From: Vectrevirus NIC06P3
Sequence record: OZ035778.1
Reading direction: 5' to 3' (one strand)
Length of the DNA: 45,947 nucleotides
Made by a program: the position numbers and the translations under genes
Part shown: in pieces, positions 1-45,947 of the stretch
Layout: each line of letters begins with the position of its first letter
Position numbering within the stretch: the first letter of the stretch is position 1
The notes under the pieces: model-generated
The model's database searches: none
The model's input: the letters and a program-made list of their open reading frames with translations, nothing else
Told to the model about the DNA's origin: nothing

Positions 1-29
1 GACCCGAGTTATAGGATGGAGGGAGAAGC

Positions 30-329
30 GTGAGCGTACACAATAAACATGCAGCTACAGAGGATGAGGTTGGCATTCTGCATGGTGCTATTACCAAAAT
101 CTTCAATAAGAAGGCACAGGCTATACTGGACACTATAGAAGATGACCCAGATGCAGCACTGCATTTAGTATCTGGTAAAGACATTGGTGCTATGTGCAAA
201 TGGGTTCTTGATAATGGTATTACCGCTACACCTGCTGCACAGCAGGAAGAGTCCAAGCTGTCTAAGCGCCTCAAGGCTATCCGAGAGGCATCCAGTGGTA
301 AGGTAATTCAATTCACTAAGGAGGATTGA
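30..329 (+). CDS. terminase small subunit (T7 gp18-like), GTG start
   Basis: 99-aa ORF directly upstream of the large terminase, stop overlapping its ATG; RBS GGAGGGA at 17-23; size and position fit terS. Function is by position only. Confidence 0.5.
   Translation: MSVHNKHAATEDEVGILHGAITKIFNKKAQAILDTIEDDPDAALHLVSGKDIGAMCKWVLDNGITATPAAQQEESKLSKRLKAIREASSGKVIQFTKED
125..142 (+). promoter_or_regulatory. phage-promoter-like core ACTGGACACTATAGAAGA inside terS coding sequence
   Basis: 17/17 match to the promoter core used elsewhere in this genome; upstream half deviates from consensus. Confidence 0.35.
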
Positions 330-2227
330 TGGCTAAGGCAAGAGAATCACAAGCAGAGGCTCTTGCCAGATGGGAGATGCTACAGGAGTTACAGCAGACC
401 TTTCCTTACACAGCGGAAGGTTTGCTTCTCTTTGCAGACACAGTTATTCATAACTTGATTGCGGGCAATCCTCATCTGATTCGTATGCAGGCCGATATCT
501 TAAAGTTCCTTTTCTACGGACACAAGTATCGCCTCATAGAAGCGCCTCGTGGTATCGCTAAAACAACACTATCAGCAATCTATACGGTATTCCGTATCAT
601 CCATGAACCACATAAGCGTATCATGGTTGTATCCCAAAACGCCAAGCGAGCAGAGGAAATCGCTGGTTGGGTGGTGAAAATCTTCCGTGGATTAGACTTC
701 CTTGAATTTATGCTACCTGATATCTACGCTGGGGACCGTGCATCCGTTAAGGCATTCGAGATTCATTACACACTACGTGGTAGTGACAAGTCTCCTTCTG
801 TGTCTTGCTATTCAATTGAAGCAGGTATGCAGGGTGCTCGTGCGGATATTATCCTAGCGGATGACGTAGAGTCGATGCAGAATGCTCGTACCGCAGCAGG
901 TCGTGCACTACTTGAGGAATTAACCAAGGAGTTTGAATCTATCAACCAGTTTGGTGATATCATTTATCTTGGTACACCTCAGAACGTAAACTCTATCTAC
1001 AACAACCTGCCTGCTCGTGGTTACTCTGTTCGCATCTGGACTGCACGTTACCCTTCAGTGGAGCAGGAGCAATGCTATGGTGACTTCCTTGCACCTATGA
1101 TTGTTCAAGATATGAAGGACAACCCAGCACTGCGCTCAGGTTATGGCTTGGATGGCAACAGTGGTGCACCTTGTGCACCGGAAATGTACGATGATGACGT
1201 CCTGATTGAGAAGGAAATCTCGCAGGGTGCTGCTAAGTTCCAGCTCCAATTCATGCTTAACACTCGCATGATGGATGCTGACCGCTACCCTCTACGCCTG
1301 AATAACCTTATCTTCACCTCATTCGGTACGGAGGAAGTCCCTGTGATGCCTACATGGAGCAATGACTCTATTAACATCATTGGCGATGCACCTAAGTATG
1401 GCAATAAACCTACAGACTTCATGTATCGACCTGTTGCCAGACCCTATGAGTGGGGTGCTGTTACCCGCAAGATTATGTATATCGACCCGGCGGGTGGCGG
1501 TAAGAATGGGGACGAAACGGGCGTGGCTATCGTCTTCCTGCATGGCACATTCATTTACGTATATCAGTGCTTCGGTGTGCCGGGCGGATACCGCGAATCG
1601 TCCCTGAATCGCATTGTGCAGGCCGCAAAGCAGGCAGGCGTTAAAGAGGTATTCATTGAGAAGAACTTCGGTCATGGCGCGTTTGAGGCAGTAATTAAGC
1701 CATACTTTGAACGAGAGTGGCCCGTTACACTGGAAGAGGATTACGCCACCGGACAGAAAGAGTTGCGTATCATTGAGACGCTGGAGCCGCTCATGGCGGC
1801 GCACAGGCTCATCTTCAACGCCGAGATGGTCAAGTCTGATCTTGAGTCAGTACAGCACTACCCGCTTGAATTACGCATGTCCTATAGCCTTTTCAATCAA
1901 ATGTCGAACATCACGACTGAGAAGAATAGCCTCCGGCATGATGACCGCTTAGACGCCCTGTATGGCGCTATACGGCAATTAACTTCTCAGATAGACTATG
2001 ACGAGGTTACACGGATTAATCGCCTCAGAGCGCAGGAGATGCGCGATTACATCCAAGCCATGAACACACCTCACCTCCGAAGGGCAATGCTCTATGGGGA
2101 CTATGGCACTGAGCGAAGAGTGACCAACACTTCTGTAGCGATGCAGCAGCGGGTTTACGGTCAGAATTACCGGAATAAGTCTTCCAATAGAAATACTATT
2201 TCTGCAAGGATTTCAAGGACTTATTAA
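329..2227 (+). CDS. terminase large subunit (T7 gp19-like)
   Basis: Motifs FRGIGKS-like APRGIAKTT, RADIILADDVE, IYLGTPQN, FQLQFMLN and HDDRLDAL match T7 gp19; RBS AAGGAGGA at 318-325. Confidence 0.9.
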   Translation: MAKARESQAEALARWEMLQELQQTFPYTAEGLLLFADTVIHNLIAGNPHLIRMQADILKFLFYGHKYRLIEAPRGIAKTTLSAIYTVFRIIHEPHKRIMVVSQNAKRAEEIAGWVVKIFRGLDFLEFMLPDIYAGDRASVKAFEIHYTLRGSDKSPSVSCYSIEAGMQGARADIILADDVESMQNARTAAGRALLEELTKEFESINQFGDIIYLGTPQNVNSIYNNLPARGYSVRIWTARYPSVEQEQCYGDFLAPMIVQDMKDNPALRSGYGLDGNSGAPCAPEMYDDDVLIEKEISQGAAKFQLQFMLNTRMMDADRYPLRLNNLIFTSFGTEEVPVMPTWSNDSINIIGDAPKYGNKPTDFMYRPVARPYEWGAVTRKIMYIDPAGGGKNGDETGVAIVFLHGTFIYVYQCFGVPGGYRESSLNRIVQAAKQAGVKEVFIEKNFGHGAFEAVIKPYFEREWPVTLEEDYATGQKELRIIETLEPLMAAHRLIFNAEMVKSDLESVQHYPLELRMSYSLFNQMSNITTEKNSLRHDDRLDALYGAIRQLTSQIDYDEVTRINRLRAQEMRDYIQAMNTPHLRRAMLYGDYGTERRVTNTSVAMQQRVYGQNYRNKSSNRNTISARISRTY

Positions 2228-2250
2228 TTACTGGACACTATAGAAGGAAG
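2223..2250 (+). promoter_or_regulatory. SP6-type phage promoter
   Basis: ATTAATTACTGGACACTATAGAAGGAAG; overlaps the terL stop codon. Confidence 0.7.
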
Positions 2251-2389
2251 ACCCAGAGGATAAGAGAAGTAATAAGGATAATATAGGTTAACCTAGGTTA
2301 TATAGGTATGCCTTAGTATGGGTGTACTCCTGTACACCCTATTCCTTACTTCCTTACTATATTTACATAATAGGAGAGAGAGAGAGACA

Positions 2390-2665
2390 ATGGCTAATGA
2401 TTATAGTAGTCAACCATTAACAGGTAAGTCTAAGAGAAAGCAGGTACAACCTGTAAGTGAAGAACTAATGCTTCCGGTAATCAAAAAAGAGGAAGCTAGT
2501 AAGAAAAGCAATGTTATTAATGATGCCACCAAATCAGGTAAACAGAAAGGGGCCATGGTATGCCTTGAAGTGGACGGTGCATTGAAGATTGCTATCGCTG
2601 TTGATGGCAAAGAAGATTCAGAGTGGAAGTTAGTGACAGGGGAACCTACTATTACCCCAGTTTAA
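2390..2665 (+). CDS. hypothetical protein, paralog family member 1
   Basis: ATG with RBS AGGAGAGAG; shares a roughly 45-aa motif (SGKQ.GAMV ... W) with the next two ORFs. Confidence 0.5.
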   Translation: MANDYSSQPLTGKSKRKQVQPVSEELMLPVIKKEEASKKSNVINDATKSGKQKGAMVCLEVDGALKIAIAVDGKEDSEWKLVTGEPTITPV

Positions 2666-2683
2666 GAGAAGGAGGAAGATTAC

Positions 2684-2971
2684 ATGGCTAAATATGGTAC
2701 TACAGGTTCTGTTACGGGTCAGGCTTTTCGAGTGAAAGCAGTACAAACTATTGCAACGGCAATTCCTATGCCTGTTGTTGCTGAAGAAGACCTTAAGAAG
2801 AAAGATCATCCTATCAACATCAAACATTTATCAGGTAAACAGAGAGGTGCAATGGTTGTTATTTCGAGAGCGGACACAACCGTGCATATTGCTGTTGCAC
2901 GTGGTAGTGAGCCCACCGACGTTTGGGATGTAACTACTATGGACCCCCTTGCTGTTACACCAGGGGAGTGA
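2684..2971 (+). CDS. hypothetical protein, paralog family member 2
   Basis: RBS GAAGGAGGAAG; motif LSGKQRGAMVVI ... TDVWD shared with neighbours. Confidence 0.55.
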   Translation: MAKYGTTGSVTGQAFRVKAVQTIATAIPMPVVAEEDLKKKDHPINIKHLSGKQRGAMVVISRADTTVHIAVARGSEPTDVWDVTTMDPLAVTPGE

Positions 2972-2978
2972 TATTATC

Positions 2979-3656
2979 GTGTTAGGTATTACAGGACAAC
3001 GAAGTGTAAGTCATCAAGCTAAGGTTGCCACGGAAGTGGCTCCTATCGTTGATATCTCAGATGTGTCTGACGTTAACTCTTATCTAAACCAAAAGTACCT
3101 ATCAGGTAAACAGGAAGGATATACTGTTCTGGCTAAGAAAGGTTCACGTTATTCATTGTATGCTGCAACAGGTTCTAAGCCAGAAGATAAGTGGTTGCCT
3201 TTAGAGCAAGCAACCTTACCTGATTCGAGTGCATTAGAGCTAATTGACACCATCGATGTTGAAGTTGCAAGTGCAAGCGACACAGTAGAGGTTAATGTAA
3301 CCAAAGAGAGGACTGTGTGCATCCAGACGCCTATGAAGGACTTAGCAGGTGATACAGTTTACCGGCAAGAATTGACTGCCAACATTAACCTTACCATTAA
3401 TGAAAACGGAAGCCCAAGCGATACGGTTAAATTAAACATATCAATTCCTAATTTGCCAGGAACATCTAGTGGGTCTTACTATACAGTTGACAATGTGCTG
3501 TGTACTTCTTTTGGAGACGACAGTCCTGTTATTGCCAATATAGATGTCGATAAGGCTACCACTAACTTGATTGCTGTTACACTTCGTAAAGAGACGGCAA
3601 CAGATATTAAGCTGTCTCTTGTAATTAGGTGGTCAATGCCAGTGGAGGTTGTATAA
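2979..3656 (+). CDS. hypothetical protein, paralog family member 3 with C-terminal extension
   Basis: Motif YLSGKQEGYTVL ... EDKWLP; start uncertain (GTG 2979 or TTG 2949); stop overlaps the endolysin ATG (TAATG). Confidence 0.45.
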   Translation: MLGITGQRSVSHQAKVATEVAPIVDISDVSDVNSYLNQKYLSGKQEGYTVLAKKGSRYSLYAATGSKPEDKWLPLEQATLPDSSALELIDTIDVEVASASDTVEVNVTKERTVCIQTPMKDLAGDTVYRQELTANINLTINENGSPSDTVKLNISIPNLPGTSSGSYYTVDNVLCTSFGDDSPVIANIDVDKATTNLIAVTLRKETATDIKLSLVIRWSMPVEVV

Positions 3657-4000
3657 TGCTTAACAAATACTTCAAGCGTAAAGAGTTTGCTTGCCGTTGT
3701 GGGTGCGGCACATCTACTGTTGATGCTGAGTTACTACAGGTAATCACAGATGTGCGTGAGCACTTTGGTTCTCCTGTAGTTATCACTTCTGGGCATCGCT
3801 GCGCCAAGCACAATGCTAATGTAGGTGGAGCTAAAAACTCCATGCATCTTACTGGTAAGGCTGCTGACATTAAGGTACGAGGCATCTTACCATCTGAAGT
3901 GCATAAGTATCTTACTGATAAGTACCAAGGCAAATATGGGATTGGTAAGTACAACTCCTTCACCCACATTGATGTACGGGATGGGTGTGCACGATGGTAG
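3656..4000 (+). CDS. endolysin, peptidase M15-type zinc peptidase
   Basis: KEFACRCGCG ... SGHRC.KHN ... SMHLTGKAAD motif set typical of M15 endolysins; RBS GGAGG at 3644-3648. Confidence 0.75.
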   Translation: MLNKYFKRKEFACRCGCGTSTVDAELLQVITDVREHFGSPVVITSGHRCAKHNANVGGAKNSMHLTGKAADIKVRGILPSEVHKYLTDKYQGKYGIGKYNSFTHIDVRDGCARW

Positions 4001-4108
4001 GTTGTGTTGCATGGTGTGAACGCATGGTTGCTAAGGCTTCAGAGGAAGGTAACTATGAGGATTGGCAGAACTACTCAACTTTATTAGCTCAATGGAAAGG
4101 GAGGTGCA

Positions 4109-4258
4109 ATGAAAAAGCTGTTCAAGTCTAAGAAGGTTGTAGGTGCACTAGTTGCATTGGCAATTGCTCTTGTTTCTGTAGGTCTTGGCGTAGACCTTGG
4201 CTCTGGCACGGAATCCTCTGTGACAGATGTGGTCTGCCAAGTGATCACCTGTGAATAA
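4109..4258 (+). CDS. small single-pass membrane protein (49 aa), possible holin-like lysis accessory
   Basis: MKKLFKSKKVVGALVALAIALVSVGLGV...; RBS GGGAGG; below the 60-aa ORF-track cutoff; position in lysis cassette. Confidence 0.4.
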   Translation: MKKLFKSKKVVGALVALAIALVSVGLGVDLGSGTESSVTDVVCQVITCE

Positions 4259-4472
4259 GTTTCTAGAAGTGCTGGCAGGTCTTATTGGCCTGCTTGTCTC
4301 TGCTAAGAAGAAACAAGAAGAGAAGGAGGCACAAAGTGAGGCGAATCGTGCTAGCGACAATCCTGCTGATTGGTTCGCTGATCATTTCCGGGTGTCAGAA
4401 GGCGTTACCAGAGAATCAAAAGGTGAAGCCACTGAGGCCGACGCTGACGGCAGTTTACGAAGTGGACGATAA
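4251..4472 (+). CDS. i-spanin (Rz-like), GTG start
   Basis: N-terminal TM helix LEVLAGLIGLLVSA followed by a charged periplasmic domain; sits after the endolysin and contains the o-spanin gene in another frame. Confidence 0.5.
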   Translation: MNKFLEVLAGLIGLLVSAKKKQEEKEAQSEANRASDNPADWFADHFRVSEGVTRESKGEATEADADGSLRSGR

Positions 4473-4545
4473 GGTATGCTTTAGTAAGCCGGATGCTACA
4501 CAACTTGGGTTGTACATTTTATCGCTAGAACGCGGTTACAAATAA
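4336..4545 (+). CDS. o-spanin (Rz1-like outer-membrane lipoprotein), GTG start
   Basis: Signal peptide plus lipobox LIISGC; RBS AGAAGGAGG at 4321-4329; overlaps Rz in the +1 frame as in classical Rz/Rz1 pairs. Confidence 0.5.
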   Translation: MRRIVLATILLIGSLIISGCQKALPENQKVKPLRPTLTAVYEVDDKVCFSKPDATQLGLYILSLERGYK

Positions 4546-4574
4546 TACATAGCTTTATGTATCAATCACCTATG

Positions 4575-4597
4575 ATTTAGGTGACACTATAGAAGAG
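4575..4597 (+). promoter_or_regulatory. SP6-type phage promoter (exact SP6 consensus)
   Basis: ATTTAGGTGACACTATAGAAGAG. Confidence 0.85.
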
Positions 4598-4669
4598 ATA
4601 GAGCGGCGATCGTTTGGTCGCCCTTTACTCAAGGTGCTCATGGTGGGCGCTTTAAGTAAAGGAGGAAAC

Positions 4670-5923
4670 ATGGCTCTAACGAGGCTTAGTTCTGATTTAG
4701 TCCGTGACGCAAAAGATGGTGGCACGTTGGGAGAGTGCCTACACGGATTTATGTCATTCTCTCAAGCAAAAGAAATAACAGGCTCTGATCAAGCTGCAAT
4801 GGAGTACCTCTTCTCTAACGCAAAAGTTATCTACATCAACGAGTCTTTGACACTAACAGAGAAGATAACCACAGACAGAAGTTCCGAGGTTACGGTACTT
4901 ACAAAGCCAGGTGTTGTAATAAATAACCTAGGATACATGCCAACAACAAGAACAAACCCCAATCACGTGGTTTCTGGTTTGTCTGTTAGAAACAAATTCA
5001 AACAAGATAATCAGTCTATTAATGGCAGGGTTTATAGTAAGCAAGCTGCATCATTTGAAGCAGCGGTTCATGATGCTGTTAGCAACGGTGGTACTTCTTC
5101 ATCTGAAAACTTTGTTGCACTTTATTCTGGGATAGAGTTCTTTAATTCCACGCTGCAAAGAGGTTGGGCCTTCAACTCTGTAACCAACTGCCATGGTATG
5201 AATACCGGAGATGAGATGTATGGTTATGAGTTGGACTTCAACGTAGATGGCAACCTAGATGGTGGCGGTCAAGCAGTTGGCTTGTACATTGCAGGTATTG
5301 GTGATTTGCGTCAGTGTGCAAACTCTGATGGCATTCGTGTACAACGGACACGTGACCTTGGTGGATTGTATAAGTGGAACCATGGTATTCGAGTTTTTGA
5401 CTCTATGACAGGCCTTGCCGTGATAGATTCAGCTACATATTCCATATTCGCACAAGGTTCTGCCCCTATAGTAAGGCGTAAGGCTGTGCAGGATGGAGGT
5501 TGGAGCTACATCCATAGTCTTAGCCCTACTAATATAACTTGGGGTGTTGATGATTATGGCTACACTTACTCGCCTCGTCTGTATCTTGGGTCTGGTTCTG
5601 GTAAGTCTAAGAACAGGGTTAATCTAGAAGGTGGTGTTTCATTTTACACCACTAACAAACCTGTTGGTTGGGGTGACATTGCTGCTGGGGCTTCTGTAAC
5701 TAAAAACTTCACAGAGTTGTTTGGTCTTGAAGAAGGCGACTACTCTAAGGCGGTGTTTACTGTAGGTGAGTTCCGTGTGGCTAACTCTTACGGAAGTTTG
5801 TTTGTCACTGTCTACACTAACTCAGCAAAAACTCAGGGGTATGTTAAGGTTACTAACCTAGGCTCAACTACTGTAACAGGCGTTGGGATAGGGATCAACC
5901 TGTCAATCCAAAAGGCGGGATAA
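4670..5923 (+). CDS. tailspike / receptor-binding protein 1
   Basis: 418-aa ORF with its own promoter, RBS AAAGGAGGAAAC, MALT N-terminus and leader shared with the next tailspike; Gly/Ser/Thr-rich beta-type composition. Specificity unknown. Confidence 0.55.
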   Translation: MALTRLSSDLVRDAKDGGTLGECLHGFMSFSQAKEITGSDQAAMEYLFSNAKVIYINESLTLTEKITTDRSSEVTVLTKPGVVINNLGYMPTTRTNPNHVVSGLSVRNKFKQDNQSINGRVYSKQAASFEAAVHDAVSNGGTSSSENFVALYSGIEFFNSTLQRGWAFNSVTNCHGMNTGDEMYGYELDFNVDGNLDGGGQAVGLYIAGIGDLRQCANSDGIRVQRTRDLGGLYKWNHGIRVFDSMTGLAVIDSATYSIFAQGSAPIVRRKAVQDGGWSYIHSLSPTNITWGVDDYGYTYSPRLYLGSGSGKSKNRVNLEGGVSFYTTNKPVGWGDIAAGASVTKNFTELFGLEEGDYSKAVFTVGEFRVANSYGSLFVTVYTNSAKTQGYVKVTNLGSTTVTGVGIGINLSIQKAG

Positions 5924-6011
5924 TAGGTATGTGCGGCGTAAGCCGCACTTTACGCGAACTTTCTTTCTTCATAGGCACTCATGGTGGGTGTCTATAAACA
6001 AAGGAGGTTAC

Positions 6012-8006
6012 ATGGCTTTAACCAAAGCTACAACAGTTAATGCATATCAGGGGCGTCCACCCGTTGTAATCACTGATAGCGTCGAAGATAAGTTAATGGA
6101 TGGACGTGCTGGTCTTCGTAAGCACTTTGGTGCTGTTGGGGACGGGCAACATGATGATACAGACGCCTTTGAAAAATGGATGGATTGCCTAACAGATGCA
6201 ACATATAAGCGTTTAGGGGCATTTTCGGACGAACACCCATATATGCTACAGAAAGGGCCACAGCTCATGTTAGAAGATGGGGCTTTCGTGTATGCTGGCA
6301 AAGGTTTGAACATCCCTACCCATCATGCCTTTGTTCTAAACATAATTGGACAAAGTTCCTTATCTACAAAAATTATCCTACCAGAAGATGTGTACTTCTT
6401 GGATTTAGATAACAACCCTGTGTTTTCTTATATGTCAGGTATTACGTTCCATGGTGGACTAGGTGCTGTACGCATGAAGTCTAAGTCATGCAATGCAACA
6501 AGTATGCACATATTTGAGCGTCTACGTATGTCTAGGTATAAGCAGTGTGCCTTTAGTAACAACTCAATAGATATGCCTTACGTTAAAATCAGAGACTCAG
6601 TGTTTATGGGAGATGTATCCAGAGAGACAATTGGACTGTGCTTATCTGGCCTGTCTGCTGGTAGTGATATCACAGGGAATCAGTTCACTGATAACAGGTA
6701 TAATCTCAAGTTAGCTGTTGCAGACAATGGTGTAGAACGTAATGGACCACCAACGCCTCTAAACATAGTAGGTAATGATTTCTATCGGACAGGACACCGC
6801 TCAGGTGCATCTTATGATATTTGGATTGAACCAGGTAAAACAGCTACAAACTCAGGACGGGGACTTGTTTTACAACGTAATAAGTTTGGGCAGGAGAACC
6901 TAAAGAGTCCAGATGCACACATTCTCATTGCAGATAGTGGGACAGGGCAAGGTGGTGATTTAAATGGGGACAGAATGCATGTAGAGACAAAATCTTCTGG
7001 ATTTGTGTCAGGCATTCTTTCAGAAGGCAACAATGTTAACTCTATCAATGGAAGTTACACTGCACCATACATCCGTAGCTTCACACCTAACTTTGGTAAC
7101 AATAAGATCCATGATATTTATGACAATGGAATGCCGTCTCGTATAGTAGAGTTCGCAGGTGGTATTACGCAAAGTGAAGTGGTTAATATATCTCGCACTA
7201 ATATGCTTGAGATTGATCAGTCTCTTGCCCTCCAGAAAGGGGATGTACCTAATTTATTGTCTAACCTAGATGGTGTGTTTCGTGTAAGGGATGATTTGGG
7301 TCTGTTGGCAGGACACCCTCAAGTGCACGACACACCAACCGGTTCTCAGATGTCAGATTTTCTGCATGTATATAAAGGACCAACATCTAGTCTTGCTGTT
7401 GCAGAAGCAACGCGCTTGGCTATTGATAACTCCTATGGAGGTAAAAATGAGGCAGCAGAGTTCACTATGACAACGGAAGATGGACGTGCAGTTGCAACGG
7501 TGACAGGGCTTGTTGCTGGTGATACTTTCTGGTTAGATTTTGAGGTAAAGAGATCTGCTGACAATGCGGCCCCTCGTGTGCTCTTCGAGGTACTAGATTC
7601 AAGTGCGAGTACCTTACTTCTTCGAAGGACTATACTGTTAGATGCGAAGCAGAGATGGCAGAAAGTTGTGCTACCTTTTGTGCCAAACAGTTCTGGTAGT
7701 ATCTTTGTTCGCTTTAAGGCGAAAGGTTGGACACCTTCTAATAAGAAGTTTCAAGTAGGAAACCTTAATGTATACCGCAACCATACACCAGTTAACACTG
7801 GACATAATGGAGGTTTATCTTCCTCTTGGAGTTCACAGCACATCCTTATTGGGTCTTACCACTTATGGGTAGATGCAACTGGCGCATTGCGTATCAAAGA
7901 TGGCGCACCTACGTCTGTTAACGATGGTGTCATCGTTGGCAGTCAGTCAGAAAGTGTTAGCCAACAAGTATCGGGTGATGGTATACAAACCATTGATAGT
8001 GTCTAA
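6012..8006 (+). CDS. tailspike 2, pectate-lyase-like beta-helix (probable polysaccharide depolymerase)
   Basis: HFGAVGDGQHDDTDAFEKW motif typical of right-handed beta-helix tailspikes; RBS AAAGGAGG; MALT N-terminus. Confidence 0.65.
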   Translation: MALTKATTVNAYQGRPPVVITDSVEDKLMDGRAGLRKHFGAVGDGQHDDTDAFEKWMDCLTDATYKRLGAFSDEHPYMLQKGPQLMLEDGAFVYAGKGLNIPTHHAFVLNIIGQSSLSTKIILPEDVYFLDLDNNPVFSYMSGITFHGGLGAVRMKSKSCNATSMHIFERLRMSRYKQCAFSNNSIDMPYVKIRDSVFMGDVSRETIGLCLSGLSAGSDITGNQFTDNRYNLKLAVADNGVERNGPPTPLNIVGNDFYRTGHRSGASYDIWIEPGKTATNSGRGLVLQRNKFGQENLKSPDAHILIADSGTGQGGDLNGDRMHVETKSSGFVSGILSEGNNVNSINGSYTAPYIRSFTPNFGNNKIHDIYDNGMPSRIVEFAGGITQSEVVNISRTNMLEIDQSLALQKGDVPNLLSNLDGVFRVRDDLGLLAGHPQVHDTPTGSQMSDFLHVYKGPTSSLAVAEATRLAIDNSYGGKNEAAEFTMTTEDGRAVATVTGLVAGDTFWLDFEVKRSADNAAPRVLFEVLDSSASTLLLRRTILLDAKQRWQKVVLPFVPNSSGSIFVRFKAKGWTPSNKKFQVGNLNVYRNHTPVNTGHNGGLSSSWSSQHILIGSYHLWVDATGALRIKDGAPTSVNDGVIVGSQSESVSQQVSGDGIQTIDSV

Positions 8007-8356
8007 AAGTAGATAGGCTGTACGGCAGAATACGCAGGAACTTATTGCTTCATATCGTAACGTGAAGAAATAATTTTGCATCGTCTGCGTAGCAGTTAGT
8101 ATCTTAGTGTAACAAAGGGCTGACCTAGGTTGGCTCTTCATGAAGGAGGCAACATGATTTGGATTCACACGTATGGTGTAGGGCCGTTCAAGAAGAAGGT
8201 ACTCAGGAAGATTCATGAGTCCGAGGAATCAGCCTTAGCCAGCCAGAAGGTACTTGGTGGTACTGTCCAGTGCTACATGAAGAAGCCACAAGGCTTTAGC
8301 TTAGTATAATACAATAGTTAATATGAAAGGTTAGGTGTATGTTGTAGGGAGGTTTA

Positions 8357-8620
8357 ATGGTCATTGTCTCTAGTAAGAAGAAGAAGCAGAGTGAAATGGA
8401 TAAGATAGTGCAGACAGGTCTTGCTGCTAAGTCTGGTCAGCCACTCAATACTGGCACTAGTTCAATGGACAAGATCGTTGAAACAGGGAAACAGGCAATG
8501 TCTGGTGGGTTGGACAAGGGTGCACGGAAGCAGGCTGAGTTCAATAAGATTATTGATTTCGGTAAGGAAGCTAAGAGGGAATTCTTAAGACCATCTGCGG
8601 TAGAACCAGTAAGACACTAG
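8357..8620 (+). CDS. hypothetical protein with internal repeat MDKIV(Q/E)TG
   Basis: 87-aa ORF, Lys-rich; location in the genome right-end region; coding status uncertain. Confidence 0.3.
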   Translation: MVIVSSKKKKQSEMDKIVQTGLAAKSGQPLNTGTSSMDKIVETGKQAMSGGLDKGARKQAEFNKIIDFGKEAKREFLRPSAVEPVRH

Positions 8621-8670
8621 GTAGATTCTTAGTCCTGTACAAGGATTAACCAAAGTCAAAATTTTGATAT

Positions 8671-9590
8671 AGGCGTGTGTGAGCTCTCTCGCCCTCGCCC
8701 TCGCCGGGTTGCCCCCCCCCCCCCCCGCCCCCCCCCGCCGCGCCGGGGGCCGGGGGGGGGGCGGGGGGCGGGGGGGGGGCCGGGCCCGCCGCGCGCCGCC
8801 ACCCGGGAGGAGGCCCCCGCGGCCGTAGACGCGCTGTGCCTGAGCGTCCCCGCCGCGGCCGAGACGGCCCTGCGGCGTCTCCTGGTCGGGGAGGCCGCGG
8901 CGCCTCAGCGCGAGGACGCCGGGTCGACGGCGGCGGCGCCGGCCGGACCGGGCTCCTCCTCGGGCGAGCCCGGCGAGGGCGCGCTCACGGACCAGGCCAG
9001 CCAGAGCCCCAGCGCGTAGAGCGGCAGACCCATCACGAGACGGGCGACGCCCAGGGCCGTCGCCGCGTCCGCGAGGTAGAGCGGCACCTGCACGCCCAGC
9101 CGCAGCGCGAAGACGGCCGCCATCACCCAGGTGGCCGCCGCGTAGGCGCGCCGGCGGCGGGGGTCCGCACGCCATGCGGTCCCCTCCCCGCGCACGAGGC
9201 CGAGGATCAGGCCCACCACGGGCCAGCCCGCGAGGATCGAGACGAGGAACGCGAGGCCGTAGCCGGCGTTCGTGATGAAGCCCCAGAGGTAGTAGTCCCG
9301 GGCCTGCCCCGTGGTCAGGGCCACCGCCACCGAGAGCACGACGACGACGAGCCCGGCCAGGACCTGCGCGGGCGACTGGCGCTGCGCGAGCCGGACCACG
9401 CCCATGAGGACGGCCACGCCCGCGGCGGCCACGCCCGAGGGCCACACCTGCTGGGCCCCCGTGGTTTGGGGGGGTCGTTGTGGTCTGAATCCGCGCGTTT
9501 TCACAATGTAAATTTTTTTTTTTGAGGGGTGGTTGTGCCCGCCCCCCCCGCCCCCCGGGGGGGGCCCCCCCCCCCCCCCCCCCCCCATAT
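8671..9590. other. foreign high-GC block bounded by C/G homopolymer tracts (probable chimeric/artefactual insert)
   Basis: Abrupt composition shift; C16/C8/G10-type runs at 8711-8790 and a C22 run at 9565-9586; T11 run at 9514-9524; minus-strand frame reads like a truncated polytopic membrane protein. Confidence 0.6.
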
Positions 9591-9659
9591 GGGTGGCCTT
9601 GGTGATTGGCTTAGGAATTGGGCTGGGCGGGGCCGTCTTCGACGGGTTGGCTGGGGGGC

Positions 9660-10236
9660 TTGCCTTGTACTATCTTAGTGATACACAAGGGAGGACGCCT
9701 AGGAAGCGCTAGGGCACGCCTTAGTATTGGACAAGGTGATTGCCTTAGTGCAACCACTTTGGGCTTACACAGGCCGTTTTAGGGCCATTCTGGGCTATTG
9801 ACAGGGTGGGCGTGGGTGGGCTATCTGTTCGTTTCGTTCACTCCGCTTGCGCTACGTTCACTCGCTCACGTGTACCTTAGGTTATTGCTTGATGGGTAGC
9901 TTAAGTTAACCTTAGTGGATTGCCTTAGTTAAAGCCTTAGTGCTTCACTTAGTATCAGCTTAGTAGTGTACCTTAGTTGGTCTTAGTTCCTTATCTTAGT
10001 GATTGCACATGCAAGCATATAAGATGCCAATAGGTCGCGGTCGGTAGACCGCTAAAGAAAGAGAATAGTAATAAGATGCAGCAGGAGGAACACCAGAAAC
10101 CTAGCCAACCTAACCTATCCTAGCCTTGTATCTATTGCTTATCCTTAGTCTCACACGTTAGACAACCTAGGTTTATATTAGTAGTTGTGACCTGTATCAC
10201 ATAAATAATCTATCTTAGTGAAACTTAGTGTTGACA
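9660..10236. repeat. array of short CTTAGT(G) repeats in the genome left-end non-coding region
   Basis: At least 15 copies of (C)CTTAGT(G), eight of them within about 100 bp (9900-10010); analogous to the short repeat arrays near T7 termini. Confidence 0.55.
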
Positions 10237-10259
10237 CAGGCAATCAACAGGTGTACATT
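10231..10259 (+). promoter_or_regulatory. host sigma70-like early promoter
   Basis: TTGACA, 17-bp spacer, TACATT. Confidence 0.55.
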
Positions 10260-10410
10260 AGCAATCACTGAGGCGGACCTAGCAAGCTGCCTCAGGTTAT
10301 AAGCAGGAGAATTGATGCGTAAGCCATAGCTAATGGATGTAGTCGCATGAAGGCTTGAGTAAGGGGCCGTTTAATACCTTCTTCCTCTGGAGACAAAGCT
10401 TATAGCACTG

Positions 10411-10424
10411 CTCTTTAACAATTT
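10411..10424 (+). promoter_or_regulatory. conserved early-leader motif CTCTTTAACAATTT (candidate RNase III processing site)
   Basis: Identical 16-mer GCTCTTTAACAATTTG recurs at 11026-11041; resembles my recollection of the T7 R0.3 region (CTCTTTAACAATCTGG). Confidence 0.35.
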
Positions 10425-10741
10425 GCTTAGTGTAACCTATGTATGCCGTGGTTAATTACTTATTGAATGAGGAATTAGCTATGAATTACGAAGAAATGTA
10501 TGAAGCCTACTTCAATGCACTTGATGAAGGAGAAGAAGCATTATCTTTCGCTGAGTTTGTGGAGGCTTTATCATGACATTAAATAACCGTGAGCTATCCG
10601 TTCTCTTCACTCTGTTATGCTACATGATCCGTAACAACGAATTGCTTACAGATGACGAGTTGGCACTATATCACCGCTTTCTGAATGAAGGTTGGACCGA
10701 TACAGTTAACCAGAAACGTGATTTGATTAAGGAGTTAAGCA

Positions 10742-10966
10742 ATGTTTAAACATGAAATCTTCTTCGAGGCAGGAAGTGAAGCACTACGACTACTAGAAGA
10801 GATGGAACAAGCTGGTGTAGCTGTTGACATCACAACCTTTCTTCTGGATTACAACAGAGACTATTATAGTGTTACCTTAGTGACTGAGTATGATAATCAG
10901 GTAATTACCGAGTATCTGGGTAGTGAAGATTATGATTACGATGAAGTAATCACAACAAACTTCTAA
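10742..10966 (+). CDS. hypothetical early protein, strongly acidic
   Basis: 74-aa ORF with RBS AAGGAG; D/E/Y-rich C-terminal half. Confidence 0.45.
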   Translation: MFKHEIFFEAGSEALRLLEEMEQAGVAVDITTFLLDYNRDYYSVTLVTEYDNQVITEYLGSEDYDYDEVITTNF

Positions 10967-10974
10967 ATTAACCA

Positions 10975-11003
10975 TTGACAACCACGGCATACAAGGTTAC
11001 ATT
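10975..11003 (+). promoter_or_regulatory. host sigma70-like early promoter
   Basis: TTGACA, 17-bp spacer, TACATT; upstream of ocr. Confidence 0.55.
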
Positions 11004-11132
11004 AAGCACATAGCCGAAAGGCAACGCTCTTTAACAATTTGGATAAAGCTTCTTAGTCTGGCGAGGTTAGACCTAGGGTATTCTTTTGAGTACCCTATAA
11101 TGTAACCTAACTAACTAATGAGGATTAATAAC

Positions 11133-11486
11133 ATGGCTATGTCTAACATGACTTACTCTCAGGTTTACAACACTGCTCATGCTGCACTGGTTGAACGCGT
11201 ATGGGATGATGCCATTGATTGTATTGATAACGCACATGATGCAATCCATGAGGTAGCGGATGGTGCTGTACCAGTCTATTATGCTAACATCTTCTCAGTG
11301 ATGGCGAGTGAAGGTATTGATCACTTCTTCGAAGACTCCGGCCTGATGCCAGACACTAAAGATGTGACGGTAGTATTGCAAGCCCGTATCTATGAGCAAC
11401 TTACAATCGACCTGTGGGAATGTGTACAGGATATGATTGATGCGTACATCGACTCAGCCGAATACTCAGAAGAAGAGGAAGAATAA
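11133..11486 (+). CDS. ocr: Ocr (gene 0.3) DNA-mimic anti-restriction protein
   Basis: MAMSNMTY..., [31 protein letters not shown] and [15 protein letters not shown], with acidic EEEEE tail, closely match T7 Ocr as I recall it. Confidence 0.85.
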
Positions 11487-11592
11487 AGATGGAAAAGCAA
11501 TACAACTTTATCTTTTCCGACGGCGTAACCCTGAAGTGTTCCTTGCGATTCGCACAGATTCGCGAGGAAGTGCTAGGCACTACATACAAACT

Positions 11593-11616
11593 ATTTAGCT
11601 GACACTATAAGAGAAG
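11593..11616 (+). promoter_or_regulatory. variant phage promoter (ATTTAGCTGACACTATAAGAGAAG)
   Basis: Three mismatches to the SP6 consensus; strength unknown. Confidence 0.4.
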
Positions 11617-11683
11617 ATTTAACAGGGCGTTACTTGTTAGCGCCCGATTAAGTTTATCTCAATAAACCAAATAGGTGATTATT

Positions 11684-12568
11684 ATGACTACTGAAAACAC
11701 CCTCGTTTCTGTTCGTGAAGCTGCAACCGCTGAGATCAAGCAACACTTAGACAATATCGGCACTTCCTATATCAAGATTGGGGCTTGTCTGAATGAGCTA
11801 CGCGGTGACTTTGAAGGTCAAAAAGAGTTTTTAGCTTATGTAGAAGCTGAATTTGCCATTAAGAAGGCACAATGTTACAAGCTGATGAGTGTTGCCCGTG
11901 TCTTTGAAGGAGATGAACGCTTTAAAGGTGTGGCGATGCGTGTAATGCTGGCTCTTGTTCCTTTCGCTGATGAGAATATCATCATGGAAAAGGCTGCGGA
12001 ACTTGCCGCAGATGGCAAGTTGGACACTAACGCTGTAAACGCCCTGATTGAGCCTAAGAAAGAGACAAAGGCCGAGATGGTACAACCTAAGCCTGCGCCA
12101 GTAAAACCGCAGGAGAACGCGACTGGGGCCGCAGAAACACAGGAAACGCAAGCGCCGCAGGCAGTGCCACCAGTTAGCGAGACAGAGGCTGATGAATCAG
12201 CACCGTGGGAAGAGGAAAGCAAGCCGGAAGCTACAAAGGCCGCGCCACTGGATAACACGGCTAACACTGAGAATGCCGCTATCGCTGGCCTACTGGCACA
12301 GATTAAGGCACTGACTGAGCAACTACAGGCAGCTAATGACCGCATCGCATCTTTGAGCAGTGCACGCGAAAGCAAGAAGGCAGCCGCGCCTATGCTTCCA
12401 CAGTTTAAATCTTCTTGTTTTTACGCTCGCCTAGGGTTGAGCGCTGAGGAAGCAACTAAGAAAACGGCTGTTAACAAAGCTCGCCGCGAATTGGTTAAAC
12501 TGGGATATGGTGAAGGCCATGAGGCATGGGCTTTAATCTCTGAGGCAGTAGAAGAATTAACTAAGTAA
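11684..12568 (+). CDS. hypothetical early protein (N-terminal domain, P/E/A/T-rich linker, C-terminal helical domain)
   Basis: 294-aa ORF with RBS GGTGA; occupies the slot of T7 gene 0.7 but has no kinase motifs. Confidence 0.6.
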   Translation: MTTENTLVSVREAATAEIKQHLDNIGTSYIKIGACLNELRGDFEGQKEFLAYVEAEFAIKKAQCYKLMSVARVFEGDERFKGVAMRVMLALVPFADENIIMEKAAELAADGKLDTNAVNALIEPKKETKAEMVQPKPAPVKPQENATGAAETQETQAPQAVPPVSETEADESAPWEEESKPEATKAAPLDNTANTENAAIAGLLAQIKALTEQLQAANDRIASLSSARESKKAAAPMLPQFKSSCFYARLGLSAEEATKKTAVNKARRELVKLGYGEGHEAWALISEAVEELTK

Positions 12569-12631
12569 CCTTATCGGTGGCATCTTCTTAGGTGTCACCT
12601 ATTAAGGTTTCTTTCACTAGGAGTAAACAAG

Positions 12632-15259
12632 ATGCAAGATTTACATGCTATCCAGCTTCAATTAGAAGAAGAAATGTTTAACGGTGGCATTCGTCGCTTT
12701 GAAGCAGACCAACAGCGCCAAATTGCATCCGGTAACGAATCCGATACAGCTTGGAATCGCCGCTTATTATCCGAGTTAATCGCGCCAATGGCTGAAGGTA
12801 TTCAGGCTTATAAGGAAGAGTACGAAGGTAAAAGAGGCCGTGCACCGCGTGCATTAGCTTTCATTAACTGTGTAGAAAACGAAGTGGCAGCATATATCAC
12901 GATGAAAATCGTTATGGATATGCTGAACACGGATGTAACCTTGCAAGCGATAGCCATGAATGTAGCGGACCGCATCGAAGACCAAGTCCGCTTTAGCAAG
13001 CTGGAAGGTCACGCCGCAAAATACTTTGAGAAAGTTAAGAAGTCACTTAAGGCAAGTAAGACTAAAGCCTATCGCCATGCGCATAATGTAGCGGTAGTTG
13101 CTGAAAAGTCAGTGGCTGACCGTGACGCAGACTTCTCCCGCTGGGAGGCGTGGCCTAAAGATACCTTGCTGCAAATAGGCACTACCCTGCTTGAAATCTT
13201 AGAGAATAGTGTGTTCTTCAACGGTCAGCCTGTTTTCCTCCGCACCTTGCGCACTAATGGCGGCAAGCATGGCGTTTACTACTTACAGACTAGTGAACAC
13301 GTTGGCGAGTGGATAACTGCATTTAAAGAGCACGTAGCGCAGCTTAGTCCTGCCTATGCGCCTTGCGTTATCCCTCCGCGTCCGTGGGTGTCACCATTTA
13401 ACGGTGGTTTTCACACTGAGAGAGTGGCTAGTCGTATCCGTCTAGTTAAAGGCAACCGCGAGCACGTCCGCAAGCTAACCAAAAAGCAAATGCCAGCGGT
13501 TTACAAGGCTGTTAACGCTTTGCAGGCGACCAAGTGGCAGGTTAATAAGGAAGTGTTGCAGGTTGTTGAGGATGTTATCCGCCTAGACCTTGGTTATGGT
13601 GTGCCTTCCTTTAAGCCACTCATCGACCGCGAGAATAAGCCAGCTAATCCGGTTCCGCTTGAGTTCCAGCACCTGCGCGGTCGTGAACTGAAAGAAATGT
13701 TAACACCGGAACAATGGCAAGCCTTCATCAACTGGAAGGGTGAATGTACTAAGCTGTATACCGCAGAGACTAAGCGTGGCAGTAAGTCGGCGGCAACCGT
13801 TCGCATGGTCGGGCAAGCCCGTAAATACAGCCAGTTTGACGCTATTTATTTTGTATATGCACTGGATAGCCGTTCACGCGTTTATGCGCAATCTAGCACG
13901 CTCTCGCCGCAGTCAAACGACCTAGGCAAGGCATTGCTACGATTTACCGAAGGGCAGCCGCTAAACAGCTCTGAAGCGCTTAAATGGTTTTTGGTGAACG
14001 GGGCAAATAACTGGGGTTGGGATAAGAAAACCTTCGACGTCCGCACCGCTAATGTGCTGGATGGCGAATTTCAGGACATGTGCCGCGATATTGCAGCCGA
14101 TCCTCTGACCTTCACTCAATGGGTAAATGCCGATTCACCTTATGGGTTTCTTGCATGGTGCTTTGAGTACGCTCGCTATTTGGATGCACTGGAGGAAGGC
14201 ACACAAGATCAGTTCATGACACACCTGCCAGTACACCAAGACGGTAGCTGTTCCGGCATTCAGCACTATAGCGCGATGTTACGCGATGAAGTAGGTGCGA
14301 AAGCGGTAAACCTTAAGCCGTCCGATGAGCCGCAAGATATTTATGGGGCCGTTGCGCAAGTAGTTATCCAGAAGAACTATGCTTACATGAATGCAGATGA
14401 TGCAGAGACTTTCACGTCTGGCAGCGTCACCCTTACAGGTGCGGAATTGCGTAGCATGGCTAGCGCGTGGGATATGATAGGAATCACTCGCGGCTTAACC
14501 AAAAAGCCAGTGATGACCTTGCCTTACGGCTCCACCCGCTTAACCTGCCGTGAGTCGGTGATCGATTATATCGTTGATTTAGAAGAAAAAGAGGCACAAA
14601 GAGCTATTGCAGAAGGGCGGACGGCTAACCCTGTTCATCCCTTTGATAATGACCGTAAAGATTACTTAACTCCGGGCGCGGCGTATAACTATATGACCGC
14701 TCTTATCTGGCCTTCAATCTCTGAGGTTGTGAAAGCTCCGATAGTTGCCATGAAGATGATTAGGCAACTTGCACGCTTTGCAGCTAAAAGGAATGAAGGG
14801 TTAGAATACCCTCTGCCTACTGGCTTCATATTGCAACAAAAGATAATGGCTACCGATATGCTCCGCGTATCCACTTGTTTGATGGGTGAAATCAAGATGA
14901 GTCTACAGATTGAAACCGATGTGGTGGATGAAACGGCAATGATGGGTGCGGCTGCTCCTAACTTTGTGCATGGTCATGATGCTAGTCACCTTATCCTGAC
15001 TGTATGTGACCTCGTGGATAAAGGTATTACATCCATTGCAGTTATTCATGACTCTTTCGGCACTCATGCAGGACGTACCGCAGACTTGCGTGACAGCTTA
15101 AGGGCAGAAATGGTTAAGATGTATCAAAACCATAATGCCTTGCAAAACCTGCTGGATGTGCACGAAGAACGTTGGTTAGTAGACACCGGAATCCAAGTAC
15201 CCGAGCAAGGGGCGTTTGACCTTAACGAAATCTTAATATCTGACTATTGCTTCGCATAA
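12632..15259 (+). CDS. single-subunit DNA-dependent RNA polymerase, SP6-like
   Basis: 875 aa; near-colinear with the SP6 RNA polymerase as I recall it ([32 protein letters not shown]..., [15 protein letters not shown], ... FA C-terminus). Confidence 0.97.
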
Positions 15260-15331
15260 TATTGATAGGCCATTCCTTCGGGAGTGGCCTTTTCTTTACC
15301 TACTACCTGTAACATTTCATTAACATAAAGT

Positions 15332-15347
15332 GTCTCACATGTGAGAC
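15332..15347. promoter_or_regulatory. 16-bp perfect palindrome GTCTCACATGTGAGAC, copy 1
   Basis: Exact core also at 15518, 18599, 24792 and 41458, with a one-base variant at 20024; all intergenic. Confidence 0.5.
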
Positions 15348-15350
15348 TTA

Positions 15351-15373
15351 TATTTACCGGACACTATAGGATA
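15351..15373 (+). promoter_or_regulatory. phage promoter
   Basis: TATTTACCGGACACTATAGGATA. Confidence 0.7.
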
Positions 15374-15517
15374 AACCATCGGAGATGGGAAAGAGAAGGG
15401 AAGATAAAGGATATAAAGGAAGTAATAGGTATTAAAGGTTATATAGGTTTACCTAGGAATACCTATTACCTTCTTCCTTCCTCCTCTTACTACTTAGAGG
15501 AAGGGCAGACCTATGTT

Positions 15518-15533
15518 GTCTCACATGTGAGAC
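15518..15533. promoter_or_regulatory. 16-bp palindrome GTCTCACATGTGAGAC, copy 2
   Basis: Exact repeat of the core. Confidence 0.5.
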
Positions 15534-15537
15534 TTCG

Positions 15538-15560
15538 TATTTACCGGACAATATAGATAA
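15538..15560 (+). promoter_or_regulatory. variant phage promoter (GTATTTACCGGACAATATAGATA)
   Basis: Two core mismatches; second of a tandem pair downstream of the RNA polymerase gene. Confidence 0.5.
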
Positions 15561-15586
15561 GACTAACTCACTTTGGAGATTTAAAG

Positions 15587-15715
15587 ATGCGTAACTTTGA
15601 GAAGATGACCTGTAAAGCTAACCGTTTTGACATGGAAGAAGGGCAGAAGAAAGGCAAGAAGCTGAATAAACCTGTCCGTGACCGTGCATCCAAACGCGCA
15701 GCGTGGGAGTTCTAA
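15587..15715 (+). CDS. small basic protein, T7 gp1.1-like
   Basis: 42 aa starting MRNFEKMT, as T7 gp1.1 does by my recollection; position right after the RNA polymerase gene. Confidence 0.5.
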   Translation: MRNFEKMTCKANRFDMEEGQKKGKKLNKPVRDRASKRAAWEF

Positions 15716-15718
15716 GTT

Positions 15719-15937
15719 ATGGCTAAATATAGAATTAAGACACACATGGATTGCAGCGGTGTGGAACGTTATACAGTTCAGCGTAAAATACTAGGATTAT
15801 TATGGGTAGATTGCATCATACCGTTTGGATATGTAGATGGCCCTGCTATCTTCTCTCATGAAGAAGATGCCAAGGCATTTATATCAAAAAGAAAGAAGAT
15901 TGATTCCTATAAGTCTAAAGTTATTAAGGTGAACTAA
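15719..15937 (+). CDS. hypothetical protein
   Basis: 72-aa ORF with RBS GGGAG; stop overlaps the primase/helicase start. Confidence 0.4.
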   Translation: MAKYRIKTHMDCSGVERYTVQRKILGLLWVDCIIPFGYVDGPAIFSHEEDAKAFISKRKKIDSYKSKVIKVN

Positions 15938-17916
15938 TGGCTATTATTAATAACATCCCGTGCCCTGCCTGCCAGAAGAATGGACACGATAAATCCGGCA
16001 ATCATCTTATGATATTTGATGATGGTGCTGGCTATTGTAACCGTGGTCACTTCCACGATAATGGCAGACCTTACTACCATAAGCCTGAAGGCGGCATCGA
16101 GATAACCGAGTTGCCTATCACAGGTAACATCAAATACACCCCTTCCCAATTCAAAGAGATGGAGAAGGAAGGGAAGATTAGCGACCCTAAACTACGCGCC
16201 ATCGCACTTGGTGGTATGCGTATGAAAGACCGTTGGGAGGTCATGAATGAGCAAGAAAGGGCAGACCAAGAAGCAGAGTGGAAACTTGATGTTGAATGGT
16301 TCCTCACGCTTAAGCGTAAGAACCTTGTTTCCCGACACATTCGCGGCGACATTTGCGCATTGTATGATGTACGTGTCGGACACGATGAAGAAGGTAGAGT
16401 CTCGCGGCATTATTATCCACGCTTCGAAAAAGGTGAGTTAGTAGGCGCTAAGTGTCGCACATTACCTAAAGACTTTAAGTTTGGTCACTTAGGCAAGCTC
16501 TTTGGTATGCAAGACCTTTTCGGGATGAACACTTTGTCTCACGTGTTAGACAAGGGAAGACGAAAGGATTGCTTACTTATTGTAGGCGGTGAACTTGATG
16601 CACTAGCAGCGCAGCAGATGCTTCTTGATTCTGCCAAAGGCACTAAGTGGGAAGGCCAACCCTACCATGTATGGTCTGTCAACAAGGGGGAGTCTTGCCT
16701 TGAAGAGATAGTGCAAAACCGTGAGCACATCGCCCAATTCAAGAAGATTATTTGGGGCTTTGATGGAGATGAGGTAGGGCAGAAGCAGAACCAGCAAGCG
16801 GCTCGCCTGTTTCCCGGCAAATCCTATATCCTTGAGTACCCTTCTGGTTGCAAAGATGCTAACAAGGCATTGATGGCTGGCAAGTCTAAAGAGTTTGTGG
16901 ATGCATGGTTTAATGCCAAGTCCTCTGATGAAGTCTTTGGTAGCCAGATTAAATCTATCGCATCTCAAAGGGACAAGCTCAAAGCTGCACGCCCAGAGCA
17001 AGGGTTGTCATGGCCTTGGCCTAAGCTGAACAAGGTAACGCTAGGTATTCGTAAGAATCAGCTTATCATTGTAGGTGCAGGCTCTGGTGTGGGTAAGACT
17101 GAGTTCCTTCGTGAAGTAGTTAAGCATCTCATTGAAGAGCATGGAGAATCTGTAGGCATCATTTCTACAGAAGACCCGATGGTCAAGGTATCCCGTGCCT
17201 TTATCGGTAAGTGGATTGATAAGCGTATTGAACTACCGCCAACCAACGATCCGAAAGAGGATGGATACCGTGAGGTGTTCGACTACACAGAGGAAGAAGC
17301 TAATGCTGCCATTGATTATGTAGCTGACACAGGGAAGCTATTTGTGGCTGACCTAGAAGGTGACTATTCAATGGAGAAGGTGGAGCAAACTTGCCTTGAG
17401 TTTGAGGCTATGGGTATTTCTAATATCATCATTGATAACTTAACGGGGATTAAATTAGATGAGCGTGCTTTTGGTGGGAAGGTTGGTGCACTTGATGAAT
17501 GCGTCAAGCGGATTGGTACTATCAAAGACCGACACCCAGTTACTATATTCCTTGTATCACACCTTACACGCCCTGCGGGAAATAGAGTCCAGCACGAAGA
17601 AGGTGGCGAGGTTATCCTTTCTGACTTCCGAGGCTCAGGCGCTATCGGATTCTGGGCATCTTACGCCTTGGGGATTGAGCGTAATACAAGAGCTGAAACG
17701 CTTGATGAAAGGACTACCACGTACATCTCATGTGTCAAAGACCGTGACCAAGGTGTGTGGACTGGCACTAAAGTGAAACTTAAAGGTGATATGACCACAG
17801 GGAGGTTGTTGGAATGGGAAGATCGTGTTTCTAGATTTGACACAGGTATCCCTAAGGAGCAAAGTGTACCTGATGAAAACACAGGAGAGTTGAATGAAGA
17901 AACTTCAGAGTTTTGA
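15937..17916 (+). CDS. DNA primase/helicase (T7 gp4-like)
   Basis: N-terminal zinc ribbon CPACQ ... CNRGH; Walker A GAGSGVGKT; 659 aa. Confidence 0.93.
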   Translation: MAIINNIPCPACQKNGHDKSGNHLMIFDDGAGYCNRGHFHDNGRPYYHKPEGGIEITELPITGNIKYTPSQFKEMEKEGKISDPKLRAIALGGMRMKDRWEVMNEQERADQEAEWKLDVEWFLTLKRKNLVSRHIRGDICALYDVRVGHDEEGRVSRHYYPRFEKGELVGAKCRTLPKDFKFGHLGKLFGMQDLFGMNTLSHVLDKGRRKDCLLIVGGELDALAAQQMLLDSAKGTKWEGQPYHVWSVNKGESCLEEIVQNREHIAQFKKIIWGFDGDEVGQKQNQQAARLFPGKSYILEYPSGCKDANKALMAGKSKEFVDAWFNAKSSDEVFGSQIKSIASQRDKLKAARPEQGLSWPWPKLNKVTLGIRKNQLIIVGAGSGVGKTEFLREVVKHLIEEHGESVGIISTEDPMVKVSRAFIGKWIDKRIELPPTNDPKEDGYREVFDYTEEEANAAIDYVADTGKLFVADLEGDYSMEKVEQTCLEFEAMGISNIIIDNLTGIKLDERAFGGKVGALDECVKRIGTIKDRHPVTIFLVSHLTRPAGNRVQHEEGGEVILSDFRGSGAIGFWASYALGIERNTRAETLDERTTTYISCVKDRDQGVWTGTKVKLKGDMTTGRLLEWEDRVSRFDTGIPKEQSVPDENTGELNEETSEF

Positions 17917-18385
17917 GGAAGCAGGATATGTCGTCAAGGAAGACGGCACGATCTTAAACCCAAAAGGTTTGGTCAGAAAACCATCCTTCGCAGGTAGGAA
18001 TGTTAAATACTATGTAGTATCTTGGAGGGATAAACACTCTAAGAAAACAATCATAGATTTAGTTCACAGATTGGTTGCTAAGAAGTACATACCTAACCCA
18101 TATGGTTTACCAGAAGTTCATCATAAAGACTTTAATCCTCTTAATTGTCATAAAGACAATCTTGAATGGACAGATGGTAAGTCTAACTGTGAGTACAGTT
18201 ATGCAAGGGTAAAGGCTTCACTTGCACGTCGTGCTACTTTGTTGTCACCTGATGGCACTAAGTACGACATATTTAATGTTCGTAAATTCTGCCGTGAGCA
18301 TAACCTCAATCCACCCAGCATATTTGAAGTGCTTAGTGGTAAGCGTAAATCTCACAAAGGGTGGACTATTTACCGGACACTATAG
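17894..18385 (+). CDS. HNH homing endonuclease
   Basis: VHHKDFNPLNCHKDNLEW HNH motif; overlaps the primase/helicase 3' end and runs into the downstream promoter. Confidence 0.75.
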   Translation: MKKLQSFEEAGYVVKEDGTILNPKGLVRKPSFAGRNVKYYVVSWRDKHSKKTIIDLVHRLVAKKYIPNPYGLPEVHHKDFNPLNCHKDNLEWTDGKSNCEYSYARVKASLARRATLLSPDGTKYDIFNVRKFCREHNLNPPSIFEVLSGKRKSHKGWTIYRTL

Positions 18386-18390
18386 AAGAG
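18367..18390 (+). promoter_or_regulatory. phage promoter
   Basis: CTATTTACCGGACACTATAGAAGAG. Confidence 0.8.
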
Positions 18391-18419
18391 ACAACCTTTG
18401 ATGATGAACAGGAGTTTTA

Positions 18420-18581
18420 ATGGAAATTATTAAACCACTATTGAATATCGGCGTTGACATCCTATTCATGCTTATGCTGGCAAATTATGCTTCACGATAC
18501 GGCTTCAAGCCAGCAGTGAAACTTATCGTTGCATCTGGTTTTATTATGTCAGCATTCTTTGTTGTAACACGTCTTATCTAG
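18420..18581 (+). CDS. small hydrophobic protein (53 aa)
   Basis: Two predicted hydrophobic segments; RBS AGGAG; below the ORF-track cutoff. Confidence 0.35.
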   Translation: MEIIKPLLNIGVDILFMLMLANYASRYGFKPAVKLIVASGFIMSAFFVVTRLI

Positions 18582-18598
18582 TGTATTTATCAGGGCTT

Positions 18599-18614
18599 GT
18601 CTCACATGTGAGAC
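18599..18614. promoter_or_regulatory. 16-bp palindrome GTCTCACATGTGAGAC, copy 3 (extended stem GCTTGTCTCAC/GTGAGACAGGC)
   Basis: Exact core; flanks extend the stem. Confidence 0.5.
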
Positions 18615-18652
18615 AGGCTCTTATTAAGTACATTAATAACTGGAGATTGATT

Positions 18653-19336
18653 ATGTGTAAATTAGTATTGAATGCAGGTGATTATGTTCGTAACATCAAT
18701 GAGATCTCACGTCGCTATCGTTGCCGTGGCGTTGTTAGCGATGTAAGTGAGAATATGTACCACGTAGTATATAGCAATGGTATCAGTCAGTCTTATCACA
18801 AGAAGTCAGCACACAACTACCTTGAGAAGATTGGAGAGGCAAGCAATCAATGTAAGTGTGTACACGATGAGGTTTGCGATAAGTGTGCTCGCCAGATGCA
18901 GAAGGTGGTATTGCATCACCACCTGTACAGAGGTGGTATTCAAACCTTAGCAGAGGCGTGTGGCACAACTAAGACTACTCTCAAGAAAGAGCGCCGCAAT
19001 GTAATCACTGGTAAGACTCAGAGTGAAATGATTAAGCAATGTGGCACTGCATTAGGTGTATCACAGTTTAACACTCGTGCATTGGGTAAATCCACAGGGC
19101 AAGCTATGGTTAAGATTGGTGAAGCCATGATGCACCCAAATGTACCTGTGCGAATCATGGATGTTGACCATGCAATCACAGAACATGGTACACCACGACG
19201 TGTAGCTAATAAGCATTTTGCCGACACTATAGAAGGTATTATTCGTAAGCAAGGGTTGAAAGGTCTTCACCTCTTGAATGGTGAAGAATTACTGTACCTT
19301 CCTATCGTTACTGAAGAAACCTACGTGAATATCTAA
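18653..19336 (+). CDS. hypothetical protein
   Basis: 227 aa from ATG 18653 with RBS TGGAG; Cys-rich segment CKCVHDEVCDKC; contains an internal promoter-like core at 19213-19236. Confidence 0.5.
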   Translation: MCKLVLNAGDYVRNINEISRRYRCRGVVSDVSENMYHVVYSNGISQSYHKKSAHNYLEKIGEASNQCKCVHDEVCDKCARQMQKVVLHHHLYRGGIQTLAEACGTTKTTLKKERRNVITGKTQSEMIKQCGTALGVSQFNTRALGKSTGQAMVKIGEAMMHPNVPVRIMDVDHAITEHGTPRRVANKHFADTIEGIIRKQGLKGLHLLNGEELLYLPIVTEETYVNI

Positions 19337-19346
19337 GGAGTTAATC

Positions 19347-19562
19347 ATGACTAAAGTTCTAATTATCAGAGACTGCGGTGAAAAGTTTTATGGTATTGTA
19401 TCACCAAATGGTGTTAAAGTGGTGAGCCATAAACCTAATGCAATACGAGGTGCTGGTAGGTCAGCTAGTTTTCAAATGGTCCTATATGGTAATCTTACTG
19501 AGAAACAATTCCGTAATAAGTGGAAGGTTATCGGCAGCTTTATGGTGGAGACTAAACAATGA
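19347..19562 (+). CDS. hypothetical protein
   Basis: RBS AAGGAG; 71 aa. Confidence 0.45.
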   Translation: MTKVLIIRDCGEKFYGIVSPNGVKVVSHKPNAIRGAGRSASFQMVLYGNLTEKQFRNKWKVIGSFMVETKQ

Positions 19563-19813
19563 AGCAACGTGCAATCAAACGCTGTATCAAGCGTGCTCAA
19601 AAGCAGTTACGTCGTGGTACATTTAAAGGGCGTATGCGTATTGTAAGTTTTAATGCCAAAGGTATTGTCTTTGTTAGATCTTATAAAGAAGGCCGAACTA
19701 TTTATGTGAATGATAATGGTATTGGCTGGGGCGTAGGTGCTGCACTAAGTAAGTGTGGTGGTCATGGTCATTGGGTAGGTAACAAAGTAGAGGTAGCAAT
19801 TTCTTATGTCTAA
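19559..19813 (+). CDS. hypothetical protein
   Basis: 84 aa; start overlaps previous stop (ATGA). Confidence 0.4.
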   Translation: MKQRAIKRCIKRAQKQLRRGTFKGRMRIVSFNAKGIVFVRSYKEGRTIYVNDNGIGWGVGAALSKCGGHGHWVGNKVEVAISYV

Positions 19814-20012
19814 ACACAGCCTTAAGATGTTTGATGGTCACGAAGACCTGCAAGCACACATCACTAATCAAGCCTTCCTGTTTGCACAGCTAACTATGGC
19901 TGAAGCAAAGAAGAATAGCCTGACGCGTGAGCAGGTTATCAAGGAGGCAACTTGGGAGCCACACCAAGGGAAATACATGGGCCATAAATTAACTGTAACA
20001 CGCAGTCGATAA
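19806..20012 (+). CDS. hypothetical protein
   Basis: 68 aa; overlapping gene arrangement. Confidence 0.35.
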   Translation: MSKHSLKMFDGHEDLQAHITNQAFLFAQLTMAEAKKNSLTREQVIKEATWEPHQGKYMGHKLTVTRSR

Positions 20013-20023
20013 GTCAAGGGTTG

Positions 20024-20039
20024 TCTCACACGTGAGACA
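20024..20039. promoter_or_regulatory. palindrome variant GTCTCACACGTGAGAC, copy 4
   Basis: One symmetric change (CACGTG centre), keeps perfect dyad symmetry. Confidence 0.45.
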
Positions 20040-20136
20040 GCCTTTCATCATGTTGATTGGAGGTGCATTATGCCACGTGATTATGATTCTGATTGGGACT
20101 ACTATGACTCAATGAATCCAAAACCCGAACGTTCAG

Positions 20137-22710
20137 ATGATTACTACGAAACAGAGGCAATGTATGAAGATTACTGATTGGAAGAAGGAGGCAAAAGGCC
20201 GTATCCTAGTAATGGATGCGGAGGCTAAAGGCTTGCTTGATGCTATCCGATATGGACACCGCGAAGATGTGCACATCATTTGCTGCATGGATTTGCTTAC
20301 TACCGAGGAGTTCCTCTTCTTTGACCCGTATGAGATGCGTGACCCTGAAGCAAGGGAGCGCCTGAAGGAATGGGAAGGGCATCAAGACGGTGACTTGGTT
20401 GACGGTGTTAACTTCCTGAAGCACTGTGAAGCTATCGTGTCACAGAACTTCCTAGGTTATGACGGCCTTCTCTTTGAGAAAGCATTCCCTACTATCTGGA
20501 AAGGCTTTAACTATACCGAGAGGCGCGGCAAGGGCAGACTCCGCGCCGACCTGTGTCCTGTGCGAGTCATGGACACGCTGGTGATGAGTCGCCTGTTAAA
20601 CCCCGATAGACGCCTTCCTCCGCAAGCATATGCCAAAGGTATGGGTAACGTCGCCCCTCACTCAATTGAGGCGCACGGCATCCGTATAGGCCGCTATAAA
20701 CCGGAGAACAAGGACTGGTCTAAGCTGACCGACCACATGGTTCACCGTGTACGTGAGGACGTGGCGATTGGTCGTGACTTTTTCCTGTGGCTGTATAACG
20801 GGGAGTGGGTGGAGCACAAACGCCGTGGCGTGAATAAACGTACTGGCCTAGGCATTGAGACAGCCTTCCACATGGAGTCCATTGTGGCGCTGGAGATGAG
20901 CCGTCAGGCCGAGCGCGGATTCCGTCTGGACATCGACAAGGCTTTGTCCCGATGCGAAGAACTGGACGCTAAGATTGATGAGACAGTCGCAGCGTTCCGC
21001 CCGCACATGCCTATGCGTATCAAGTCTAAACCTTTTAAACCGGAAGAAAAGAATGAAGTATGCCAACGCGCAAATGAGTATGGAGCTAGCAACAATATAC
21101 CTACTATCCTGGACCCCTCACACTTTCTTCATGCCGAGAGACGAGGAGATCGCAAGACAGTATGGAGTGTCACTACTAAGTCTGGTGATTGGTCGGCTAG
21201 TGTCAAGAAAGACTTTCCTCACCTTAGAGGAAACCGTAATGACACGCCAAGCATCAAGTGGATTGGCGCTTACTCTCCTGTTACGTTTGAAGAGATTCCC
21301 TTGGGAAACCGTGACACCGTTAAGCAAGTGCTCTACGAATATGGCTGGAAAGGTGTGGAGTTCAACGACACAGACCAAGCCTATCTTGATGAAAATGGTG
21401 TCCTACCTAAGCCTTGGAGTGGTAAGATAAATGAGAAATCCCTTACTTTATGGCAAGAAAGAGCAGCACGTGAAGGTAAAACAGTCCCTGATTGGTGCTT
21501 GGGTATCGCTGCATGGTACATACTCGTATCCCGTCGTGGTCAGATCCTCAACCGTGGTGACGTTGAAGTCTTCAACGAGAAAGGTACGTGGCCCTCGCAG
21601 GCTGGTGTACGAAAGTGTCGCGGCCTTGTACCTGTAGCCTTTAACAAGGAGCTAGGAATCAATGCACAGCAATACTACGAGAGGTATGGGTGTTGGCCCA
21701 CGTCTGACAAGGATGACGGAGAGTGGCGTGTACCAGCTATTGCTATTAGCATTGGCACTTCTACGTTCCGTATGCGTCATCGTAACGTGGTTAATATTCC
21801 TGCCCGTGGCTTGTATCCTTTACGTGATTTATTCATAGCAGGTAAAGGTAAGCTAATCCTAGGCTGTGATGGTGCAGGTCTGGAACTACGTGTACTCTCT
21901 CACTTCATGAATGACCCTGAGTACCAAGATATTGTACTGCACGGTGACATCCATACGCATAACCAGATGAAGGCAGGTCTTCCTAAGCGTGATATGGCGA
22001 AGACATTTATATATGCTTTCCTCTACGGCTCTGGTATAGCAAACCTTGCAGCAGTATGTGGTGTTACTGAGGAAGAGATGAAAGAAGTTGTGGCAAGATT
22101 TGAGATTGAGCTACCATCTCTTGCACGTCTTCGTGAGAATGTTATTGCACAAGGTAACAAATTTGGCTACCTACAAGCACCTGATGGACATTGGGGTCGA
22201 ATCCGTATGTCTGGTGGGGAACTTAAAGAGCACACTATGCTTAACGTGTTACTCCAGATGACTGGCTCTTTGTGTATGAAATACGCATTGGTTAAGGCGT
22301 TTGCAGTGATGCGCAAGGAAGGTGTAGCTCTAGATAGCATGGGAAATCCTTGTGGTGTAGCTAACGTGCACGATGAAATCCAGATGGAAGTACCCGAAGA
22401 TGAGGTCTTGTATCTTAACTACGACTTACCTTTCACCTTAGAAGGGTTTGAAACAGAGAAGGCTGCTGTGAAAGCAGTGTTCGATGCAGAGGAGAAACGT
22501 GTTCATGTTGACTCTGAGGGACGTATGTGGTCGGCTGCAAATCTCGTTAGCGTTGATGCTGATGCTGGTGTACTTCATTGCCAGCGCCGTTATCACCGTG
22601 CAGGGCATATCATTGCCGACGCCATGACTTGGGCTGGTCAGTATCTGAAGATGCGTTGCCCGATGGCTGGCGAGTATAAGATTGGTGCAAGTTGGAAGGA
22701 AACACACTGA
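20137..22710 (+). CDS. DNA polymerase (T7 gp5-like, family A)
   Basis: DGAGLELRVLSHFM, KTFIYAFLYGSG and VHDEIQMEV match T7 DNA polymerase motifs; start codon uncertain (20137 or 20164). Confidence 0.93.
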   Translation: MITTKQRQCMKITDWKKEAKGRILVMDAEAKGLLDAIRYGHREDVHIICCMDLLTTEEFLFFDPYEMRDPEARERLKEWEGHQDGDLVDGVNFLKHCEAIVSQNFLGYDGLLFEKAFPTIWKGFNYTERRGKGRLRADLCPVRVMDTLVMSRLLNPDRRLPPQAYAKGMGNVAPHSIEAHGIRIGRYKPENKDWSKLTDHMVHRVREDVAIGRDFFLWLYNGEWVEHKRRGVNKRTGLGIETAFHMESIVALEMSRQAERGFRLDIDKALSRCEELDAKIDETVAAFRPHMPMRIKSKPFKPEEKNEVCQRANEYGASNNIPTILDPSHFLHAERRGDRKTVWSVTTKSGDWSASVKKDFPHLRGNRNDTPSIKWIGAYSPVTFEEIPLGNRDTVKQVLYEYGWKGVEFNDTDQAYLDENGVLPKPWSGKINEKSLTLWQERAAREGKTVPDWCLGIAAWYILVSRRGQILNRGDVEVFNEKGTWPSQAGVRKCRGLVPVAFNKELGINAQQYYERYGCWPTSDKDDGEWRVPAIAISIGTSTFRMRHRNVVNIPARGLYPLRDLFIAGKGKLILGCDGAGLELRVLSHFMNDPEYQDIVLHGDIHTHNQMKAGLPKRDMAKTFIYAFLYGSGIANLAAVCGVTEEEMKEVVARFEIELPSLARLRENVIAQGNKFGYLQAPDGHWGRIRMSGGELKEHTMLNVLLQMTGSLCMKYALVKAFAVMRKEGVALDSMGNPCGVANVHDEIQMEVPEDEVLYLNYDLPFTLEGFETEKAAVKAVFDAEEKRVHVDSEGRMWSAANLVSVDADAGVLHCQRRYHRAGHIIADAMTWAGQYLKMRCPMAGEYKIGASWKETH

Positions 22711-22721
22711 GTTATACTCAA

Positions 22722-22745
22722 GGTCACTTACGAGTGGCCTTTATG
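22722..22745 (+). terminator. candidate intrinsic terminator
   Basis: GGTCACT-TACG-AGTGGCC hairpin (UACG tetraloop, one G-U pair) followed by TTTATGG. Confidence 0.4.
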
Positions 22746-22777
22746 GATAACTTATCCCTGCTTATTTTGTCTAACAT

Positions 22778-22800
22778 GATTTACTGGACACTATAGAAGG
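22778..22800 (+). promoter_or_regulatory. phage promoter
   Basis: ATTTACTGGACACTATAGAAGG. Confidence 0.8.
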
Positions 22801-22865
22801 AAAGCCTAGGTAATCTAGGTTTATAAGGTAGTATACTTAATTAAGTAAATATAGGAGGTGTAAAT

Positions 22866-23243
22866 ATGTCTATGGTAACTACTCTGGTATACGTAGCTCG
22901 ATGCTTTCGTGGTCTGGCTTATAAATTCAAGTTAAAGGCTATCACAGCTATTAAGTTTCGCATCGAAGCAGTACAGGCAGAACAAGTCAAAGTTGAAGAA
23001 CACCGTAGTTCTCAAATGATTGACTGCCATAATCGCTACTATGCATCTCGTGATGACCTGAATGCACGTCAAGTCAAAGAGGTTGAAGAGATGTTAGCAC
23101 GTCACCAGCAAGAGCGTGACAACCTGAAAGCCGCCTTCGAAGAGAACAAGGCAGTCATTGCCCTTGTACATCAAGCTGCATCTGACAGTCTGAAGAAAGA
23201 GATTGTTATGCTGGAGATTGAACTGGACAACCTGACCAAGTAA
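22866..23243 (+). CDS. hypothetical protein (coiled-coil)
   Basis: RBS TAGGAGG; 125 aa. Confidence 0.5.
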   Translation: MSMVTTLVYVARCFRGLAYKFKLKAITAIKFRIEAVQAEQVKVEEHRSSQMIDCHNRYYASRDDLNARQVKEVEEMLARHQQERDNLKAAFEENKAVIALVHQAASDSLKKEIVMLEIELDNLTK

Positions 23244-23252
23244 GGAGGTATT

Positions 23253-23549
23253 ATGGAAGAGGTTATTCAAGCTAAACATGTAGGTGTCATCTTTCGTGAT
23301 TTAGAGCAGTGTAAGGTTGCAGGTCACACTCGTCTGGCTAAAGAGGAAGACACAGCAATCACTACTGTGGAGCAAGCAGATACTTATCGTGGTCCAGAGT
23401 TCACCCAAGGTGAAACCTGTCACCAATTGAGTCTGTCACTTTGTGACACTATGGCTAGTGTAAATGTGCAAGAAGTTGAAGGTGGTGAATGTGTTAGTTA
23501 CGTCTACCCTCTAGATACTATTGCACGCATTAAGGTAATTCATAAATAA
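23253..23549 (+). CDS. hypothetical protein
   Basis: RBS AAGGAGG; 98 aa. Confidence 0.5.
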   Translation: MEEVIQAKHVGVIFRDLEQCKVAGHTRLAKEEDTAITTVEQADTYRGPEFTQGETCHQLSLSLCDTMASVNVQEVEGGECVSYVYPLDTIARIKVIHK

Positions 23550-23570
23550 TTACTGGACACTATAGAACAA
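23547..23570 (+). promoter_or_regulatory. phage promoter
   Basis: AATTACTGGACACTATAGAACAA. Confidence 0.7.
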
Positions 23571-23755
23571 TAGGGCGTGGGTTTGTCAGAGACAGTAAAT
23601 CCAAGGTGCTCAGTGAGCGTAAAGCCTAAGCACGTCCTATGATTGTAAAGTGTTGAACCTATTGTGCATATTGCACAACCCGATACTATCGGGCTTTCTA
23701 GTGAGTACATGCTTGTGCTCAGTACAAAGCTAACTGACAATAGGAGACTAAATAA

Positions 23756-24562
23756 ATGGCACGTGGTGATTTTGATTTTGGTGCTCAGGTTACTAAAGCT
23801 GAAGGTAAAGTATTTAAGAACCCTGAAGTTGGTGATCATGAAGCAGTAATCTCTGGTATCATTCATGTGGGTTCCTTCCAAGATATCTTTAAGAAAGGTA
23901 ATACCACTGAAGTTAAGAAGCCAGCAAACTTTGTTCTGGTTAAGATTGTCCTGATGGGTGACGATGACAAGAACGAAGATGATTCTCGCATGGAACAGTG
24001 GATGGCTGTACCTCTGAAGTCTGGTGACAAGGCAACACTGACTAAGTTCCTGAATGCAGTTGACCCTAAAGAGTTGCTTGGCGGTTTCGATGACTTCATC
24101 GGTGAATGCTTGACTGCAACTATGGTTGGCTCTGGCGACAAGAATGACGATGGCTCATTCAAGTATGTTAACTGGAAGGGCTTTGGTGGTATGCCGGACA
24201 AGCTGAAGAAACTTGTCATTGCTCAGGTTGAAGAGGAAGGTCTGTCTATGACAGGTCACATTACCTTCGACAAGCTGACCAAAGAAATCATTGATGACAT
24301 CCCTGCTAATCTGGTACGTCAATACCTCTTGAATGAGACGCCTCGTGGTAAGAACCTGTCTGTTGCTGGCTCTCACGTAGAGGCAATCATTAAAGCTGCT
24401 CGTGAAGAAGACCCAGAATGGAAGAAGGCTAAGAAGAAAGACGACGATGATGCTACTCCAGCTAATCGTAAGTCTCTGGATACTGGTGAGTCTGTTCCAC
24501 AGGAAGTTCCAGAAGCAGACAATGCTCCTGCACCGGAAATGGATGAGGACGCGGAATATTAA
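23756..24562 (+). CDS. acidic-tailed protein, possible ssDNA-binding protein
   Basis: 268 aa with strongly acidic C-terminus (... EMDEDAEY); own promoter and about 185-nt structured leader; function by analogy only. Confidence 0.35.
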   Translation: MARGDFDFGAQVTKAEGKVFKNPEVGDHEAVISGIIHVGSFQDIFKKGNTTEVKKPANFVLVKIVLMGDDDKNEDDSRMEQWMAVPLKSGDKATLTKFLNAVDPKELLGGFDDFIGECLTATMVGSGDKNDDGSFKYVNWKGFGGMPDKLKKLVIAQVEEEGLSMTGHITFDKLTKEIIDDIPANLVRQYLLNETPRGKNLSVAGSHVEAIIKAAREEDPEWKKAKKKDDDDATPANRKSLDTGESVPQEVPEADNAPAPEMDEDAEY

Positions 24563-24571
24563 GGAGGACTG

Positions 24572-24790
24572 GTGAAAGTACAAATCGTAACCCTGCATTG
24601 TAAGAAGGGCGTCACAACGCTTGGCGGCACAACTTTTCACTCCTTCTCTGAAGGGGATACCTATGCCGACCTGCACTACATCTGGCGCGATGGGCAGCAC
24701 GTGGTGAACTACAGCGACCCCGCTACGGGGAAACGCCACGGCGTATCGCTTCCGGCGCACGACATCGCTCAGGTGAACACAGTTTTATAA
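24572..24790 (+). CDS. hypothetical protein, GTG start
   Basis: RBS AAGGAGG; 72 aa. Confidence 0.35.
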   Translation: MKVQIVTLHCKKGVTTLGGTTFHSFSEGDTYADLHYIWRDGQHVVNYSDPATGKRHGVSLPAHDIAQVNTVL

Positions 24791-24791
24791 A

Positions 24792-24807
24792 GTCTCACAT
24801 GTGAGAC
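24792..24807. promoter_or_regulatory. 16-bp palindrome GTCTCACATGTGAGAC, copy 5
   Basis: Exact core, directly upstream of a phage promoter. Confidence 0.5.
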
Positions 24808-24821
24808 GAATCGGTGTCCGG

Positions 24822-24846
24822 TATTTACTGGACACTATAGAAGAGA
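24822..24846 (+). promoter_or_regulatory. phage promoter
   Basis: GTATTTACTGGACACTATAGAAGAG. Confidence 0.8.
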
Positions 24847-24894
24847 AGAATTTTAATCGGCGATAATGCCACAACTAACAAAGGAGAATTTAAT

Positions 24895-25260
24895 ATGTTC
24901 AAGATTGAAACTATCGTAAACCGTGTTGTTAAAGGTGCTGCTCTGGTGTCCGTTGAGTCTTTCATTATCGTCGATGAAGCTGATCAATTGGTAGCTGGCA
25001 CTAAGGCTTATGATACCCGTGAAGAAGCTCAGGCTAAGATTGACAGCATGGGTAACTTTGCTGCTGGTCTGGAGTTCGCACGTGCTTGCTTCCCGGAGCA
25101 GGCTGACAAAGCACAGATCGGTAAGGCTAACATCGTAGCTGAGTATCTGGATTGGATTGCCGCTGGTAAACCAGCGAAAGAAGCTAAGGCTGAAGAAGCT
25201 GAAGTAGTAGAAGACGTAGCTGCACCGGAAGTACCGGTAAGCGAAGAAGAAGAGTTTTAA
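24895..25260 (+). CDS. hypothetical protein with acidic C-terminal tail ending -EEEEF
   Basis: 121 aa; RBS AAAGGAG; flanked by its own promoter and terminator. Confidence 0.5.
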   Translation: MFKIETIVNRVVKGAALVSVESFIIVDEADQLVAGTKAYDTREEAQAKIDSMGNFAAGLEFARACFPEQADKAQIGKANIVAEYLDWIAAGKPAKEAKAEEAEVVEDVAAPEVPVSEEEEF

Positions 25261-25266
25261 TTGATG

Positions 25267-25299
25267 CCCTGTCTGCCTTAGTGTAGGCAGGGTCTTTTG
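25267..25299 (+). terminator. intrinsic terminator
   Basis: CCCTGTCTGC / GTAGGCAGGG 10-bp stem with two G-U pairs, then TCTTTTG. Confidence 0.55.
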
Positions 25300-25542
25300 C
25301 GTAATAGTTATTGGAGAATGAATTATGCCGACTATTGAATCTCGTTTAGTAGCAGACTATGTGTATGGTCATGATGCAAGATCACGGCAAGATTATTTCA
25401 AAGTTATTATCTTGCTTGATAGAAGTGTCTTTCACACTAAAACCTTTACTCGTAATGAGCTGGTTGCCTCAGGGTTTTGGGGTTGGAGCTATCAGGCTAT
25501 AGCAGATAGAGTGCTACTCAATGTATTAAAGGAGTGGCCTAC

Positions 25543-26571
25543 ATGCGACCAAACTTCGACTTCGGAGCTACAGTATCGGAAGACAATAATCTCATCCTGT
25601 GGCCAACTGAAGGTAATCGAATCGCTTTAATAGACGCTGATATGCTACCCTACATCGTAGGCTATACAGTCAGTGACATGACTTATGTACGAGCCACAAC
25701 TCGTGTTAAGTCAGGACAAGTCCCATCAATCAAAGATACACCTGAGTGTAAGCAAGCGTGTGACCGTGTGAACTCCTTGCTTAACTCTTGGGTGTATGCA
25801 GCAGAGTGTGATGCAGCCAAGTTATTCATGACGAAATCAGAAGCTAACTTCCGTGTTCGCCTAGCATTCACCAAGCCCTATAAGGGTCAACGTAAGACCG
25901 AGAAGCCTCCATTCTTCTATGAATTGCGAGAGCATCTCTTAGAGGTTCACGGTGCAATCTTGGCAGATGGAGAAGAGGCAGATGACCTCATGAGCATCGC
26001 CCAATGGGACAGCCACCGCCGCTTCCAGCAAGACACAGGTAACGAGTTTCCTATCGGTAGTCCAGAGCATAAAGCATTCTCTGATACTTGCATCGTGTCC
26101 TTAGATAAGGATTTGATGATTGTTCCCGGTTGGCATCTTCAGCCGGGTCAAGAGAAGAAATGGGTAGATCCTATGGGTTGGCTTGAGTTACGCCGTAAGG
26201 CTAATGGTCAGGTCAAAGACCTCAAAGGTGCTGGCCTCATGTTTCATTATGCACAGATGATTATCGGTGATGATATTGATAACTATGCTGGCATACCAGG
26301 ACGTGGCGCTAAGTATGCCTATGATCTTCTCAAGGGTTGTAAGACAGAGAAAGATTTGTACATGGCAGTGCTTGGTGCTTACAAGGCTAAGTTTGGACAT
26401 GGACAAGTTAAGATTAAGAATTACCGAGGTGGTTATCGTATCGGCAAAGCCTTTGACTTGATGCTTGAATGTGGTCGCCTAGCACACATGGCAAGATTCA
26501 AGGGTGATATATGGCGAGCCGATAAGAACCCAATCTTGTGGGGAGATGATGCGGAATGGTTAGCAAATTAA
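25543..26571 (+). CDS. 5'-3' exonuclease (T7 gp6-like, FEN family)
   Basis: LIDADMLPY, GEEADDLMS, SLDKDLMIVPG and IGDDIDNYAGIPG motifs; RBS AAGGAG at 25528-25533. Confidence 0.8.
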   Translation: MRPNFDFGATVSEDNNLILWPTEGNRIALIDADMLPYIVGYTVSDMTYVRATTRVKSGQVPSIKDTPECKQACDRVNSLLNSWVYAAECDAAKLFMTKSEANFRVRLAFTKPYKGQRKTEKPPFFYELREHLLEVHGAILADGEEADDLMSIAQWDSHRRFQQDTGNEFPIGSPEHKAFSDTCIVSLDKDLMIVPGWHLQPGQEKKWVDPMGWLELRRKANGQVKDLKGAGLMFHYAQMIIGDDIDNYAGIPGRGAKYAYDLLKGCKTEKDLYMAVLGAYKAKFGHGQVKIKNYRGGYRIGKAFDLMLECGRLAHMARFKGDIWRADKNPILWGDDAEWLAN

Positions 26572-26966
26572 AATCATCGGAGGTGGCAGCTTATAAGAAG
26601 GAATTACTAGAGAAGCAAGGGTGGAAGTGTCCACTCTGCGGTGGTAGTCTCAAGGCTGTTACCCCTGTAAACCGTGTACTTGACCACGACCATGAGACAG
26701 GTTTCTGCCGCGCTGTTGTATGCCGAGGCTGCAATGGTGCAGAAGGGAAGATTAAGGGTGTTATCTCTGGTTATGGCAAGGCAGGTAATAACCGTTACTT
26801 CCAGCTTCAATGGCTAGAGCGGCTATATGAATATTGGAAGTTACATAGTACGCCTCAGACAGATAAGTTGTATCACAAACATCAAACGGAGGCAGAGAAG
26901 CGCGAGGCTAAGAACCGTAAGGCACGCCTTGCTTATGCAAGAAAGAAGGGGGTTAAAGTTGGGTAA
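26556..26966 (+). CDS. endonuclease VII-like Holliday junction resolvase
   Basis: CPLCGG ... LDHDHETG ... CRGCN zinc/HNH-type motif set characteristic of the endonuclease VII family. Confidence 0.75.
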   Translation: MVSKLKSSEVAAYKKELLEKQGWKCPLCGGSLKAVTPVNRVLDHDHETGFCRAVVCRGCNGAEGKIKGVISGYGKAGNNRYFQLQWLERLYEYWKLHSTPQTDKLYHKHQTEAEKREAKNRKARLAYARKKGVKVG

Positions 26967-27966
26967 GCTTCGCAGCTTGTACAAAGACTCCGAGGTACTT
27001 GATGCAATCGAGCAAGCTACCGACGAGAAAGGTAATGTTAATTATAAGGAGATGGCACGGGTGCTATCGTGTCACCCTGTGGGTAAGAAGATTACCCGCC
27101 AGTTGGCTCGATACTGGCATGGTCAATTCAAGAAGACCAAGAAGAATGGTGATTATTACCAGACCCTTCTGCAAGAGGATAAGCGTATCAAAGAAGAGCG
27201 TAGGCTCAGGACTCCTGACCGCTACGAGGATTTGGCTATTGTACCATTGCCTGACTCGCCTCATAGAAGTGTACTGGTAATCCCCGACACCCATGCACCC
27301 TATGAGCATCCAGATACTTTAGAGTTCCTTGCAGCAGTGGCAGCACGTTATCGTCCAGACACAGTGGTACATCTGGGTGACGAGGCAGACAAACATGCCT
27401 TGTCATTCCACGACTCTGACCCCAATCTGGATAGTGCTGGAGTGGAGTTAGAGAAGGCTCGTGTATTCATGCACAAATTGCACAAGATGTTTCCTGTGAT
27501 GCGCCTGTGTCATTCTAACCACGGCTCTATGCACTTCCGCAAGGCAAGCGCTAAGGGCATCCCTGTGCAATATCTACGTACCTATCGTGAGGTCTTCTTC
27601 CCGAATGGAGGTGGCGATCAGTGGGATTGGCAGCATACGCATGTACTTGAGTTGCCGAATGGCGAACAGGTAGCGTTCAAGCATCAACCTGCTGGCGCTG
27701 TCCTAGCAGATGCAGCGCATGAGCGTATGAATCTTGTGTGTGGTCATCTGCATGGTAAGATGTCTGTGGAGTATGCACGTAATACTCATGAGCAGTATTG
27801 GGCTGTGCAGGGTGGCTGTCTGATTGATGAGTCGTCTCGTGCATTTGCCTATGGTCGTGAGTCTAAGTACAAGCCAGCATTAGGCTGTGTGGTTATTCTG
27901 GAGGGTGTACCACACATTGTCCCGATGCAGACCAATAGCGACAATCGCTGGGTTGGTAAGATTTAG
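26959..27966 (+). CDS. calcineurin-like metallophosphoesterase (phosphatase or SbcD/Mre11-like nuclease)
   Basis: IPDTHAPYEH, HLGDEAD, CHSNHGS and GHLHG metallophosphatase motifs; start uncertain (TTG 26959 after RBS GAAGGGGG). Confidence 0.65.
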   Translation: MGKLRSLYKDSEVLDAIEQATDEKGNVNYKEMARVLSCHPVGKKITRQLARYWHGQFKKTKKNGDYYQTLLQEDKRIKEERRLRTPDRYEDLAIVPLPDSPHRSVLVIPDTHAPYEHPDTLEFLAAVAARYRPDTVVHLGDEADKHALSFHDSDPNLDSAGVELEKARVFMHKLHKMFPVMRLCHSNHGSMHFRKASAKGIPVQYLRTYREVFFPNGGGDQWDWQHTHVLELPNGEQVAFKHQPAGAVLADAAHERMNLVCGHLHGKMSVEYARNTHEQYWAVQGGCLIDESSRAFAYGRESKYKPALGCVVILEGVPHIVPMQTNSDNRWVGKI

Positions 27967-27983
27967 TTGACACTATAGAACAA
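27961..27983 (+). promoter_or_regulatory. phage promoter
   Basis: ATTTAGTTGACACTATAGAACAA; followed by a 5' stem-loop AAGGGTA ... TACCCTT (27983-28006). Confidence 0.7.
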
Positions 27984-28033
27984 AGGGTAGGTGCTAGCTT
28001 ACCCTTGATTGTATAGTGAATGGAGGAATTAAT

Positions 28034-28573
28034 ATGTCACACTATGTATGTAAGAAATGCCATAATCGCTATGATAATTGCACCTGTGATTATAGTAAAG
28101 GTGAAAGAATTAAAGCAGGTGATTATGTTATACGACGTGCTGGCTGCCGCACTTTAGAGTGGAATAAGGTATGTAACCAATTAGGAAAGAAAGGGGATGC
28201 AACATTCAAAGTTACAAAGGATGAGCCTGTCAGCAGCGCTATTATGCTTGAAGGTATCGAAAATAGAGAATGGTATGCACCTTATTTCGAGCGAGTAGCT
28301 GCTCCCCAAGTTGTATCTGAGTCCAACATGTTGGAAAACAATATGGTTACTCAGCCTAAGCACTACGAGTTCTTCGAAGGTGTAGAAGCAATCACTATCA
28401 TTGCCCGTAGTATGACCGAGAAGCAATTCGCTGGCTATTGCATGGGTAACGCCTTGAAGTACCGCCTGCGTGCAGGTAAGAAGTTCAACACTGAAGAAGA
28501 CCTGAAGAAAGCAGATTACTACAAAGAGTTATTCCAGAAGCATCGTCACGAATGTATTGATGAGGACATTTGA
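28034..28573 (+). CDS. hypothetical protein with N-terminal Cys cluster (possible zinc ribbon)
   Basis: CKKCH ... CTCDY; RBS GGAGG at 28022-28026; C-terminal region loosely resembles a phage domain of unknown function. Confidence 0.5.
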   Translation: MSHYVCKKCHNRYDNCTCDYSKGERIKAGDYVIRRAGCRTLEWNKVCNQLGKKGDATFKVTKDEPVSSAIMLEGIENREWYAPYFERVAAPQVVSESNMLENNMVTQPKHYEFFEGVEAITIIARSMTEKQFAGYCMGNALKYRLRAGKKFNTEEDLKKADYYKELFQKHRHECIDEDI

Positions 28574-28748
28574 TATGGAAGGTAAATTGTATCGAGGTTA
28601 TTTCGGAAATCTATATAAGGTTAGCAGTAGAGGCTTTGTATTGGCTTCCAATGATGAAGGTGCAACGTGGTATTTAAGTGCTTACGGTTCTAACTTAGCA
28701 TACTTTAAAGATGCAATATACAAAGGTGTTATGAAGGGGGTTGGATGA
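28557..28748 (+). CDS. hypothetical protein
   Basis: 63 aa; start uncertain (28557 or 28575). Confidence 0.3.
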   Translation: MMRTFDMEGKLYRGYFGNLYKVSSRGFVLASNDEGATWYLSAYGSNLAYFKDAIYKGVMKGVG

Positions 28749-29692
28749 ACATCTTCCAATTCTTAGGTCTTCCAGAAGACCACCGCAATCACCCATTCAT
28801 GCTGGTGAAACATCGTGGTGAAGTACCTGAGAAGAAACTAACCTTTCCATGTTATGCACAGGTGAAACGTGATGGAATATTTAGTGCTGTTGTGGTACGT
28901 AATGATGGTGCTGTTGCCATCTTTGGTCGTACTGGTAAGAAGCTCGCAAATGTTGAAGACTTGGAAAAGTTATTTAGTGTATTTCCTGTCGGGTTGTATC
29001 TTGGTGAGTTGCAATCTATGGCTGTTGATATATATCTTGAAGCTCTATCAGGGGTAGTAAATCCCAATCGCACTGAGCCACTTGATTTCATAGGCCAGCA
29101 GATTAAAGACAACCTGTATATCGACTTCTTCGATATGTTAACTATTAAGGCATTCCATGATGGATTCACTGATGTTTCTTATCTCAAACGTTACGATGCT
29201 TTACATCGTCGCATCGGCGCTCATCTTAGCGGGAACAACGCTATCCTCCCTATTACTCCTTGCCATAATGAGCGAGAAGTTGAAGCGTTTGCGCAAGAGC
29301 AAATAGATGCAGGCCGAGAGGGTGCTGTGTTTAAACTTGACGTGGAGTATGAAAGTGGGCACAAGGGCTATCGTCAAACGAAGATCGTTCGTATGGTATC
29401 TTACGACCTCACCTGTATCGGGTGGGAGGAGGGAAAGGGTAAGTATAAAGGTAAAGTAGCTAACCTCATTTTCAAATGGAAAGGGGGCAAGCCTATTAAG
29501 GCTATGCTGGGTCGTGGCTGGTCACATGAGGCTGCAGCCCAAATGTATCACGATATTAAACACGGTGGCGAACTGAACGTCATTGGGAAAATCTTCGCTG
29601 TCAAGGCGTTGCAGGAATCTAGCAAGGGAGTCCTGAGACTTCCCAAGGTTTCTGAGTTGCGCCACGATAAGGAGGTTCCTGATGTCTATTGA
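28745..29692 (+). CDS. ATP-dependent DNA ligase
   Basis: Putative adenylation motif QVKRDGIF (KxDG); size and position fit T7-type ligases. Confidence 0.7.
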   Translation: MNIFQFLGLPEDHRNHPFMLVKHRGEVPEKKLTFPCYAQVKRDGIFSAVVVRNDGAVAIFGRTGKKLANVEDLEKLFSVFPVGLYLGELQSMAVDIYLEALSGVVNPNRTEPLDFIGQQIKDNLYIDFFDMLTIKAFHDGFTDVSYLKRYDALHRRIGAHLSGNNAILPITPCHNEREVEAFAQEQIDAGREGAVFKLDVEYESGHKGYRQTKIVRMVSYDLTCIGWEEGKGKYKGKVANLIFKWKGGKPIKAMLGRGWSHEAAAQMYHDIKHGGELNVIGKIFAVKALQESSKGVLRLPKVSELRHDKEVPDVY

Positions 29693-29807
29693 TTTGAACA
29701 AAGAGCAATTGGAATTGTTAATAGAAGCTATTGAGCAATACTATTACATGTGTGGCTATCAATCAGAAGAACTAGACTCCTTATATTCACAATTAAAAGG
29801 AGGTTAA
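29682..29807 (+). CDS. small hypothetical protein (41 aa)
   Basis: RBS AAGGAGG at 29669-29675; below ORF-track cutoff. Confidence 0.3.
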   Translation: MSIDLNKEQLELLIEAIEQYYYMCGYQSEELDSLYSQLKGG

Positions 29808-29809
29808 TT

Positions 29810-30007
29810 ATGTCTTTTGATAGCATGAAGGCAACTCGTGTCGTTGAGGTAGCAGAAGCCATCTTCGAAACTTTATCCTGCGGCATGGAAGTGCCATATA
29901 CTTTACTGGCTGATGCAGAAGAACTTGGTCTTTCTGTAGAAGCTATCCAAGAGAAGGTTGAAGAACTCTATGGTACAGACGAAGAAGAAACCGACGATTT
30001 CATTTGA
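29810..30007 (+). CDS. hypothetical acidic protein
   Basis: RBS AAAGGAGG; 65 aa. Confidence 0.45.
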   Translation: MSFDSMKATRVVEVAEAIFETLSCGMEVPYTLLADAEELGLSVEAIQEKVEELYGTDEEETDDFI

Positions 30008-30011
30008 GGGG

Positions 30012-30140
30012 ATGGAGATGCTTGAGATGATCCTCAAGCCTTCCTCTCCGAAAGTGACTAAGACTCATGAAGAGTTAATCGTAGATGAAGTGAAGCGTTA
30101 CATTATGGATTGTGTTAGAGCACAACTGGTGGTTCAATGA
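30012..30140 (+). CDS. small hypothetical protein
   Basis: RBS GAGGGGA; 42 aa; overlapping gene arrangement. Confidence 0.3.
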   Translation: MEMLEMILKPSSPKVTKTHEELIVDEVKRYIMDCVRAQLVVQ

Positions 30141-30598
30141 TACGTCCAGCTTCCTTCCTAGATATCCCTGAGATTATAAATCTTGGGAATAAGTATGTGG
30201 AAGAGGAAGTCAAGGTGGTTGCCCACCACTCATCCTCATGGAGTGCAGAACAAAGCGCACATAACCTTTGCGCATCTCTTAGTAGAGAAGATTTATTCCT
30301 ATGGGTGGCTGTAGATGAAGGGCAGATTGTAGGTTTTCTGTGGGCTGGCTATCATGAGTTAGCACCTTGGACACCTGTAAGAGTTGCCTCTGATATTCTC
30401 TTCTACATTGTACCAGAGAGGCGAGGGACACTGCTTGGTATGCGCCTTATCAAAGCATTAAAGCAATGGGCCAGTGAAAGCAAGTGTGCCGAGGTTCGCC
30501 TGTCTATCGCCTCTGGTATTAATGAAGAACGTGTCGGACGTATGTATAAGCGACTTGGCTTTGAACCGTTTGGCACTGTGTATAACCTGAAGTTCTAA
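30137..30598 (+). CDS. GNAT-family N-acetyltransferase (putative)
   Basis: IVGF ... VPERRGTLLGMRLIKAL ... YKRLGFEP resembles the GNAT acetyl-CoA-binding motif A region. Confidence 0.5.
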   Translation: MIRPASFLDIPEIINLGNKYVEEEVKVVAHHSSSWSAEQSAHNLCASLSREDLFLWVAVDEGQIVGFLWAGYHELAPWTPVRVASDILFYIVPERRGTLLGMRLIKALKQWASESKCAEVRLSIASGINEERVGRMYKRLGFEPFGTVYNLKF

Positions 30599-30607
30599 GG
30601 AGATAAC

Positions 30608-30814
30608 ATGGGTGTTGTAAAGAAAGCATTTAAGGCTGTAGGTCTTGCTCAAGATGCACCACGTATTGAAGCTAAAGTACCAGCGCAGCAGCTTGAGCGT
30701 CAACCTGAAACTGAAGCAGAAGATATCCAGATTGGTGCAGGGGATGATGCCACTGCCTCTGCAAAAGGTAAGCGCGGCCTTGTCCGTCCAGTGGCCTCTA
30801 GCCTGAAGGTGTAA
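30608..30814 (+). CDS. small virion protein, T7 gp6.7-like
   Basis: 68 aa; RBS AAGGAG; position immediately before the portal gene; weak composition similarity to gp6.7. Confidence 0.4.
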   Translation: MGVVKKAFKAVGLAQDAPRIEAKVPAQQLERQPETEAEDIQIGAGDDATASAKGKRGLVRPVASSLKV

Positions 30815-30815
30815 T

Positions 30816-32366
30816 ATGAAACAGAGCACAGATTTGGAGTATGGAGGTAAGCGGTCTAAGATACCTAAGCTATGGGAGAAGTTCTCCAATAAACGTAGCT
30901 CTTTCCTTGATAGGGCAAAGCATTACTCCAAATTAACCTTGCCCTATCTGATGAATGACAAAGGTGATAACGAGACTTCGCAGAATGGATGGCAGGGTGT
31001 AGGTGCTCAGGCAACTAATCATCTGGCCAACAAGCTAGCGCAAGTGCTATTCCCTGCGCAGCGTTCCTTCTTCCGTGTAGACTTAACTGCACAAGGTGAG
31101 AAGATTCTTAACCAGCGTGGCCTGAAGAAGACAGAACTAGCTACTATCTTTGCTCAAGTAGAAACACGGGCGATGAAAGAGTTAGAGCAACGTCAATTCC
31201 GTCCTGCTGTAGTAGAAGCATTCAAGCATCTTATTGTTGCTGGTAGCTGTATGCTATACAAGCCGAGTAAGGGTGCAATCAGTGCTATCCCAATGCATCA
31301 CTACGTAGTTAACCGTGACACCAATGGCGACCTGTTAGACATTATCTTACTGCAAGAGAAAGCCTTACGTACATTTGACCCAGCTACACGTGCTGTAGTG
31401 GAGGTAGGCTTGAAAGGTAAGAAGTGCAAGGAAGATGACAGCATTAAGCTGTACACACATGCTAAGTATCGTGGTGATGGCTTTTGGGAACTTAAGCAAT
31501 CTGCTGATGATATTCCTGTAGGTAAGGTGAGTAAAATCAAATCAGAAAAGCTACCTTTCATTCCACTGACTTGGAAGCGAAGCTATGGTGAGGATTGGGG
31601 TCGCCCTCTTGCAGAGGATTACTCCGGTGATTTGTTCGTTATCCAATTCCTATCTGAAGCAGTTGCCCGTGGTGCTGCACTGATGGCAGACATTAAGTAC
31701 CTGATTCGTCCGGGTGCTCAGACTGATGTTGACCACTTTGTTAACTCTGGCACTGGTGAAGTTGTAACTGGTGTAGAAGAAGACATCCATATTGTACAGT
31801 TAGGTAAGTACGCAGACCTCACACCTATTAGCGCGGTCCTAGAGGTGTACACTCGCCGTATTGGTGTTGTCTTCATGATGGAGACAATGACACGCCGTGA
31901 CGCCGAACGTGTTACTGCTGTAGAAATCCAGCGAGATGCGTTAGAGATTGAGCAGAACATGGGTGGTGTATATTCCCTCTTCGCTACTACTATGCAATCG
32001 CCAGTAGCGATGTGGGGTCTGCTGGAGGCAGGAGAGTCCTTCACTAGTGACCTAGTGGACCCTGTGATTATCACAGGTATTGAAGCTTTAGGACGCATGG
32101 CTGAGTTGGATAAACTGGCTAACTTCGCTCAGTATATGTCACTGCCATTACAATGGCCTGAGCCTGTCATAGCTGCCGTGAAGTGGCCTGACTATATGGA
32201 TTGGGTTCGTGGTCAAATCTCTGCTGAACTGCCATTCCTTAAATCGGCTGAAGAGATGGCACAAGAACAGGAAGCACAGATGCAAGCACAGCAAGCACAG
32301 ATGCTTGAAGAAGGTGTGGCTAAGGCTATACCGGGTGTAATTCAACAAGAACTTAAGGAGGCGTAA
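30816..32366 (+). CDS. portal (head-tail connector) protein, T7 gp8-like
   Basis: 516 aa; WQGVGAQATNHLANKLAQVLFP and ERVTAVEIQRDALEIEQNMGGVYS parallel T7 gp8 segments. Confidence 0.9.
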   Translation: MKQSTDLEYGGKRSKIPKLWEKFSNKRSSFLDRAKHYSKLTLPYLMNDKGDNETSQNGWQGVGAQATNHLANKLAQVLFPAQRSFFRVDLTAQGEKILNQRGLKKTELATIFAQVETRAMKELEQRQFRPAVVEAFKHLIVAGSCMLYKPSKGAISAIPMHHYVVNRDTNGDLLDIILLQEKALRTFDPATRAVVEVGLKGKKCKEDDSIKLYTHAKYRGDGFWELKQSADDIPVGKVSKIKSEKLPFIPLTWKRSYGEDWGRPLAEDYSGDLFVIQFLSEAVARGAALMADIKYLIRPGAQTDVDHFVNSGTGEVVTGVEEDIHIVQLGKYADLTPISAVLEVYTRRIGVVFMMETMTRRDAERVTAVEIQRDALEIEQNMGGVYSLFATTMQSPVAMWGLLEAGESFTSDLVDPVIITGIEALGRMAELDKLANFAQYMSLPLQWPEPVIAAVKWPDYMDWVRGQISAELPFLKSAEEMAQEQEAQMQAQQAQMLEEGVAKAIPGVIQQELKEA

Positions 32367-33286
32367 TGTCTTTCTCATTTACTGAACCAACAACCACTCA
32401 CCCTACTACTGAAGGTAGTCCGGTAGAAACCAAGGAGGTAACAACTGATGCTGCTACTACTGATATTCCTGCTGACACTGGCACTGATGTACAAGATGAC
32501 AATGCTAGTGCGCAACCTACTGAAGACACCAGAGGAGAAGATTCTGGACAGCCTTCAGAAGAAGGAGACAATGGCGGAGAGAATGGTGAATCTAAGCCAG
32601 ATGATACCGAAACCGACGCTGAGGAAGTGCAATACTTCTTCGGAGAACATGAAGTAACAGTAGACATCCCACAGGATGTAACTGATAGCCTTAAAGAGAA
32701 AGGTATTGATGCTAAACAGGTTGCCAAGGAACTATATTCCAAAGATGGCAAGTTTGAACTGTCCGATGCAACCAAGCAGAAGCTGTATGATGCTTTTGGT
32801 AAGTTTGCAGTAGATGCATACCTGTCAGGCCTTAAAGCACAGAATGAGGCTTTCTTCCTGAAGGAAGCCAACGCAGCTAAAGAACGGGAAGCAGCTAACA
32901 CTCAGCGATTCTCTGATGTTTCTAAGGAAGTTGGTGGTGAAGAGGGTTGGTCCCGTCTTGAGGCGTGGGCGCTTGAAGCTTTGTCCGATGAGGAACTCAC
33001 AGCCTTCAATGCTGTGATGGAGTCGGGCAACCAGTATCTCCAGCAATACGCTGTGCGCGAACTGGAGAGCCGCCGTAAGGCAGCACAAGGTGATGACAAG
33101 CCAAACCTGATTGAGCCAACTTCACCCGCTGCCGCATCGGAAGACAACGGCCCACTCTCTCGTGAGCAATACATCCGTGAGATGATGACTCTTAGTACCC
33201 GCTTTGGTAAGGATAAGAAGGCGGCAGCCGAATATCAGGCTAAGCTGGATGCTCGCCGCCGTGCGGGTATGGCTCGCGGCCTCTAA
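32366..33286 (+). CDS. scaffolding protein
   Basis: Acidic low-complexity N-terminus, helical C-terminus; between portal and capsid genes. Confidence 0.7.
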   Translation: MSFSFTEPTTTHPTTEGSPVETKEVTTDAATTDIPADTGTDVQDDNASAQPTEDTRGEDSGQPSEEGDNGGENGESKPDDTETDAEEVQYFFGEHEVTVDIPQDVTDSLKEKGIDAKQVAKELYSKDGKFELSDATKQKLYDAFGKFAVDAYLSGLKAQNEAFFLKEANAAKEREAANTQRFSDVSKEVGGEEGWSRLEAWALEALSDEELTAFNAVMESGNQYLQQYAVRELESRRKAAQGDDKPNLIEPTSPAAASEDNGPLSREQYIREMMTLSTRFGKDKKAAAEYQAKLDARRRAGMARGL

Positions 33287-33290
33287 CCAT

Positions 33291-33316
33291 TATTTACTGG
33301 ACACTATAGAAGGGAG
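33291..33316 (+). promoter_or_regulatory. phage promoter (capsid)
   Basis: TATTTACTGGACACTATAGAAGGGAG; followed by 5' stem-loop AGGGAGA-AATA-TCTCCCT. Confidence 0.8.
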
Positions 33317-33364
33317 AAATATCTCCCTAAATTATCAATTTGATTTATAAGGAGATCATAATAC

Positions 33365-34570
33365 ATGTCTACACCGAATACTCTGACTAACGTTGCTGTA
33401 TCCGCATCCGGTGAGGTTGACAGCCTTCTCATTGAGAAGTTTAACGGTAAGGTTAATGAGCAGTACCTGAAAGGTGAGAACATTCTTTCCTATTTTGATG
33501 TACAGACCGTAACGGGTACAAACACGGTTAGCAATAAATACTTAGGTGAGACTGAATTGCAGGTGTTAGCACCGGGTCAGTCTCCTAATGCTACACCAAC
33601 TCAGGCAGATAAAAACCAGTTGGTAATTGATACTACGGTTATTGCCCGTAACACTGTAGCTCATATCCATGATGTGCAGGGTGACATTGATAGCCTGAAA
33701 CCTAAGCTGGCTATGAACCAAGCCAAACAACTGAAGCGACTGGAAGACCAGATGGCAATCCAGCAGATGCTGTTAGGCGGTATCGCTAATACCAAAGCCA
33801 AACGCACTAAGCCGCGTGTTAAAGGTCACGGTTTCTCTATCAACGTTAACATCACCGAGAGTGAAGCACTTTCTAACCCTCAGTATGTTATGGCAGCAGT
33901 GGAGTACGCTCTGGAACAACAGCTTGAGCAGGAAGTAGACATCTCTGATGTAGCTGTCCTGATGCCGTGGAAGTTCTTCAATGCTCTGCGTGATGCAGAC
34001 CGTATTGTAGATAAGACTTACACCATTAGCCAGTCAGGCAGCACGGTACAAGGTTTTGTATTGTCTTCTTACAATTGCCCTGTTATCCCGTCTAACCGAT
34101 TCCCGACTTTTGCACAGAATGCACCTCACCACCTGTTATCTAACGCAGATAACGGATACCGCTATGACCCGACAGCAGAAATGAATGGTGCAGTTGCTGT
34201 ACTGTTTACAGCGGATGCCCTGCTCGTGGGTCGTACCATTGATGTAACTGGTGATATCTTCTATGAGAAGAAAGAGAAGACCTACTACATCGACACCTTC
34301 ATGGCAGAAGGTGCAATCCCTGACCGTTGGGAGGCTGTGTCTGTAGTTACAACCAAACGCAACACCACCACTGGTGATGTGGATGTAGGTGCAGGCACTG
34401 ACCACGCTACTGTCCTGTCTCGTGCACAGCGTAAGGCGGTGTATGTCAAGAGCGCTAGCCCGGCAGGTGCTGCCGCTGCTGCTAGCCTGCAAGCGGAAGA
34501 CTTGGTTGCTGCTGTACGTGCTGTAATGGCAAATGACATTAAGCCGACTGCAATGAAACCTGCTGAGTAA
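33365..34570 (+). CDS. major capsid protein
   Basis: 401 aa; strong RBS; own promoter and downstream terminator; position between scaffold and tail tube genes. Confidence 0.85.
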   Translation: MSTPNTLTNVAVSASGEVDSLLIEKFNGKVNEQYLKGENILSYFDVQTVTGTNTVSNKYLGETELQVLAPGQSPNATPTQADKNQLVIDTTVIARNTVAHIHDVQGDIDSLKPKLAMNQAKQLKRLEDQMAIQQMLLGGIANTKAKRTKPRVKGHGFSINVNITESEALSNPQYVMAAVEYALEQQLEQEVDISDVAVLMPWKFFNALRDADRIVDKTYTISQSGSTVQGFVLSSYNCPVIPSNRFPTFAQNAPHHLLSNADNGYRYDPTAEMNGAVAVLFTADALLVGRTIDVTGDIFYEKKEKTYYIDTFMAEGAIPDRWEAVSVVTTKRNTTTGDVDVGAGTDHATVLSRAQRKAVYVKSASPAGAAAAASLQAEDLVAAVRAVMANDIKPTAMKPAE

Positions 34571-34577
34571 TACCTAT

Positions 34578-34612
34578 GCCCTATCTACCTTGCGTAGGTA
34601 GGGTTCTTTTTG
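34578..34612 (+). terminator. intrinsic terminator after the capsid gene
   Basis: CCCTATCTAC / GTAGGTAGGG stem with one G-U pair, then TTCTTTTT. Confidence 0.6.
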
Positions 34613-34624
34613 TTAGGAGGATTC

Positions 34625-35362
34625 ATGCCTGTAATTAGACAAACAAGTAAAGTAGGCAACCTGATGGAAGGTGTTGCCTTCCAGATTATTGATAGTAAAC
34701 TTGAAGCGGTCAACTTATGTATGCGAGCTATTGGTCGTGAGGGTGTGGATTCTCTCGACTCAGGGGATCTCGATGCAGAAGATGCAAGCAAGATGATTGA
34801 TATCGTGTCCCAGCGATTCCAGTACAATAAGGGTGGTGGTTGGTGGTTCAACCGCGAACCTAACTGGCAACTTGCACCAGACACCAACGGTGAGGTTAAC
34901 CTCCCTAATAACTGCCTTGCTGTATTGCAATGTTATGCTTTAGGTGAGAAGAAAGTACCCATGACTATGCGTGCAGGTAAATTGTACTCTACTTGGAGTC
35001 ACACCTTTGATATGCGCAAGCATGTTAATGCAAATGGTATGCTGCGACTTACCTTACTTACACTACTCCCTTATGAGCACCTCCCTACAAGTGTAATGCA
35101 AGCAATTGCATATCAAGCTGCGGCAGAGTTTATTGTATCTAAGGATGCAGACAAAACTAAACTGACTACAGCACAGCAGATTGCGACCCAGCTTCTTATG
35201 GATGTGCAGTCTGAACAAATGTCGCAGAAGAGGTTGAACATGCTAGTACATAACCCGACGCAGCGACAGTTTGGCATCATGGCTGGTGGCTCTCAGAATG
35301 TACCTGCTTACTCTCATTCACCTTATGATAGTTGGGCGCTCCGTCCGTGGGAGGACCGTTAA
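34625..35362 (+). CDS. tail tubular protein A (T7 gp11-like)
   Basis: RBS AGGAGG; size and gene order; stop overlaps next start (TAATG). Confidence 0.8.
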   Translation: MPVIRQTSKVGNLMEGVAFQIIDSKLEAVNLCMRAIGREGVDSLDSGDLDAEDASKMIDIVSQRFQYNKGGGWWFNREPNWQLAPDTNGEVNLPNNCLAVLQCYALGEKKVPMTMRAGKLYSTWSHTFDMRKHVNANGMLRLTLLTLLPYEHLPTSVMQAIAYQAAAEFIVSKDADKTKLTTAQQIATQLLMDVQSEQMSQKRLNMLVHNPTQRQFGIMAGGSQNVPAYSHSPYDSWALRPWEDR

Positions 35363-37764
35363 TGGAAGTACAAGGTTCATTAGGTAGACAAATCCAAGGG
35401 ATTAGCCAGCAGCCGCCAGCGGTACGCTTGGATGGTCAGTGCACAGCTATGGTTAATATGATACCTGATGTAGTGAATGGCACTCAATCCCGCATGGGTA
35501 CAACTCATATTGCAAAGTTACTTGATGCGGGGACTGATGATATGGCCACACACCATTATCGCAGAGGTGATGGTGATGAAGAGTATTTCTTCACATTGAA
35601 GAAAGGACAAGTCCCTGAGATATTCGATAAGTATGGGCGCAAATGTAATGTGACCTCACAAGATGCACCTATGACTTATTTGGCTGAGGTGATAAACCCA
35701 AGAGAAGATGTGCAATTTATGACGATAGCTGATGTTACTTTCATGCTTAACCGCAGGAAGGTAGTTAAAGCTAGTAACAGAAAGTCACCCAAAGTTGGAA
35801 ACAAAGCCATTGTGTTTTGTGCATATGGTCAATACGGTACATCTTATTCCATTATAATTAATGGTGTCAACGCTGCTAGTTTTAAAACACCAGATGGTGG
35901 AAGCGCAGAGCAGGTTGAACAAATTCGAACGGAACATATCACTTCGGAATTGTACTCTAAGTTGCAGCAATGGAGTGGAGTTGGTGATTATGAAATACAA
36001 AGAGACGGTACAAGTATATTTATAGAAAGACGTGATGGTGCAAGTTTTACAGTAACAACCACCGATGGTGCAAAGGGGAAAGACTTAGTGGCTATCAAGA
36101 ATAAGGTCAGCTCTACCGACCTCCTTCCTTCTCGTGCACCTGAAGGTTATAAGGTGCAAGTATGGCCTACTGGAAGCAAACCCGAGTCTCGTTATTGGTT
36201 GGAAGCAGAGCCAAAAGAGGGTAACTTAGTATCTTGGCAAGAGACGGTTGCTGCTGACGTATTGCTTGGTTTTGATAAAGGCACTATGCCTTATATCATT
36301 GAGCGTACGGGCATTATCGATGGTATTGCTCAATTTAAGATTAGGCAAGGCGATTGGGAAGATCGCAAGGTAGGTGATGACCTCACTAACCCTATGCCGT
36401 CTTTCATTGATGAAGAAGTACCTCAGACAATTGGCGGGATGTTCATGGTGCAGAACCGTTTATGCTTTACAGCAGGTGAGGCAGTCATTGCATCTCGTAC
36501 TTCCTACTTCTTTGACTTCTTTCGTTACACAGTGATCTCAGCTTTAGCTACTGACCCGTTTGACATCTTCTCAGATGCGAGTGAAGTTTACCAATTGAAA
36601 CATGCAGTGACTTTAGACGGTGCTACTGTGCTGTTCTCTGATAAATCTCAATTTATCTTGCCTGGAGATAAGCCTCTGGAGAAATCTAATGCCTTACTCA
36701 AACCTGTAACTACATTTGAGGTGAACAACAAAGTTAAGCCAGTTGCCACTGGTGAATCCGTAATGTTCGCTACAAACGATGGAGCATACTCTGGTGTACG
36801 AGAGTTCTATACAGACTCTTATAGTGATACTAAGAAGGCACAGGCAATCACAAGCCATGTGAATAAACTCATCGAAGGTAACATTATTAACATGGCAGCA
36901 AGCACTAATGTCAACCGCCTGCTTGTCACCACTGATAAGTATCATAATATAATTTACTGCTATGATTGGTTATGGCAGGGAACAGAACGTGTTCAATCAG
37001 CTTGGCACGTGTGGAAGTGGCCTTTGGGTACAAAGGTGAGAGGTATGTTTTATTCTGGTGAATTACTTTACCTGCTTCTGGAGCGAGGCAATGGTGTATA
37101 TCTGGAGAAGATGGATATGGGAGATGCACTGACCTATGGTTTAAATGACCGTATCCGAATGGACAGGCAGGCAGAGTTAACCTTCAAGCATTTCAAAGCA
37201 GAAGATGAGTGGGTATCTGAACCACTCCCTTGGGTTCCTACTAACCCAGAACTCTTGGATTGCATCTTAATAGAAGGCTGGGATTCATATATTGGCGGCT
37301 CTTTCTTATTCAAGTACAACCCCGGTGATAACACCTTATCTACAACTTTTGATATGTATGATGATAACCACGTAAAAGCAAAGGTCATTGTTGGTCAGAT
37401 TTACCCTCAAGAGTTTGAACCTACACCTGTGGTTATCAGAGACAATCAAGACCGTGTATCCTATATTGATGTACCAGTTGTTGGATTGGTCCACCTTAAC
37501 CTCGACATGTACCCTGATTTCTCCGTAGAAGTTAAGAACATTAAGAGTGGTAAAGTACGTAGAGTGTTAGCATCAAACCGCATAGGTGGTGCTCTAAACA
37601 ATACGGTAGGTTATGTTGAACCAAGAGAAGGTGTCTTCAGATTTCCACTGAGAGCTAAGAGTACGGATGTTGTTTATAGTATTATTGTAGAGTCACCTCA
37701 CACATTCCAGCTTCGTGATATTGAGTGGGAAGGAAGCTACAATCCAACCAAAAGGAGGGTCTAA
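35362..37764 (+). CDS. tail tubular protein B (T7 gp12-like)
   Basis: About 800 aa; gene order after tail tube A. Confidence 0.8.
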   Translation: MEVQGSLGRQIQGISQQPPAVRLDGQCTAMVNMIPDVVNGTQSRMGTTHIAKLLDAGTDDMATHHYRRGDGDEEYFFTLKKGQVPEIFDKYGRKCNVTSQDAPMTYLAEVINPREDVQFMTIADVTFMLNRRKVVKASNRKSPKVGNKAIVFCAYGQYGTSYSIIINGVNAASFKTPDGGSAEQVEQIRTEHITSELYSKLQQWSGVGDYEIQRDGTSIFIERRDGASFTVTTTDGAKGKDLVAIKNKVSSTDLLPSRAPEGYKVQVWPTGSKPESRYWLEAEPKEGNLVSWQETVAADVLLGFDKGTMPYIIERTGIIDGIAQFKIRQGDWEDRKVGDDLTNPMPSFIDEEVPQTIGGMFMVQNRLCFTAGEAVIASRTSYFFDFFRYTVISALATDPFDIFSDASEVYQLKHAVTLDGATVLFSDKSQFILPGDKPLEKSNALLKPVTTFEVNNKVKPVATGESVMFATNDGAYSGVREFYTDSYSDTKKAQAITSHVNKLIEGNIINMAASTNVNRLLVTTDKYHNIIYCYDWLWQGTERVQSAWHVWKWPLGTKVRGMFYSGELLYLLLERGNGVYLEKMDMGDALTYGLNDRIRMDRQAELTFKHFKAEDEWVSEPLPWVPTNPELLDCILIEGWDSYIGGSFLFKYNPGDNTLSTTFDMYDDNHVKAKVIVGQIYPQEFEPTPVVIRDNQDRVSYIDVPVVGLVHLNLDMYPDFSVEVKNIKSGKVRRVLASNRIGGALNNTVGYVEPREGVFRFPLRAKSTDVVYSIIVESPHTFQLRDIEWEGSYNPTKRRV

Positions 37765-38492
37765 TGGCTATAGGTTCAGCCGTTATGTCTGGTATGTCCT
37801 CTCTGGGTAGTATGTTTGCAGGTAGCGGTGCAGCAGCCGCTGCAGGTGGTACTGCCGCCGCAGCAGGTGGTGGAGGTTTACTAGGTTCCGTGGGAAGTTT
37901 CCTAAGTGGTTCCACTGGTGGCTTCTCCAATACAGGCTTGCTTAGTGCAGGTATGCAAGGTCTTGGTCTTCTAGGTAATCTTTTTGGTGGAAGTGATGAA
38001 GCCAAAGCTATGAAGAAAGCTCAGGAGGAGCAATGGCGGCAGCAGTTAATTGCTACACAAGAGGCATACAAAACGGTAGCAGATGCAGAACGCTCTGCTG
38101 CTAAACAGTACCATGCAGACGCAATAAGCAATCAGGCTTCACTACTACAGCAGCGAGCACAGGTTGCATTACTTGCAGGTGCTACGGGAACTGGTGGTAA
38201 CTCTGTGTCTTCTATGCTGAATGATTTGGCAGCAGAGGGAGGGAGGAATCAGAGTACAATTATTGATAACTATGAGAATCAGAAGATTAATTTCACCAAC
38301 CAGCTTAAGTCCATTCAACGTGGTGGACAGATGCAGATGCGTGAGTTTAGGAAACCTTCTGCCGTAAGTACCTTGGTTCAAGGTATTCCAAGTCTTGCAT
38401 CTGCCTATGTAATGGGTAGCAAGTCTGGTACGGCATTAGGTAAAGCCTTAACTGATTCTCGTACATATTCATCTGGAACAAGAGGTATTTAA
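37764..38492 (+). CDS. internal virion protein (Gly/Ala-rich N-terminus)
   Basis: RBS AAAGGAGGG; first of three internal core genes by order. Confidence 0.6.
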   Translation: MAIGSAVMSGMSSLGSMFAGSGAAAAAGGTAAAAGGGGLLGSVGSFLSGSTGGFSNTGLLSAGMQGLGLLGNLFGGSDEAKAMKKAQEEQWRQQLIATQEAYKTVADAERSAAKQYHADAISNQASLLQQRAQVALLAGATGTGGNSVSSMLNDLAAEGGRNQSTIIDNYENQKINFTNQLKSIQRGGQMQMREFRKPSAVSTLVQGIPSLASAYVMGSKSGTALGKALTDSRTYSSGTRGI

Positions 38493-41440
38493 TGGCAATT
38501 GAGCGACAAGCAGTACAAGGTCTGCCACAAGTGCAGGCCACTTCTCCTAATGTCATGACCTTTGCACCTCAGCAAGTTGGAGGTGTGGAGACTGGCGTAG
38601 CTTCTACCTCCGGTAGTCGATTTATCGAAGACCTTATTCGAGCAGCCAGCAGTGTAGCTGATGTAACTACTGGTATCCTTAATCAAAAGATTGAGGAAGA
38701 TAAGGTTGTTCAAATGGAAAGGGCATATAATGGATTAATGCCTTCTGAGGATGCAACTCGTGGTGGCGCTCGTGCTAACATGCTTGTCAAAGCTCAACTG
38801 CTGGCTAATGATGAAGCAGCACGAATGAAAGACATGGCTACTCGTTTCCAAGGAACGGATGACGAGTGGACGCAACTCATGGTCGATTCTCGTAATGAGA
38901 TGCAGAATAAGCTGTTCCAGCAATACCCAGAGTTGCAAGGTGACAAAGATACAATGCGTATGGTCACTAACGTATTTCAGGAACAGCAGCCTCAGATTTG
39001 GGCCACACGTACCCAGCACAAACTGGACCGTGAACAGGCAGACCGTGAAGATACCTTTGACGGGCGAGTAGCTTCTACTTGGGACTCTAGTATTGACCCT
39101 GAAGCCTCTGGTTATGCTTTACAGGAACGAATCCGAGAAGGTCTGACGCAAGGTTTACTGCCTGAGCAGATGCACAAGAAGCTGGTAGAGCGAGCCATCT
39201 CGCTTGCTCAAGGCGGTGACATTAGTATGGCTGAAGCCTTGAAGTATGTGAAAGATGATAAAGGTGTTTCTGTCTATGCTAAGAACCCCCAGCTTATCAC
39301 AGCTATCACTAATGGTAATGCAGTTTGGGCTAGGAATAATGTTGCTGATGTAACGCGTATGTCTTTTGAAGTCAAAGAGTCTTACCTTGCAGGTGACTTG
39401 ACTGATGAAGAATTACTTGAGCGAGCACAGCACATTAATAGCCTGACAGGGAACTCTGTCTTCTCTAATCCAGAACTAGAAGCATTGATGCGCCAACGAG
39501 CTAAGCAGAATGCAGAGCTAGGTGCAATGCAGGATATGCGACGTGAACTTTACTCTGATCGTATGATTGGTCTTCAAGGTAAGTCGGATAAAGAAAAGAA
39601 AGCCTACGTTGATCTTATCAAACAAGATAGTCAACTCTACATAGACCAGCAAATCAAGCAGCGAGGAGTAGACCCTTACAGCCAAGAGGCCGAAGCTATA
39701 CGTGGTGCAGTAGAAGTACAGCGCCTGCAATTCATGAACTCCAAAGGTTTAGTGGATGATACCTTTGAATCTCGTATCAAGGCTATGGAATCCATGCTAT
39801 CACCTGAGCACTTTGCTAAAGGTGAACCACAGGAGTTAATGACCATTCGTCAGTTGTGGGAGCAGTTACCCGAAGAAAGTCGAGGTGTCTTTGGTGACAC
39901 TGTGAACAGCTATATGGATAACTACAATACTGCATTGCAAATGGGTGAAACACCTTTGCAGGCTGCAAGGTTTGCCCGTGAAGCACAGCAGAAATTCTCT
40001 CGTACCGAGAAAGAGACTAAGAAGTTCAACTCAGCTATTGGAGATGCATTGGATGAAGTATCTGGTGCTGGCTGGTTCGACGGTAAGACAGAAGTGTCTG
40101 ACTTAGGTAAAGCTATTGCAGAAGAAGAACTACGGGCTAAGGCCAATATGTTGTGGTCTAGCGGCATGCGTAACATGGATTCCATCAAGAAGGCTTTAAT
40201 TACTTGGGGCAACAAACGCTACACTCAATCAGAGGATGCAAAGACTTCCGGTGGCTATTTCATTAAAGGCGATTACACTTCTGCATCTGACATGCTTATG
40301 TCAGTTGGGAAAGGTGTAAACCCTACCGATGTACCTCTGGCACTTGGTAGGTATGTAGAAACACAGATGCCAGAATTGAAGAAGGAACTTCAAGAGTGGG
40401 AAACTAAAGATGATATATACATTGATTACAATGAACAGAAAGGTACTTTCGTGATTCGTGCTGGTGCAGCAGGTCGCCCTCTTTCTGGAGTAATCCCTGT
40501 AACCTCTTTAGATACCACTTCACTACTAGATTCTGCCTATCAGAAGAAAGTAGAGGAACGAGATAAAGGCGAGTACGTTCACCCGTATCGTACAGATATT
40601 GGTGCACAAGAGCCTATGCCAGCTAAACCAACTGCCAAAGATATTGGTAAATTTGGACTAGCTAACTTCCTCATGTCTTCTGCTTTTGCTTCTGGTGAGA
40701 ATCTACCTTCTAACTTCGAGATTAACTATCGAGGCAATATGCAACAATTCTATGACAAGCTAGCTATGGATGAGAATAAAGATAAAGTTGGCTTTAATAA
40801 GGCAACTGGAACCTTTACTCCATATAAAGACGCTCACGGTGAGTCTATCGGTTACGGTCATTTCTTAACAGAAGAAGAGAAGCGAAACGGGTATATTAAG
40901 ATTGGCGATGAACTAGTTCCCTATCGAGGGTCTATGTCTCAGCTTACAGAGAGTAAGGCTCGCGCTCTTATGGAGCAAGATGCCAAGAAGCATGTGCCCC
41001 CTACTCGTGACTGGAAGATTCCGTTTGAGCAGATGCACCCTGCACAGCAACGTGGTTTGATGGATTTAACCTACAACCTAGGTAAAGGTGGAATCCAAAA
41101 TGCACCACGTGCTCTTGCTGCATTCAAGGCGGGTAAACTTACTGAAGGCTTTATCGAAATGCTTGGTACTGCATCAAGTGAAGGTAAGCGTATTCCCGGC
41201 TTACTGAAGCGACGTGCTGAGGCTTACAACATGGCATCTGCTGGAGGTGTTCCTAAGATTACCGAAGTAGAAACTCGTGAGGATGGCTCTATGTGGGTTA
41301 AGTTTGGCGGTCCTATGCCAGCAGGCTCTGTCTCTGCGTGGACCCATAAGCGTATTGGTGCGGATGGCTGGTATCAAGTTTATGAGGCTGCACCTACCAA
41401 GTTAGCTAAAGGCTCTAAAGTAGGTAAAGTTAAGTTGTAG
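38492..41440 (+). CDS. internal virion protein with C-terminal T4-lysozyme-like (GH24) domain
   Basis: 982 aa; TFTPYKDAHGESIGYGHFLT and QRGLMDLTYNLGKGG parallel the T4 lysozyme YKDTEGYYTIGIGHLLT and INMVFQMGETG segments. Confidence 0.75.
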   Translation: MAIERQAVQGLPQVQATSPNVMTFAPQQVGGVETGVASTSGSRFIEDLIRAASSVADVTTGILNQKIEEDKVVQMERAYNGLMPSEDATRGGARANMLVKAQLLANDEAARMKDMATRFQGTDDEWTQLMVDSRNEMQNKLFQQYPELQGDKDTMRMVTNVFQEQQPQIWATRTQHKLDREQADREDTFDGRVASTWDSSIDPEASGYALQERIREGLTQGLLPEQMHKKLVERAISLAQGGDISMAEALKYVKDDKGVSVYAKNPQLITAITNGNAVWARNNVADVTRMSFEVKESYLAGDLTDEELLERAQHINSLTGNSVFSNPELEALMRQRAKQNAELGAMQDMRRELYSDRMIGLQGKSDKEKKAYVDLIKQDSQLYIDQQIKQRGVDPYSQEAEAIRGAVEVQRLQFMNSKGLVDDTFESRIKAMESMLSPEHFAKGEPQELMTIRQLWEQLPEESRGVFGDTVNSYMDNYNTALQMGETPLQAARFAREAQQKFSRTEKETKKFNSAIGDALDEVSGAGWFDGKTEVSDLGKAIAEEELRAKANMLWSSGMRNMDSIKKALITWGNKRYTQSEDAKTSGGYFIKGDYTSASDMLMSVGKGVNPTDVPLALGRYVETQMPELKKELQEWETKDDIYIDYNEQKGTFVIRAGAAGRPLSGVIPVTSLDTTSLLDSAYQKKVEERDKGEYVHPYRTDIGAQEPMPAKPTAKDIGKFGLANFLMSSAFASGENLPSNFEINYRGNMQQFYDKLAMDENKDKVGFNKATGTFTPYKDAHGESIGYGHFLTEEEKRNGYIKIGDELVPYRGSMSQLTESKARALMEQDAKKHVPPTRDWKIPFEQMHPAQQRGLMDLTYNLGKGGIQNAPRALAAFKAGKLTEGFIEMLGTASSEGKRIPGLLKRRAEAYNMASAGGVPKITEVETREDGSMWVKFGGPMPAGSVSAWTHKRIGADGWYQVYEAAPTKLAKGSKVGKVKL

Positions 41441-41457
41441 TACCTAACTCAAGGCTT

Positions 41458-41473
41458 GTCTCACATGTGAGAC
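41458..41473. promoter_or_regulatory. 16-bp palindrome GTCTCACATGTGAGAC, copy 6 (extended stem)
   Basis: Exact core with flanks GCTTGTCTCAC / GTGAGACAGGTC. Confidence 0.5.
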
Positions 41474-41504
41474 AGGTCTTTATGATAGGCACTATGGAGG
41501 AACT

Positions 41505-44500
41505 ATGGAACAAGATATTAAGACTAATTGGGCTGGATATGTCCAGTCTACTCCTGAGCCGTTTTCTATTGAGGCGGCTCCGGTATCGGCTCCTACGATA
41601 CGCCAGCGTAATGAGTTACAAGAGCAAGTTCTTGAAGCTAAAGCGGACGCGGATATCTTAGGGGCCGTAGGTGCTGCCTTCCAGAATGAGTGGTTGGCAT
41701 TCGGAGGTAAGAGGTGGTATGACCGTGCCACTGCTGATTTCCCACCTCAGCCTGACTTTGAAATCCAGCCAGATCGACGTGAAGCACTCCGCTTCAAATA
41801 TGGCACAGATATGATGCAGAAAATCACAGAAGGGGTCAGATCCGAGGATGAGCTAAACTTCCGTATTCAGAATGCAGATGATGACCTTGAGCGTAACAAA
41901 CGTATCGCTCAGGCAGGCTGGGTAGGATCTGTGGCAACGATTGGCGCTGCTGTGCTTGACCCTGTGGGATGGGTTGCCTCTATCCCAACTGGCGGTGCAG
42001 CTAAGGTTGGACTTGTAGGGCGTGCTGTACGTGGTGCTGTCGCTGCTGGTGTGAGTAATGCCGCTATTGAGTCCGTATTAGTCCAAGGCGACATGACCCG
42101 TGATTTAGATGACATTATGGTAGCACTAGGATCAGGTATGGCTATGGGTGGCGTCATTGGCGCTGTAGCGCGTGGTAGGGCCACTAAGCTCAGTGAGCAA
42201 GGGGATGACAGAGCGGCAAGCGTTGTGCGCAGTGCAGATGCAGGGGACCGCTATGTTCGTGCCGTTGCCGATGACAGCATCGGTGCGATGCGTGTTAAGG
42301 GCGCAGAGGTTCTCACTGAGGGTGCATTCGATATCTCCAGCAAAGGTGAAGATTTACTGAAAACCTTGCAGCGAGAAGGTAATGCGATTGATATGACACC
42401 TCGCCGCTGGGCTGGAACTATGTCTGCCCTTGGTACTGTCGTTCATTCGTCTCAGGATGCAAGTGTGCGTGGCCTAGGTGCTCGCCTGTTTGAGTCTCCG
42501 CAAGGCTTAGGTATGCAGAAGGCATCGGCTAGTCTCATGCAGAATACTAACTTGAATCGTCTGAAATCTGCGGATATGAACCGTTTCAATGATGGGTTCG
42601 ATTTATGGCTCAAAGAGAATAATATCAATCCGGTTGCAGGTCATACTAACTCTCACTATGTGCAGCAATATAATGAGAAGGTATGGGAAGCTGTACGCAT
42701 CGGTATGGATGAGTCTACGCCTAAGTCTATCCGTATGGCAGCAGAGGGGCAGCAAGCTATGTATCGTGAAGCATTAGCATTACGTCAACGCTCTGGTGAA
42801 GCTGGGTTTGAAAAGGTTAAAGCAGATGATAAGTACATGCCTGATATTTTTGACAGCATGAAGGCTCGTCGTCAATTCGGTATGCACGATAAAGAGGACA
42901 TCATTGAGCTATTCTCTCGTGCATACCAGAATGGTTCTCGTAAGGTTCCAAAGGAAGTGGCTGATGAGATTGCACGTGCACAAGTAAACCGTGTTGTGGA
43001 TGCCACTCTGACAGGACGTATGAGTTTCGAAAAGGCTATGTCTGGTCAAACTAAAGCAGAGTATGAAGCAATAATGCGCAAGGCAGGCTTCAGTGATGAA
43101 GAAATTGAAAAGATGGTAGAAGCTCTGGATAATAAAGAAACCAGAGATAATATCTCTAACCGAGCTAAGATGAGTTTAGGCTTAGATGTTACTCAAGAGT
43201 ACAAAGGCATTCGTATGCGTGATTTTATGAATACTAACGTGGAAGAGTTAACAGATAACTACATGAAGGAAGCGGCAGGTGGTGCTGCATTGGCTCGTCA
43301 AGGTTTCTCTACCTATCAGGCTGCACTTAATGCAATTGACCTTGTAGAGCGAAATGCACGAAATGCAGCTAAAGATACAAAAGCACACGCACAATTTGAA
43401 GCGGAGTCTGCTAAGATTCGTCAATCAGAGCCTGATTACAAGAAGGCACAAGAGCAGATTGAAGAGTTAAAGAAGCGACTTAAATTGAAAGAGAAAGATG
43501 AAGCAGCAGGTCTGGCTATTGATGAAGAAATACGTCAGATGCGAGAAGGGCTTCGCTTGATTATGGGTAAATCTATCGATGCAGACCCACAAGCCTTGTC
43601 TACTAAAATGCTGCGTCGTGGTCGTGACATCACAGGTGTACTTCGTTTAGGTCAGATGGGCTTCGCACAGCTAGGTGAACTTGCTAACTTCATGGGTGAG
43701 TTTGGTATTGCTGCAACCACTATAGCTTTAGGTAAGCAATTCCGCTTCACCTCTAAGGCTTTGCGTAATGGCGATGGCTTCTTCCGAGATAAGAACTTGG
43801 CAGAAGTAGAGCGAATGGTAGGCTACATTGGTGAGGATAACTGGTTAACAACCAAGGGTGCACGCCCCGATGAGTTTGGTGATGTAACCACAGTGCGAGG
43901 GATGATGGCTCACTTTGACCAATCCATGAACTCAATACGCCGTGCTCAGACAAACCTATCACTCTTCCGCATGGCTCAAGGTTCTCTGGAGCGAATGACT
44001 AATAGGCAAATAGCCCTATCTTTCATCGACCACCTTGAAGGTAAGAAGGTTATTCCTCAGAAGAAACTGGAGGAACTTGGTCTTACTCAAGAGTTCATGT
44101 CTAGTCTACAGAAGCACTACGATGCTAATTCTAAGGGTTCTGGTCTGCTTGGCTTCGATACCATGCCTTATGCAATGGGTGAGACTTTAGCTAATGCTAT
44201 CCGTCGTAAGTCTGGTTTAATCATTCAGCGTAACTTCATTGGTGATGAAGGTATCTGGATGAACAAAGCACTAGGTAAGACGTTTGCACAGCTTAAGTCA
44301 TTCTCTCTGGTATCTGGTGAGAAGCAATTCGGCCGAGGTATCCGGCATGATAAGATCGGTCTAGCTAAGAAGACAGCCTTTGGCTTTGCTTTGGGTTCAA
44401 TGGTGTATGCAGCGAAAGCCTATGTGAACTCTATCGGACGAGAAGACCAAGATGAATATCTGGAAGAGAAGTTATCGCCTAAAGGGTTAGCCTTTGGTGC

Positions 44501-44813
44501 AATGGGCATGATGAGTACAACTGCTGTATTTAGCCTAGGTGGAGATTTCTTAGGGGGCTTAGGTGTTTTACCTTCCGAACTCATTCAATCACGTTATGAA
44601 GCGGGTTTCCAAAGCAAAGGACTGATTGACCAGATACCGCTAGTTGGCGTTGGTGCAGATGCAGTTAATCTGGCTAACTCAATTAAGAAGTATGCAGAAG
44701 GTGACACAGAAGGCGTAGATATTGCTAGGCGAGCACTACGTCTTGTGCCACTTACCAATGTAATAGGTGTCCAGAACGCATTGCGTTATGGCTTAGATGA
44801 ACTGGAGGACTGA
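41505..44813 (+). CDS. large internal virion/core protein (T7 gp16-like)
   Basis: 1102 aa; last of three consecutive internal-protein genes before the tail-fibre adaptor. Confidence 0.7.
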   Translation: MEQDIKTNWAGYVQSTPEPFSIEAAPVSAPTIRQRNELQEQVLEAKADADILGAVGAAFQNEWLAFGGKRWYDRATADFPPQPDFEIQPDRREALRFKYGTDMMQKITEGVRSEDELNFRIQNADDDLERNKRIAQAGWVGSVATIGAAVLDPVGWVASIPTGGAAKVGLVGRAVRGAVAAGVSNAAIESVLVQGDMTRDLDDIMVALGSGMAMGGVIGAVARGRATKLSEQGDDRAASVVRSADAGDRYVRAVADDSIGAMRVKGAEVLTEGAFDISSKGEDLLKTLQREGNAIDMTPRRWAGTMSALGTVVHSSQDASVRGLGARLFESPQGLGMQKASASLMQNTNLNRLKSADMNRFNDGFDLWLKENNINPVAGHTNSHYVQQYNEKVWEAVRIGMDESTPKSIRMAAEGQQAMYREALALRQRSGEAGFEKVKADDKYMPDIFDSMKARRQFGMHDKEDIIELFSRAYQNGSRKVPKEVADEIARAQVNRVVDATLTGRMSFEKAMSGQTKAEYEAIMRKAGFSDEEIEKMVEALDNKETRDNISNRAKMSLGLDVTQEYKGIRMRDFMNTNVEELTDNYMKEAAGGAALARQGFSTYQAALNAIDLVERNARNAAKDTKAHAQFEAESAKIRQSEPDYKKAQEQIEELKKRLKLKEKDEAAGLAIDEEIRQMREGLRLIMGKSIDADPQALSTKMLRRGRDITGVLRLGQMGFAQLGELANFMGEFGIAATTIALGKQFRFTSKALRNGDGFFRDKNLAEVERMVGYIGEDNWLTTKGARPDEFGDVTTVRGMMAHFDQSMNSIRRAQTNLSLFRMAQGSLERMTNRQIALSFIDHLEGKKVIPQKKLEELGLTQEFMSSLQKHYDANSKGSGLLGFDTMPYAMGETLANAIRRKSGLIIQRNFIGDEGIWMNKALGKTFAQLKSFSLVSGEKQFGRGIRHDKIGLAKKTAFGFALGSMVYAAKAYVNSIGREDQDEYLEEKLSPKGLAFGAMGMMSTTAVFSLGGDFLGGLGVLPSELIQSRYEAGFQSKGLIDQIPLVGVGADAVNLANSIKKYAEGDTEGVDIARRALRLVPLTNVIGVQNALRYGLDELED

Positions 44814-45787
44814 TGGGTTATACTTTCACAGAACACACAGCCAACGGTACGCAAGTGACTTATCCTTTTAGGTTTGCTGGTAGGGATAAGGGTTATCTTC
44901 GTGCCTCAGATGTAAGAGTGGATACTCTTCAAGGGGAGACTTGGACCAAGGTCACATCTGGCTGGCAATTAACTGGTACAAACCAGATTACTTTTGATGT
45001 AGCACCAGCAGCAGGTTTGAGGATCCGTATTCGAAGGGAAGTGCCAAAAGAAAACCCATATGCAGAGTTTGACCGTGGTGTCACCCTTGATATGAAATCT
45101 TTGAATGGTTCCTTTATTCACAACCTAGAGGCAACCCAAGAGCTTCTAGATGGGTTTTACCCTGAAGGTTATTATATCAAGCAAAATGTATCATGGGGTG
45201 GTAATAAGATCACTGACCTTGCAGATGGCACAGCACCGAATGATGCAGTGAATAAAGGACAGATGGACGCCCTTGATAAGAAACACACAGACTGGAATAA
45301 GACGCAAGATGAGCAGATTGATGGTATCATTCGTAGCTTCGTCAGTAACATATCTCACCGTTCTGCACCTTGGACTTATTTAGCTGTGGGTGGTGAAGAT
45401 AAGGTAAAACCTCCTTTCGTCTTCCGAGCAGCACTAGTGTGGCGCGATGGTGTATATCAGGATGAGCAAGCTGGTGCTTTTGAAATTAGAGATAATACTA
45501 TATTTCTAGCTAAGCCTTTGCTTAGAAAAGGCGAGCGCGTGTCTGTTCTCCTTGGTTCTCGTGTAGCAGTACCAGACAAAGGTGAGGTTCTCCAGCTTGA
45601 GTTCAACACAGTGGCAGGCTATACGGAGATAAATCTAGGTATGCGTGTATCAGAGGTGTCTGTCTTTCTTGATGGGCTTCTCCAATCTCTAGGCTCTTAC
45701 GAACTTATAGATGACAATAAGTTGGTATTTAGTGAGCCACTACCAGATTGCACCGTGCTGGTTCAAGTTAAATCTGATACAAAGTAG
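44813..45787 (+). CDS. tail-fibre-like adaptor protein (homolog of the T7 gp17 N-terminal domain)
   Basis: TYPFRFAGRDKGYLRASDV and GNKITDLADGTAPNDAVNKGQMDAL parallel the T7 gp17 N-terminal segments; 324 aa with no long fibre shaft. Confidence 0.7.
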   Translation: MGYTFTEHTANGTQVTYPFRFAGRDKGYLRASDVRVDTLQGETWTKVTSGWQLTGTNQITFDVAPAAGLRIRIRREVPKENPYAEFDRGVTLDMKSLNGSFIHNLEATQELLDGFYPEGYYIKQNVSWGGNKITDLADGTAPNDAVNKGQMDALDKKHTDWNKTQDEQIDGIIRSFVSNISHRSAPWTYLAVGGEDKVKPPFVFRAALVWRDGVYQDEQAGAFEIRDNTIFLAKPLLRKGERVSVLLGSRVAVPDKGEVLQLEFNTVAGYTEINLGMRVSEVSVFLDGLLQSLGSYELIDDNKLVFSEPLPDCTVLVQVKSDTK

Positions 45788-45798
45788 GAGGTGTATTT

Positions 45799-45947
45799 GT
45801 GGTAGACTCAGATATCATCAATGATACGCTGAAGTGGGTTCCGGGTGGTATCGTAACCAGTACAACCCTCTTAGGTATCAGTTGGGAAAACTGGGTTTAC
45901 ATCTTAACCGCAATCTATACTATGTTGCAGATTGGGGAATGGGTATG
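45799..45947 (+). CDS. holin-like membrane protein, 3'-truncated by the window edge
   Basis: GTG start after RBS AGGAGG; hydrophobic segments; frame stays open to the last base and, if joined to position 1, continues to a TAA at 44-46. Confidence 0.45.
   Translation, partial: MVDSDIINDTLKWVPGGIVTSTTLLGISWENWVYILTAIYTMLQIGEWV

Follow-up and report, generated by a model that had tools for sequence, protein, structure and literature searches.

The three consecutive plus-strand genes that lie 3' of the large terminase and 5' of the M15 endolysin in this Vectrevirus genome (here called A, B and C) encode, in the explanation that we favor with moderate confidence, a late accessory module of the virion surface: a new anchoring or trimerization domain would act in threes, and gene C would add a distal binding head. 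The most likely function is of a known kind (accessory virion fibers or decoration), carried by an anchor domain that is new. Several aspects of the locus bear on this idea, among them the modular relatives of the domain, the conserved arrangement of the genes in SP6-like phages, the predicted fold of gene C and the unusual evolution of A and B.

The window, by which we mean the whole stretch of 45,947 nucleotides analyzed, is essentially a whole genome, circularly permuted and starting inside the small-terminase gene. It belongs to Vectrevirus, in the K1-5/K1E group of the Molineuxvirinae (Autographiviridae), and over positions 2200-3700 is ~98% identical to phages KAW1A4500, UTI89UKE2/3 and fTuEco01. 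The flanking genes, which an earlier note on this DNA had read as terminase and endolysin, bear that reading out in Pfam searches (Table 1). The gene C stop codon overlaps the endolysin start (TAATG), and the endolysin may possibly be translationally coupled to gene C. In some close relatives the terminase region contains a gene for an HNH homing endonuclease, in the terS/terL gap in mutPK1A2 and in the holin/terS gap in ACG-C91 (comparison coordinates L001:700-1032 and L043:16959-17345, against the 329-326 junction of the window); it is absent from the window and from K1-5.

Table 1. Coordinates of genes A, B and C, their neighbors, putative expression signals and receptor-binding genes in the window.
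Feature	Position	Strand	Evidence or remark
Large terminase, T7-type (terL)	326-2227	+	Pfam PF22530, 2e-35
SP6/K1-5-type phage RNA-polymerase promoter-like site, GGACACTATAGAAGGAAG	2233-2250	+	Directly after the terL stop codon
All SP6/K1-5-type promoter-like sites	2233, 18375, 19222, 22786, 24830, 27968, 33299	+	
G+C-rich hairpin, putative terminator or RNA-processing site	2320-2339	+	Fold of 2300-2365, -17.0 kcal/mol
Gene A, 91 aa + stop, single anchor domain, K1-5 gp41 ortholog	2390-2665	+	phrog_2725, E=8.1e-38
Gene B, 95 aa, single anchor domain, K1-5 gp42 ortholog	2684-2971	+	phrog_2725, E=2.9e-42
Gene C, whole, 225 aa, GTG start	2979-3656	+	phrog_2725, E=2.8e-16 (N-terminal domain)
Gene C, N-terminal anchor domain, aa 1-86	2979-3236	+	HMM domain at residues 1-86
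Gene C, linker and predicted C-terminal beta-sandwich head, aa 87-225, stop	3237-3656	+	
Endolysin, Peptidase_M15_3 (context)	3656-4000	+	Pfam PF08291, E=3.8e-33; start overlaps gene C end
Tailspike-like genes	4670-5920 and 6009-8003		
gp37-type adaptor	44813-45787		

Pairwise alignment and profile search confirm that A, B and C are paralogs, at a level far above chance: BLASTP matches A to B at E=1e-14 (34% identity over 93 residues), B to C at E=2e-8 and A to C at E=4e-4, and the single profile phrog_2725 is matched by all three alike. The earlier note had proposed this paralogy from a common motif of roughly 45 residues; the shared block is real, but the homology extends over ~85-90 residues. 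Its ORFs also hold, with the lengths that it gave for B and C, whereas its 92 residues for A should be 91 plus the stop. The common block comprises an N-terminal TGQxxR arm, then P-V-V, N, LSGKQxGAxV, AxG and W; invariant or nearly so are T-G-(Q) and R in the arm, followed by P, N, S-G-K-Q, G, V, A, G and W. Genes A and B are 91% and 85% identical, respectively, to K1-5 genes 41 and 42, and 100 orthologs of gene B were found. Gene C matches PHROG 32357, a family of long third-slot proteins, over its full length (residues 1-225, E=3.3e-120), and has full-length relatives at ~30% identity in CrRp3, R4596 and Klebsiella and Salmonella phages. All gene C homologs begin with MLG(I/V)TGQ, and we place the gene C start at the GTG at 2979 since this agrees with the MLGITGQ N-terminus of homologs and with the annotation in relatives. 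A search for transmembrane segments in the three proteins found none.

The family had not been recognized from the letters alone, and it is indeed uncharacterized. Pfam at E<=10 gave no match for A, B or C except a sub-threshold DUF3046, and no match to any enzyme family; NCBIfam, searched with the proteins and with their profiles, gave nothing significant; PADLOC gave no defense-family match; and a PDB sequence search gave nothing beyond a chance GK..G..V match to alcohol dehydrogenase (E 0.7). The gp41/gp42 homologs do have a name, "acetyl-CoA acetyltransferase", which is both the RefSeq product name (NC_008152.1, NC_047889.1, NC_019542.1, NC_019403.1 and others) and the description of PHROG 2725, and which can be followed back at least as far as K1E gp42 ("putative acetyl-CoA acetyltransferase"). 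The case for A and B as thiolases consists of these propagated names. Thiolases are ~390 aa long, against 91-95 aa here, and the thiolase domains PF00108 and PF02803 are absent from A and B (Pfam, E<=10). Given this size, no thiolase signature at all, and no match for A or B in Pfam, NCBIfam or the PDB sequences, we consider the enzyme identity refuted, with next to no chance of being correct, and the name an annotation error. Genes of the gp41/gp42 type occur in at least 146 phage records, where they are either hypothetical or mislabeled.

The A-B-C block has the appearance of a late transcription unit. Seven promoter-like sites of the SP6/K1-5 type (GGACACTATAGAAG...) are found in the window, against 0.03 expected by chance, and the one at 2233 differs at 1 of 18 positions from that at 33299, upstream of the major capsid gene. 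The promoter-like sites that precede gene A, position 22866 and the capsid gene are near-identical. The 2233-2250 site would drive the A-B-C block, the endolysin perhaps included. The hairpin that lies between it and gene A carries a putative-terminator annotation in phages KAW1A4500 and R4596. The Shine-Dalgarno sites are strong (AGGAG before gene A, GGAGG before gene B). Judging by sequence alone (the promoter-like site, the Shine-Dalgarno sites and the layout), the block is late and probably well expressed.

In a search of 1.84 billion representative proteins with a profile of the domain, 262 relatives reached E<=1e-3, of which 113 also reached E<=1e-10. The retrieved proteins have three layouts: single domains of about 85-100 aa; exactly three tandem domains, in 32 proteins, with more than three in none; and one N-terminal domain with a C-terminal extension. 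In P0170 and P0173, three domains are followed by an extension, the single-chain equivalent of a short, a second short and a long gene. Among the extensions, at least 12 classes without relation to one another can be told apart, including collagen triple-helix repeats (P0224; PF01391, 1e-13, 22 GXY triplets), an Sf6-type tail-needle knob (P0167; PF16532, 1.7e-30) and an Ig domain (P0191; Ig_3, 2.5e-8). Collagen and needle-knob modules are obligate trimers. The domain 3' of the collagen repeats in P0224 is also found in N4-like and Aeromonas phage proteins, some of them labeled collagen-like or needle-knob. Comparison by hhalign of three head classes (those of gene C, of P0151 and of the needle knob) gave a probability of 0.4%, from which we take them to be unrelated; in Pfam there was also no match to PF16532 in gene C of the window, and none to PF03906 (Phage_T7_tail) in A, B or C. 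Domains 1, 2 and 3 of the fused proteins correspond only marginally to A, B and C by identity (d2-d2 0.31, vs 0.25-0.28); with orthology by position this weak, a strict A+B+C heterotrimer is at best a possibility.

The arrangement of the locus follows a simple rule in SP6-like phages. The position between terL and the M15 endolysin is shared by K1-5, mutPK1A2, KAW1A4500, PP1, NTNC80A, ACG-C91 and R4596, and by 23 IMG/VR loci. Two short family genes follow terL in 27/27 SP6-like loci; a third is present in 12 of the 27, long (225-233 aa) in nine and short in three, as in SP6 and PP1, and K1-5 is without gene C. The same third slot holds the collagen, Ig and 438-aa forms, with two short family genes on the terL side of it and the M15 endolysin on the other. 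The A/B pair is conserved in all 27 loci, and the duplication is ancient: the local duplication and divergence that the earlier note had suspected are real, but not the work of a recent event. In distant T7-like metagenomic contigs, whose terL is 41-44% identical, a triple-domain fusion lies directly after terL, syntenic with A-B-C. The gene context of the fused proteins comes from exact-protein look-ups, on short contigs only, and a locus search for relatives of these proteins found none. One distant T7-like contig (L029:540-2627; Logan contig ERR13828790_148558) has two consecutive family genes after terL, the first for a 283-aa triple-domain protein and the second for a 407-aa protein with three domains and a 130-aa extension, making six anchor domains in a row.

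Predicted structures give some indication of what the parts may look like. In the AF2 model of gene B, residues 1-24 are disordered and a small beta-sheet domain spans residues 30-85; the gene C model reaches a pLDDT of ~90 for residues 20-76. The extension of gene C had been described as rich in Ser, Thr, Asp and Val, and its composition (T 12%, V 12%, I, D and S ~9% each) agrees, but a low-complexity reading was rejected: structure prediction, which the earlier note had suggested as a check for a beta-sandwich, gives a folded C-terminal beta-sandwich with pLDDT mostly 75-90. The predicted head resembles the tail-fiber tips of R-type pyocin and Acinetobacter phage AP22, and has structural likeness to the Det7 tailspike, reovirus sigmaC/sigma1 heads, adenovirus fiber knobs, and lactococcal and Listeria phage receptor-binding heads. 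Scores are modest and identities low, and these matches indicate a fiber-tip-like fold class, not homology.

In the arrangement that we propose, each copy would begin with an N-terminal arm (TGQxxR) that is conserved and intrinsically disordered, and continue with a small beta-sheet core (LSGKQxGAxV...AxG...W). Grouped in threes, the domain would form an anchoring and trimerizing base, for which the particle would offer a docking site of three-fold or pseudo-three-fold symmetry. A and B would each supply a base with nothing attached; the two would co-evolve and probably act together. C would fill the conserved third slot, in which some phages have no gene, others a bare domain and others again a domain with an exchangeable module at its distal end. 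In this phage, the module would be a fiber-tip-like beta-sandwich that, without involvement of the tailspikes, would most likely bind a ligand on the host surface or in the environment. We infer location on the virion, assembly in three copies and ligand binding from three features: the domain is repeatedly found N-terminal to obligate-trimer fiber modules and to surface modules, strictly three-domain fusions occur at the syntenic position, and the third slot is conserved and bears a variable module.

A and B are the fastest-evolving late genes, the receptor-binding set excepted. Among genomes in which terL, the portal, the tube and the internal proteins keep 93-100% identity to those of the window, identity falls to 48-69% for A and 52-74% for B. 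Pairwise dN/dS is 0.16-0.53 for A (1.65 in the closest pairs, which have few substitutions) and 0.19-0.62 for B (1.29 in the closest pair), vs 0.01-0.08 for portal, MCP, tube A and terL and 0.03-0.22 for the endolysin. When co-divergence was compared for 17 genes in 14 genomes, A-B alone stood out as a pair, with MCP, adaptor, tube and internal proteins at background or giving no signal. The Spearman correlation of A and B divergence is 0.95 across 27 loci and 0.73 across all pairs of the 14 genomes, and the two track each other far better than they do flanking genes. Co-variation of A/B is absent with MCP (r 0.16-0.18) and with the variable part of the adaptor (r ~0.2), so that no binding partner emerges. 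Gene C can be decoupled from the pair, as in mutPK1A2, where it is 96% identical, against 52% for A and 64% for B. That A and B evolve fast and in step agrees with their being exposed and interacting, and the pair is likely to be an interface with host or environmental selection. The earlier suggestion of a decoration or adaptor family, or of a diversifying host-interaction module, is partly supported by these values, as well as by the collagen, knob and Ig relatives and the fiber-tip-like head of gene C.

Another possibility, which we think unlikely but not negligible, is that A, B and C are non-virion late proteins acting in or on the infected cell, as counter-defense proteins, decoys or triggers, or lysis modulators, and that their divergence reflects an arms race. 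Their small size and solubility, their high dN/dS and the frequent replacement of their alleles in genomes that otherwise hardly differ would all be expected of such proteins; the genes stand directly upstream of endolysin, holin and spanin, with gene C running into the endolysin start; and neither structural-protein annotation nor proteomic detection of A, B or C was found. It is hard to square with the strict three-domain architecture, however, or with the fusion of the same domain to collagen, an Sf6 tail-needle knob, Ig and fiber-tip-like heads, and lysis genes of the K1-5 type work beside two family genes only. The PADLOC result also speaks against it, though PADLOC does not model anti-defense proteins. 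A role as assembly factors or chaperones for the tailspikes or the adaptor, absent from the mature particle, seems quite improbable. The genes are late and share the right-end region with the tailspikes, their products are small with a disordered conserved arm, and the family is limited to T7-supergroup phages with adaptor-mounted spikes or fibers; but no co-variation of the A/B alleles with the adaptor is seen (r ~0.2-0.5), gene C is 96-99% identical among phages with different hosts and spikes (phages isolated on Raoultella and on K1 E. coli, and the window), and distal collagen, knob and Ig modules would make no sense on a chaperone.

Assuming instead that A, B and C are virion-surface proteins, two kinds of docking site suggest themselves. 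Three paralogs that could match non-equivalent sites, a strong promoter and an Ig-bearing relative suggest the three-fold positions of the capsid; needle-knob and fiber-tip heads, together with neighboring tailspike genes, suggest the tail or neck. That A and B do not co-vary with MCP speaks mildly against capsid docking, and the high dN/dS would be unusual for a simple capsid cement, which counts against our favored explanation. Against it, too, a search of the literature found no virion proteomics or structure for any family member, and low-resolution cryo-EM of K1E, K1-5 and SP6 is not known to have shown extra surface proteins. A bolder version, which we offer tentatively, is that the module is a novel docking platform on the virion of SP6/K1-5-type phages in the T7 supergroup and of their metagenomic relatives, in which three copies of the ~85-aa domain carry interchangeable heads in the third slot, and which would be a third recognition system under diversifying selection. 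The platform could then, with similar tentativeness, be built from three genes, from a homotrimer or from one triple-repeat chain, with beta-sandwich, collagen-knob, needle-knob or Ig heads.

The receptor-binding set of the window phage may itself be unusual, as its sequences suggest. The N-terminal 150 aa of the adaptor are conserved (~87% identity), and its C-terminal part is ~41-43% identical to most Vectrevirus and 92% to the IMG/VR contig L020. Pfam gave no match for either of the tailspike-like proteins, and their N-termini, compared with 27 loci, gave a single weak match of 41% (TSP2, in L020). Another peculiarity of the window is an insert of ~865 bp at 8717-9581, with 71-82% G+C (genome ~45%) and bordered by long poly-C/poly-G runs. 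It is absent from 13/13 compared relatives, in which 8716 and 9582 are contiguous, and its location coincides exactly with the physical end of the genome and the terminal repeat (position 26 of mutPK1A2 aligns with 9583, and the right end of ACG-C91 with 8686). Most likely it is an assembly chimera or junk joined at the termini, and not phage sequence.

K1-5, K1E and SP6-like phages are models for capsule targeting and are used in therapy and engineering, and in at least 146 phages the two or three late genes of this locus, by their signals strongly expressed, have had no known role and a wrong enzyme name. If they do encode a surface platform with a swappable head, this would open a new way to engineer host range or display, account for some of the adsorption and host-range behavior that the tailspikes leave unexplained, define a new protein domain family and correct a widely propagated annotation error. 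If the bolder version is right as well, these phages would have a means of host or environment recognition independent of the tailspikes, the third such system. In the searchable literature we found no description of the domain as a family, of its triple or modular architectures, of the third-slot rule or of the evolutionary signature.

The closest parallels to the proposed arrangement are trimeric accessory fibers with an N-terminal base on capsid or neck, such as phi29 gp8.5 and T4 fibritin (wac). Like these, the module would combine a small trimeric base at the N-terminus with a distal tip and, in some cases, a shaft (collagen in P0224), and it is dispensable or accessory, gene C being absent from K1-5. 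Unlike them, A, B and C have no similarity to gp8.5 or wac in sequence or fold, and the putative base also occurs by itself (A, B) or as a single-chain triple repeat. Lambda gpD, phage L Dec, and T4 Soc and Hoc are likewise small late proteins. The first three are trimers at (quasi) three-fold sites, gpD has a flexible N-terminal arm in use, and three paralogs could match non-equivalent trimer sites; T4 Hoc displays Ig domains, as does the relative P0191. No fold or sequence similarity of A, B or C to these known decoration families was found. The C-terminal knob (PF16532) of the P22/Sf6 tail needle gp26 is the one found on the anchor domain of P0167, and, like gp26, the module here would be a trimeric unit inserted into a tail component of higher symmetry; the gene C head of the window lacks this knob, however, there is no coiled-coil needle shaft, and we know of no needle in T7-like nozzles. 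The N-terminal domain of T7 gp17 and the K1-5 gp37 adaptor come from the same supergroup of phages, and these proteins also join a modular N-terminal virion-binding domain (proposed in our case) to exchangeable distal parts. Theirs is a different domain, PF03906, and the window has its own adaptor of this type as a separate gene, the variation of which does not track A and B. For the predicted gene C head, the nearest candidate analogues in fold are the fiber tips of R-type pyocin and AP22 and the heads of reovirus sigma1/sigmaC and adenovirus fibers.

Follow-up and report, generated by a model that had tools for sequence, protein, structure and literature searches.

Our results indicate that the best explanation of positions 4575-8006 is a host-range module belonging to a Klebsiella podophage that is SP6-like (Molineuxvirinae, Ulipvirus-like), a reading to which we assign a probability of about 0.85. 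A module with two tailspikes is of an ordinary, already known kind for such a phage, and the region leaves the general picture of SP6-like phages unchanged. What is new lies in the details, namely that the first tailspike is short and of a rare kind and that a conserved RNA hairpin lies over the ribosome-binding site of each tailspike gene. The window, by which we mean the whole 45,947-nucleotide stretch that was analyzed, represents the genome of this phage in circularly permuted form, and its closest record is vB_Kpn_004_Koku (Ulipvirus). The module sets which Klebsiella surface glycans are open to attack, which makes it the region of choice for typing or engineering in phage therapy. It comprises the following features, together with an adaptor gene located elsewhere in the genome.

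4575..4597, plus strand: SP6-type phage RNA polymerase promoter, identical to ATTTAGGTGACACTATAGAAG and a perfect consensus
4605..4622, plus strand: GC-rich 5' hairpin of leader 1 (GGCGAUC-GUUU-GGUCGCC), from the minimum-free-energy fold
4622..4662, plus strand: long imperfect hairpin of leader 1 (fold dG -37.8 kcal/mol, z -4.3; covariance-model match 4610-4672)
4658..4665, plus strand: Shine-Dalgarno AAAGGAGG of receptor-binding protein (RBP) gene 1
4670..5923, plus strand: RBP gene 1, 417 aa, ATG at 4670, MALTRLSS..., with a docking N-terminus of the undecapeptide type (MALTRLSSDLVR)
5931..5948, plus strand: GC-rich hairpin with a GUAA tetraloop after gene 1 (fold; terminator-like scan match 5936-5955)
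5957..6009, plus strand: long imperfect hairpin of leader 2 (fold dG -40.6 kcal/mol, z -5.6; covariation; covariance-model match 5946-6014)
6000..6007, plus strand: Shine-Dalgarno AAAGGAGG of RBP gene 2
6012..8006, plus strand: RBP gene 2, 664 aa, ATG at 6012, MALTKATT..., with a docking N-terminus of the heptapeptide type (MALTKAT)
44813..45787, plus strand: adaptor protein (gp37-like, 324 aa; PHROG 2710, E 3e-120; PDB 7y22 "tail adaptor protein," E 1e-97, residues 1-319)

The two RBP genes stand in tandem downstream of the lysis genes and behind a phage-polymerase promoter, and the order holin/spanin, RBP1, RBP2 is common to the window and its nearest relatives, the Klebsiella SP6-like phages. 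The original prediction of tandem receptor-binding genes from an SP6-group phage is upheld by the SP6-type promoter, the adaptor gene, and synteny with K1-5, SP6, and Ulipvirus, which all agree. The adaptor is a separate, short protein with homology to the N terminus of T7-like tail fibers and without a receptor-binding domain. Neither RBP has an anchor of the T7 gp17 type; both begin instead with short docking peptides. When N termini from the two slots were compared across about 25 phages, slot 1 was of the undecapeptide type (MALTRLSSDLVR; compare MIQRLGSSLVK in K1-5 gp47) and slot 2 was of the heptapeptide type (MALTKAT; compare MAKLTKP in K1-5 gp46 and MALTKAN in PM85), a typing based on short-peptide similarity only. 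The roles given to the two peptides follow Leiman 2007, to the extent that it is summarized in PMC6872550. Each RBP, as a trimer, would be expected to sit on one of two adaptor sites, yielding a virion with two different spikes; which peptide goes to which site is likewise an expectation resting on the similarity of peptides of 7 to 12 residues. In K1-5, the undecapeptide has been proposed to occupy the C-terminal site and the heptapeptide the middle one.

Both genes are likely to be transcribed in tandem from a single strong phage-polymerase promoter, that at 4575, with a putative transcription start at the G at 4592. Eight promoter-like sites were found in the window; the one at 4575 is the only perfect copy, the other seven having two to three mismatches, and a scan of the window placed none between the two RBP genes.

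Of the two spikes, the second is the more readily characterized. The motif HFGAVGDGQHDDTDAFEKW, which had pointed to a pectate-lyase-like tailspike, is present at residues ~38-56 of protein 2, and structure prediction supports that assignment with a parallel beta-helix fold. Its layout consists of a right-handed beta-helix (~85-430), a beta-sandwich resembling a carbohydrate-binding module (CBM) (~450-590), and a small C-terminal domain. The structural neighbors are mixed (GH87, GH28, PL6, K5 lyase, K1 lyase, and the K2 depolymerases 7vz3 and 8iqe) and include hydrolases as well as lyases, so that on the predicted structure "pectate-lyase-like" describes a fold, not a chemistry. At 9-18% identity to these neighbors, no catalytic residue is transferable. 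Protein 2 is best regarded as a beta-helix tailspike that is predicted to degrade glycans and has a domain resembling a CBM.

Protein 1 would be a short, divergent beta-helix spike from a rare family. Its putative layout is a docking N terminus, then a short divergent beta-helix body, then a C-terminal beta-sandwich. Sequence and profile searches with it gave no direct match in Pfam, PHROG, or PDB. The AF2 model, built from a 43-sequence alignment, reached a pLDDT of 55.9, with residues 93-321 below 50, and was too poor for a fold search. Support for a beta-helix comes through a remote family member, P0140, which scores 35.1 bits against PF12708 (Pfam; cut-off 27) and which hhalign aligns with the protein 1 family at 98.9% probability over 339 columns. 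When the protein 1 profile was broadened, its sole match was to the N-cap motif found in beta-helix enzymes, a match contributed by distant members; the cap motif of the relatives, GAKGDGxTDDT, aligns with a degenerate AKEITGSDQ in the window protein. Protein 1 may therefore also be a beta-helix protein, by remote (transitive) homology only. The original prediction that one of the two proteins has this fold holds for protein 2 and would now read "both," with protein 1 tentatively included via the remote link through P0140 and PF12708. The two proteins are not paralogs, as an hhalign comparison of their families gave a probability of 0.1%. The family of the first spike is small and rare, has no solved structure, and counts only 20 cluster representatives among 1.84 billion proteins, and no GenBank phage record exceeds 59% protein identity to the gene 1 body. 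A closer relative, P0002, is 83% identical to RBP1 and starts MSIQKLSSDLVR.

Each of the two genes is preceded by a leader, and the leaders are a real repeat. GCGGCG occurs at 4603-4608 and 5933-5938, overlapping the GC hairpins at 4605-4622 and 5931-5948; CTTTAC at 4623-4628 and 5948-5953; CTCATGGTGGG at 4637-4647 in leader 1 and 5978-5988 in leader 2; and ACATGGCT at 4668-4675 and 6010-6017, respectively. All of the motifs originally listed as shared were present, with the correction that GCTCATGGTGGG is exact in leader 1 only and reads ACTCATGGTGGG in leader 2. Both proteins start with MALT because the repeat extends into the first four codons (ATGGCTYTAAC). A Smith-Waterman alignment of leader 1 with leader 2 (4596-4685 versus 5924-6027) scored 51, compared with a mean of 14.2, a standard deviation of 2.3, and a maximum of 26 in 2000 dinucleotide shuffles, which places the similarity beyond chance. 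Only one other place in the genome, leader 1, resembles the core of leader 2. A covariance model built from the second-slot leaders of 20 phages only, and run over the whole window with filters off, returned two significant plus-strand matches in 45.9 kb, at 5946-6014 (72.8 bits) and at 4610-4672 (51.9 bits, E 5e-11). A candidate third copy, ahead of the small open reading frame at 8154, was discarded, with a score of 12 bits (E 0.72) and a fold z of -0.6.

The leaders are more than a shared string, which both confirms and refines what had been proposed for them: an RNA hairpin is conserved in them and extends over the ribosome-binding site. Each leader is predicted to have two parts, a short GC hairpin and then a hairpin of ~20 bp whose 3' arm contains part of the Shine-Dalgarno sequence in slot 1 and all of it in slot 2. 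In leader 1, the lower stem of the long hairpin (CUUUACU/AGUAAAG) extends into the Shine-Dalgarno sequence, below a 10-bp upper stem and a UGG triloop. In leader 2, an 11-bp upper stem and a 1x1 internal loop are joined to a lower stem made of a pyrimidine tract and the entire AAAGGAGG. The mean unpaired probability of the gene 2 Shine-Dalgarno sequence, 0.14, is the lowest among genes with a recognizable one; for the gene 1 region it is 0.33, ninth lowest of 34, or only moderate occlusion. Fold z-scores ranged from -4.3 to -6.0 across the leaders of the window, K1-5, and SP6, and RNAalifold independently recovered the same hairpin, which occurs in lineages of Escherichia, Salmonella, Klebsiella, Citrobacter, and Proteus phages. 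Rfam 15 gave no match in the whole window at the gathering score, nor in 4400-8400 at E up to 1. The literature that we searched gave no description of a leader hairpin or of RNase III sites in SP6-group phages, which is not proof of absence. Scanning viral contigs for the pattern TCATGGTGGN{12,15}AGGAGG lacked specificity, in that only 4 of the 120 loci returned (three contigs) passed the stem filter.

Comparison with relatives places the leaders at the edges of exchanged DNA. Against Koku, homology is confined to 4220-4696 (86%) and 5928-8309 (97%), and the two gene 1 bodies show no relationship. In three other Ulipvirus-like genomes, conservation is limited to the leaders (~4545-4680 and 5933-6033) and the block downstream. 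In a sister contig, the same RBP1 (94% identity) is paired with a different RBP2, of 582 aa. Homology thus ends at ~4680-4696, picks up at 5928-6033, and does so again after ~8013, as would be anticipated for the swap-in junctions that the leaders were proposed to be. Conserved linkers flank exchangeable bodies, with breakpoints at the leader edges, and RBP1 and RBP2 reassort independently. These alignments establish the leaders as conserved junctions between which gene bodies are swapped independently among related phages, and the leader sequences may double as homology arms for cassette exchange.

Given this pattern, an argument can be made that the leaders are kept as DNA only, serving as homology arms along with an ordinary promoter, terminator, and ribosome-binding site, and that the long hairpin has no function of its own. 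Homology breaks exactly at the leader edges while RBP1 and RBP2 reassort independently, and conservation through recombination alone could keep a hairpin without a regulatory role. In addition, two of five covariation measures ("pairs with a change on both sides" and "further pair types") were not above shuffles, and the covariation is drawn from ~3-4 lineages, so that independent events are fewer than cell counts suggest. Against this, compensatory changes maintain the pairing. In 20 distinct second-slot leaders, 93.8% of cells were paired, falling to at most 57% when the partner was slid, and six pairs changed on both sides; when first-slot copies were added, an 18-bp helix was 95.5% paired with six covarying pairs. 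The changes include A-U/U-A at three pairs of the upper stem and C-G/U-A and U-A/C-G in the lower stem, and the triloop varies (UGG, CGG, UAG, UGU, UAU, CAU) while the stem is kept and the closing pairs are invariant. The first-slot leaders of K1-5, SP6, and PM85 have another sequence, the same architecture, and compensatory pairs of their own, although MAFFT found no in-register alignment between the K1-5 and Ulipvirus types and first-slot covariation was read by inspection. Finally, most phage promoters in the window have a comparable 5' hairpin downstream, but the second hairpin is missing from the other promoter-proximal leaders of the same genome. Taken together, these comparisons establish that the long hairpin is kept with compensatory changes, and we hold a DNA-only role to be somewhat unlikely.

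Two further alternatives concern the genes themselves. The hairpin at 5931-5948, which lies 8 nt past the gene 1 stop codon and is kept in all second-slot leaders, could be a terminator, leaving gene 2 dependent on read-through and far more weakly expressed, or gene 1 as the sole effective spike gene. It is GC-rich and stable, UUUAC follows it, it coincides with a terminator-like scan match, and no promoter separates the two genes; moreover, a TransTerm terminator has been reported after the tailspike gene of an SP6-like Salmonella phage (PMC4837284). We regard this outcome as improbable, given that the U tract consists of only three U's, that the gene 2 frame is uninterrupted, shares 97.8% identity with its counterpart in a cultured phage, and has its own strong Shine-Dalgarno sequence, and that for K1-5, SP6, and Kp7 both tandem products have been reported to be part of the virion or enzymatically active (PMC6872550; bioRxiv 10.1101/2024.05.19.594906). 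The element has the look of a terminator that is weak, or of a stabilizer of the 3' end. It is also quite unlikely that gene 1 encodes a binding-only or decaying spike in place of an enzyme. Such a product would recall the short first-slot remnants of related phages (the stubs in K1-ULIP33, PmP19, and S16a), and it would fit a protein of only 417 aa with a degenerate cap motif, no database match, and a poor model. Yet homologs at 45-57% identity span ~90% of protein 1 and occur fused to a wide variety of anchor domains in phages and prophages of Klebsiella, Raoultella, and E. coli, as is usual for a functional specificity module. The family has many invariant charged residues, E187 and D189 being unchanged even in distant relatives, and near-identical, full-length copies are carried by two other phage contigs.

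Returning to the reading of the region as a two-spike host-range module with structured leaders, we consider it reasonably likely that the hairpin limits or times spike translation. Melting or RNase III-type cleavage of the helix, which spans about two turns, could expose the ribosome-binding site, though the involvement of RNase III specifically is doubtful. Only tentatively do we propose a candidate new cis-regulatory RNA before Molineuxvirinae tailspike genes that would set spike amount or timing (e.g., by RNase III freeing the Shine-Dalgarno sequence) and also serve as a recombination linker between cassettes. If this is true, host-range genes would be portable along with their own expression control, with a hairpin flanking every cassette. 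A hairpin that occludes the ribosome-binding site is also a cheap, testable candidate for balancing two spikes from one transcript. The junctions at ~4680-4696, 5928-6033, and after ~8013 are sites of natural exchange and the right places for engineered swaps, which should leave both the leader hairpins and the initial codons in place.

The mRNAs of T7-group phages carry RNase III processing hairpins and 5' stabilizing hairpins. Like these, the leader elements are intergenic, with a helix of ~19-25 bp spanning about two helical turns, a small internal loop, and a variable loop sequence, as judged from folds and conserved pairing. By analogy, the ribosome-binding site in the 3' arm would be exposed by cleavage or melting. 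The beta-helix capsule depolymerases (Depo32 7vz3, K2-2 TSP 8iqe, CBA120 TSP2/TSP4, and K5 lyase 2x3h) differ in that identity to them is only 9-12%.

Among phages of the same group, the window shares its backbone with Ulipvirus (K1-ULIP33, vB_Kpn_004_Koku, and K44PH129C1) and Kp7, with 86-97% nucleotide identity to Koku in the flanks and gene 2, and it has the same slot order, the undecapeptide type first and MALTKAT second. Parts of Kp7 have been solved (adaptor 7y22, gp51 7y5s, and gp52 7xyc), and the window adaptor matches 7y22 at E 1e-97. Unlike the window, Kp7 has a different promoter type and a slot 1 leader without the UCAYGGUGG stem-loop, as judged from the unfolded sequence.

The cassette of coliphage K1-5 carries dual tailspikes, the K5 lyase gp46 and the endosialidase gp47, on the adaptor gp37, and the same system occurs in K1E and in the Salmonella phage SP6. 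As the original prediction of a swap-in architecture implied, the window has this same cassette architecture: a right-end genome position after the lysis genes, an SP6-type promoter before the first gene, two tandem RBP genes with a conserved intergenic leader of ~85 nt between them, a separate adaptor, and short N-terminal docking peptides in place of a fused anchor. The host genus is different, however, both enzymatic bodies are unrelated in sequence, and the gene order of the docking-peptide types is the reverse of that in K1-5. The second-slot leader of K1-5 is recognizably the same element (87 bits with the covariance model). The first-slot leaders of K1-5 and SP6 have the same architecture, yet they gave no match to the model at E up to 1; in the window lineage, by contrast, the first-slot leader has a stem-loop of the second-slot type (UCAUGGUGG) and the same first four codons.

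The window is a circularly permuted, SP6-like podophage genome of 45.9 kb. The best megablast match of the region is vB_Kpn_004_Koku (genus Ulipvirus, Molineuxvirinae), among the Klebsiella SP6-like phages, followed by K44PH129C1, K1-ULIP33, and then the Vectrevirus group that includes K1-5. The region starts with an exact SP6 promoter (ATTTAGGTGACACTATAGAAG at 4575), and this one promoter precedes two co-oriented receptor-binding protein (RBP) genes:

4575-4595, spike-cassette promoter
4610-4672, plus strand, covariance-model match in leader 1, before RBP1 (51.9 bits, E 5e-11)
4670-5923, RBP1, 417 aa (slot 1)
5946-6014, plus strand, covariance-model match in leader 2, between the genes (72.8 bits)
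6012-8006, RBP2, 664 aa (slot 2)
8016-8097, downstream of RBP2, long stem-loop (dG -27 kcal/mol, z -2.8)
8154-8309, 51-aa open reading frame (ORF)
44813-45787, adaptor gene

This promoter is the genome's only perfect match to the SP6 consensus 21-mer. A scan of the window returned eight sites in total, none of them between RBP1 and RBP2; the other seven (11593, 18368, 19215, 22779, 24823, 27961, and 33292) have two or three mismatches each, with three at the capsid-gene promoter (33292). Elsewhere, a 163-aa ORF at 17894-18385 has a subthreshold match to HNH_3 endonucleases (22.2 bits, cutoff 24.8) and, judged from this similarity, may be a homing endonuclease inserted beside the primase/helicase region. 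The RBP genes begin at ATG codons (4670 and 6012), each 4 nt past AAAGGAGG; the automatic ORF list starts both farther upstream, at GTG codons. A further ATG in leader 1 (4640-4642), in the apical portion of its hairpin, is in frame with RBP1 (MVGALSKGGNMALT...), and in the K44PH129C1 record (locus L002, 1596) the first spike is annotated from this leader-hairpin codon, 30 nt too early.

The original prediction held that the two genes share a duplicated leader, and our alignments bear this out. The local alignment score was 51, compared with 14.2±2.3 (maximum, 26) for 2,000 dinucleotide shuffles. All of the strings listed as shared recur in both leaders at equivalent positions, but GCTCATGGTGGG is exact in leader 1 only, with leader 2 reading ACTCATGGTGGG. 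Elsewhere in the genome, nothing but leader 1 resembles the leader-2 core. Furthermore, when the whole window was searched, with filters off, using a covariance model trained exclusively on second-slot leaders from 20 phages, the two leaders were the significant plus-strand matches. Both proteins begin with MALT because the repeat runs on through ATGGCTYTAAC.

Comparison with relatives reveals where the cassette is cut. Koku is homologous at 4220-4696 (86%) and 5928-8309 (97%), while the RBP1 body in between is unrelated. With K44PH129C1 and with two relatives from metagenomes, conservation is confined to the leaders (~4545-4680 and 5933-6033) and to the block downstream, which begins at ~8013. 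Finally, a sister contig from a near-identical phage (Logan contig DRR251959_6462; locus L147, 5347-7095) carries RBP1 at 94% identity beside a different, 582-aa RBP2 starting MALTQATKPL, a natural single-slot swap that is a useful comparison for host-range work. Thus, the leaders with the first codons are fixed junctions between which gene bodies are replaced individually, as expected of the swap-in module that had been proposed. The leaders would double as homology arms. The right-hand junction is marked by the 51-aa ORF, which has no family match and shows 74-97% nucleotide identity in the compared Ulipvirus relatives. In several relatives, slot 1 is only a stub: a 113-aa ORF annotated as pectate lyase in K1-ULIP33 (L138, 3152-3490), and a short ORF beginning VLTKLTSALVRQ in PmP19 (L139, ~3330-3500) and S16a (L142). 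These look like emptied cassette slots, because each keeps its docking peptide and, downstream, the second-slot leader.

The junctions also carry a conserved hairpin that overlaps the ribosome-binding site. In both leaders, the fold comprises a short GC hairpin and then a long imperfect one (leader 1, dG -37.8 kcal/mol, z -4.3; leader 2, dG -40.6 kcal/mol, z -5.6), and the K1-5 and SP6 leaders fold likewise (z -4.3 to -6.0). In slot 2, the whole of AAAGGAGG lies in the 3' arm of this long hairpin; in slot 1, the arm takes in just its first bases. Across 20 distinct second-slot leaders, 93.8% of cells were paired in the named structure versus 39-57% with the partner slid, both partners had changed in six pairs, and the covariation score was 0.264 versus ≤0.077, in a sample of few lineages in which two of five measures do not exceed shuffles. 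RNAalifold, unprompted, returned the same long hairpin. With Ulipvirus first-slot copies added, in an alignment fitted to the model, the 18-bp helix was 95.5% paired with six covarying pairs. The apparently conserved UCAYGGUGG resolves into three closing pairs (U-G, C-G, and A-U) around a variable triloop. In K1-5, SP6, PM85, and F4M1D, the first-slot leaders differ in sequence but have the same nested architecture, and inspection revealed compensatory pairs among them (CCTATTACT/AGTAATAGG versus CCTATTATT/AATAATAGG; CCAATC/GGTTGG versus CCAGTC/GGCTGG).

Among all genes with a real Shine-Dalgarno sequence, accessibility of this site is lowest in slot 2 (0.14); the slot-1 value is intermediate (0.33). 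The long hairpin would hold back translation until it is melted or cut. With its two helical turns, small internal loop, and apical loop that varies, it would be a fitting substrate for RNase III. Just 3' of RBP1, the GC hairpin would act as a weak terminator or 3' stabilizer. Elsewhere in the window, promoter-proximal leaders have the 5' hairpin only. Two promoter-proximal transcripts (2243-2350 and 15369-15480) open with a long run rich in purines, after which comes a very stable hairpin (GGGUGUACUCCUGUACACCC and GUAAUAGGUAU...AUACCUAUUAC). The leader hairpin matched no Rfam family, and we found no description of it in the literature searched.

One spike had been predicted to be pectate-lyase-like, and protein 2 indeed has a beta-helix fold. 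Protein 1 had no sequence match in Pfam, PHROG, or PDB, and its AF2 model was poor. Its family is small (20 representatives at E <1e-3 among 1.84 billion cluster representatives). Homologues (45-57% identity over ~90% of the length) occur in phages and prophages of Klebsiella, Raoultella, and E. coli, joined to T7-tail, P22 head-binding, or TSP1/gp66 N-terminal domains, and such varied anchors are the usual signature of what would be a portable specificity module. Distant relatives carry pectate-lyase-like PF12708 (35.1 bits in the relative P0140, cutoff 27), hhalign matches the family to P0140 (98.9% probability, 339 columns), and the degenerate AKEITGSDQ of protein 1 aligns with their canonical GAKGDGxTDDT cap. 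Based on this indirect evidence, protein 1 is probably a short, divergent beta-helix spike. All family members keep E187 and D189 unchanged. Kinship between the two spikes was rejected. Both would degrade surface glycans.

The 44813-45787 product is homologous to a solved tail adaptor protein (7y22, E 1e-97) and matches PHROG 2710. According to the summary in PMC6872550 of Leiman et al. (2007), K1-5 gp46 docks via the heptapeptide MAKLTKP and gp47 via the undecapeptide MIQRLGSSLVK. In SP6, the same undecapeptide is encoded from locus position 5748 (L141) but is lost from RefSeq gp50, which is annotated from an internal GTG (5775). Among ~25 phages whose spike N-termini we compared, slot 1 holds the heptapeptide type (MAKLTKP, MSLTKP, or MALTKAN) and slot 2 the undecapeptide type in E. 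coli, Salmonella, and Proteus PM85-type phages, whereas the Klebsiella lineages, including this phage, have the opposite order (slot 1, MALT[RK]L[SN]xxLV; slot 2, MALT[KRE]AT). In slot 1, Kp7 gp51 begins SVTRLTSSLVRWKSK, and a protein 83% identical to RBP1 on a Kp7-like contig begins MSIQKLSSDLVR; the latter confirms, by similarity of short peptides, that the MALTR start in the window is a variant of the undecapeptide class. Both spikes would dock on the adaptor by these peptides, with each peptide's site a presumptive assignment.

Taken together, the original prediction is correct and is accounted for by a well-known system. The added value is modest: a rare first spike, a docking-peptide order reversed in Klebsiella lineages, and a conserved leader hairpin. 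K1-5 and SP6 have the same gene order as the window (holin/spanin, RBP1, RBP2, small ORFs, genome end), and the cassette matches the modular arrangement reportedly described for K1-5, K1E, and SP6 by Scholl et al. in 2001 and 2002.

Follow-up and report, generated by a model that had tools for sequence, protein, structure and literature searches.

Phages of the Vectrevirus group infect Escherichia, Salmonella, Klebsiella and related hosts, and their genomes begin physically at the left end of a direct terminal repeat. In mutPK1A2, positions 1-286 are annotated as 'redundant repeat', opening CTCGCCCTCGCCCTCGCCGG-ACTTTCCCCATATGGGGTCG. The stretch of DNA analysed here (45,947 nt, hereafter the window) is a complete, circularly permuted Vectrevirus genome, that is, of an SP6/K1E/K1-5-like coliphage (Autographiviridae, Molineuxvirinae). 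The terminal repeats of K1E, K1-5 and mutPK1A2 have in common with the window the left end CTCGCCCTCGCCCTCGCCGG and a CCCC-ATA(T)-GGGG palindrome ~25 nt into the repeat; a similar CCCCCATAGGGGG lies near the left end of T7. The C-run of the Vectrevirus palindrome is 4-6 nt long in most relatives but 15-22 nt or more in the window, and the window record holds 828 nt of non-phage sequence inside it.

Micrococcus is listed among the contaminant genera of reagents and laboratories (Salter et al., 2014; PMC4228153). In the two-channel dye chemistry of the MiniSeq instrument G carries no label, and long poly-G stretches at read ends have been documented for this instrument (PMC6291791). Phages of the Guelin collection were sequenced from Nextera libraries on a MiniSeq and assembled with SPAdes 3.15.4, Bandage serving to resolve ambiguities (bioRxiv 10.1101/2023.11.22.567924). 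Two ENA records from this collection, OZ035776 and OZ035735, start at the same base as the window, their first positions aligning without offset, and have the repeat junction at ~8.0-8.8 kb. From this common start coordinate and the genus, and from these two points only, we infer that the window came from the MiniSeq/SPAdes/Bandage pipeline of the Vectrevirus records in ENA PRJEB69283.

Results

The block lies inside the terminal repeat

When a 20-kb stretch of the window was compared with mutPK1A2, K1E, VEc3 and several ENA 'Vectrevirus' records, 95-99% of it aligned, at identities of 89.6-91.4%; none of the phage records searched was identical to the window. The flanks of the block matched Vectrevirus relatives on both sides, and its middle was without a match. 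The conserved left end of the repeat, CTCGCCCTCGCCCTCGCCGG, was located at 8688-8707 and corresponds to mutPK1A2 positions 1-20; the repeat start was identical in LF31P3 and in 13 Vectrevirus-like contigs of IMG/VR. This left end occurred a single time in the 45,947 nt, indicating that the repeat has been collapsed to a single copy and that the record is permuted, and a search for a second copy of the repeat across the window found none. The end of the repeat (GGGTGGGCTA, 9814-9823) was placed by comparing the two repeat copies of OR594179. With the block excluded, the native repeat measures ~283 nt, as against 286 nt in mutPK1A2. The locus has the conserved left end, a length of ~280-310 nt and the bounds seen in the direct terminal repeats of characterised Vectrevirus members.

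The permuted ENA record LF31P3 reads ...GATATAGGCGTGTGTCAGCTCT-CTCGCCCTCGCCCTCGCCGGGTTG-CCCCC-ATATGGGGTCGG... in this region, and the site of the block is uninterrupted in LF31P3 (GGGTTG-C5-ATATGGGG), in mutPK1A2 and in the 13 IMG/VR contigs. The window agreed with LF31P3 up to GGGTTG (8711) and continued with C15; phage sequence resumed at 9587 (...C22-ATATGGGTGGCC). The block therefore begins 24 nt into the repeat, counted from its left end, and sits within the C-run of the conserved palindrome. The original prediction, which had placed it at the terminus of a T7-like genome, was right in substance, although the block lies within the repeat and not at the junction of the genome ends. The features of the region are collected in Table 1.

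Table 1. Features in and around the block, in window coordinates.
Feature	Position	Strand	Remarks
Start of the native direct terminal repeat (CTCGCCCTCGCCCTCGCCGGGTTG), the physical left end of Vectrevirus genomes	8688..8711	+	Matches mutPK1A2 1-20
Left C-run, C15-G-C9	8712..8736	+	C-run at the same site in relatives
Low-complexity noise of G and C only; possibly a degraded read-out of phage sequence from the right side of the tract (ATATGGGTGGCC...)	8737..8786		
Micrococcus sequence with dense miscalls, decaying into G/C noise	8787..8849		82.5% identity; 11 mismatches in 63 nt
Micrococcus TrkA_N/TrkA_C gene, last 76 codons and stop, startless	8789..9019	+	C-terminus of a 260-aa product, 3615-4397 in loci L003-L006
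Clean Micrococcus chromosomal DNA	8850..9455		98.84% to M. antarcticus ABH-515; 7 mismatches in 606 nt, gapless
Micrococcus DUF3159 membrane-protein gene without codons 1-59 (60-242 and stop present)	8905..9455	-	PF11361
Noise, weak alignment to ~8612-8650	9456..9503		Global alignment
Error-ridden second copy of phage 8651-8711 (pre-repeat sequence and repeat start), including T11	9504..9564		
Right C-run, C22, followed directly by ATATGGGTGGCC as in relatives	9565..9586	+	
Rest of the terminal repeat, ending ...GGGTGGGCTA	9587..9823	+	Aligns to mutPK1A2 from position 26 on

Composition and coding content of the block

The G+C fraction was 0.42-0.45 up to ~8600, rose to 0.74-0.83 over 8600-9350 and had fallen to ~0.40 by 9950. 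Overall, the block (8709-9586) contained 78.6% G+C compared with 45.4% for the remaining window, in line with the abrupt jump in composition that had been described, and no other 1-kb bin exceeded 52%. All nine homopolymer runs of at least 7 nt fell within 8712-9586, and none was present in the other 45 kb of the window, a clustering far beyond chance. These runs are C15 (8712-8726), C9 (8728-8736), two of G10 (8752-8761 and 8770-8779), G7 (9468-9474), T11 (9513-9523), C8 (9542-9549), G8 (9557-9564) and C22 (9565-9586). The homopolymers listed in the original prediction are real, but some were misnumbered: the reported C16/C8, G9 and T11 at 9514-9524 are in fact C15/C9, G8 and T11 at 9513-9523.

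The reported minus-strand frame 8905..9588 does exist and encodes 227 aa, with genuine coding sequence only at 8905-9455. Its ATG is provided by the phage's own CATATG and precedes 45 junk codons. Residues 46-201 matched the Pfam family DUF3159 (PF11361) with E = 1.1e-50 and 172.5 bits (cut-off 34.2), covering profile positions 25-180 of 188; by homology the fragment belongs to the family, although the gene is incomplete. The G/C-rich third positions noticed earlier were borne out by a GC3 of 96.7% in the coding sequence of the block, as against 51% in a phage ORF. The frame had also been said to have no credible start of its own, and indeed the fragment begins at donor codon 60, the initiation codon being supplied by the phage.

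The interior is a fragment of a Micrococcus chromosome

The interior had been expected to match a high-GC bacterial membrane protein, and this expectation held. A stretch of 669 nt (8787-9455) gave ungapped alignments with four contigs of Micrococcus, at identities of 97.3-97.5%. The DUF3159 fragment was 98% identical to its best protein match, the 242-aa protein P0001 of Micrococcus sp. EYE_162, and its nearest protein matches all came from Micrococcus or Micrococcaceae. In a genome scan, the closest species representative was M. antarcticus ABH-515, with 99% amino-acid identity for the DUF3159 protein. The gene order of the donor is kept, the DUF3159 gene being convergent with the TrkA gene, and the fragment is cut inside both. 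The donor DUF3159 gene starts at locus position 3001, and the match of the window begins at 3179. The breakpoints in both Micrococcus genes are arbitrary.

Mismatches to Micrococcus were concentrated at the left edge, where 11 of the 18 fell in 63 nt. Here 8 of 17 A/T reference bases had changed, as against 3 of 46 G/C bases (Fisher p = 6e-4). Of the first 21 residues of the TrkA fragment, only 10 came through these changes unaltered; T>C changes were also present among the mismatches of the Micrococcus part. The left-edge mismatches grade into the G/C-only stretch, and their pattern is that of base-calling decay and not of strain divergence.

A tblastn search with the DUF3159 protein found no match in 50,697 phage records. 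The block was absent from more than 100 related phage records, no phage record matched it beyond the first 43 nt, and its exact junction patterns were absent from IMG/VR.

The borders contain noise that resembles the neighbouring phage sequence

The stretch 8709-8790 has a G+C content of 97.6%. When the phage sequence to the right of the tract (9587-9637) was subjected to an A>C/T>G transform, it matched 8739-8789 in 44 of 52 columns, and 0.7% of 8,992 phage windows scored as high. With the left flank of the tract included (8725-8784), the a-priori site was the top-scoring window on the plus strand. At p ~0.007 and in a two-letter alphabet, this match is suggestive only, and would be explained if the left noise were a reading of the phage beyond the tract with the loss of one dye channel (A>C/T>G). 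The borders of the block form C-run/G-run foldbacks, near-perfect at the left border.

On the right, the switch out of clean Micrococcus sequence is abrupt (9455|9456), whereas the transition on the left is gradual. Alignment of 9504-9559 (CAATGTAAATTTTTTTTTTTGAGGGGTGGTTGTGCCCGCCCCCCCCGCCCCCCGGG) with 8651-8708 (CAAAGTCAAAATTTTGATATAGGCGTGTGTGAGCTCTCTCGCCCTCGCCCTCGCCGGG) gave a local score of 35, with ~40 of 58 positions matching. This score was reached by none of the 4,484 phage windows scanned and by none of 1,000 shuffles, the maximum being 31. A global alignment carried the correspondence of this garbled copy further left, towards 8620, and A was the least stable base in it, with 19 of 28 A columns changed (10 to T, 7 to G). 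Substitutions of dye-loss type (A>C/T/G, T>G, C>G) made up 29 of the 44 in the right noise if it is read on the plus strand, an orientation that is assumed. Judged by these alignments, the T11 'junk' is garbled phage sequence and not foreign DNA.

The origin of the T11 piece emerged only by gapped alignment to the phage sequence that neighbours it a priori. The 85-nt piece containing T11 found nothing meaningful in phage records, E. coli (best E = 0.8) or plasmids (E = 0.2), and in blastn-short searches of the phage and of the sequence flanking the Micrococcus fragment it scored no better than shuffles. A comparison of 9456-9545 with 17 Illumina, Nextera, Ion, 454, BGI, PacBio, ONT and SMART adapters gave no score above shuffled controls. 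For 9456-9503, searches of adapters, phage, Micrococcus flanks, E. coli, plasmids and phage records gave no significant match; this part is probably a continuation of the garbled phage copy.

Other sources of the noise were considered and rejected. As a continuation of Micrococcus, the right noise fails since the donor beyond 9455 is unrelated, and the left noise fails since, within the Micrococcus locus, its top 'channel-loss' match lies elsewhere than next to the fragment. Red-channel-loss transforms gave nothing above background at either border.

Taken together, the alignments suggest that each C-run adjoins a degraded version of the opposite flank of the tract: the sequence after the left C-run would be a reading of the true right flank, this half being suggestive only, and the sequence before the right C-run a reading of the true left flank.

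A poly-C tract occurs at the same site in relatives

Relatives read GGGTTG-C(4-21)-ATA(T)GGG at the site, with nothing inserted. The C-run is C4-C6 in the 13 Vectrevirus-like IMG/VR contigs, C12 in both repeat copies of OR594179 and C21 in MZ234012, the last two being GenBank relatives. In the Drulisvirus KXP, GCCCTCGCCGGG-C27 is found near the genome end. Other assemblies thus have a long C-run at the exact site, which makes it probable that the outer C-runs of the block are native, that is, the phage's own poly-C tract read once from the left and once from the right, and not a product of tailing.

We rate at slightly under an even chance the proposal that a poly-C tract of ~20-25 nt, at a distance of 24 nt from the left end of the repeat, is really present in the phage and expands the C-arm of the palindrome. 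The short C4-C6 run of most relatives counts against a long native tract. A search of IMG/VR and of JGI/ENA metagenomes with the pattern CGCCGGGTTG plus C10 matched only unrelated contigs. The junction and C10 pattern searches thus turned up neither the block in a second source nor a long tract in any metagenomic Vectrevirus.

Discussion

The block is not a real biological feature. Its sequence makes it very probable that we are dealing with an assembly artefact that has taken up contaminant Micrococcus DNA, and not with phage DNA. One phage locus is present twice, clean on one side of a near-pristine contaminant and garbled on the other, an arrangement that argues for an assembly artefact and not for horizontal transfer. 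The fragment is nearly identical to a recognised contaminant, keeps the synteny of the donor and ends at breakpoints unrelated to gene boundaries, and its junctions are of low complexity, with a G/C-only border, an A/T-to-G/C decay and the garbled duplicate of 8651-8708. The original prediction had preferred artefact or contamination to horizontal acquisition, and the identity of the donor, the cutting of both genes at random points, the lack of the block in relatives, the error decay and the garbled phage copy all come down on that side. The true sequence most likely reads ...CTCGCCGGGTTG-C(about 20-25)-ATATGGGTGGCC..., with 8711 joined to 9587 via one poly-C tract. The corrected genome, 8711-C(n)-9587, would measure ~45.1 kb with one copy of the repeat.

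A sequence of events can be proposed for the origin of such an artefact. Reads that run past a long G/C homopolymer may lose fidelity, and there would arise a garbled, G/C-only version of the right side of the tract, now at 8737-8786, and a garbled version of its left side, now at 9456-9564. The assembler could retain the clean and the garbled versions of the flanks as separate tips at the tract, and one of these tips could meet a low-coverage contaminating Micrococcus contig (8787-9455) in G/C-only k-mer space. The tips would then be joined, either by a path through the assembly graph or by the butting of linear contig ends during rotation to the common start of the collection. Being abrupt, the boundary at 9455|9456 is a candidate site for the joining of two contig ends after assembly, and a native poly-C tract would account for the misjoin having landed at this site. 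Simple dark-cycle decay predicts G's at the 3' ends of reads, and does not alone predict the C-rich/G-rich order that is seen.

The same arrangement of phage, Micrococcus and phage could be a physical chimera, formed in vitro during library preparation by template switching in the tagmentation PCR or by chimeric amplification, and then sequenced faithfully. PCR-based libraries do yield chimeras, G/C-rich low-complexity stretches favour template switching, and a Micrococcus fragment of ~670 nt has the size of a library insert. However, two independent switches would be required, both in the same C-run of the phage, and in the assembler the true path, with its high coverage, would not lose out to a single chimeric molecule. 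The garbled second copy of phage 8651-8708 is left unexplained, as are the G/C-only stretch and the A/T-to-G/C decay of the Micrococcus edge, which are errors of base-calling type. We therefore consider a physical chimera unlikely, with a small chance of being correct. Deliberate or historical terminal-transferase dG/dC tailing of a cloned or end-mapped fragment, an option raised in the original prediction, has its classic footprint in an insert bordered on either side by G/C homopolymers of 10-22 nt, such as are present here. It would be expected to leave one clean G-run and one clean C-run, whereas each border of the block mixes both with foldback symmetry, and the right border holds a garbled copy of the phage. 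The outer C-runs coincide with the C-run of relatives, neither a tailing signature nor any vector or adapter sequence was found, and the pipeline from which the window appears to come uses tagmentation; tailing is accordingly the reading to which we give almost no credence.

Genuine horizontal acquisition would mean that a Micrococcus-derived insert, flanked by expanded poly-C, is physically present in the terminal repeat of virion DNA. The phage sequence around the block is otherwise continuous, a slippage-prone homopolymer could conceivably receive an insertion, and an extra 0.9 kb is not obviously beyond the capacity of the capsid. Against this, the donor is a Gram-positive actinobacterium (Actinomycetota) that has no ecological connection with an E. 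coli phage, both genes of the insert are truncated and startless, and a donor identity of 98.8% together with the GC3 of 96.7% indicates that the DNA has not resided in a 45%-GC genome. Every relative lacks the block, and DUF3159 is missing from the whole set of phage records searched. In real DNA, a copy of the adjacent phage that matches at ~40 of 58 positions would not be expected beside an insert that is 98.8% faithful. In addition, the insert would have moved the first 24 nt of the repeat ~0.85 kb away from CCCC-ATA(T)-GGGG, which is kept near the genome end in relatives. The block offers none of the marks of a phage cargo gene, namely a complete ORF with its own start, presence in related phages and a donor from the host range with adapted composition, and horizontal acquisition is extremely improbable.

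The assembly artefact has practical consequences. If deposited as it stands, the record places ~0.85 kb of noise and actinobacterial DNA in the terminal repeat of a coliphage, together with a 227-aa ORF that would pass, spuriously, for a 'DUF3159 membrane protein'. Such a block can seed false calls of horizontal transfer or of auxiliary genes, distort host prediction and k-mer-based models trained on the collection, and mislead analyses of termini and packaging. The variable poly-C beside the genome end of some SP6-like and KP34-like phages may, for its part, be genuine. If so, poly-C recurs sporadically and with variable length in independent Autographiviridae isolates (OR594179, MZ234012, KXP). 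It would then be a slippage-prone, possibly phase-variable element within sequences for concatemer processing and genome-end formation, and also a systematic trap for short-read assembly.

Among known systems, genuine phage cargo genes (morons and auxiliary metabolic genes) resemble the block in that a bacterial-type gene appears in a phage record. Unlike anything in the block, they are complete, originate within the host range, belong to a transcription unit, are found again in relatives and come to approach the composition of the phage. The two-channel poly-G artefacts of MiniSeq, NextSeq and NovaSeq instruments (PMC6291791) are similar in their long G/C homopolymers and apparently in the progressive loss of A/T to G/C, and A, which needs both dyes, is the least stable base, as in the right noise here. 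Classic poly-G, however, is a terminal read tail that is normally trimmed, whereas the noise in the window was assembled and includes C-runs as well as G-runs, the platform itself being a likely one only. Classic poly-G also follows run-off from short inserts, whereas the noise here seems to have been triggered by crossing a native homopolymer. Contaminant misassemblies in deposited genomes (PMC4228153) share with the block the near-identical contaminant DNA, the random breakpoints within genes, the unameliorated composition and the lack of a counterpart in relatives. The present case differs in that the contaminant does not form a separate contig but is spliced inside a finished, single-contig phage genome. 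It also differs in that the splice appears to run via garbled read-out around a homopolymer and has left a noisy duplicate of the phage as its diagnostic trace. The combination of a clean and a garbled copy of one locus around a near-pristine contaminant at a homopolymer is a diagnostic that needs no reads, and can be reused on other records.

C-runs in the terminal repeat and at contig ends

A C-run whose length differs greatly from one genome to another occupies the same site, about 24 nt into the terminal repeat as counted from its left end. It may be a real tract prone to slippage, or a place where assembly goes wrong repeatedly. In a Drulisvirus, Klebsiella phage KXP, a C27 run follows the same GCCCTCGCCGGG motif as at that site.

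Analysis of unrelated metagenome contigs showed CGCCGGGTTG followed by C10-C20 at the contig end, adjoining other G/C homopolymer junk, as in the arrangement G14...CGCCGGGTTG-C20. This suggests that low-complexity G/C read artefacts may have been built into contig tips of other assemblies as well. Two further matches (contigs L139 and L140) look like G-run/C-run hairpins.

Features at the genome ends and at contig tips
Feature	Record	Coordinates	Strand	Length or form
C-run	Most Vectrevirus genomes and IMG/VR contigs			C4-C6
C-run	OR594179	~823-834 and ~1133-1144 of locus L008		C12
C-run	MZ234012	~623-643 of locus L007		C21
C-run	Window	8712-8736 and 9565-9586		15-22 or more
C-run	ON755175 (Klebsiella phage KXP)	64-90 of locus L009		C27
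Contig-end CGCCGGGTTG and C-run	Ga0105053_10058320	1-90
Contig-end CGCCGGGTTG and C-run	IMGVR_UViG_3300013352_000007	1-60
Last ORF before the right genome end	Window	8357-8620	+	87 aa

Record starts, topology and genome ends

Comparison of positions 1-120 of the window with the same positions of OZ035776.1 and OZ035735.1 showed that the first base is homologous in all three and precedes by 29 nt a reading frame that opens with GTG. The two latter sequences are ENA 'Vectrevirus' records without annotation. This common start base implies that one post-assembly rotation and pipeline would have served all three records. A search of 50,697 phage records did not contain the window itself.

The GenBank record OR594179.1 (locus L008, 43145-44656) bears the myovirus prefix vB_EcoM_, is classified in Kayfunavirus and is marked circular. 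The Vectrevirus-type left-end sequence occurs in it twice, at a spacing of 310 nt, indicating that both copies of the terminal repeat were retained in this 'circular' record. Its name, taxonomy and topology look mutually inconsistent.

The last ORF before the right end encodes a product rich in lysine and glycine, within which one short stretch recurs (MDKIVQTG / MDKIVETG). The product had no match in Pfam, and related phages list it only as a hypothetical protein.

Seven of the 12 CCTTAGT heptamers in the window fall within 430 nt (9719-10149), all on the + strand, in the terminal repeat and just beyond it; across the whole window, 12 against an expected 6.3 is not a strong excess over chance. 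Looser CTTAGT(G/A) repeats lie on either side of the terminal repeat; the observation also takes in 8097-8320. The CCTTAGT cluster recalls the short reiterated motifs found near the genome ends of the T7 group.

Follow-up and report, generated by a model that had tools for sequence, protein, structure and literature searches.

Phages related to T7 carry arrays of short repeats beside the direct terminal repeat (DTR) at the left end of their genomes. The T7 array was reportedly described by Dunn and Studier in 1983 together with the T7 sequence, and we know of no function that has been assigned to such DTR-adjoining arrays since then. In T7, three copies of CCTAAAG lie inside the 160-bp DTR, ATCTGTT follows directly after it, the array itself occupies positions 175-332 and the early promoters come next; all 11 copies of CCTAAAG are on the plus strand. 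Multiple oriented sites for a small terminase also lie near the packaging cut of phage lambda (the R sites of cosB) and of SPP1 (pacL and pacR), and lambda cosQ is a short oriented signal that the motor meets before the terminal cut. Short direct repeats that are phased and overlap a promoter are found in parC of plasmid R1 (ParR) and in the heptads of pSM19035 (omega). T7-like phages of Yersinia have repeats on both sides, one set separating the left repeat from promoter P1 and another separating promoter P12 from the right repeat, with copy numbers of 11 to 34 among close relatives (PMC5923468). Our full-text literature search, which did not reach the original SP6 and K1-5 genome papers, returned no paper discussing CTTAGT or CCTAAAG arrays.

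Here we describe an array of CTTAGT(G) repeats in Vectrevirus NIC06P3 (OZ035778.1). By the window we mean the whole stretch of DNA that was analysed, 45,947 nucleotides in length. A sequence-only reading of the window had pointed to this array and likened it to that of T7.

Number and strand of the CTTAGT copies

Between positions 9660 and 10236, CTTAGT occurs in 14 exact copies on the plus strand (starting at 9674, 9720, 9744, 9911, 9924, 9936, 9948, 9959, 9972, 9982, 9995, 10144, 10214 and 10224) and in none on the minus strand. The word is followed by G in 7/14 copies and preceded by C in 7/14. Degenerate copies are CTTAGG at 9876, CTTAAGT at 9900 and ATTAGT at 10177, where relatives have CTTAGT. 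The sequence-only reading had claimed at least 15 copies for these approximately 580 bp; the strong excess stands, and the count becomes 14 exact copies plus two to three degenerate ones. The same reading placed eight of them within about 100 bp, and we find eight within 90 bp (9911-10000).

The expected number of copies in this region is 0.16 from the composition of the genome and 0.52 from local composition, for which the Poisson probabilities of 14 copies are about 1e-22 and 1e-15, respectively. Consistent with this, 5000 dinucleotide shuffles of 9660-10236 gave a mean of 0.52 copies and a maximum of 4, so the excess is not a matter of composition. Outside 8000-11200, CTTAGT is at background, with 10 copies on the plus strand and 17 on the minus strand (12 and 15 expected). 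Three of the 10 plus-strand copies outside the genome ends are intergenic, a small number from which to judge.

Genome ends and layout of the junction

GC content is 40-50% across the window, save for one block of ~0.9 kb at 57-65%, and the long open reading frames are all on the plus strand, as are all 11 SP6-type phage promoters. Positions 9590-10480 resemble the first ~900 bp of Vectrevirus genomes (fTuEco01, K1E and mutPK1A2) at 88-92% identity. As the best matches are to the left end of Vectrevirus and the phage promoters are of the SP6 type, these comparisons identify the window as a circularly permuted Vectrevirus (K1E/K1-5-like) podophage genome. The matches to Vectrevirus, a small terminase of family PF11123 and the verified DTRs of relatives place it among the Autographiviridae.

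The assembly begins at the small terminase gene (30-329). TCTC(TC)GSCCTCGSCCTCGCCGG, which forms the first bases of SP6 and fTuEco01, is found at window position 8683, and the records of K1-5 and mutPK1A2 start slightly inside it, by a few bases; by this homology, the true physical left end is at 8683. The DTR runs from TCTCTCGCCCTCGCC... to ...GGGCTA and comprises about 272 bp of phage DNA once a foreign insert is removed. By prefix/suffix match, DTR lengths are 174 bp in SP6, 234 bp in K1-5, 286 bp in mutPK1A2 (annotated) and 160 bp in T7. As the DTR ends as ...GGGCTA/TCTGTT in all SP6-like phages compared, we place its right boundary at window position 9823. The features of the junction, and the terminase gene, are as follows.

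30-329, plus strand: T7 gp18-like small terminase subunit (Pfam PF11123 DNA_Packaging_2, E=2.4e-16)
8103-8633, plus strand: right-end set of CTTAGT (8103, 8300, 8628), a weaker set in the last 580 bp left of the DTR
8648-8682, plus strand: conserved 35-bp element directly left of the DTR, AACCAAAGTCAAAATTTTGATATAGGCGTGTGTGAGC, near-identical in the right ends of SP6, K1-5, mutPK1A2 and VR702
8683-9823, plus strand: DTR in a single collapsed copy, placed by homology to the ends of SP6, K1-5 and mutPK1A2
About 8714-9582: foreign GC-rich insert of ~870 bp, 65-75% GC, with long poly-C and poly-G runs at its flanks
9674-9749, plus strand: CTTAGT within the DTR (9674, 9720, 9744), where relatives have 1-4
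9800-9829, plus strand: TTGACA-N18-TATCTGTT at the right DTR boundary, containing ATCTGTT
9876-9906, plus strand: degenerate lead-in, CTTAGG (9876) and CTTAAGT (9900), from word scan and alignment
9911-10000, plus strand: phased array of eight CTTAGT, spaced by 13, 12, 12, 11, 13, 10 and 13 bp
10007-10020, plus strand: hairpin 1, ACATGC-AA-GCATAT, which covaries (hairpin region 10002-10052)
10037-10052, plus strand: hairpin 2, GCGGTC-GGTA-GACCGC, invariant
10144-10229, plus strand: scattered copies at 10144, 10177 (ATTAGT), 10214 and 10224, the last abutting the -35 (CTTAGTgTTGACA)
10231-10259, plus strand: predicted first host-type (sigma-70-like) promoter, TTGACA-17-TACATT, conserved in relatives
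10426-10431, plus strand: early-leader CTTAGT, 4 nt after a conserved GCTCTTTAACAAT box

The insertion point of the foreign DNA coincides exactly with the C-run of a CCCCATA(T)GGG palindrome, some 30 nt in from the genome end. It had no match among 50,697 phage records, and its open reading frame had no match in Pfam. The insert is probably a chimeric assembly bridged by homopolymers, which carries the practical lesson that homopolymer runs in a DTR can pull foreign DNA into assembled phage genomes. It is clear of the CTTAGT copies in 9660-10236. Because this foreign DNA interrupts the DTR, the sequence-only reading had misplaced the terminus. Its copies, said to lie just inside the left end, do adjoin the DTR; the end itself is at 8683, with 9660-9823 inside the DTR and the remainder beyond it.

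In total, about 20 copies in one orientation are spread over the junction: 3 left of the DTR, 3 inside it, 8 in the array and 4-5 towards the promoter. In eight relatives, the last 600-700 bp before the DTR hold 2-4 copies on the plus strand and 0 on the minus strand, and in 5/8 a right-end copy lies at -54 to -67 from the DTR. The element at 8648-8682 was matched in 130 phage records, Proteus and Lelliottia phages among them, and is likely a cleavage or pac recognition region. At the right DTR boundary, GGGCTATCTGTT is found in 12/12 aligned relatives. Between this boundary and the degenerate copies lies a variable pyrimidine-rich stretch.

The phased array begins 88 bp beyond the DTR and extends 84 bp from its first copy to its last, with a mean spacing of 12.0 bp and spacers of 4-7 bp that vary in sequence and length. 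It is non-coding and lies between the DTR end (9823) and the first host promoter (10231-10259), and the open reading frames nearest to it are tiny early genes. We considered and rejected a slippage-type tandem repeat, in which head-to-tail units would share at least about 70% identity: Tandem Repeats Finder called no array at 9911-10000, and the units differ in both the sequence and the length of their spacers. Between the hairpins and the scattered copies there is a small cluster of four CCTANCC (10101-10127). A host promoter had been predicted immediately after the array region, and TTGACA-17-TACATT (10231-10259) indeed follows directly on the last copy, with a pair of copies at its -35. Further downstream, the GCTCTTTAACAAT box recurs at 11021-11041 and is again followed by CTTAGT, at 11052; by analogy with T7 R0.3, the box is RNase III site-like.

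Folded as RNA, the array region gave z=+0.44, which is not significant. Searches of Rfam returned no match to the array and none at E<0.04, the two weak matches both being inside the foreign insert. With neither a significant fold nor an Rfam match, the array reads as linear double-stranded sites. We thus rejected structured RNA or DNA for the array itself and kept it for the two hairpins downstream (10007-10020 and 10037-10052). Both hairpins fold, and RNAalifold assigns hairpin 1 three pairs with compensatory double changes; in Proteus PM85 this hairpin has the variant ACAAGC/GCTTGT.

These results bear on a reading in which the array is transcribed, from TTGACA-N18-TATCTG or by read-through of the junction, and CUUAGU acts in the RNA. 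This would suit the conserved TTGACA 18 nt before TATCTGTT (9800-9829), the copies at 10426 and 11052 in early leaders beside RNase III-like boxes, the compensatory changes in the hairpin after the array, and the E. coli promoter activity of the T7 junction (bioRxiv 10.64898/2026.02.12.705533). However, the array's fold score and lack of an Rfam match speak against it, the upstream class II signal should stop read-through by the phage polymerase, and stable transcripts from the corresponding T7 region are not abundant (bioRxiv 10.64898/2026.02.12.705533). We consider action in the RNA highly unlikely.

The copies might instead serve replication, either as origin iterons or as clusters of primase sites that fix the last lagging-strand primer beside the DTR. 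Within 9600-10500 there is no initiator gene and no AT-rich unwinding element, and the absence of a Rep-type initiator and of such an element beside the array argues against an origin. For primase sites, the position beside the repeat fits Watson's concatemer model. Moreover, in the T7 array the right-half units (CCTAAAGACC, CCTAAAGACA) contain, on the lagging-strand template, TGGTC, GTGTC and GGGTC, which are known T7 primase sites. However, SP6 primase reportedly recognises 5'-GCA-3' (the work is that of Tseng et al. in 2000), and neither GCA nor TGC occurs in CTTAGT or its complement, with GC following in just 2/14 copies. The primase-site idea, which fits half of the T7 array and not CTTAGT, was therefore rejected for this phage, and a replication role of either kind appears very unlikely.

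Conservation of the array and replacement of its word

We compared 28 distinct left ends, some from annotated records and others recovered by scanning viral contigs for exact matches to the invariant hairpin. The sequence-only reading would have been refuted by absence of the array from relatives; it is found in SP6, K1E and K1-5, which that reading had named for comparison, and in 24 further relatives. In 17/17 Vectrevirus-type sequences with the full array, each of the eight copies keeps a constant distance from the hairpin (-122 to -38). In Zindervirus and Klebsiella relatives the array numbers 6-7 copies, again 12 bp apart. A decayed copy shows as a gap of 21-24 or 33-35 bp and, as these lengths are multiples of the 12-bp unit, the register is kept where a copy has been lost.

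Across the 28 phages, the hexamer columns of the array have a mean majority fraction of 0.96 and 24/48 of them are invariant; for the spacer columns the mean is 0.67 and 0/43 are invariant (Mann-Whitney p=1.6e-13 against the hexamer columns). CTTAGT on the minus strand is essentially absent from the left ends of relatives. A near-invariant word, divergent spacers and a fixed register together show, at the level of these alignments, that purifying selection acts on the CTTAGT word, on its orientation and on its 12-bp phasing, with the spacers left to drift.

As judged from the alignments, the array is orthologous to those of SP6, K1E and K1-5. These and other Zindervirus and Vectrevirus phages share with the window the word, its register to the hairpin and the copy that abuts the promoter, in a left end that is 88-92% identical; they differ from it in spacer sequence, in having 6-8 copies where the window has 8, and in that foreign DNA lies in the DTR here.

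It could be argued that the array has no function and arose through slippage in replication or through recombination close to the genome end, or that it is mere spacer, and the range of 11 to 34 copies among close Yersinia phages would be in keeping with this (PMC5923468). Against it stand the near-invariance of the word while the spacers diverge, a register fixed across genera and an absolute orientation, and we disfavour this reading as the least probable of those considered.

The likeness to T7 holds in detail: copies within the DTR, then ATCTGTT, the array and the early promoters, with all copies on the plus strand. With the T7 and T3 arrays the window shares a word in one orientation, copies in the DTR, a phasing of 12-13 bp after ATCTGTT, host promoters that come next, and a few copies left of the right-hand repeat, all within one phage family. 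It differs from T7 in the word (CTTAGT(G) rather than CCTAAAG) and in distance, the T7 array beginning 8 bp after ATCTGTT and the present one 88 bp after the DTR. In T7 the phage promoter phiOL lies between the array and the host promoters, whereas no phage-type promoter is found in 4595-11595 here, and here two conserved hairpins follow the array. As all the defining features of T7-group arrays that we tested are found in the window, the array is a new member of that group, and the analogy drawn by the sequence-only reading is correct. By these features, CTTAGT(G) is the SP6-group counterpart of the array that flanks the DTR at the left end of T7.

Comparison with other systems sets further bounds. 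Like the window, the Yersinia fPS phages have repeats in two places, after the left repeat and ahead of the first phage promoter, and again after the last promoter and ahead of the right repeat; their copy number ranges from 11 to 34, whereas number and register are fixed here (PMC5923468). The array resembles those of cosB and pac in consisting of multiple oriented sites and differs from them in spacing and number. It differs from the ParR and omega arrays in that this is a lytic linear phage without partition genes and its spacers are variable, at 4-7 bp. The window adds no new kind of element. What it adds is a quantified conservation, a concerted switching of the word and a recurrent adjacency to the -35, which make an old and minor question approachable by experiment.

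The element left of the DTR is shared by three more distant Molineuxvirinae: PM85, phD2B and K22PH164C1. Proteus PM85 keeps CTTAGT. The left end of Lelliottia phD2B has CATGATG nine times in 700 bp, all on the plus strand and 0 on the minus strand, with no CTTAGT in these densest 700 bp; its CATGATG sites lie within the DTR, in an array that follows ...GGTATCTGTT and in overlap with the -35 (TTGCATGATG). Similarly, the densest 700 bp of the left end of Klebsiella K22PH164C1 hold (CC)ATAGTG ten times, all on the plus strand and including ATAGTGgTTGACA, and no CTTAGT. K1-ULIP33 is mixed, with a CTTAGT array and copies of ATAGTG near the promoter. The words CTTAGTG, CATAGTG and CATGATG form a series whose members are one or two bases apart. 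Collectively, these left ends show that related genera replace the word at all positions of the junction together and keep the layout, as far as their sequences tell.

Outside the subfamily, each phage has a word of its own at the corresponding place, confined to the plus strand: CCTAAAG in T7 (x11), C[CT]TAAAG in T3 (x11), CCTACAG in K1F (x5), CCATAGG in gh-1 (x7), and AGGCTA (x8) and CCTTATGG (x5) in Era103. The constraints gained are a selected word, orientation and 12-bp phasing, a concerted change between genera, and a copy at the -35 of the first host promoter in several lineages whose words differ. The switches of the word between close genera (Vectrevirus, Tuodvirus and the Klebsiella K22 group) would offer a handle for finding a protein that reads it and for learning what the T7 arrays do.

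Replacement of the word also bears on whether a host DNA-binding protein, nucleoid-associated or a replication factor, is recruited to the DNA that enters first. Clustered, phased and oriented sites would suit such a protein, as would the established biology of T7, in which the left end enters before phage genes are expressed. However, phages that share the hosts E. coli and Salmonella differ in their words (CCTAAAG in T7, CCTACAG in K1F, CTTAGT in SP6 and K1E), among them T7, K1F and K1E on E. coli itself, and close relatives on related enterobacteria switch words. Different words on the same host argue that the reader is encoded by the phage rather than by the host. No E. coli factor is known to us that has a CTTAGT site, and a host factor seems quite improbable.

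Proposed role at the concatemer junction

We infer that the copies are double-stranded sites for one co-evolving, probably phage-encoded protein. Our preferred reading, put forward tentatively and at a probability of about 0.4, is that the CTTAGT copies and their reader protein act in processing of the concatemer junction or in packaging. ATCTGTT stands at DTR end +1 in T7 and T3 as well. We regard this heptamer at the DTR boundary as the class II pause/termination signal of the T7 concatemer junction. A class II signal exists at that junction in T7, where it has E. coli promoter activity (bioRxiv 10.64898/2026.02.12.705533), and the pause is reportedly needed for concatemer processing (Lyakhov 1997 and He 1998, via bioRxiv 10.64898/2026.02.12.705533). 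For a T7 phagemid to be packaged, both the terminal repeat and a pac site must be present in cis (PMC13236587). That the copies bracket the DTR, enter it and follow ATCTGTT, that signals are needed in cis, and that the Yersinia layout is two-sided all argue for a role in packaging or processing.

If so, the reader protein would act at the concatemer junction and may mark the left side of the junction for the terminase, at cutting or at duplication of the DTR. Alternatively, the array might announce the approaching genome end to a motor coming from the right. In T7 the left end is the first to be ejected. With last-in-first-out, a motor finishing the genome would pass over the array immediately before the terminal cut, and passage at that point would fit an oriented end-is-near signal like lambda cosQ.

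The prime candidate for the trans-acting reader of the repeats would be the gp18-like small terminase (30-329), for which we found no solved structural relative in the PF11123 family. DNA with eight sites at 12-bp spacing (~84-96 bp, 84 bp being eight helical turns) could be wound around a small terminase in ring form; the 11-34 copies of the Yersinia phages argue against a strict ring geometry in general. Were the small terminase the reader, the repeats would supply the step of DNA recognition that is missing from the account of T7-type packaging. For K1, K5 and Salmonella phages, this would help in designing phagemids and transducing particles.

Several points weigh against a packaging role. 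Plasmid-packaging maps, those of Chung and Hinkle in 1990 and of Hashimoto and Fujisawa in 1992, are said to put the essential packaging signals of T7 and T3 in the repeat and the DNA leftward of it, and the left-end array is reportedly not among these essential signals. The element at 8648-8682 is the most conserved junction-specific sequence and could alone carry pac recognition. Packaging also leaves unexplained the copies at the -35 of the first promoter and in the early leaders.

Among SP6-like phages, CTTAGT abuts or sits in the spacer of 17/31 predicted promoters, and nearly all of these 17 are the first promoter of their own phage. Among the CTTAGT-associated first promoters, the spacer and -10 sequence takes four different forms. 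The placement recurs with other words, as a word stands at the -35 in K22PH164C1 (ATAGTGgTTGACA), in phD2B (TTGCATGATG) and at the annotated A1 of gh-1 (CCATAGGaTTGACA), and a variant word overlaps the -35 of T7 A1 (TTGACTTAAAG). In T3 and K1F no word is adjacent to the -35, and the second host promoter of the window (10975-11003) has no copy of CTTAGT. Adjacency to the -35 is thus seen in 4-5 of 7 lineages, at ~0.1 per lineage by a rough estimate, on which its recurrence across lineages is unlikely to be due to chance.

Control of early promoters, the main rival, is the sole reading that would explain these -35 copies. In it, a phage protein that is made early or delivered by the virion would activate, shut off or insulate the left-end promoters used by the host RNA polymerase, and the dense array would nucleate binding, serve as a sink or form a roadblock behind the junction pause site. 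Consistent with this, CTTAGTg abuts the -35 TTGACA across four promoter bodies, sometimes standing in the spacer too, the placement is repeated by the words of K22PH164C1, phD2B, gh-1 A1 and T7 A1, and every copy points along transcription. However, the majority of copies lie 230-560 bp ahead of the promoter, within the DTR or at the right end; the second promoter, T3 and K1F go without; and we found no candidate regulator. Taken together, we judge early-promoter control unlikely. A relationship to phage promoters was rejected, as no SP6-type promoter lies near the array and the word falls outside the promoter consensus.

A broader form of the junction reading would have one putative phage protein, across the Autographiviridae, read a lineage-specific heptamer at the DTR, in the array and at the first -35. 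The heptamers in question are CTTAGTG, CATAGTG, CATGATG, CCATAGG, CCTAAAG and others. We regard a single reader as possible but doubtful; if it exists, processing of the genome end would be coupled to occupancy of the early promoter. The mixture of words in K1-ULIP33 indicates that array copies and promoter copies need not share one reader. When the proteome of the window was compared with those of ULIP33, K22PH164C1 and phD2B, every protein tracked overall relatedness, so that none stood out as a candidate reader, and identity of the small terminase was 82%, 68% and 69%.

Elements at the boundaries of the terminal repeat

Two conserved features border the direct terminal repeat (window 8683-9823), and a GC-rich segment lies within it:

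8648-8682, directly left of the repeat: 35-bp element including a CAAAATTTTG palindrome
8714-9582, inside the repeat: GC-rich segment of about 870 bp, 65-75% GC, bounded by poly-C and poly-G runs
9800-9829, right boundary of the repeat: perfect TTGACA, 18 nt 5' of TATCTGTT

Across 130 phage records the 35-bp element is conserved, from Vectrevirus as far as phages of Proteus and Lelliottia, and it probably serves as a terminase cleavage or pac recognition sequence. The TTGACA-18 nt-TATCTGTT arrangement is common to all SP6-like phages examined and resembles the class II pause signal of the T7 concatemer junction. That T7 signal is reported to double as an Escherichia coli promoter (2026 preprint, bioRxiv 10.64898/2026.02.12.705533).

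Some 30 nt inside the true left end, the GC-rich segment splits the terminal repeat; it sits in the C-run of a palindrome, CCCCATA(T)GGG, that is conserved. We found no match to it among the 50,697 phage records searched, and a Pfam search with the 222-aa ORF on its minus strand returned none. The segment probably reflects a chimeric assembly joined via homopolymers. Klebsiella phage K22PH164C1 carries two G14 runs at the equivalent spot (about 1377-1445 of its sequence).

The last 4 kb before the right end and the first 2.9 kb after the left end carry no SP6-type phage promoter, the promoter-free stretch running from 4577-4595 to 11595. Vectrevirus NIC06P3 thus has no counterparts of T7 phiOR and phiOL near the junction.

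Hairpins and a second repeat beside the array

Between the CTTAGT array (9911-10000, + strand) and the first host promoter (10231-10259) we find:

10002-10052, immediately 3' of the array: two hairpins
10098-10127, between the hairpins and the promoter: small cluster of four CCTANCC copies

Pairing in hairpin 1 (10007-10020) is kept across three or four different sequences among relatives, with arm variants ATAGCT/AGCTAT, ACATGC/GCATGT and ACAAGC/GCTTGT. Hairpin 2 (10037-10052; GCGGTC-GGTA-GACCGC) does not vary across the 28 phages compared. As DNA or RNA, these hairpins may possibly serve junction processing. The CCTANCC cluster, reported by Tandem Repeats Finder as six AACCT units, is kept in Vectrevirus and SP6 relatives and absent from Klebsiella-type relatives.

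The repeated word in other genera and away from the array

In related genera the left-end layout is unchanged and the word itself is replaced, by CATGATG in Lelliottia phD2B (150-700) and by CCATAGTG in K22PH164C1 (1700-2100). Both phages also have the substituted word where the array's layout places a copy against the -35 of the first host promoter. A mixed case is K1-ULIP33, combining a CTTAGT array with ATAGTG copies close to the promoter.

Away from the array, CTTAGT accompanies these features:

10405-10425 and 11021-11041: GCAnnGCTCTTTAACAATTTG boxes
25262-25298: terminator-like hairpin CCCTGTCTGCC-TTAGTG-TAGGCAGGG, then TCTTTT

CTTAGT follows each GCAnnGCTCTTTAACAATTTG box, which is known from T7-group RNase III sites, by 1-11 nt. 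The hairpin contains CTTAGT in its loop, and this copy is one of only three intergenic + strand copies away from the genome ends.

Follow-up and report, generated by a model that had tools for sequence, protein, structure and literature searches.

Two very acidic small proteins of a Vectrevirus genome: conserved genes and candidate binders of basic protein surfaces

Phages of the SP6/K1-5 group find wide use in phage therapy against encapsulated E. coli, K1 included. For the small acidic proteins considered here, described systems that offer a comparison include Ocr (T7 gp0.3), a DNA mimic whose structure is an elongated helical dimer, and the acidic C-terminal tails of T7 replication proteins. 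T7 DNA polymerase carries a basic patch on which the acidic tail of the single-strand-binding protein, gp2.5, docks (PMC12339929); papers cited there report the C-terminal Phe of this tail to be essential. The leading, first-injected regions of Autographiviridae genomes are described in PMC12455610 as variable and often carrying anti-defence genes. In the literature we found no functional characterisation of early genes from K1-5, K1E, SP6 or Vectrevirus.

Acidic small proteins in the window

The sequence analysed, a 45,947 nt stretch of Vectrevirus NIC06P3 (OZ035778.1) referred to below as the window, is a circularly permuted Vectrevirus genome, K1-5/K1E-like and belonging to the SP6 supergroup. 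An earlier note on it had picked out a 74-residue protein (orf74, 10742-10966) and a 35-residue protein (orf35, 20070-20177) as Asp-, Glu- and Tyr-rich early ORFs that might be DNA mimics or decoys. Both coordinates and sequences were recovered exactly, and the unusual composition is borne out by residue counts and net charge. There are 7 Asp, 10 Glu, 3 Lys+Arg and 7 Tyr in orf74 (net charge -14, pI about 4, 23% Asp+Glu), and 8 Asp, 4 Glu, 3 Lys+Arg and 7 Tyr in orf35 (net charge -9). When the 59 non-overlapping + strand ORFs of the window were ranked by net charge per residue, the most negative were orf35 (-0.257), the ORF at 10439-10576 (-0.244), orf74 (-0.189) and Ocr (-0.180). Against a genome mean of 0.004 and a standard deviation of 0.087, orf74 lies about 2.2 and orf35 about 3 standard deviations out.

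Both are genuine, conserved and very acidic small phage proteins, not chance ORFs, and both are already catalogued, as hypothetical proteins. A lack of conservation in related phages, which the earlier note had held would count against its proposal, was observed for neither. That either protein acts as a DNA mimic or decoy is a hypothesis, neither borne out nor refuted by the present data; our best guess is that both bind basic surfaces of partner proteins.

The early operon and the orf74 family

The features of the early region are as follows.

10231..10259, + strand: sigma-70-type promoter TTGACA-17-TACATT, driving the three-gene operon that ends in orf74 (motif scan; conserved in relatives)
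10410..10421, + strand: boxA-like antitermination motif GCTCTTTAACAA, leader of the first early operon (exact copy)
10439..10576, + strand: third very acidic small ORF, SP6 gp2 homologue, PHROG 2061 (ORF, profile match)
10573..10749, + strand: orf58, homologue of SP6 gp3 and K1-5 gp1, PHROG 9275 (ORF, profile match)
10729..10734, + strand: strong Shine-Dalgarno sequence AAGGAG, 7 nt 5' of the orf74 ATG (read from sequence)
10742..10966, + strand: orf74, 74-aa acidic protein of the K1-5 gp2 / SP6 gp4 family, PHROG 6403 (ORF, profile match, predicted ferredoxin-like fold)
10975..11003, + strand: second sigma-70-type promoter, driving ocr and beginning 9 nt past the orf74 stop (motif scan)
11026..11037, + strand: second boxA-like motif, ocr leader (exact copy)
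11133..11486, + strand: ocr (DNA mimic), next early gene 3' of orf74 and reference for charge density (PF08684, PHROG 2568)

The promoter sequence TTGACA-17-TACATT has two matches in the window, at 10231 and 10975, against 0.03 expected, and in Vectrevirus, VEc3 and Klebsiella phage VR702 the second promoter likewise follows the orf74-family gene at the same place. The two exact copies of GCTCTTTAACAA in the window also lie in early leaders, one after each sigma-70-type promoter; we take the motif to be a boxA from its likeness to the E. coli rrn boxA consensus, and one to four copies are found in the early regions of relatives. No SP6-type phage promoter was found in the early region upstream of 11593. 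As judged by promoter positions, then, orf74 is immediate-early, transcribed by host RNA polymerase before ocr. To that extent the earlier description of both ORFs as early holds, orf74 lying in a host-RNA-polymerase operon, but it fails for orf35, which belongs to the replication (middle) module and has an SP6-type promoter upstream of it, at 19215.

Within this arrangement orf74 is third and last in an operon of three genes (numbered gp2-gp3-gp4 in SP6) that has the leftmost sigma-70-type promoter and a boxA-like leader. The true start of the first gene is probably the ATG at 10481, giving a protein of 31 aa: SP6 gp2 and VEc3 gp01 align from this internal Met of the 10439-10576 ORF, and GAGGA is present upstream of 10481. 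The stop of orf58 overlaps the start of orf74 by 8 nt (ATGTTTAA), as it does for gp3 and gp4 of SP6 (1099-1275 and 1268-1477), an overlap that implies translational coupling of orf58 and orf74. Synteny of the gp2-gp3-gp4 trio extends over Zindervirus, Vectrevirus and the Klebsiella SP6-like phages. The assignment of ocr itself is clear (Pfam PF08684, E 4.4e-41).

The whole of orf74 (residues 1-74) matches the PHROG 6403 profile (positions 1-69 of 69) with an E-value of 6e-23, and 58 phage records, representing about 44 full-length protein clusters, carry the gene intact and always with a length of exactly 74 codons. It is under strong purifying selection, with a dN/dS of 0.09-0.16 overall and only 0.02-0.08 for codons 44-74, the C-terminal half. 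Synonymous changes are frequent in that half (dS 0.3-1.3), so it is the protein, not the DNA, that is conserved; a DNA-level element or a recent recombination is thereby ruled out as the source of its near invariance.

Direct homologues are K1-5 gp2, K1E gp2 and SP6 gp4, with identities of 58-100% within Vectrevirus. Profile-profile comparison also matches orf74 to SP6 gp4, VEc3 gp03, Klebsiella VR702_6 and Proteus BigMira_04: hhalign of the orf74 subfamily against the SP6 gp4/VEc3/VR702/BigMira alignment gives a probability of 94.3% and an E-value of 9.5e-8 over 67 columns, and profile identity to the VEc3 allele is about 18%. In all these relatives the gene lies 1-2 kb in from the left genome end, upstream of ocr. 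The homologue of SP6, VEc3 and Klebsiella phage VR702 sits between a gp3-like gene and a promoter followed by ocr, and in Proteus phage BigMira it again precedes an ocr-like gene, with a 5' neighbour that is not a gp3 homologue.

The K1-5 gp2 subfamily, which includes orf74, differs from the SP6-gp4-type relatives in length (74 against 67-69 aa), in the presence of an invariant EYLGSEDYDYDEVITT segment missing from other gp4-family members and, above all, in being much more acidic, with a net charge of -14 (-11 in the most divergent member checked). The syntenic homologues range from about -2 to -9 (VEc3 gp03 -2, KpnP_VR702_6 -4, SP6 gp4 -7). Since these are so much less acidic, charge mimicry is not a family-wide property and extreme acidity is a trait of the subfamily; equally, any function shared by the family as a whole does not depend on extreme negative charge.

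Searches of Pfam, PHROG and PDB sequences for a functional label led only to PHROGs of unknown function. A pentatricopeptide-type (PPR) identity was considered and rejected: a single 22-residue stretch, residues 12-33, scores 16.4 bits against PPR_2, for which the Pfam cut-off is 30; the PDB profile matches fall on designer PPR arrays, and no stretch in them is significant individually; and a helical repeat is not what the fold prediction shows. When 1.84 billion representatives were searched exhaustively (HMMER) with the profile of the family, there were eight matches, four of them PPR-type noise, and no annotated relative.

Predicted fold and possible roles of orf74

AlphaFold2 predicts orf74 to be a compact beta-alpha-beta-beta-alpha-beta domain with good confidence (pLDDT 93, pTM 0.80). 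In this model the protein is a ferredoxin-like domain whose fold resembles CutA/PII, and it can be superposed on members of the PII and CutA1-like families, although Pfam gives no match to CutA1 or P-II. Nor does the sequence match PF08684, the ocr profile, the Pfam scan yielding just the sub-threshold PPR_2 hit. An acidic, Tyr-rich loop, EYLGSEDYDYDE, would lie between helix 2 and strand 4 in the nearly invariant C-terminal half and, as far as fold topology allows it to be placed, would share one pole of the molecule with the beta2-beta3 turn (DYNRD) and Glu9. Our best guess at a mechanism is that this acidic, aromatic pole docks on, and thereby blocks, a basic surface of some host protein, probably a nucleic-acid-binding defence or housekeeping factor. 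On this account orf74 would be a competitive protein inhibitor of the first minutes of infection and, unlike Ocr, would not have to copy the geometry of B-form DNA.

A stricter form of mimicry, in the sense of Ocr, would have the carboxylates of an orf74 oligomer copy the phosphate pattern of a duplex and block restriction-modification, BREX or other DNA-binding defence before or alongside Ocr. The high Asp/Glu density and low pI that are general in DNA mimics are indeed found in orf74, whose charge per residue (-0.189) is on a par with that of Ocr (-0.180), whose size falls inside the range of known small DNA mimics and whose immediate-early gene adjoins ocr. The folds of DNA mimics are diverse and unrelated, and 11 anti-defence proteins are entered in EVADES as DNA mimics. 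Nevertheless, we consider strict mimicry improbable: orf74 resembles no known mimic in sequence or fold, its same-locus homologues are weakly acidic (net -2, -4 and -7) and the phage already encodes Ocr. Structure prediction, which the earlier note had put forward as a check, here gave the proposal no support, revealing no fold likeness to Ocr, to other solved mimics (ArdA, Ugi, AcrIIA4, AcrIF2, Arn, gp5.9 and others) or to anti-defence proteins.

The predicted fold instead raises the idea of a small oligomeric ligand binder of PII/CutA/ACT type, acting as a nucleotide or metabolite sponge, a sensor or a regulatory subunit. The conserved loops of orf74 do seem to fall, by fold topology, at the positions of the PII T-loop and B-loop, but with just three basic residues the protein is a poor fit to anionic nucleotide ligands, and its 10-16% identity to PII/CutA neighbours comes with no Pfam membership, so that we regard such a role as very unlikely. 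Finally, orf74 could act with or on products of the phage, as a partner or regulator of orf58 or as a tuner of early transcription or genome entry. Retention of the 8-nt overlap with orf58 from SP6 to Vectrevirus, and of the syntenic trio across the three phage groups named above, would fit with this. Against it, the 5' neighbour in the Proteus Acadevirus is not homologous to orf58, and VEc3 pairs a 95% identical orf58 homologue with the gp4-family allele of about 18% profile identity, a combination that makes tight co-evolution of orf58 and orf74 unlikely. The two observations together weaken the idea of a conserved co-evolving pair, and a phage partner has, in our judgement, only a small chance of being the answer.

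The orf35 peptide and comparison with known systems

The features around orf35 are as follows.

19215..19235, + strand: nearest SP6-type phage promoter 5' of orf35 (motif/repeat search)
20022..20040, + strand: conserved palindromic hairpin TGTCTCACACGTGAGACAG, upstream of orf35, one of six genome copies (repeat families D6-D8)
20059..20064, + strand: Shine-Dalgarno sequence GGAGGT, 5 nt 5' of the orf35 ATG (invariant in 7 relatives)
20070..20177, + strand: orf35, 35-aa acidic aromatic peptide, K1E gp11.5, PHROG 15473 (ORF, profile match)
20164..22710, + strand: DNA polymerase, probable start ATG 20164 (MKITDW...), overlapping the end of orf35 by 14 nt

The position of the SP6-type promoter places orf35 in the transcript of the phage RNA polymerase (middle), and the hairpin TGTCTCACACGTGAGACAG is probably an RNA processing or termination element. 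The peptide matches PHROG 15473 over residues 1-35 of 35 (E 8.3e-22), is annotated as gene 11.5 in K1E, where the following gene overlaps it by the same 14 nt as the DNA polymerase does here, and is present in 67 phage records, in 62 of which at least 80% of its length is covered. It is intact in 8/8 relatives examined. Its pN/pS is 0.12-0.37, from just 2-16 substitutions per comparison, and the substitutions are conservative (Asp/Glu and Tyr/Phe swaps), so that not even the most divergent allele departs from a net charge of -8 or -9. The gene keeps its place whether the next gene encodes DNA polymerase, gp12 or an HNH endonuclease. Some of this conservation is not at the level of the peptide, since roughly the first 30 nt show no DNA change at all among 7 relatives, the Thr-Glu-Ala codons contain the ribosome-binding site of the next gene and the last 14 nt overlap its start. 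AlphaFold2 on the single sequence gives two short low-confidence helices (pLDDT about 60), suggesting that orf35 is probably disordered.

The sequence of orf35 ends in ...ETEAMYEDY, and all variants examined end in Tyr after Glu-Asp, Glu-Ser, Glu-Asn or Glu-Asp-Phe. Tails of similar character to ...EAMYEDY are found in the primase-helicase of the phage (...NEETSEF) and in a 268-aa (...EMDEDAEY) and a 121-aa protein (...VSEEEEF), and the traits of docking tails of SSB and helicase type, namely an Asp/Glu-rich, unstructured segment with a C-terminal aromatic residue, are present in orf35. The 268-aa and 121-aa proteins lie in the replication module and have no Pfam or PDB match, for which reason a label such as single-strand-binding protein was dropped. 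As a middle-gene micropeptide, orf35 would be translationally coupled to whichever gene comes next, and it resembles a free-standing copy of the aromatic-terminated acidic C-terminal tails of the primase-helicase and the two replication-module proteins. It would most likely bind a basic docking patch of the same kind on a replication protein, with DNA polymerase as prime candidate.

The same gene organisation could be explained without any role for the peptide, if orf35 were simply a translated leader that brings ribosomes to the downstream start or unfolds the upstream hairpin. Such a leader would make sense of an overlap of 14 nt with the next ATG that is kept with different downstream genes, of the ribosome-binding site inside orf35, of the DNA-level invariance of its 5' part and of the hairpin, and of the low AlphaFold2 confidence. 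It would not be expected to show a pN/pS of 0.12-0.37, or the most extreme composition in the genome; moreover, the most divergent alleles carry 16 non-synonymous changes, almost all of them Asp/Glu or Tyr/Phe swaps, yet keep the net charge (-9) and the aromatic C-terminus. We therefore think a leader with a functionless peptide somewhat unlikely. The best joint explanation, to which we would give rather less than an even chance, is that orf74 encodes an inhibitor that works through its acidic pole and orf35 a docking micropeptide that acts on a replication protein.

As they stand, the two are ordinary conserved hypothetical proteins whose practical value is as candidates for screening. Were orf74 an inhibitor, the early anti-defence or host-takeover repertoire of the SP6/K1-5 group would gain a new family and fold, the placing of three genes ahead of ocr on the first-entering DNA would be accounted for, and the divergent alleles at one fixed slot, gp4, would form a ready comparative system for target mapping. 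Should orf35 bind the polymerase, it would be unusual as a docking tail that has a micropeptide gene to itself. A bolder combination, which we rate as distinctly unlikely, joins a new-fold, PII-like inhibitor with an arms-race locus at the gp4 slot and a free docking peptide. If it were true, a new fold class of anti-defence or host-takeover inhibitors would have its first characterised member in orf74, PII-like and probably oligomeric, made from the first-entering DNA ahead of Ocr, with its invariant Asp/Tyr loop blocking the basic nucleic-acid-binding site of a defence or nucleoid protein of the host. SP6-like phages would then fill the gp4 slot with very divergent alleles (net -2 to -14) that differ in their targets. 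At the phage DNA polymerase, orf35 would act as a 'tail without a body', competing with the acidic tails carried by replication proteins or priming them.

Compared with described systems, orf74 is like Ocr in being small, Tyr-rich, immediate-early, transcribed by host RNA polymerase and of similar negative charge per residue. Ocr is encoded 150 nt downstream; the two have no sequence similarity, and the predicted compact alpha/beta ferredoxin-like domain of orf74 differs from the elongated helical dimer of Ocr. In fold, the nearest neighbours are the trimeric CutA1 and PII-like proteins (GlnB/GlnK, SbtB), which match the model with a Foldseek E-value of about 1e-3 and have the same order of secondary structure elements but 10-16% identity; compared with them orf74 is shorter, has no insertion of T-loop length and contains very few basic residues. 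The tails of T7 gp2.5 and gp4 (helicase-primase), which both dock on the basic patch of the T7 DNA polymerase, are, like orf35, short, Asp/Glu-rich, probably disordered and aromatic at the end. They resemble orf35, too, in being encoded in the replication module next to the polymerase, and the phage's own primase-helicase has such a tail. In contrast to the T7 tails, which end in Phe, orf35 ends in Tyr or Phe-Tyr, and it is a free-standing peptide of 35 aa with no DNA-binding or enzymatic body.

Two acidic small genes and their genomic setting

The region of interest had matches in 96 phage records, 80-95% identical in DNA, and nearly all of these are Vectrevirus (K1-5, K1E and relatives; Autographiviridae, subfamily Molineuxvirinae, SP6 supergroup). 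The window is a circularly permuted Vectrevirus-type genome in which all real genes read on the + strand, and comparison with the linear K1-5 record puts its physical left end at about position 8689. About 28 nt from that end, the phage sequence is interrupted between GGGTTGCCCCC and ATATGGG by some 865 bp (8717-9582) at 57-65% GC, flanked by long poly-C and poly-G runs; on its - strand lies part of a gene for a DUF3159 membrane protein (Pfam E 1e-50). No relative is interrupted at that point. This stretch is almost certainly a chimeric assembly artefact, a high-GC contaminant joined via homopolymer reads, and not phage DNA. The genes discussed below are:

10439-10576 (+), a third very acidic small ORF, PHROG 2061
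10573-10749 (+), orf58, homologue of SP6 gp3 and K1-5 gp1
10742-10966 (+), orf74, acidic ORF of 74 aa, homologue of K1-5 gp2 and SP6 gp4
11133-11486 (+), ocr, encoding a DNA mimic (Pfam PF08684, E 4e-41)
20070-20177 (+), orf35, acidic ORF of 35 aa, homologue of K1E gp11.5

Both orf74 and orf35 lie where the earlier note had placed them and have the sequences it gave, and their richness in Asp, Glu and Tyr, which had drawn attention to them, is borne out by residue counts and by a genome-wide comparison of charge. Across 59 + strand ORFs that do not overlap, taken as an approximate gene set, charge per residue has a mean of 0.004 (sd 0.087), and the four most negative values belong to orf35 (-0.257), ORF 10439-10576 (-0.244), orf74 (-0.189) and Ocr (-0.180). 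The composition of both ORFs is thus a true outlier, and the charge density of orf74 equals that of Ocr, the confirmed DNA mimic of this genome.

Composition of the two acidic products
orf74: 7 Asp, 10 Glu, 3 Lys+Arg, 7 Tyr; net charge -14, pI about 4
orf35: 8 Asp, 4 Glu, 3 Lys+Arg, 7 Tyr; net charge -9

Absence from related phages, which the earlier note had named as a refutation, is clearly not what is seen: tblastn retrieves orf74 at full length from 58 phage records, at 67-86% identity, and orf35 is present in 67, with at least 80% of its length covered in 62 of them. It is safe to conclude that both are real, conserved, catalogued and uncharacterised genes; no published characterisation of either protein was found in the literature searched. 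The genes already figure as hypothetical proteins in many records, and what is new is limited to their possible function. The original observation holds, and the two are ordinary but well-founded candidates.

The first early operon and its last gene

That orf74 is a real gene is clear from several directions. It matches PHROG 6403 (function unknown) end to end, is annotated as gene 2 in K1-5, and in a search of 5.8 billion proteins yields 45 clusters, all but one of exactly 74 aa. Its ATG and the stop of the gene before it share an 8-nt overlap (ATGTTTAA), and a strong Shine-Dalgarno sequence, AAGGAG, lies 7 nt 5' of that ATG. Compared codon by codon, 13 distinct alleles show many synonymous changes, with an overall dN/dS (Nei-Gojobori) of 0.09-0.16. 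In the C-terminal half, codons 44-74 (VTLVTEYDNQVITEYLGSEDYDYDEVITTNL), the protein is nearly invariant while dS reaches 0.3-1.3 (dN/dS 0.02-0.08); such frequent synonymous change means that the constraint acts on the protein, not on an overlapping DNA signal.

The description of orf74 as early also stands. The sequence TTGACA-17-TACATT occurs exactly twice in the window (10231 and 10975) against 0.03 expected, and each of these sigma-70-type early promoters is followed by an exact GCTCTTTAACAA (10410-10421 and 11026-11037), which we read as the central part of boxA, the antitermination signal of E. coli rrn operons. At least eight matches to the consensus of SP6-type phage promoters occur in the window; within the early region they begin with a weak copy at 11593, 3' of ocr. 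Together these positions place orf74 at the end of the first operon read by host polymerase, whose order is promoter, boxA, an acidic ORF of 31 or 45 aa, orf58 and orf74. The second sigma-70-type promoter, which drives ocr, begins 9 nt past the orf74 stop, a layout also seen in Vectrevirus relatives, VEc3 and a Klebsiella phage. Early regions of relatives carry one to four boxA copies each, which suggests modular units of promoter, boxA and small-gene cassette; in K1E and UTI89UKE2 the orf74 homologue is separated from ocr by additional cassettes.

Two further features of this region were observed. The acidic ORF 10439-10576 (net -11) may truly start at ATG 10481, giving 31 aa (MNYEEMYEAYFNALDEGEEALSFAEFVEALS), as alignment with SP6 gp2 and VEc3 gp01 and an upstream GAGGA suggest; K1-5 lacks an 84-nt piece of this region. 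The weak SP6-type promoter (3 mismatches) runs directly into a GC-rich hairpin, GGGCGTTACTTGTTAGCGCCC, with a T-rich tail (11593-11645); this stretch separates the ocr operon from the 297-aa gene preceding RNA polymerase and may mark the early terminator or the class switch.

When 1.84 billion representatives were searched exhaustively with the family profile, only three credible distant relatives of orf74 emerged, two of 73-74 aa and one of 190 aa with the domain C-terminal. The latter, the metagenomic P0049, has the domain at 118-185 after an unrelated 117-aa N-terminal region and is the sole multi-domain member seen. Foldseek against BFVD added uncharacterised proteins of 69-74 aa from Citrobacter CrRp3, Pectobacterium PP1 and Proteus PM116 phages (TM-scores 0.8-0.9). 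In SP6 (gp4), VEc3 (gp03) and Klebsiella KpnP_VR702 (gene 6), a protein of 67-69 aa occupies the same slot, past a gp3-like gene and ahead of a promoter and ocr; Proteus BigMira gene 04 also lies 5' of an ocr-like gene, with an upstream neighbour unrelated to orf58. By hhalign, the orf74 subfamily matches these four proteins with 94% probability (E 9.5e-8, 67 columns), and shared features are an N-terminal MFKHE(I/V)(F/Y), a central (D/E)Y(Y/H)xVTL-like strand and (Y/F)(D/E)(D/E)V(I/N) ahead of the last strand. The trio is syntenic with SP6, where gp2 (33 aa, net -9) corresponds to the 10439/10481 ORF, gp3 to orf58 and gp4 to orf74. It is safe to conclude that orf74 is immediate-early and that its family is syntenically conserved in SP6-like phages.

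Family members range in net charge from -2 (VEc3 gp03) through -4, -7 and -9 up to -14; it is the K1-5 gp2 subfamily, not the whole family, that is extremely acidic. VEc3 has an orf58 homologue of 95% identity, yet next to it a gp4-family allele whose profile identity with the orf74 subfamily is only about 18%. The gene junction is thus a sharp mosaic boundary, and the slot behaves like a replaceable allele.

Predicted fold and possible roles of orf74

The AlphaFold2 model of orf74, built on a 33-sequence alignment (pLDDT 93, pTM 0.80), has strands at 2-8, 27-36, 39-48 and 68-73 and helices at 11-23 and 52-61, predicting a classic ferredoxin-like fold. Its topology would bring to one pole the beta1-alpha1 loop (Glu9), the beta2-beta3 turn (D36, Y37, D40) and the alpha2-beta4 loop (E62, D63, Y64, D65, Y66, D67, E68). 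The most conserved residues would sit there, and the pole is a candidate binding surface. A PPR identity was rejected: the PPR_2 match (16.4 bits against a cut-off of 30) and the profile matches to designer PPR proteins both trace to one helix-turn segment.

Our preferred reading, put forward tentatively, is that orf74 and orf35 both bind basic surfaces on partner proteins; orf74 would be made ahead of Ocr and, as a compact acidic protein, inhibit a host protein that binds nucleic acids. General context is favourable: in Autographiviridae genomes the leading injected regions vary and often hold anti-defence genes (PMC12455610), and DNA mimics are a recognised broad-spectrum anti-defence class (bioRxiv 10.1101/2025.06.06.658234). 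Strict mimicry of DNA in the manner of Ocr would suit the charge density, but the predicted fold lends it no support, the structural matches listed for the model including no DNA mimic, no anti-CRISPR and no other inhibitor from phages, and weakly acidic alleles at the same locus weaken it; we consider it improbable. A role as partner of other phage early proteins is given the same low weight. Least likely is a PII-like ligand binder, although Foldseek against the PDB returns GlnK, PII and SbtB at E about 1e-3 and the pole positions correspond in topology to the PII T-loop and B-loop.

orf35 and the replication module

The earlier note had taken orf35 too as early, and here it was mistaken. 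The gene lies in the replication module (primase-helicase, HNH endonuclease, four small unknown genes, orf35, DNA polymerase), 3' of an SP6-type promoter at 19215 and a palindromic hairpin, which makes it a middle gene. Over its whole length it matches PHROG 15473; in K1E it carries the name gene 11.5, and the phages that have it include those of Citrobacter, Salmonella, Raoultella and Klebsiella. Six near-perfect palindromes, TGTCTCACA(T/C)GTGAGACAG, occur at 15331, 15517, 18598, 20022, 24791 and 41457, several just 5' of SP6-type promoters and one just 5' of orf35; they probably form hairpins that serve in RNA processing or termination.

A Shine-Dalgarno sequence, GGAGGT, stands 5 nt from the orf35 ATG. 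DNA polymerase most likely starts at ATG 20164 (MKITDW...), within the last 14 nt of orf35; the mechanical ORF call of 20137 is set aside on the conserved N-terminus MK(I/T)(T/I)DW, an AGAGG ribosome-binding site and the relatives. In K1E a 72-aa gp12 overlaps gp11.5 by the same 14 nt, CrRp3 also carries a 72-aa gp12 there, and in Sem3 and ULINTec4 an HNH homing endonuclease lies between the orf35 homologue and DNA polymerase. These differing inserts mark the junction as an insertion hotspot. The HNH endonuclease gene directly 3' of primase-helicase here (17894-18385) is a different one. Just 3' of DNA polymerase, a 125-aa gene (22866-23243) matches PHROG 7450, a family that bears the label 'polysaccharide chain length determinant protein' and is counted among moron or host-takeover genes.

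All eight relatives examined keep orf35 intact, with pN/pS of 0.12-0.37 from small counts. The 16 non-synonymous changes of the most divergent allele are nearly all Asp/Glu or Tyr/Phe swaps, and so the net charge of -9 and the aromatic C-terminus are kept. Two caveats apply: some 30 nt at the start of the ORF, like the hairpin 5' of it, do not vary in DNA sequence among seven relatives, and the 3' end holds the ribosome-binding site and start of the next gene. That orf35 is purely a translational-coupling leader is unlikely, if less so than the alternatives for orf74; the safe conclusion is a middle-gene micropeptide coupled to the following gene. Single-sequence AF2 (pLDDT 60, two short helices) fits a disordered or fold-on-binding peptide.

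An acidic run with a terminal aromatic residue also ends three other replication-module products:

15937-17916, primase-helicase, ...NEETSEF
23756-24562, unannotated 268-aa protein, PHROG 862, net -17, ...EMDEDAEY
24895-25260, unannotated 121-aa protein, PHROG 4429, ...VSEEEEF

The 268-aa protein, which has no Pfam or PDB sequence match, could be a single-strand-binding protein. In T7, the acidic tail of the single-strand-binding protein gp2.5 docks on the front basic patch of DNA polymerase (PMC12339929), and papers cited there report its C-terminal Phe to be essential. Under the basic-surface reading, orf35 would be a docking-tail-like peptide acting on a replication protein: the three module tails resemble those of T7 gp4 and gp2.5, and orf35 itself looks like a gp2.5-type tail encoded on its own.

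What the first reader, a model, noticed from the sequence alone, without database searches (positions are those of the whole stretch)
10975..11486. T7-type Ocr anti-restriction gene and R0.3-like leader motif in an SP6-type backbone
The 118-aa protein matches T7 Ocr, the DNA mimic that inhibits type I restriction-modification, over most of its length. It is driven by a sigma70-like promoter and preceded by the 16-mer GCTCTTTAACAATTTG, which recurs at 10409 and resembles the T7 early-leader sequence around the R0.3 RNase III site as I recall it. The RNA polymerase and promoters are clearly SP6-type, so the early region looks T7-like; I cannot tell from memory whether SP6 itself carries an Ocr homolog, so the mosaic reading is tentative.
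Basis: partly seen in the sequence, partly recalled or inferred. Interest (0 to 1): 0.45.

Follow-up and report, generated by a model that had tools for sequence, protein, structure and literature searches.

The report
Known Ocr anti-restriction gene with leader
This K1E/SP6-type coliphage carries an ordinary, already catalogued copy of the Ocr DNA-mimic gene that blocks host restriction, and the repeated 16-mer in front of it is a copy of the host's ribosomal-RNA BoxA antitermination signal, not a novelty.

Summary
ORF 11133-11486 (117 aa) matches T7 Ocr over its full length: Pfam PF08684 at 140 bits, and PDB 1S7Z residues 1-117 at 63% identity. It lies downstream of a conserved TTGACA-17-TACATT promoter (10975-11003). 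The 16-mer occurs exactly twice, at 10410 and 11026.

The 16-mer is a BoxA element. It shares 21 nt with the E. coli rrn leader and fits the published consensus GYTCTTTAANA. T7 has the same element 112 nt before gene 0.3. Between BoxA and the ribosome-binding site lies a 75-nt irregular hairpin (11049-11123). It has the same architecture and position as T7's R0.3 RNase III site and shows strong covariation.

The mosaic point is not new. SP6 gp5, K1-5 gp3 and K1E gp3 are annotated Ocr homologues, and SP6 Gp5 has been shown to inhibit BREX. This allele sits in a 145-member cluster at 90% identity.

The discordance behind the mosaic idea is real but old and group-wide. Ocr is 63-66% identical to T7's, against 25-35% for core proteins. 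SP6-like backbones carry at least four divergent ocr alleles between conserved flanks.

Verdict: already known, low interest. Separately, window 8716-9582 is a Micrococcus DNA fragment, probably an assembly chimera.

The parts
10231..10259 (+). First early sigma70-type promoter (TTGACA-N17-TACATT)
   Evidence: Consensus scan, 10 of 12 positions. Near-identical sequence in K1E (nt 715) and SP6 (nt 576). Function is inferred.
10410..10425 (+). BoxA copy 1 (GCTCTTTAACAATTTG), 150 nt downstream of the first promoter
   Evidence: Exact repeat. With its 5' flank it is identical over 21 nt (AGCACTGCTCTTTAACAATTT) to the E. coli rrn leader, 129 nt upstream of 16S rRNA, in 5425 of 5426 genomes. It fits the consensus GYTCTTTAANA from PMC5725501.
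10975..11003 (+). Second early sigma70-type promoter, directly upstream of the ocr leader
   Evidence: The sequence, spacer included, is conserved in K1-5, K1E, SP6, L019 and L034-L036.
11026..11041 (+). BoxA copy 2, about 15 nt after the predicted transcription start and 107 nt before the ocr ATG
   Evidence: BoxA lies at -107 to -114 from the ocr ATG in T7-like phages and at -100 to -109 in most SP6-like ones. SP6 itself and L019 lack the exact 12-mer there.
11049..11123 (+). Irregular 75-nt hairpin of the T7 R0.3 (RNase III site) type. It has a 10-bp upper stem with a tetraloop, an internal loop, and middle and lower stems. The base of the stem pairs CUUC with the Shine-Dalgarno GAGG.
   Evidence: MFE -36.8 kcal/mol, z = -4.09, 0 of 200 shuffles as stable. 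The T7 leader has the same three-tier architecture. A covariance model built from Vectrevirus leaders finds T7 813-927 and SP6 1536-1639. In the resulting alignment 95.6% of cells are paired, 15 of 28 pairs show changes on both sides, and all 10 pairs of the upper helix do. Cleavage by RNase III is inferred, not shown.
11133..11486 (+). ocr gene (117 aa), a DNA-mimic anti-restriction protein
   Evidence: Pfam PF08684, 139.9 bits. PHROG 2568 'ocr-like anti-restriction', 159.7 bits. PDB 1S7Z, full length, E 1.3e-40. 26 D/E against 3 K/R.
11489..11602 (+). Small conserved gene (37 aa, homologue of K1-5/K1E gene 4) that forms the conserved downstream flank of the ocr cassette
   Evidence: phrog_11746, 104 bits. 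DNA is 87-100% identical to K1-5, while the ocr CDS is only 23-70% identical in 30-nt windows (80% in a single window).
11593..11613 (+). First SP6-type phage promoter after the genome's left end (ATTTAGCTGACACTATAAGAG), marking the end of the stretch that only host RNAP can transcribe
   Evidence: 13 matches to TTAGNNNACACTATA with up to 1 mismatch, against 0.3 expected. Eleven are on the + strand. None of these lies between the genome left end (about 8687) and 11595.

Best explanation
The region is the standard early 'anti-defence first' module of an SP6/K1E-type (Vectrevirus) coliphage.

As the left end of the genome enters the cell, host sigma70 RNA polymerase starts at two strong promoters (10231 and 10975). 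Each transcript soon contains an rrn-type BoxA (10410, 11026). BoxA is expected to load NusB/NusE(S10) and the other Nus factors onto the polymerase. That would make the polymerase fast and resistant to Rho-dependent termination through the poorly translated early leader, as on ribosomal RNA operons.

Downstream of the second BoxA the RNA folds into a long irregular hairpin equivalent to T7's R0.3 RNase III site. The base of this hairpin sequesters the Shine-Dalgarno sequence. Cleavage in the internal loop, predicted near 11098-11102, would release a stable monocistronic-style 5' end and free the ribosome-binding site.

The first substantial protein made is then Ocr, a highly acidic dimer that mimics bent B-form DNA. 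It occupies the DNA-binding groove of type I restriction-modification enzymes, and of BREX PglX. The unmodified incoming genome is thereby protected.

Shown here: the homology, the sequence motifs, and the conserved structure with covariation.
Inferred from T7, rrn and SP6 work: Nus loading, RNase III cleavage, translational activation, and inhibition of R-M and BREX.

Evolution: ocr behaves as an exchangeable cassette between a conserved leader and a conserved downstream gene. SP6-like phages carry at least four divergent alleles. This window's allele belongs to a common Vectrevirus lineage roughly equidistant from the T7 and SP6 alleles.
For: Ocr identity: plus (571 phage records match; 90-96% identity to Vectrevirus proteins annotated 'protein Ocr').

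Acidic character: 26 D/E against 3 K/R, and 22 of T7's 34 acidic positions are kept.

Early position: ocr lies upstream of the first phage promoter and of the RNAP gene.

BoxA:
- 21-nt identity to the rrn leader.
- Fit to the published consensus.
- Only two matches in 46 kb, both on the + strand, each downstream of one of the two promoter matches.
- Conserved distance to the ocr ATG across two subfamilies.
- T7 RNAP does not use Nus factors (PMC5725501). This fits BoxA being restricted to the region transcribed by host RNAP.

Hairpin.

Cassette behaviour:
- Window against K1-5: leader 80-90%, ocr CDS mostly 23-70%, downstream gene 87-100%.
- In the NJ tree there are at least four Ocr clades on backbones whose RNAP N-termini are 88-99% identical.
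- Core proteins are 25-35% identical to T7 but Ocr is 66%. Core proteins are mostly 80-91% identical to SP6 but Ocr is 61%.

Function of homologues: the SP6 Gp5 homologue inhibits Salmonella BREX (PMC11341690).
Against: - No function was tested here.
- The window allele has fewer acidic residues than T7 Ocr (26 against 34) and diverges in the first 40 and last 17 residues. Its target range could therefore differ.
- SP6's own ocr-proximal BoxA is degenerate (GATCTTTAACAA). Some T7-like relatives lack an exact BoxA. BoxA is therefore not indispensable.
- The structural alignment used for covariation was fitted to the model, which inflates the paired fraction (caveat).
- I found no open-access paper describing BoxA in T7- or SP6-group phages. 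My belief that it is known for T7 rests on memory only.
Confidence: 0.85

Rival explanations
1. A recent, genome-specific mosaic: this phage, unlike its SP6-type relatives, picked up the T7 early module (leader plus ocr) by recombination with a T7-like phage.
For: Ocr is 63-66% identical to T7 against 25-35% for core proteins. The first 24 nt of the CDS are identical to T7. The BoxA-hairpin-SD layout is shared.
Against: SP6, K1-5 and K1E all have ocr. The exact allele type sits in a 145-member cluster at 90% identity, on contigs of about 43-45 kb among the members listed. Six related loci, four of them on 43.7-45.2 kb contigs, carry it at 88-96%. Third codon positions are only 48% identical to T7 and overall nt identity is 66%. 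The leader is 80-90% identical to K1-5, not to T7.
Confidence: 0.03
2. Purely vertical inheritance: the BoxA-R0.3-ocr module was present in the common ancestor of Studiervirinae and Molineuxvirinae. It is simply more constrained than the core genes, with no horizontal exchange.
For: The module has the same order and spacing in both subfamilies. DNA mimicry and the dimer interface could impose strong constraint. Synonymous sites are heavily diverged.
Against: Within SP6-like phages whose RNAP N-termini are 88-99% identical, Ocr drops to 48-61% identity and splits into at least four clades. The SP6 clade groups with T7-like phages rather than with other SP6-likes. Divergence is sharply bounded to the CDS between conserved flanks. 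Two records both named K1E carry different alleles. A slowly evolving, vertically inherited gene would not show this pattern.
Confidence: 0.15
3. The 16-mer is not a functional BoxA. It is a conserved leader motif with another role (for example part of an RNase III or RNase E recognition context, or a promoter-proximal pause or translation signal), or it resembles rrn BoxA by chance.
For: No binding data exist. SP6's ocr-proximal copy departs from the consensus, and some T7-likes lack an exact copy. Copy 1 lies 150 nt from its promoter and copy 2 only about 15 nt. The motif's 3' end can pair weakly in MFE folds.
Against: 21-nt identity to the rrn leader. Perfect fit to an experimentally derived consensus. 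Only about 0.2 matches expected by chance. Strictly sense-strand copies confined to the host-transcribed region in the whole-genome sequences of the window, T7 and SP6, and seen likewise in the left-end stretches examined for K1-5 and K1E.
Confidence: 0.15
4. The similarity to Ocr is an artefact of acidic low-complexity sequence.
For: The C-terminus (SEEEEE) is low-complexity, and the protein is 22% D/E.
Against: Gap-free full-length alignment to 1S7Z. 48 of 60 identities in the non-repetitive core, including [14 protein letters not shown] and [13 protein letters not shown]...[15 protein letters not shown].
Confidence: 0.01

Closest known systems
T7 gp0.3 Ocr (PDB 1S7Z; Pfam PF08684)
   Same: Same length (117 aa). 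63% identity with no gaps. Same N-terminal MAMSNMTY. Conserved central block and acidic C-tail. First substantial early gene, transcribed by host RNAP. Preceded by BoxA at about -110 and by an R0.3-type hairpin.
   Different: Fewer acidic residues (26 against 34 D/E; 12 T7 acidic positions lost, 4 gained). Divergent in residues 9-40 and 101-112. One dedicated promoter 158 nt upstream, instead of T7's A1-A3 cluster. The backbone is SP6-type, with 25-35% core identity to T7.
Vectrevirus Ocr alleles of the same lineage (e.g. phage AAPEc6, vB_EcoP_KAW1A4500, vB_EcoP-CC1 'Overcome classical restriction gp0.3')
   Same: 90-96% protein identity, same locus, same leader and flanks. Same 90% cluster of 145 members.
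   Different: Only point differences. Several relatives (AAPEc6, K1-5) have an extra segment of about 212 nt, with a third BoxA, between the promoter and the ocr leader. The window lacks this segment.
SP6 gp5 (NP_853565.1), experimentally shown to inhibit Salmonella BREX
   Same: Same genome position in the same backbone type (core proteins mostly 80-91% identical). Same promoter and same hairpin class. Function shown in PMC11341690.
   Different: Only 59-61% identical to the window protein. SP6 gp5 is closer to T7 Ocr (77%) than to this allele. Its proximal BoxA is degenerate (GATCTTTAACAA).
K1-5 gp3 / K1E (NC_007637) gp3
   Same: Same genus and same locus. Leader 80-90% identical and downstream gene 87-100% identical. 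Annotated ocr-like.
   Different: A different allele class: 108-110 aa, 49% identity, lacking 9 residues of the C-terminal helix region.
E. coli rrn leader BoxA (Nus-factor antitermination site)
   Same: 21 consecutive identical nucleotides. Fits GYTCTTTAANA. Located in a promoter-proximal untranslated leader.
   Different: No adjacent rrn-type boxB/boxC context was identified. It is followed by an RNase III-type hairpin and a protein-coding gene. Nus binding is untested.
T7 R0.3 RNase III processing site
   Same: Same position between BoxA and the SD. Same three-tier hairpin with a tetraloop-capped upper stem of 9-10 bp and an internal loop. Detected by a covariance model trained only on Vectrevirus sequences (37.5 bits, E 1e-5). 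Covariation seen across both groups.
   Different: Primary sequence is largely different outside BoxA and the SD. The window's lower stem pairs directly with the GAGG. The cleavage site is not mapped. The T7 coordinate 890 is recalled from memory, not from a tool result.

Membership tests
Ocr DNA-mimic anti-restriction protein (Pfam PF08684 / PHROG 2568) | Sequence match above the curated threshold covering the whole domain | tested here: met
   PF08684: 139.9 bits against a cut-off of 25, profile positions 1-100 of 101. phrog_2568: 159.7 bits.
Ocr DNA-mimic anti-restriction protein (Pfam PF08684 / PHROG 2568) | Colinear full-length similarity to the solved T7 Ocr structure, not limited to acidic runs | tested here: met
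   1S7Z aligns 1-117 with 1-117, E 1.3e-40. 63% identity, gap-free, with 48 of 60 identities in the core.
Ocr DNA-mimic anti-restriction protein (Pfam PF08684 / PHROG 2568) | Strong net negative charge from surface Asp/Glu that imitate DNA phosphates | tested here: met
   26 D/E against 3 K/R. 22 of T7's 34 acidic positions are retained and 4 new ones gained. This is less acidic than T7 Ocr. The surface pattern was not modelled.
Ocr DNA-mimic anti-restriction protein (Pfam PF08684 / PHROG 2568) | Early gene at the genome's leading end, transcribed by host RNAP before phage RNAP is made | tested here: met
   Lies about 2.4 kb from the left end (8687). It is downstream of sigma70-type promoters and upstream of the first phage promoter (11595) and of the RNAP gene (12632).
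Ocr DNA-mimic anti-restriction protein (Pfam PF08684 / PHROG 2568) | Homodimer that binds type I R-M enzymes (and BREX PglX) and blocks restriction | not testable with these tools
   Shown for T7 Ocr (PDB entries listed) and for SP6 Gp5 against BREX (PMC11341690). Not shown for this allele.
BoxA (Nus-factor loading site) | Match to the gamma-proteobacterial consensus GYTCTTTAANA | tested here: met
   Both copies match. They are the only two matches in the window, with 0.21 expected. Consensus from PMC5725501.
BoxA (Nus-factor loading site) | On the sense strand of a transcript made by host RNAP, promoter-proximal | tested here: met
   Both copies are on the + strand, 150 nt and about 22 nt downstream of the -10 elements of the two sigma70-type promoters. 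Transcription itself is predicted, not measured.
BoxA (Nus-factor loading site) | Binds NusB/NusE and confers antitermination | not testable with these tools
T7-type RNase III processing site (R0.3 class) | Extended irregular hairpin (about two helical turns) with an internal loop, significantly more stable than shuffled sequence | tested here: met
   Window 11049-11123: -36.8 kcal/mol for the 126-nt stretch, z = -4.09. The architecture is shared with T7.
T7-type RNase III processing site (R0.3 class) | Structure conserved by compensatory change among relatives | tested here: met
   95.6% of cells paired, against 35-48% when partners are slid. 15 of 28 pairs change on both sides, including all 10 in the upper helix. 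0 of 500 shuffles reach the covariation score. Caveat: the alignment was fitted to the model.
T7-type RNase III processing site (R0.3 class) | Cleaved by host RNase III in vivo or in vitro | not testable with these tools
   No Rfam family matched. Cleavage needs 5' end mapping in rnc+ and rnc- hosts.

The most novel reading that the evidence does not exclude
The BoxA-hairpin-ocr unit may be a hot-swappable anti-defence cassette in enterobacterial Autographiviridae. The conserved leader and the conserved gene-4 flank would serve as recombination handles. The four or more divergent alleles in SP6-like phages would be maintained by diversifying selection from host systems that Ocr inhibits (type I R-M, BREX) or that sense Ocr (PARIS-type abortive infection). 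On this reading the window's allele lineage, with markedly lower acidic charge (24-29 D/E against 30-41 in the T7 and SP6 types, apart from one 157-aa variant) and remodelled N- and C-terminal helices, would have a different inhibition or evasion spectrum from T7 Ocr. In addition, the one-BoxA-per-early-promoter arrangement would mean these phages depend on host Nus-factor antitermination for transcription-driven genome entry.
Probability: 0.2. Interest if true: 0.4.

Novelty: already known. Interest (0 to 1): 0.13.

Why it matters
As an annotation, it matters little. Ocr in SP6/K1E-type phages has been recognised since the 2004 genome papers, is named in RefSeq, and has been tested functionally for SP6 Gp5.

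There are three practical points.
1. A therapy-relevant K1-type coliphage with this gene should be expected to resist type I R-M and BREX, and possibly to trigger Ocr-sensing abortive-infection systems.
2. The repeated 16-mer should be annotated as BoxA, and the downstream hairpin as a putative RNase III site, rather than as one 'R0.3-like motif'.
3. ocr alleles are swapped among near-identical backbones, so ocr is a poor taxonomic marker but a useful locus for studying phage-defence arms races.

The record also needs curation, because it contains a Micrococcus DNA fragment at the genome terminus.

Tried and rejected
- Rfam scan of 9500-12700 at E up to 1. The only hit was a sub-threshold Pseudomon-1 match (21.8 bits against 50) inside homopolymer junk at 9506-9616. 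No curated family covers the leader.
- Sequence-only MAFFT plus RNAalifold on divergent leaders put SP6 and L035/L036 out of register and recovered only 6 pairs. I replaced it with per-sequence folding and a covariance-model alignment.
- Folding of the first leader (10262-10485) gave no significant structure: z = -0.81. The R1 model found no second R0.3-type hairpin in the window.
- Six literature searches for BoxA in T7- or SP6-group phages found nothing relevant in the open-access library (four searches ran; two calls, 25 and 37, returned an error for a too-short term). The SP6 and K1F genome papers (PMC374404, PMC1317022) are not held.
- Pfam on the small early ORFs (10481-10576, 10573-10749, 10742-10966, 11489-11602, 11684-12568) gave only sub-threshold noise. 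PHROGs places them in families of unknown function.
- I did not run structure prediction. At 63% gap-free identity to a solved structure it would add nothing, and homologues taken from loci cannot be submitted.
- I considered and rejected a recent T7-to-this-phage transfer and a low-complexity artefact (see the rival explanations).
Full report
**What the window is.** The window is a complete, circularly permuted genome of a K1E/K1-5-like coliphage (genus Vectrevirus, subfamily Molineuxvirinae, the SP6 supergroup).
- The early region 9900-12700 matches 100 phage records by megablast, mostly Escherichia and Vectrevirus phages at 87-92% identity.
- The best whole-genome relatives reach about 90-91% identity over about 70-74% of the first 25 kb.
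- Its RNA polymerase is 85% identical to SP6's but only 32% identical to T7's.
- About eleven SP6-type promoters (..GACACTATA) lie on the + strand.
- The physical left end of K1E maps to window 8687. The finding therefore lies about 2.3-2.8 kb from the leading end of the genome, upstream of the first phage promoter after that end (11595) and of the RNAP gene (12632).

**Checking the observation.**
- The ORF is 11133-11486 and encodes 117 aa.
- It hits Pfam PF08684 'DNA mimic ocr' at 139.9 bits (cut-off 25) over the whole profile, and PHROG 2568 'ocr-like anti-restriction' at 159.7 bits.
- It aligns residue 1-117 to residue 1-117 of the T7 Ocr crystal structure 1S7Z, E 1.3e-40.
- The alignment to T7 is gap-free and 63% identical. 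There are 48 of 60 identities in the non-repetitive core (aa 41-100). The low-complexity objection therefore fails.
- A TTGACA-N17-TACATT promoter sits at 10975-11003. Its sequence, spacer included, is conserved in K1-5, K1E, SP6 and uncultured relatives.
- The 16-mer GCTCTTTAACAATTTG occurs exactly twice, at 10410 and 11026. No shuffle out of 100 reached two matches.
- T7 has GCTCTTTAACAATCTGG 112 nt upstream of gene 0.3. The remembered resemblance is real.

**What the 16-mer is.** It is a BoxA element, not part of the RNase III site.
- The first copy with its flank (AGCACTGCTCTTTAACAATTT) is identical over 21 nt to a sequence found in 5425 of 5426 complete E. coli genomes, at a median of four places per genome.
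- In the example I opened, that sequence lies between murI and a 16S rRNA gene, 129 nt upstream of the 16S gene. This is the rrn leader.
- Both window copies fit the experimentally grounded gamma-proteobacterial BoxA consensus GYTCTTTAANA of Baniulyte et al. 2017 (PMC5725501). They are the only two matches in 46 kb, against 0.21 expected.
- In the whole-genome sequences of the window, T7 and SP6, every exact GCTCTTTAACAA is on the + strand and inside the early region transcribed by host RNAP. The same holds in the left-end stretches examined for K1-5 (6 kb) and K1E (4.6 kb). Copy numbers are 2, 1, 2, 3 and 3 respectively.
- In the window there is one BoxA downstream of each of the two strong sigma70-type promoters (10231 and 10975).
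- The same paper notes that T7 RNAP does not respond to Nus factors. That explains why the motif is confined to the host-transcribed leader.

**BoxA function.** The functional reading is an inference from rrn and lambda biology. BoxA would load NusB/NusE and the other Nus factors onto host RNAP, making early transcription processive and Rho-resistant. From memory, that transcription also pulls T7-group genomes into the cell. I recall that BoxA has been noted in T7 by Molineux, but I could not confirm this. No open-access paper in the library links BoxA with T7- or SP6-group phages, and the SP6 and K1F genome papers are not held.

**The R0.3-like element.** The RNase III-type element is the next feature downstream.
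- RNA 11049-11123 folds into a 75-nt irregular hairpin. It has a 10-bp upper stem capped by a tetraloop, an internal loop, a middle stem AGGUUA/UAACCU, and a lower stem.
- The base of the lower stem pairs CUUC (11049-11052) with the Shine-Dalgarno GAGG (11120-11123).
- The 126-nt leader has an MFE of -36.8 kcal/mol against -23.3 ± 3.3 for shuffles, z = -4.09.
- T7's leader between BoxA and the 0.3 start folds into the same three-tier shape.
- Among close relatives the upper stem switches between GGGUA/UACCC and GGAGA/UCUCC. SP6, L019 and L035/L036 have yet other upper stems.
- A covariance model built only from seven Vectrevirus leaders recovered the equivalent leader in other SP6-like phages (58-60 bits), in SP6 (42 bits) and in T7-like phages. 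The T7 hit is 813-927, 37.5 bits, E 1e-5. Nearly every hit starts at BoxA and ends at the ocr ATG.
- On the resulting 23-sequence alignment, 95.6% of cells form pairs, against 35-48% when partners are slid. Fifteen of 28 pairs change on both sides, including all ten in the upper helix. No shuffle out of 500 reaches the covariation score. The caveat is that the alignment is fitted to the model.
- BoxA lies at -107 to -114 from the ocr ATG in T7-like phages and at -100 to -109 in most SP6-like ones.
- I infer RNase III cleavage in the 3' side of the internal loop, near 11098-11102. This is by analogy with T7 R0.3, whose coordinate 890 I recall from memory. Cleavage would free the Shine-Dalgarno sequence. 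None of this was tested.

**The mosaic question.** It does.
- SP6 gp5 (1637-1996), K1-5 gp3 and K1E gp3 are annotated 'ocr-like anti-restriction' in RefSeq.
- SP6 gp5 was proposed as an anti-restriction protein by Scholl et al. 2004, as cited in PMC4837284.
- SP6 Gp5 fully inhibited Salmonella BREX in Went et al. 2024 (PMC11341690).
- The window's exact protein is in the public collection, on the 45,947-nt contig that is this window. It belongs to a 145-member cluster at 90% identity, which includes 'Overcome classical restriction gp0.3 [phage vB_EcoP-CC1]'.
- The nearest INPHARED match is 95.5% identical (AAPEc6).

**The discordance is nevertheless real.**
- Against T7, core proteins are 25-35% identical: terminase 35, RNAP 32, primase/helicase 25, DNA polymerase 35, portal 33. 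Ocr is 66%.
- Against SP6, core proteins are mostly 80-91% identical, but Ocr is only 61%.
- Pairwise Ocr identities are: window-T7 63%, window-SP6 59%, T7-SP6 77%, window-K1-5/K1E 49%.
- In an NJ tree, phages whose RNAP N-termini are 88-99% identical to the window's carry at least four divergent Ocr clades. The SP6 clade groups with the T7-like phages.
- Between the window and K1-5, DNA identity is 80-90% in the leader, mostly 23-70% across the ocr CDS, and 87-100% from the last codons of ocr into gene 4. This is the signature of allele replacement between conserved flanks.
- Two records both called K1E carry different alleles.
- A slowly evolving, vertically inherited gene would not show this pattern. 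I therefore favour repeated horizontal exchange among enterobacterial Autographiviridae.
- The exchange is old. Window and T7 share 66% nt identity, and only 48% at third codon positions.

**Properties of this allele.** It has 26 D/E and 3 K/R, against 34 and 6 in T7. It keeps 22 of T7's 34 acidic positions, loses 12 and gains 4. Divergence is concentrated in residues 9-40 and 101-112. The blocks [27 protein letters not shown] and [15 protein letters not shown] are conserved. Whether the lower charge changes the target spectrum cannot be told from sequence.

**Verdict.** This is a correctly spotted but ordinary feature. It is a known Ocr allele in its usual place in a Vectrevirus genome, preceded by a BoxA and an R0.3-type hairpin that it shares with T7. 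The specific claim of a noteworthy T7/SP6 mosaic is not new. The general phenomenon behind it, ocr as an exchangeable and fast-diversifying cassette, is supported and mildly interesting.

**Side finding.** Window 8716-9582 is foreign DNA.
- K1E nt 1-30 align to 8687-8716 and K1E nt 27-784 align to 9583-10300. Phage Phi100-A is likewise contiguous across this point.
- The core 8777-9455 is 96.9% identical over 679 bp to the Micrococcus antarcticus chromosome.
- It encodes, on the minus strand, a truncated DUF3159 protein (PF11361, 172.5 bits).
- It is bracketed by homopolymer runs: C15, C9, G10 and G10 on one side, and T11, C8, G8 and C22 on the other.
- It sits inside a natural C-tract about 30 nt from the phage's physical end. 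It is most likely an assembly or library chimera with a Micrococcus contaminant.

Noticed in passing
window 8716-9582: An insert of about 866 bp with about 65% GC, absent from K1E and Phi100-A. It lies inside the C-tract about 30 nt from the phage's physical left end. Its core, 8777-9455, is 96.9% identical to the Micrococcus antarcticus chromosome and encodes a truncated DUF3159 protein on the minus strand. It is flanked by long C, G and T homopolymers. Most likely an assembly or library chimera with a contaminant.
   Followed up: yes
window 8050-11100, especially 9911-9995: The hexamer CTTAGT is strongly concentrated around the genome ends: 20 of the 30 + strand copies lie in this 3-kb stretch. 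Eight copies form an array at about 12-bp spacing at 9911-9995. One copy follows BoxA copy 1 (10426) and one lies in the hairpin's lower arm (11052). Function unknown.
   Followed up: partly
window 28034-28573: The nucleotide-kinase ORF is 63% identical to T7 gp1.7 over 73 aa. Core genes are 25-35% identical to T7. This is a second locus that is discordantly T7-like.
   Followed up: no
L005 (K1-5) 1193-1575; L008, L010, L011: Several close relatives carry an extra segment of about 212 nt, with a third BoxA, between the conserved sigma70 promoter and the ocr leader. Their promoter is at -382 and their BoxA copies at -320 and -108. In the window the promoter directly precedes the leader, at -158.
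   Followed up: partly
L001 (K1E NC_007637) 2346-2672, compared with cluster member AQY55037.1: Two database entries named phage K1E carry different ocr alleles. RefSeq gp3 is the 108-aa K1-5 type (49% identical to the window). A protein named K1E, AQY55037.1 (118 aa), falls in the window-type 90% cluster.
   Followed up: partly
window 11625-11645: A GC-rich hairpin (GGGCGTTACTTGTTAGCGCCC) lies about 12 nt downstream of the phage promoter at 11593-11613 and before the gene starting at 11684. The scan flagged it as terminator-like, but its T-tract is poor. Possibly an RNA-processing or attenuation element.
   Followed up: no
window 1-45947: The contig is a circularly permuted whole genome. The terminase large subunit is at 329-2227 and the genome left end at about 8687. 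Coordinates therefore do not follow the conventional SP6/K1E map.
   Followed up: partly
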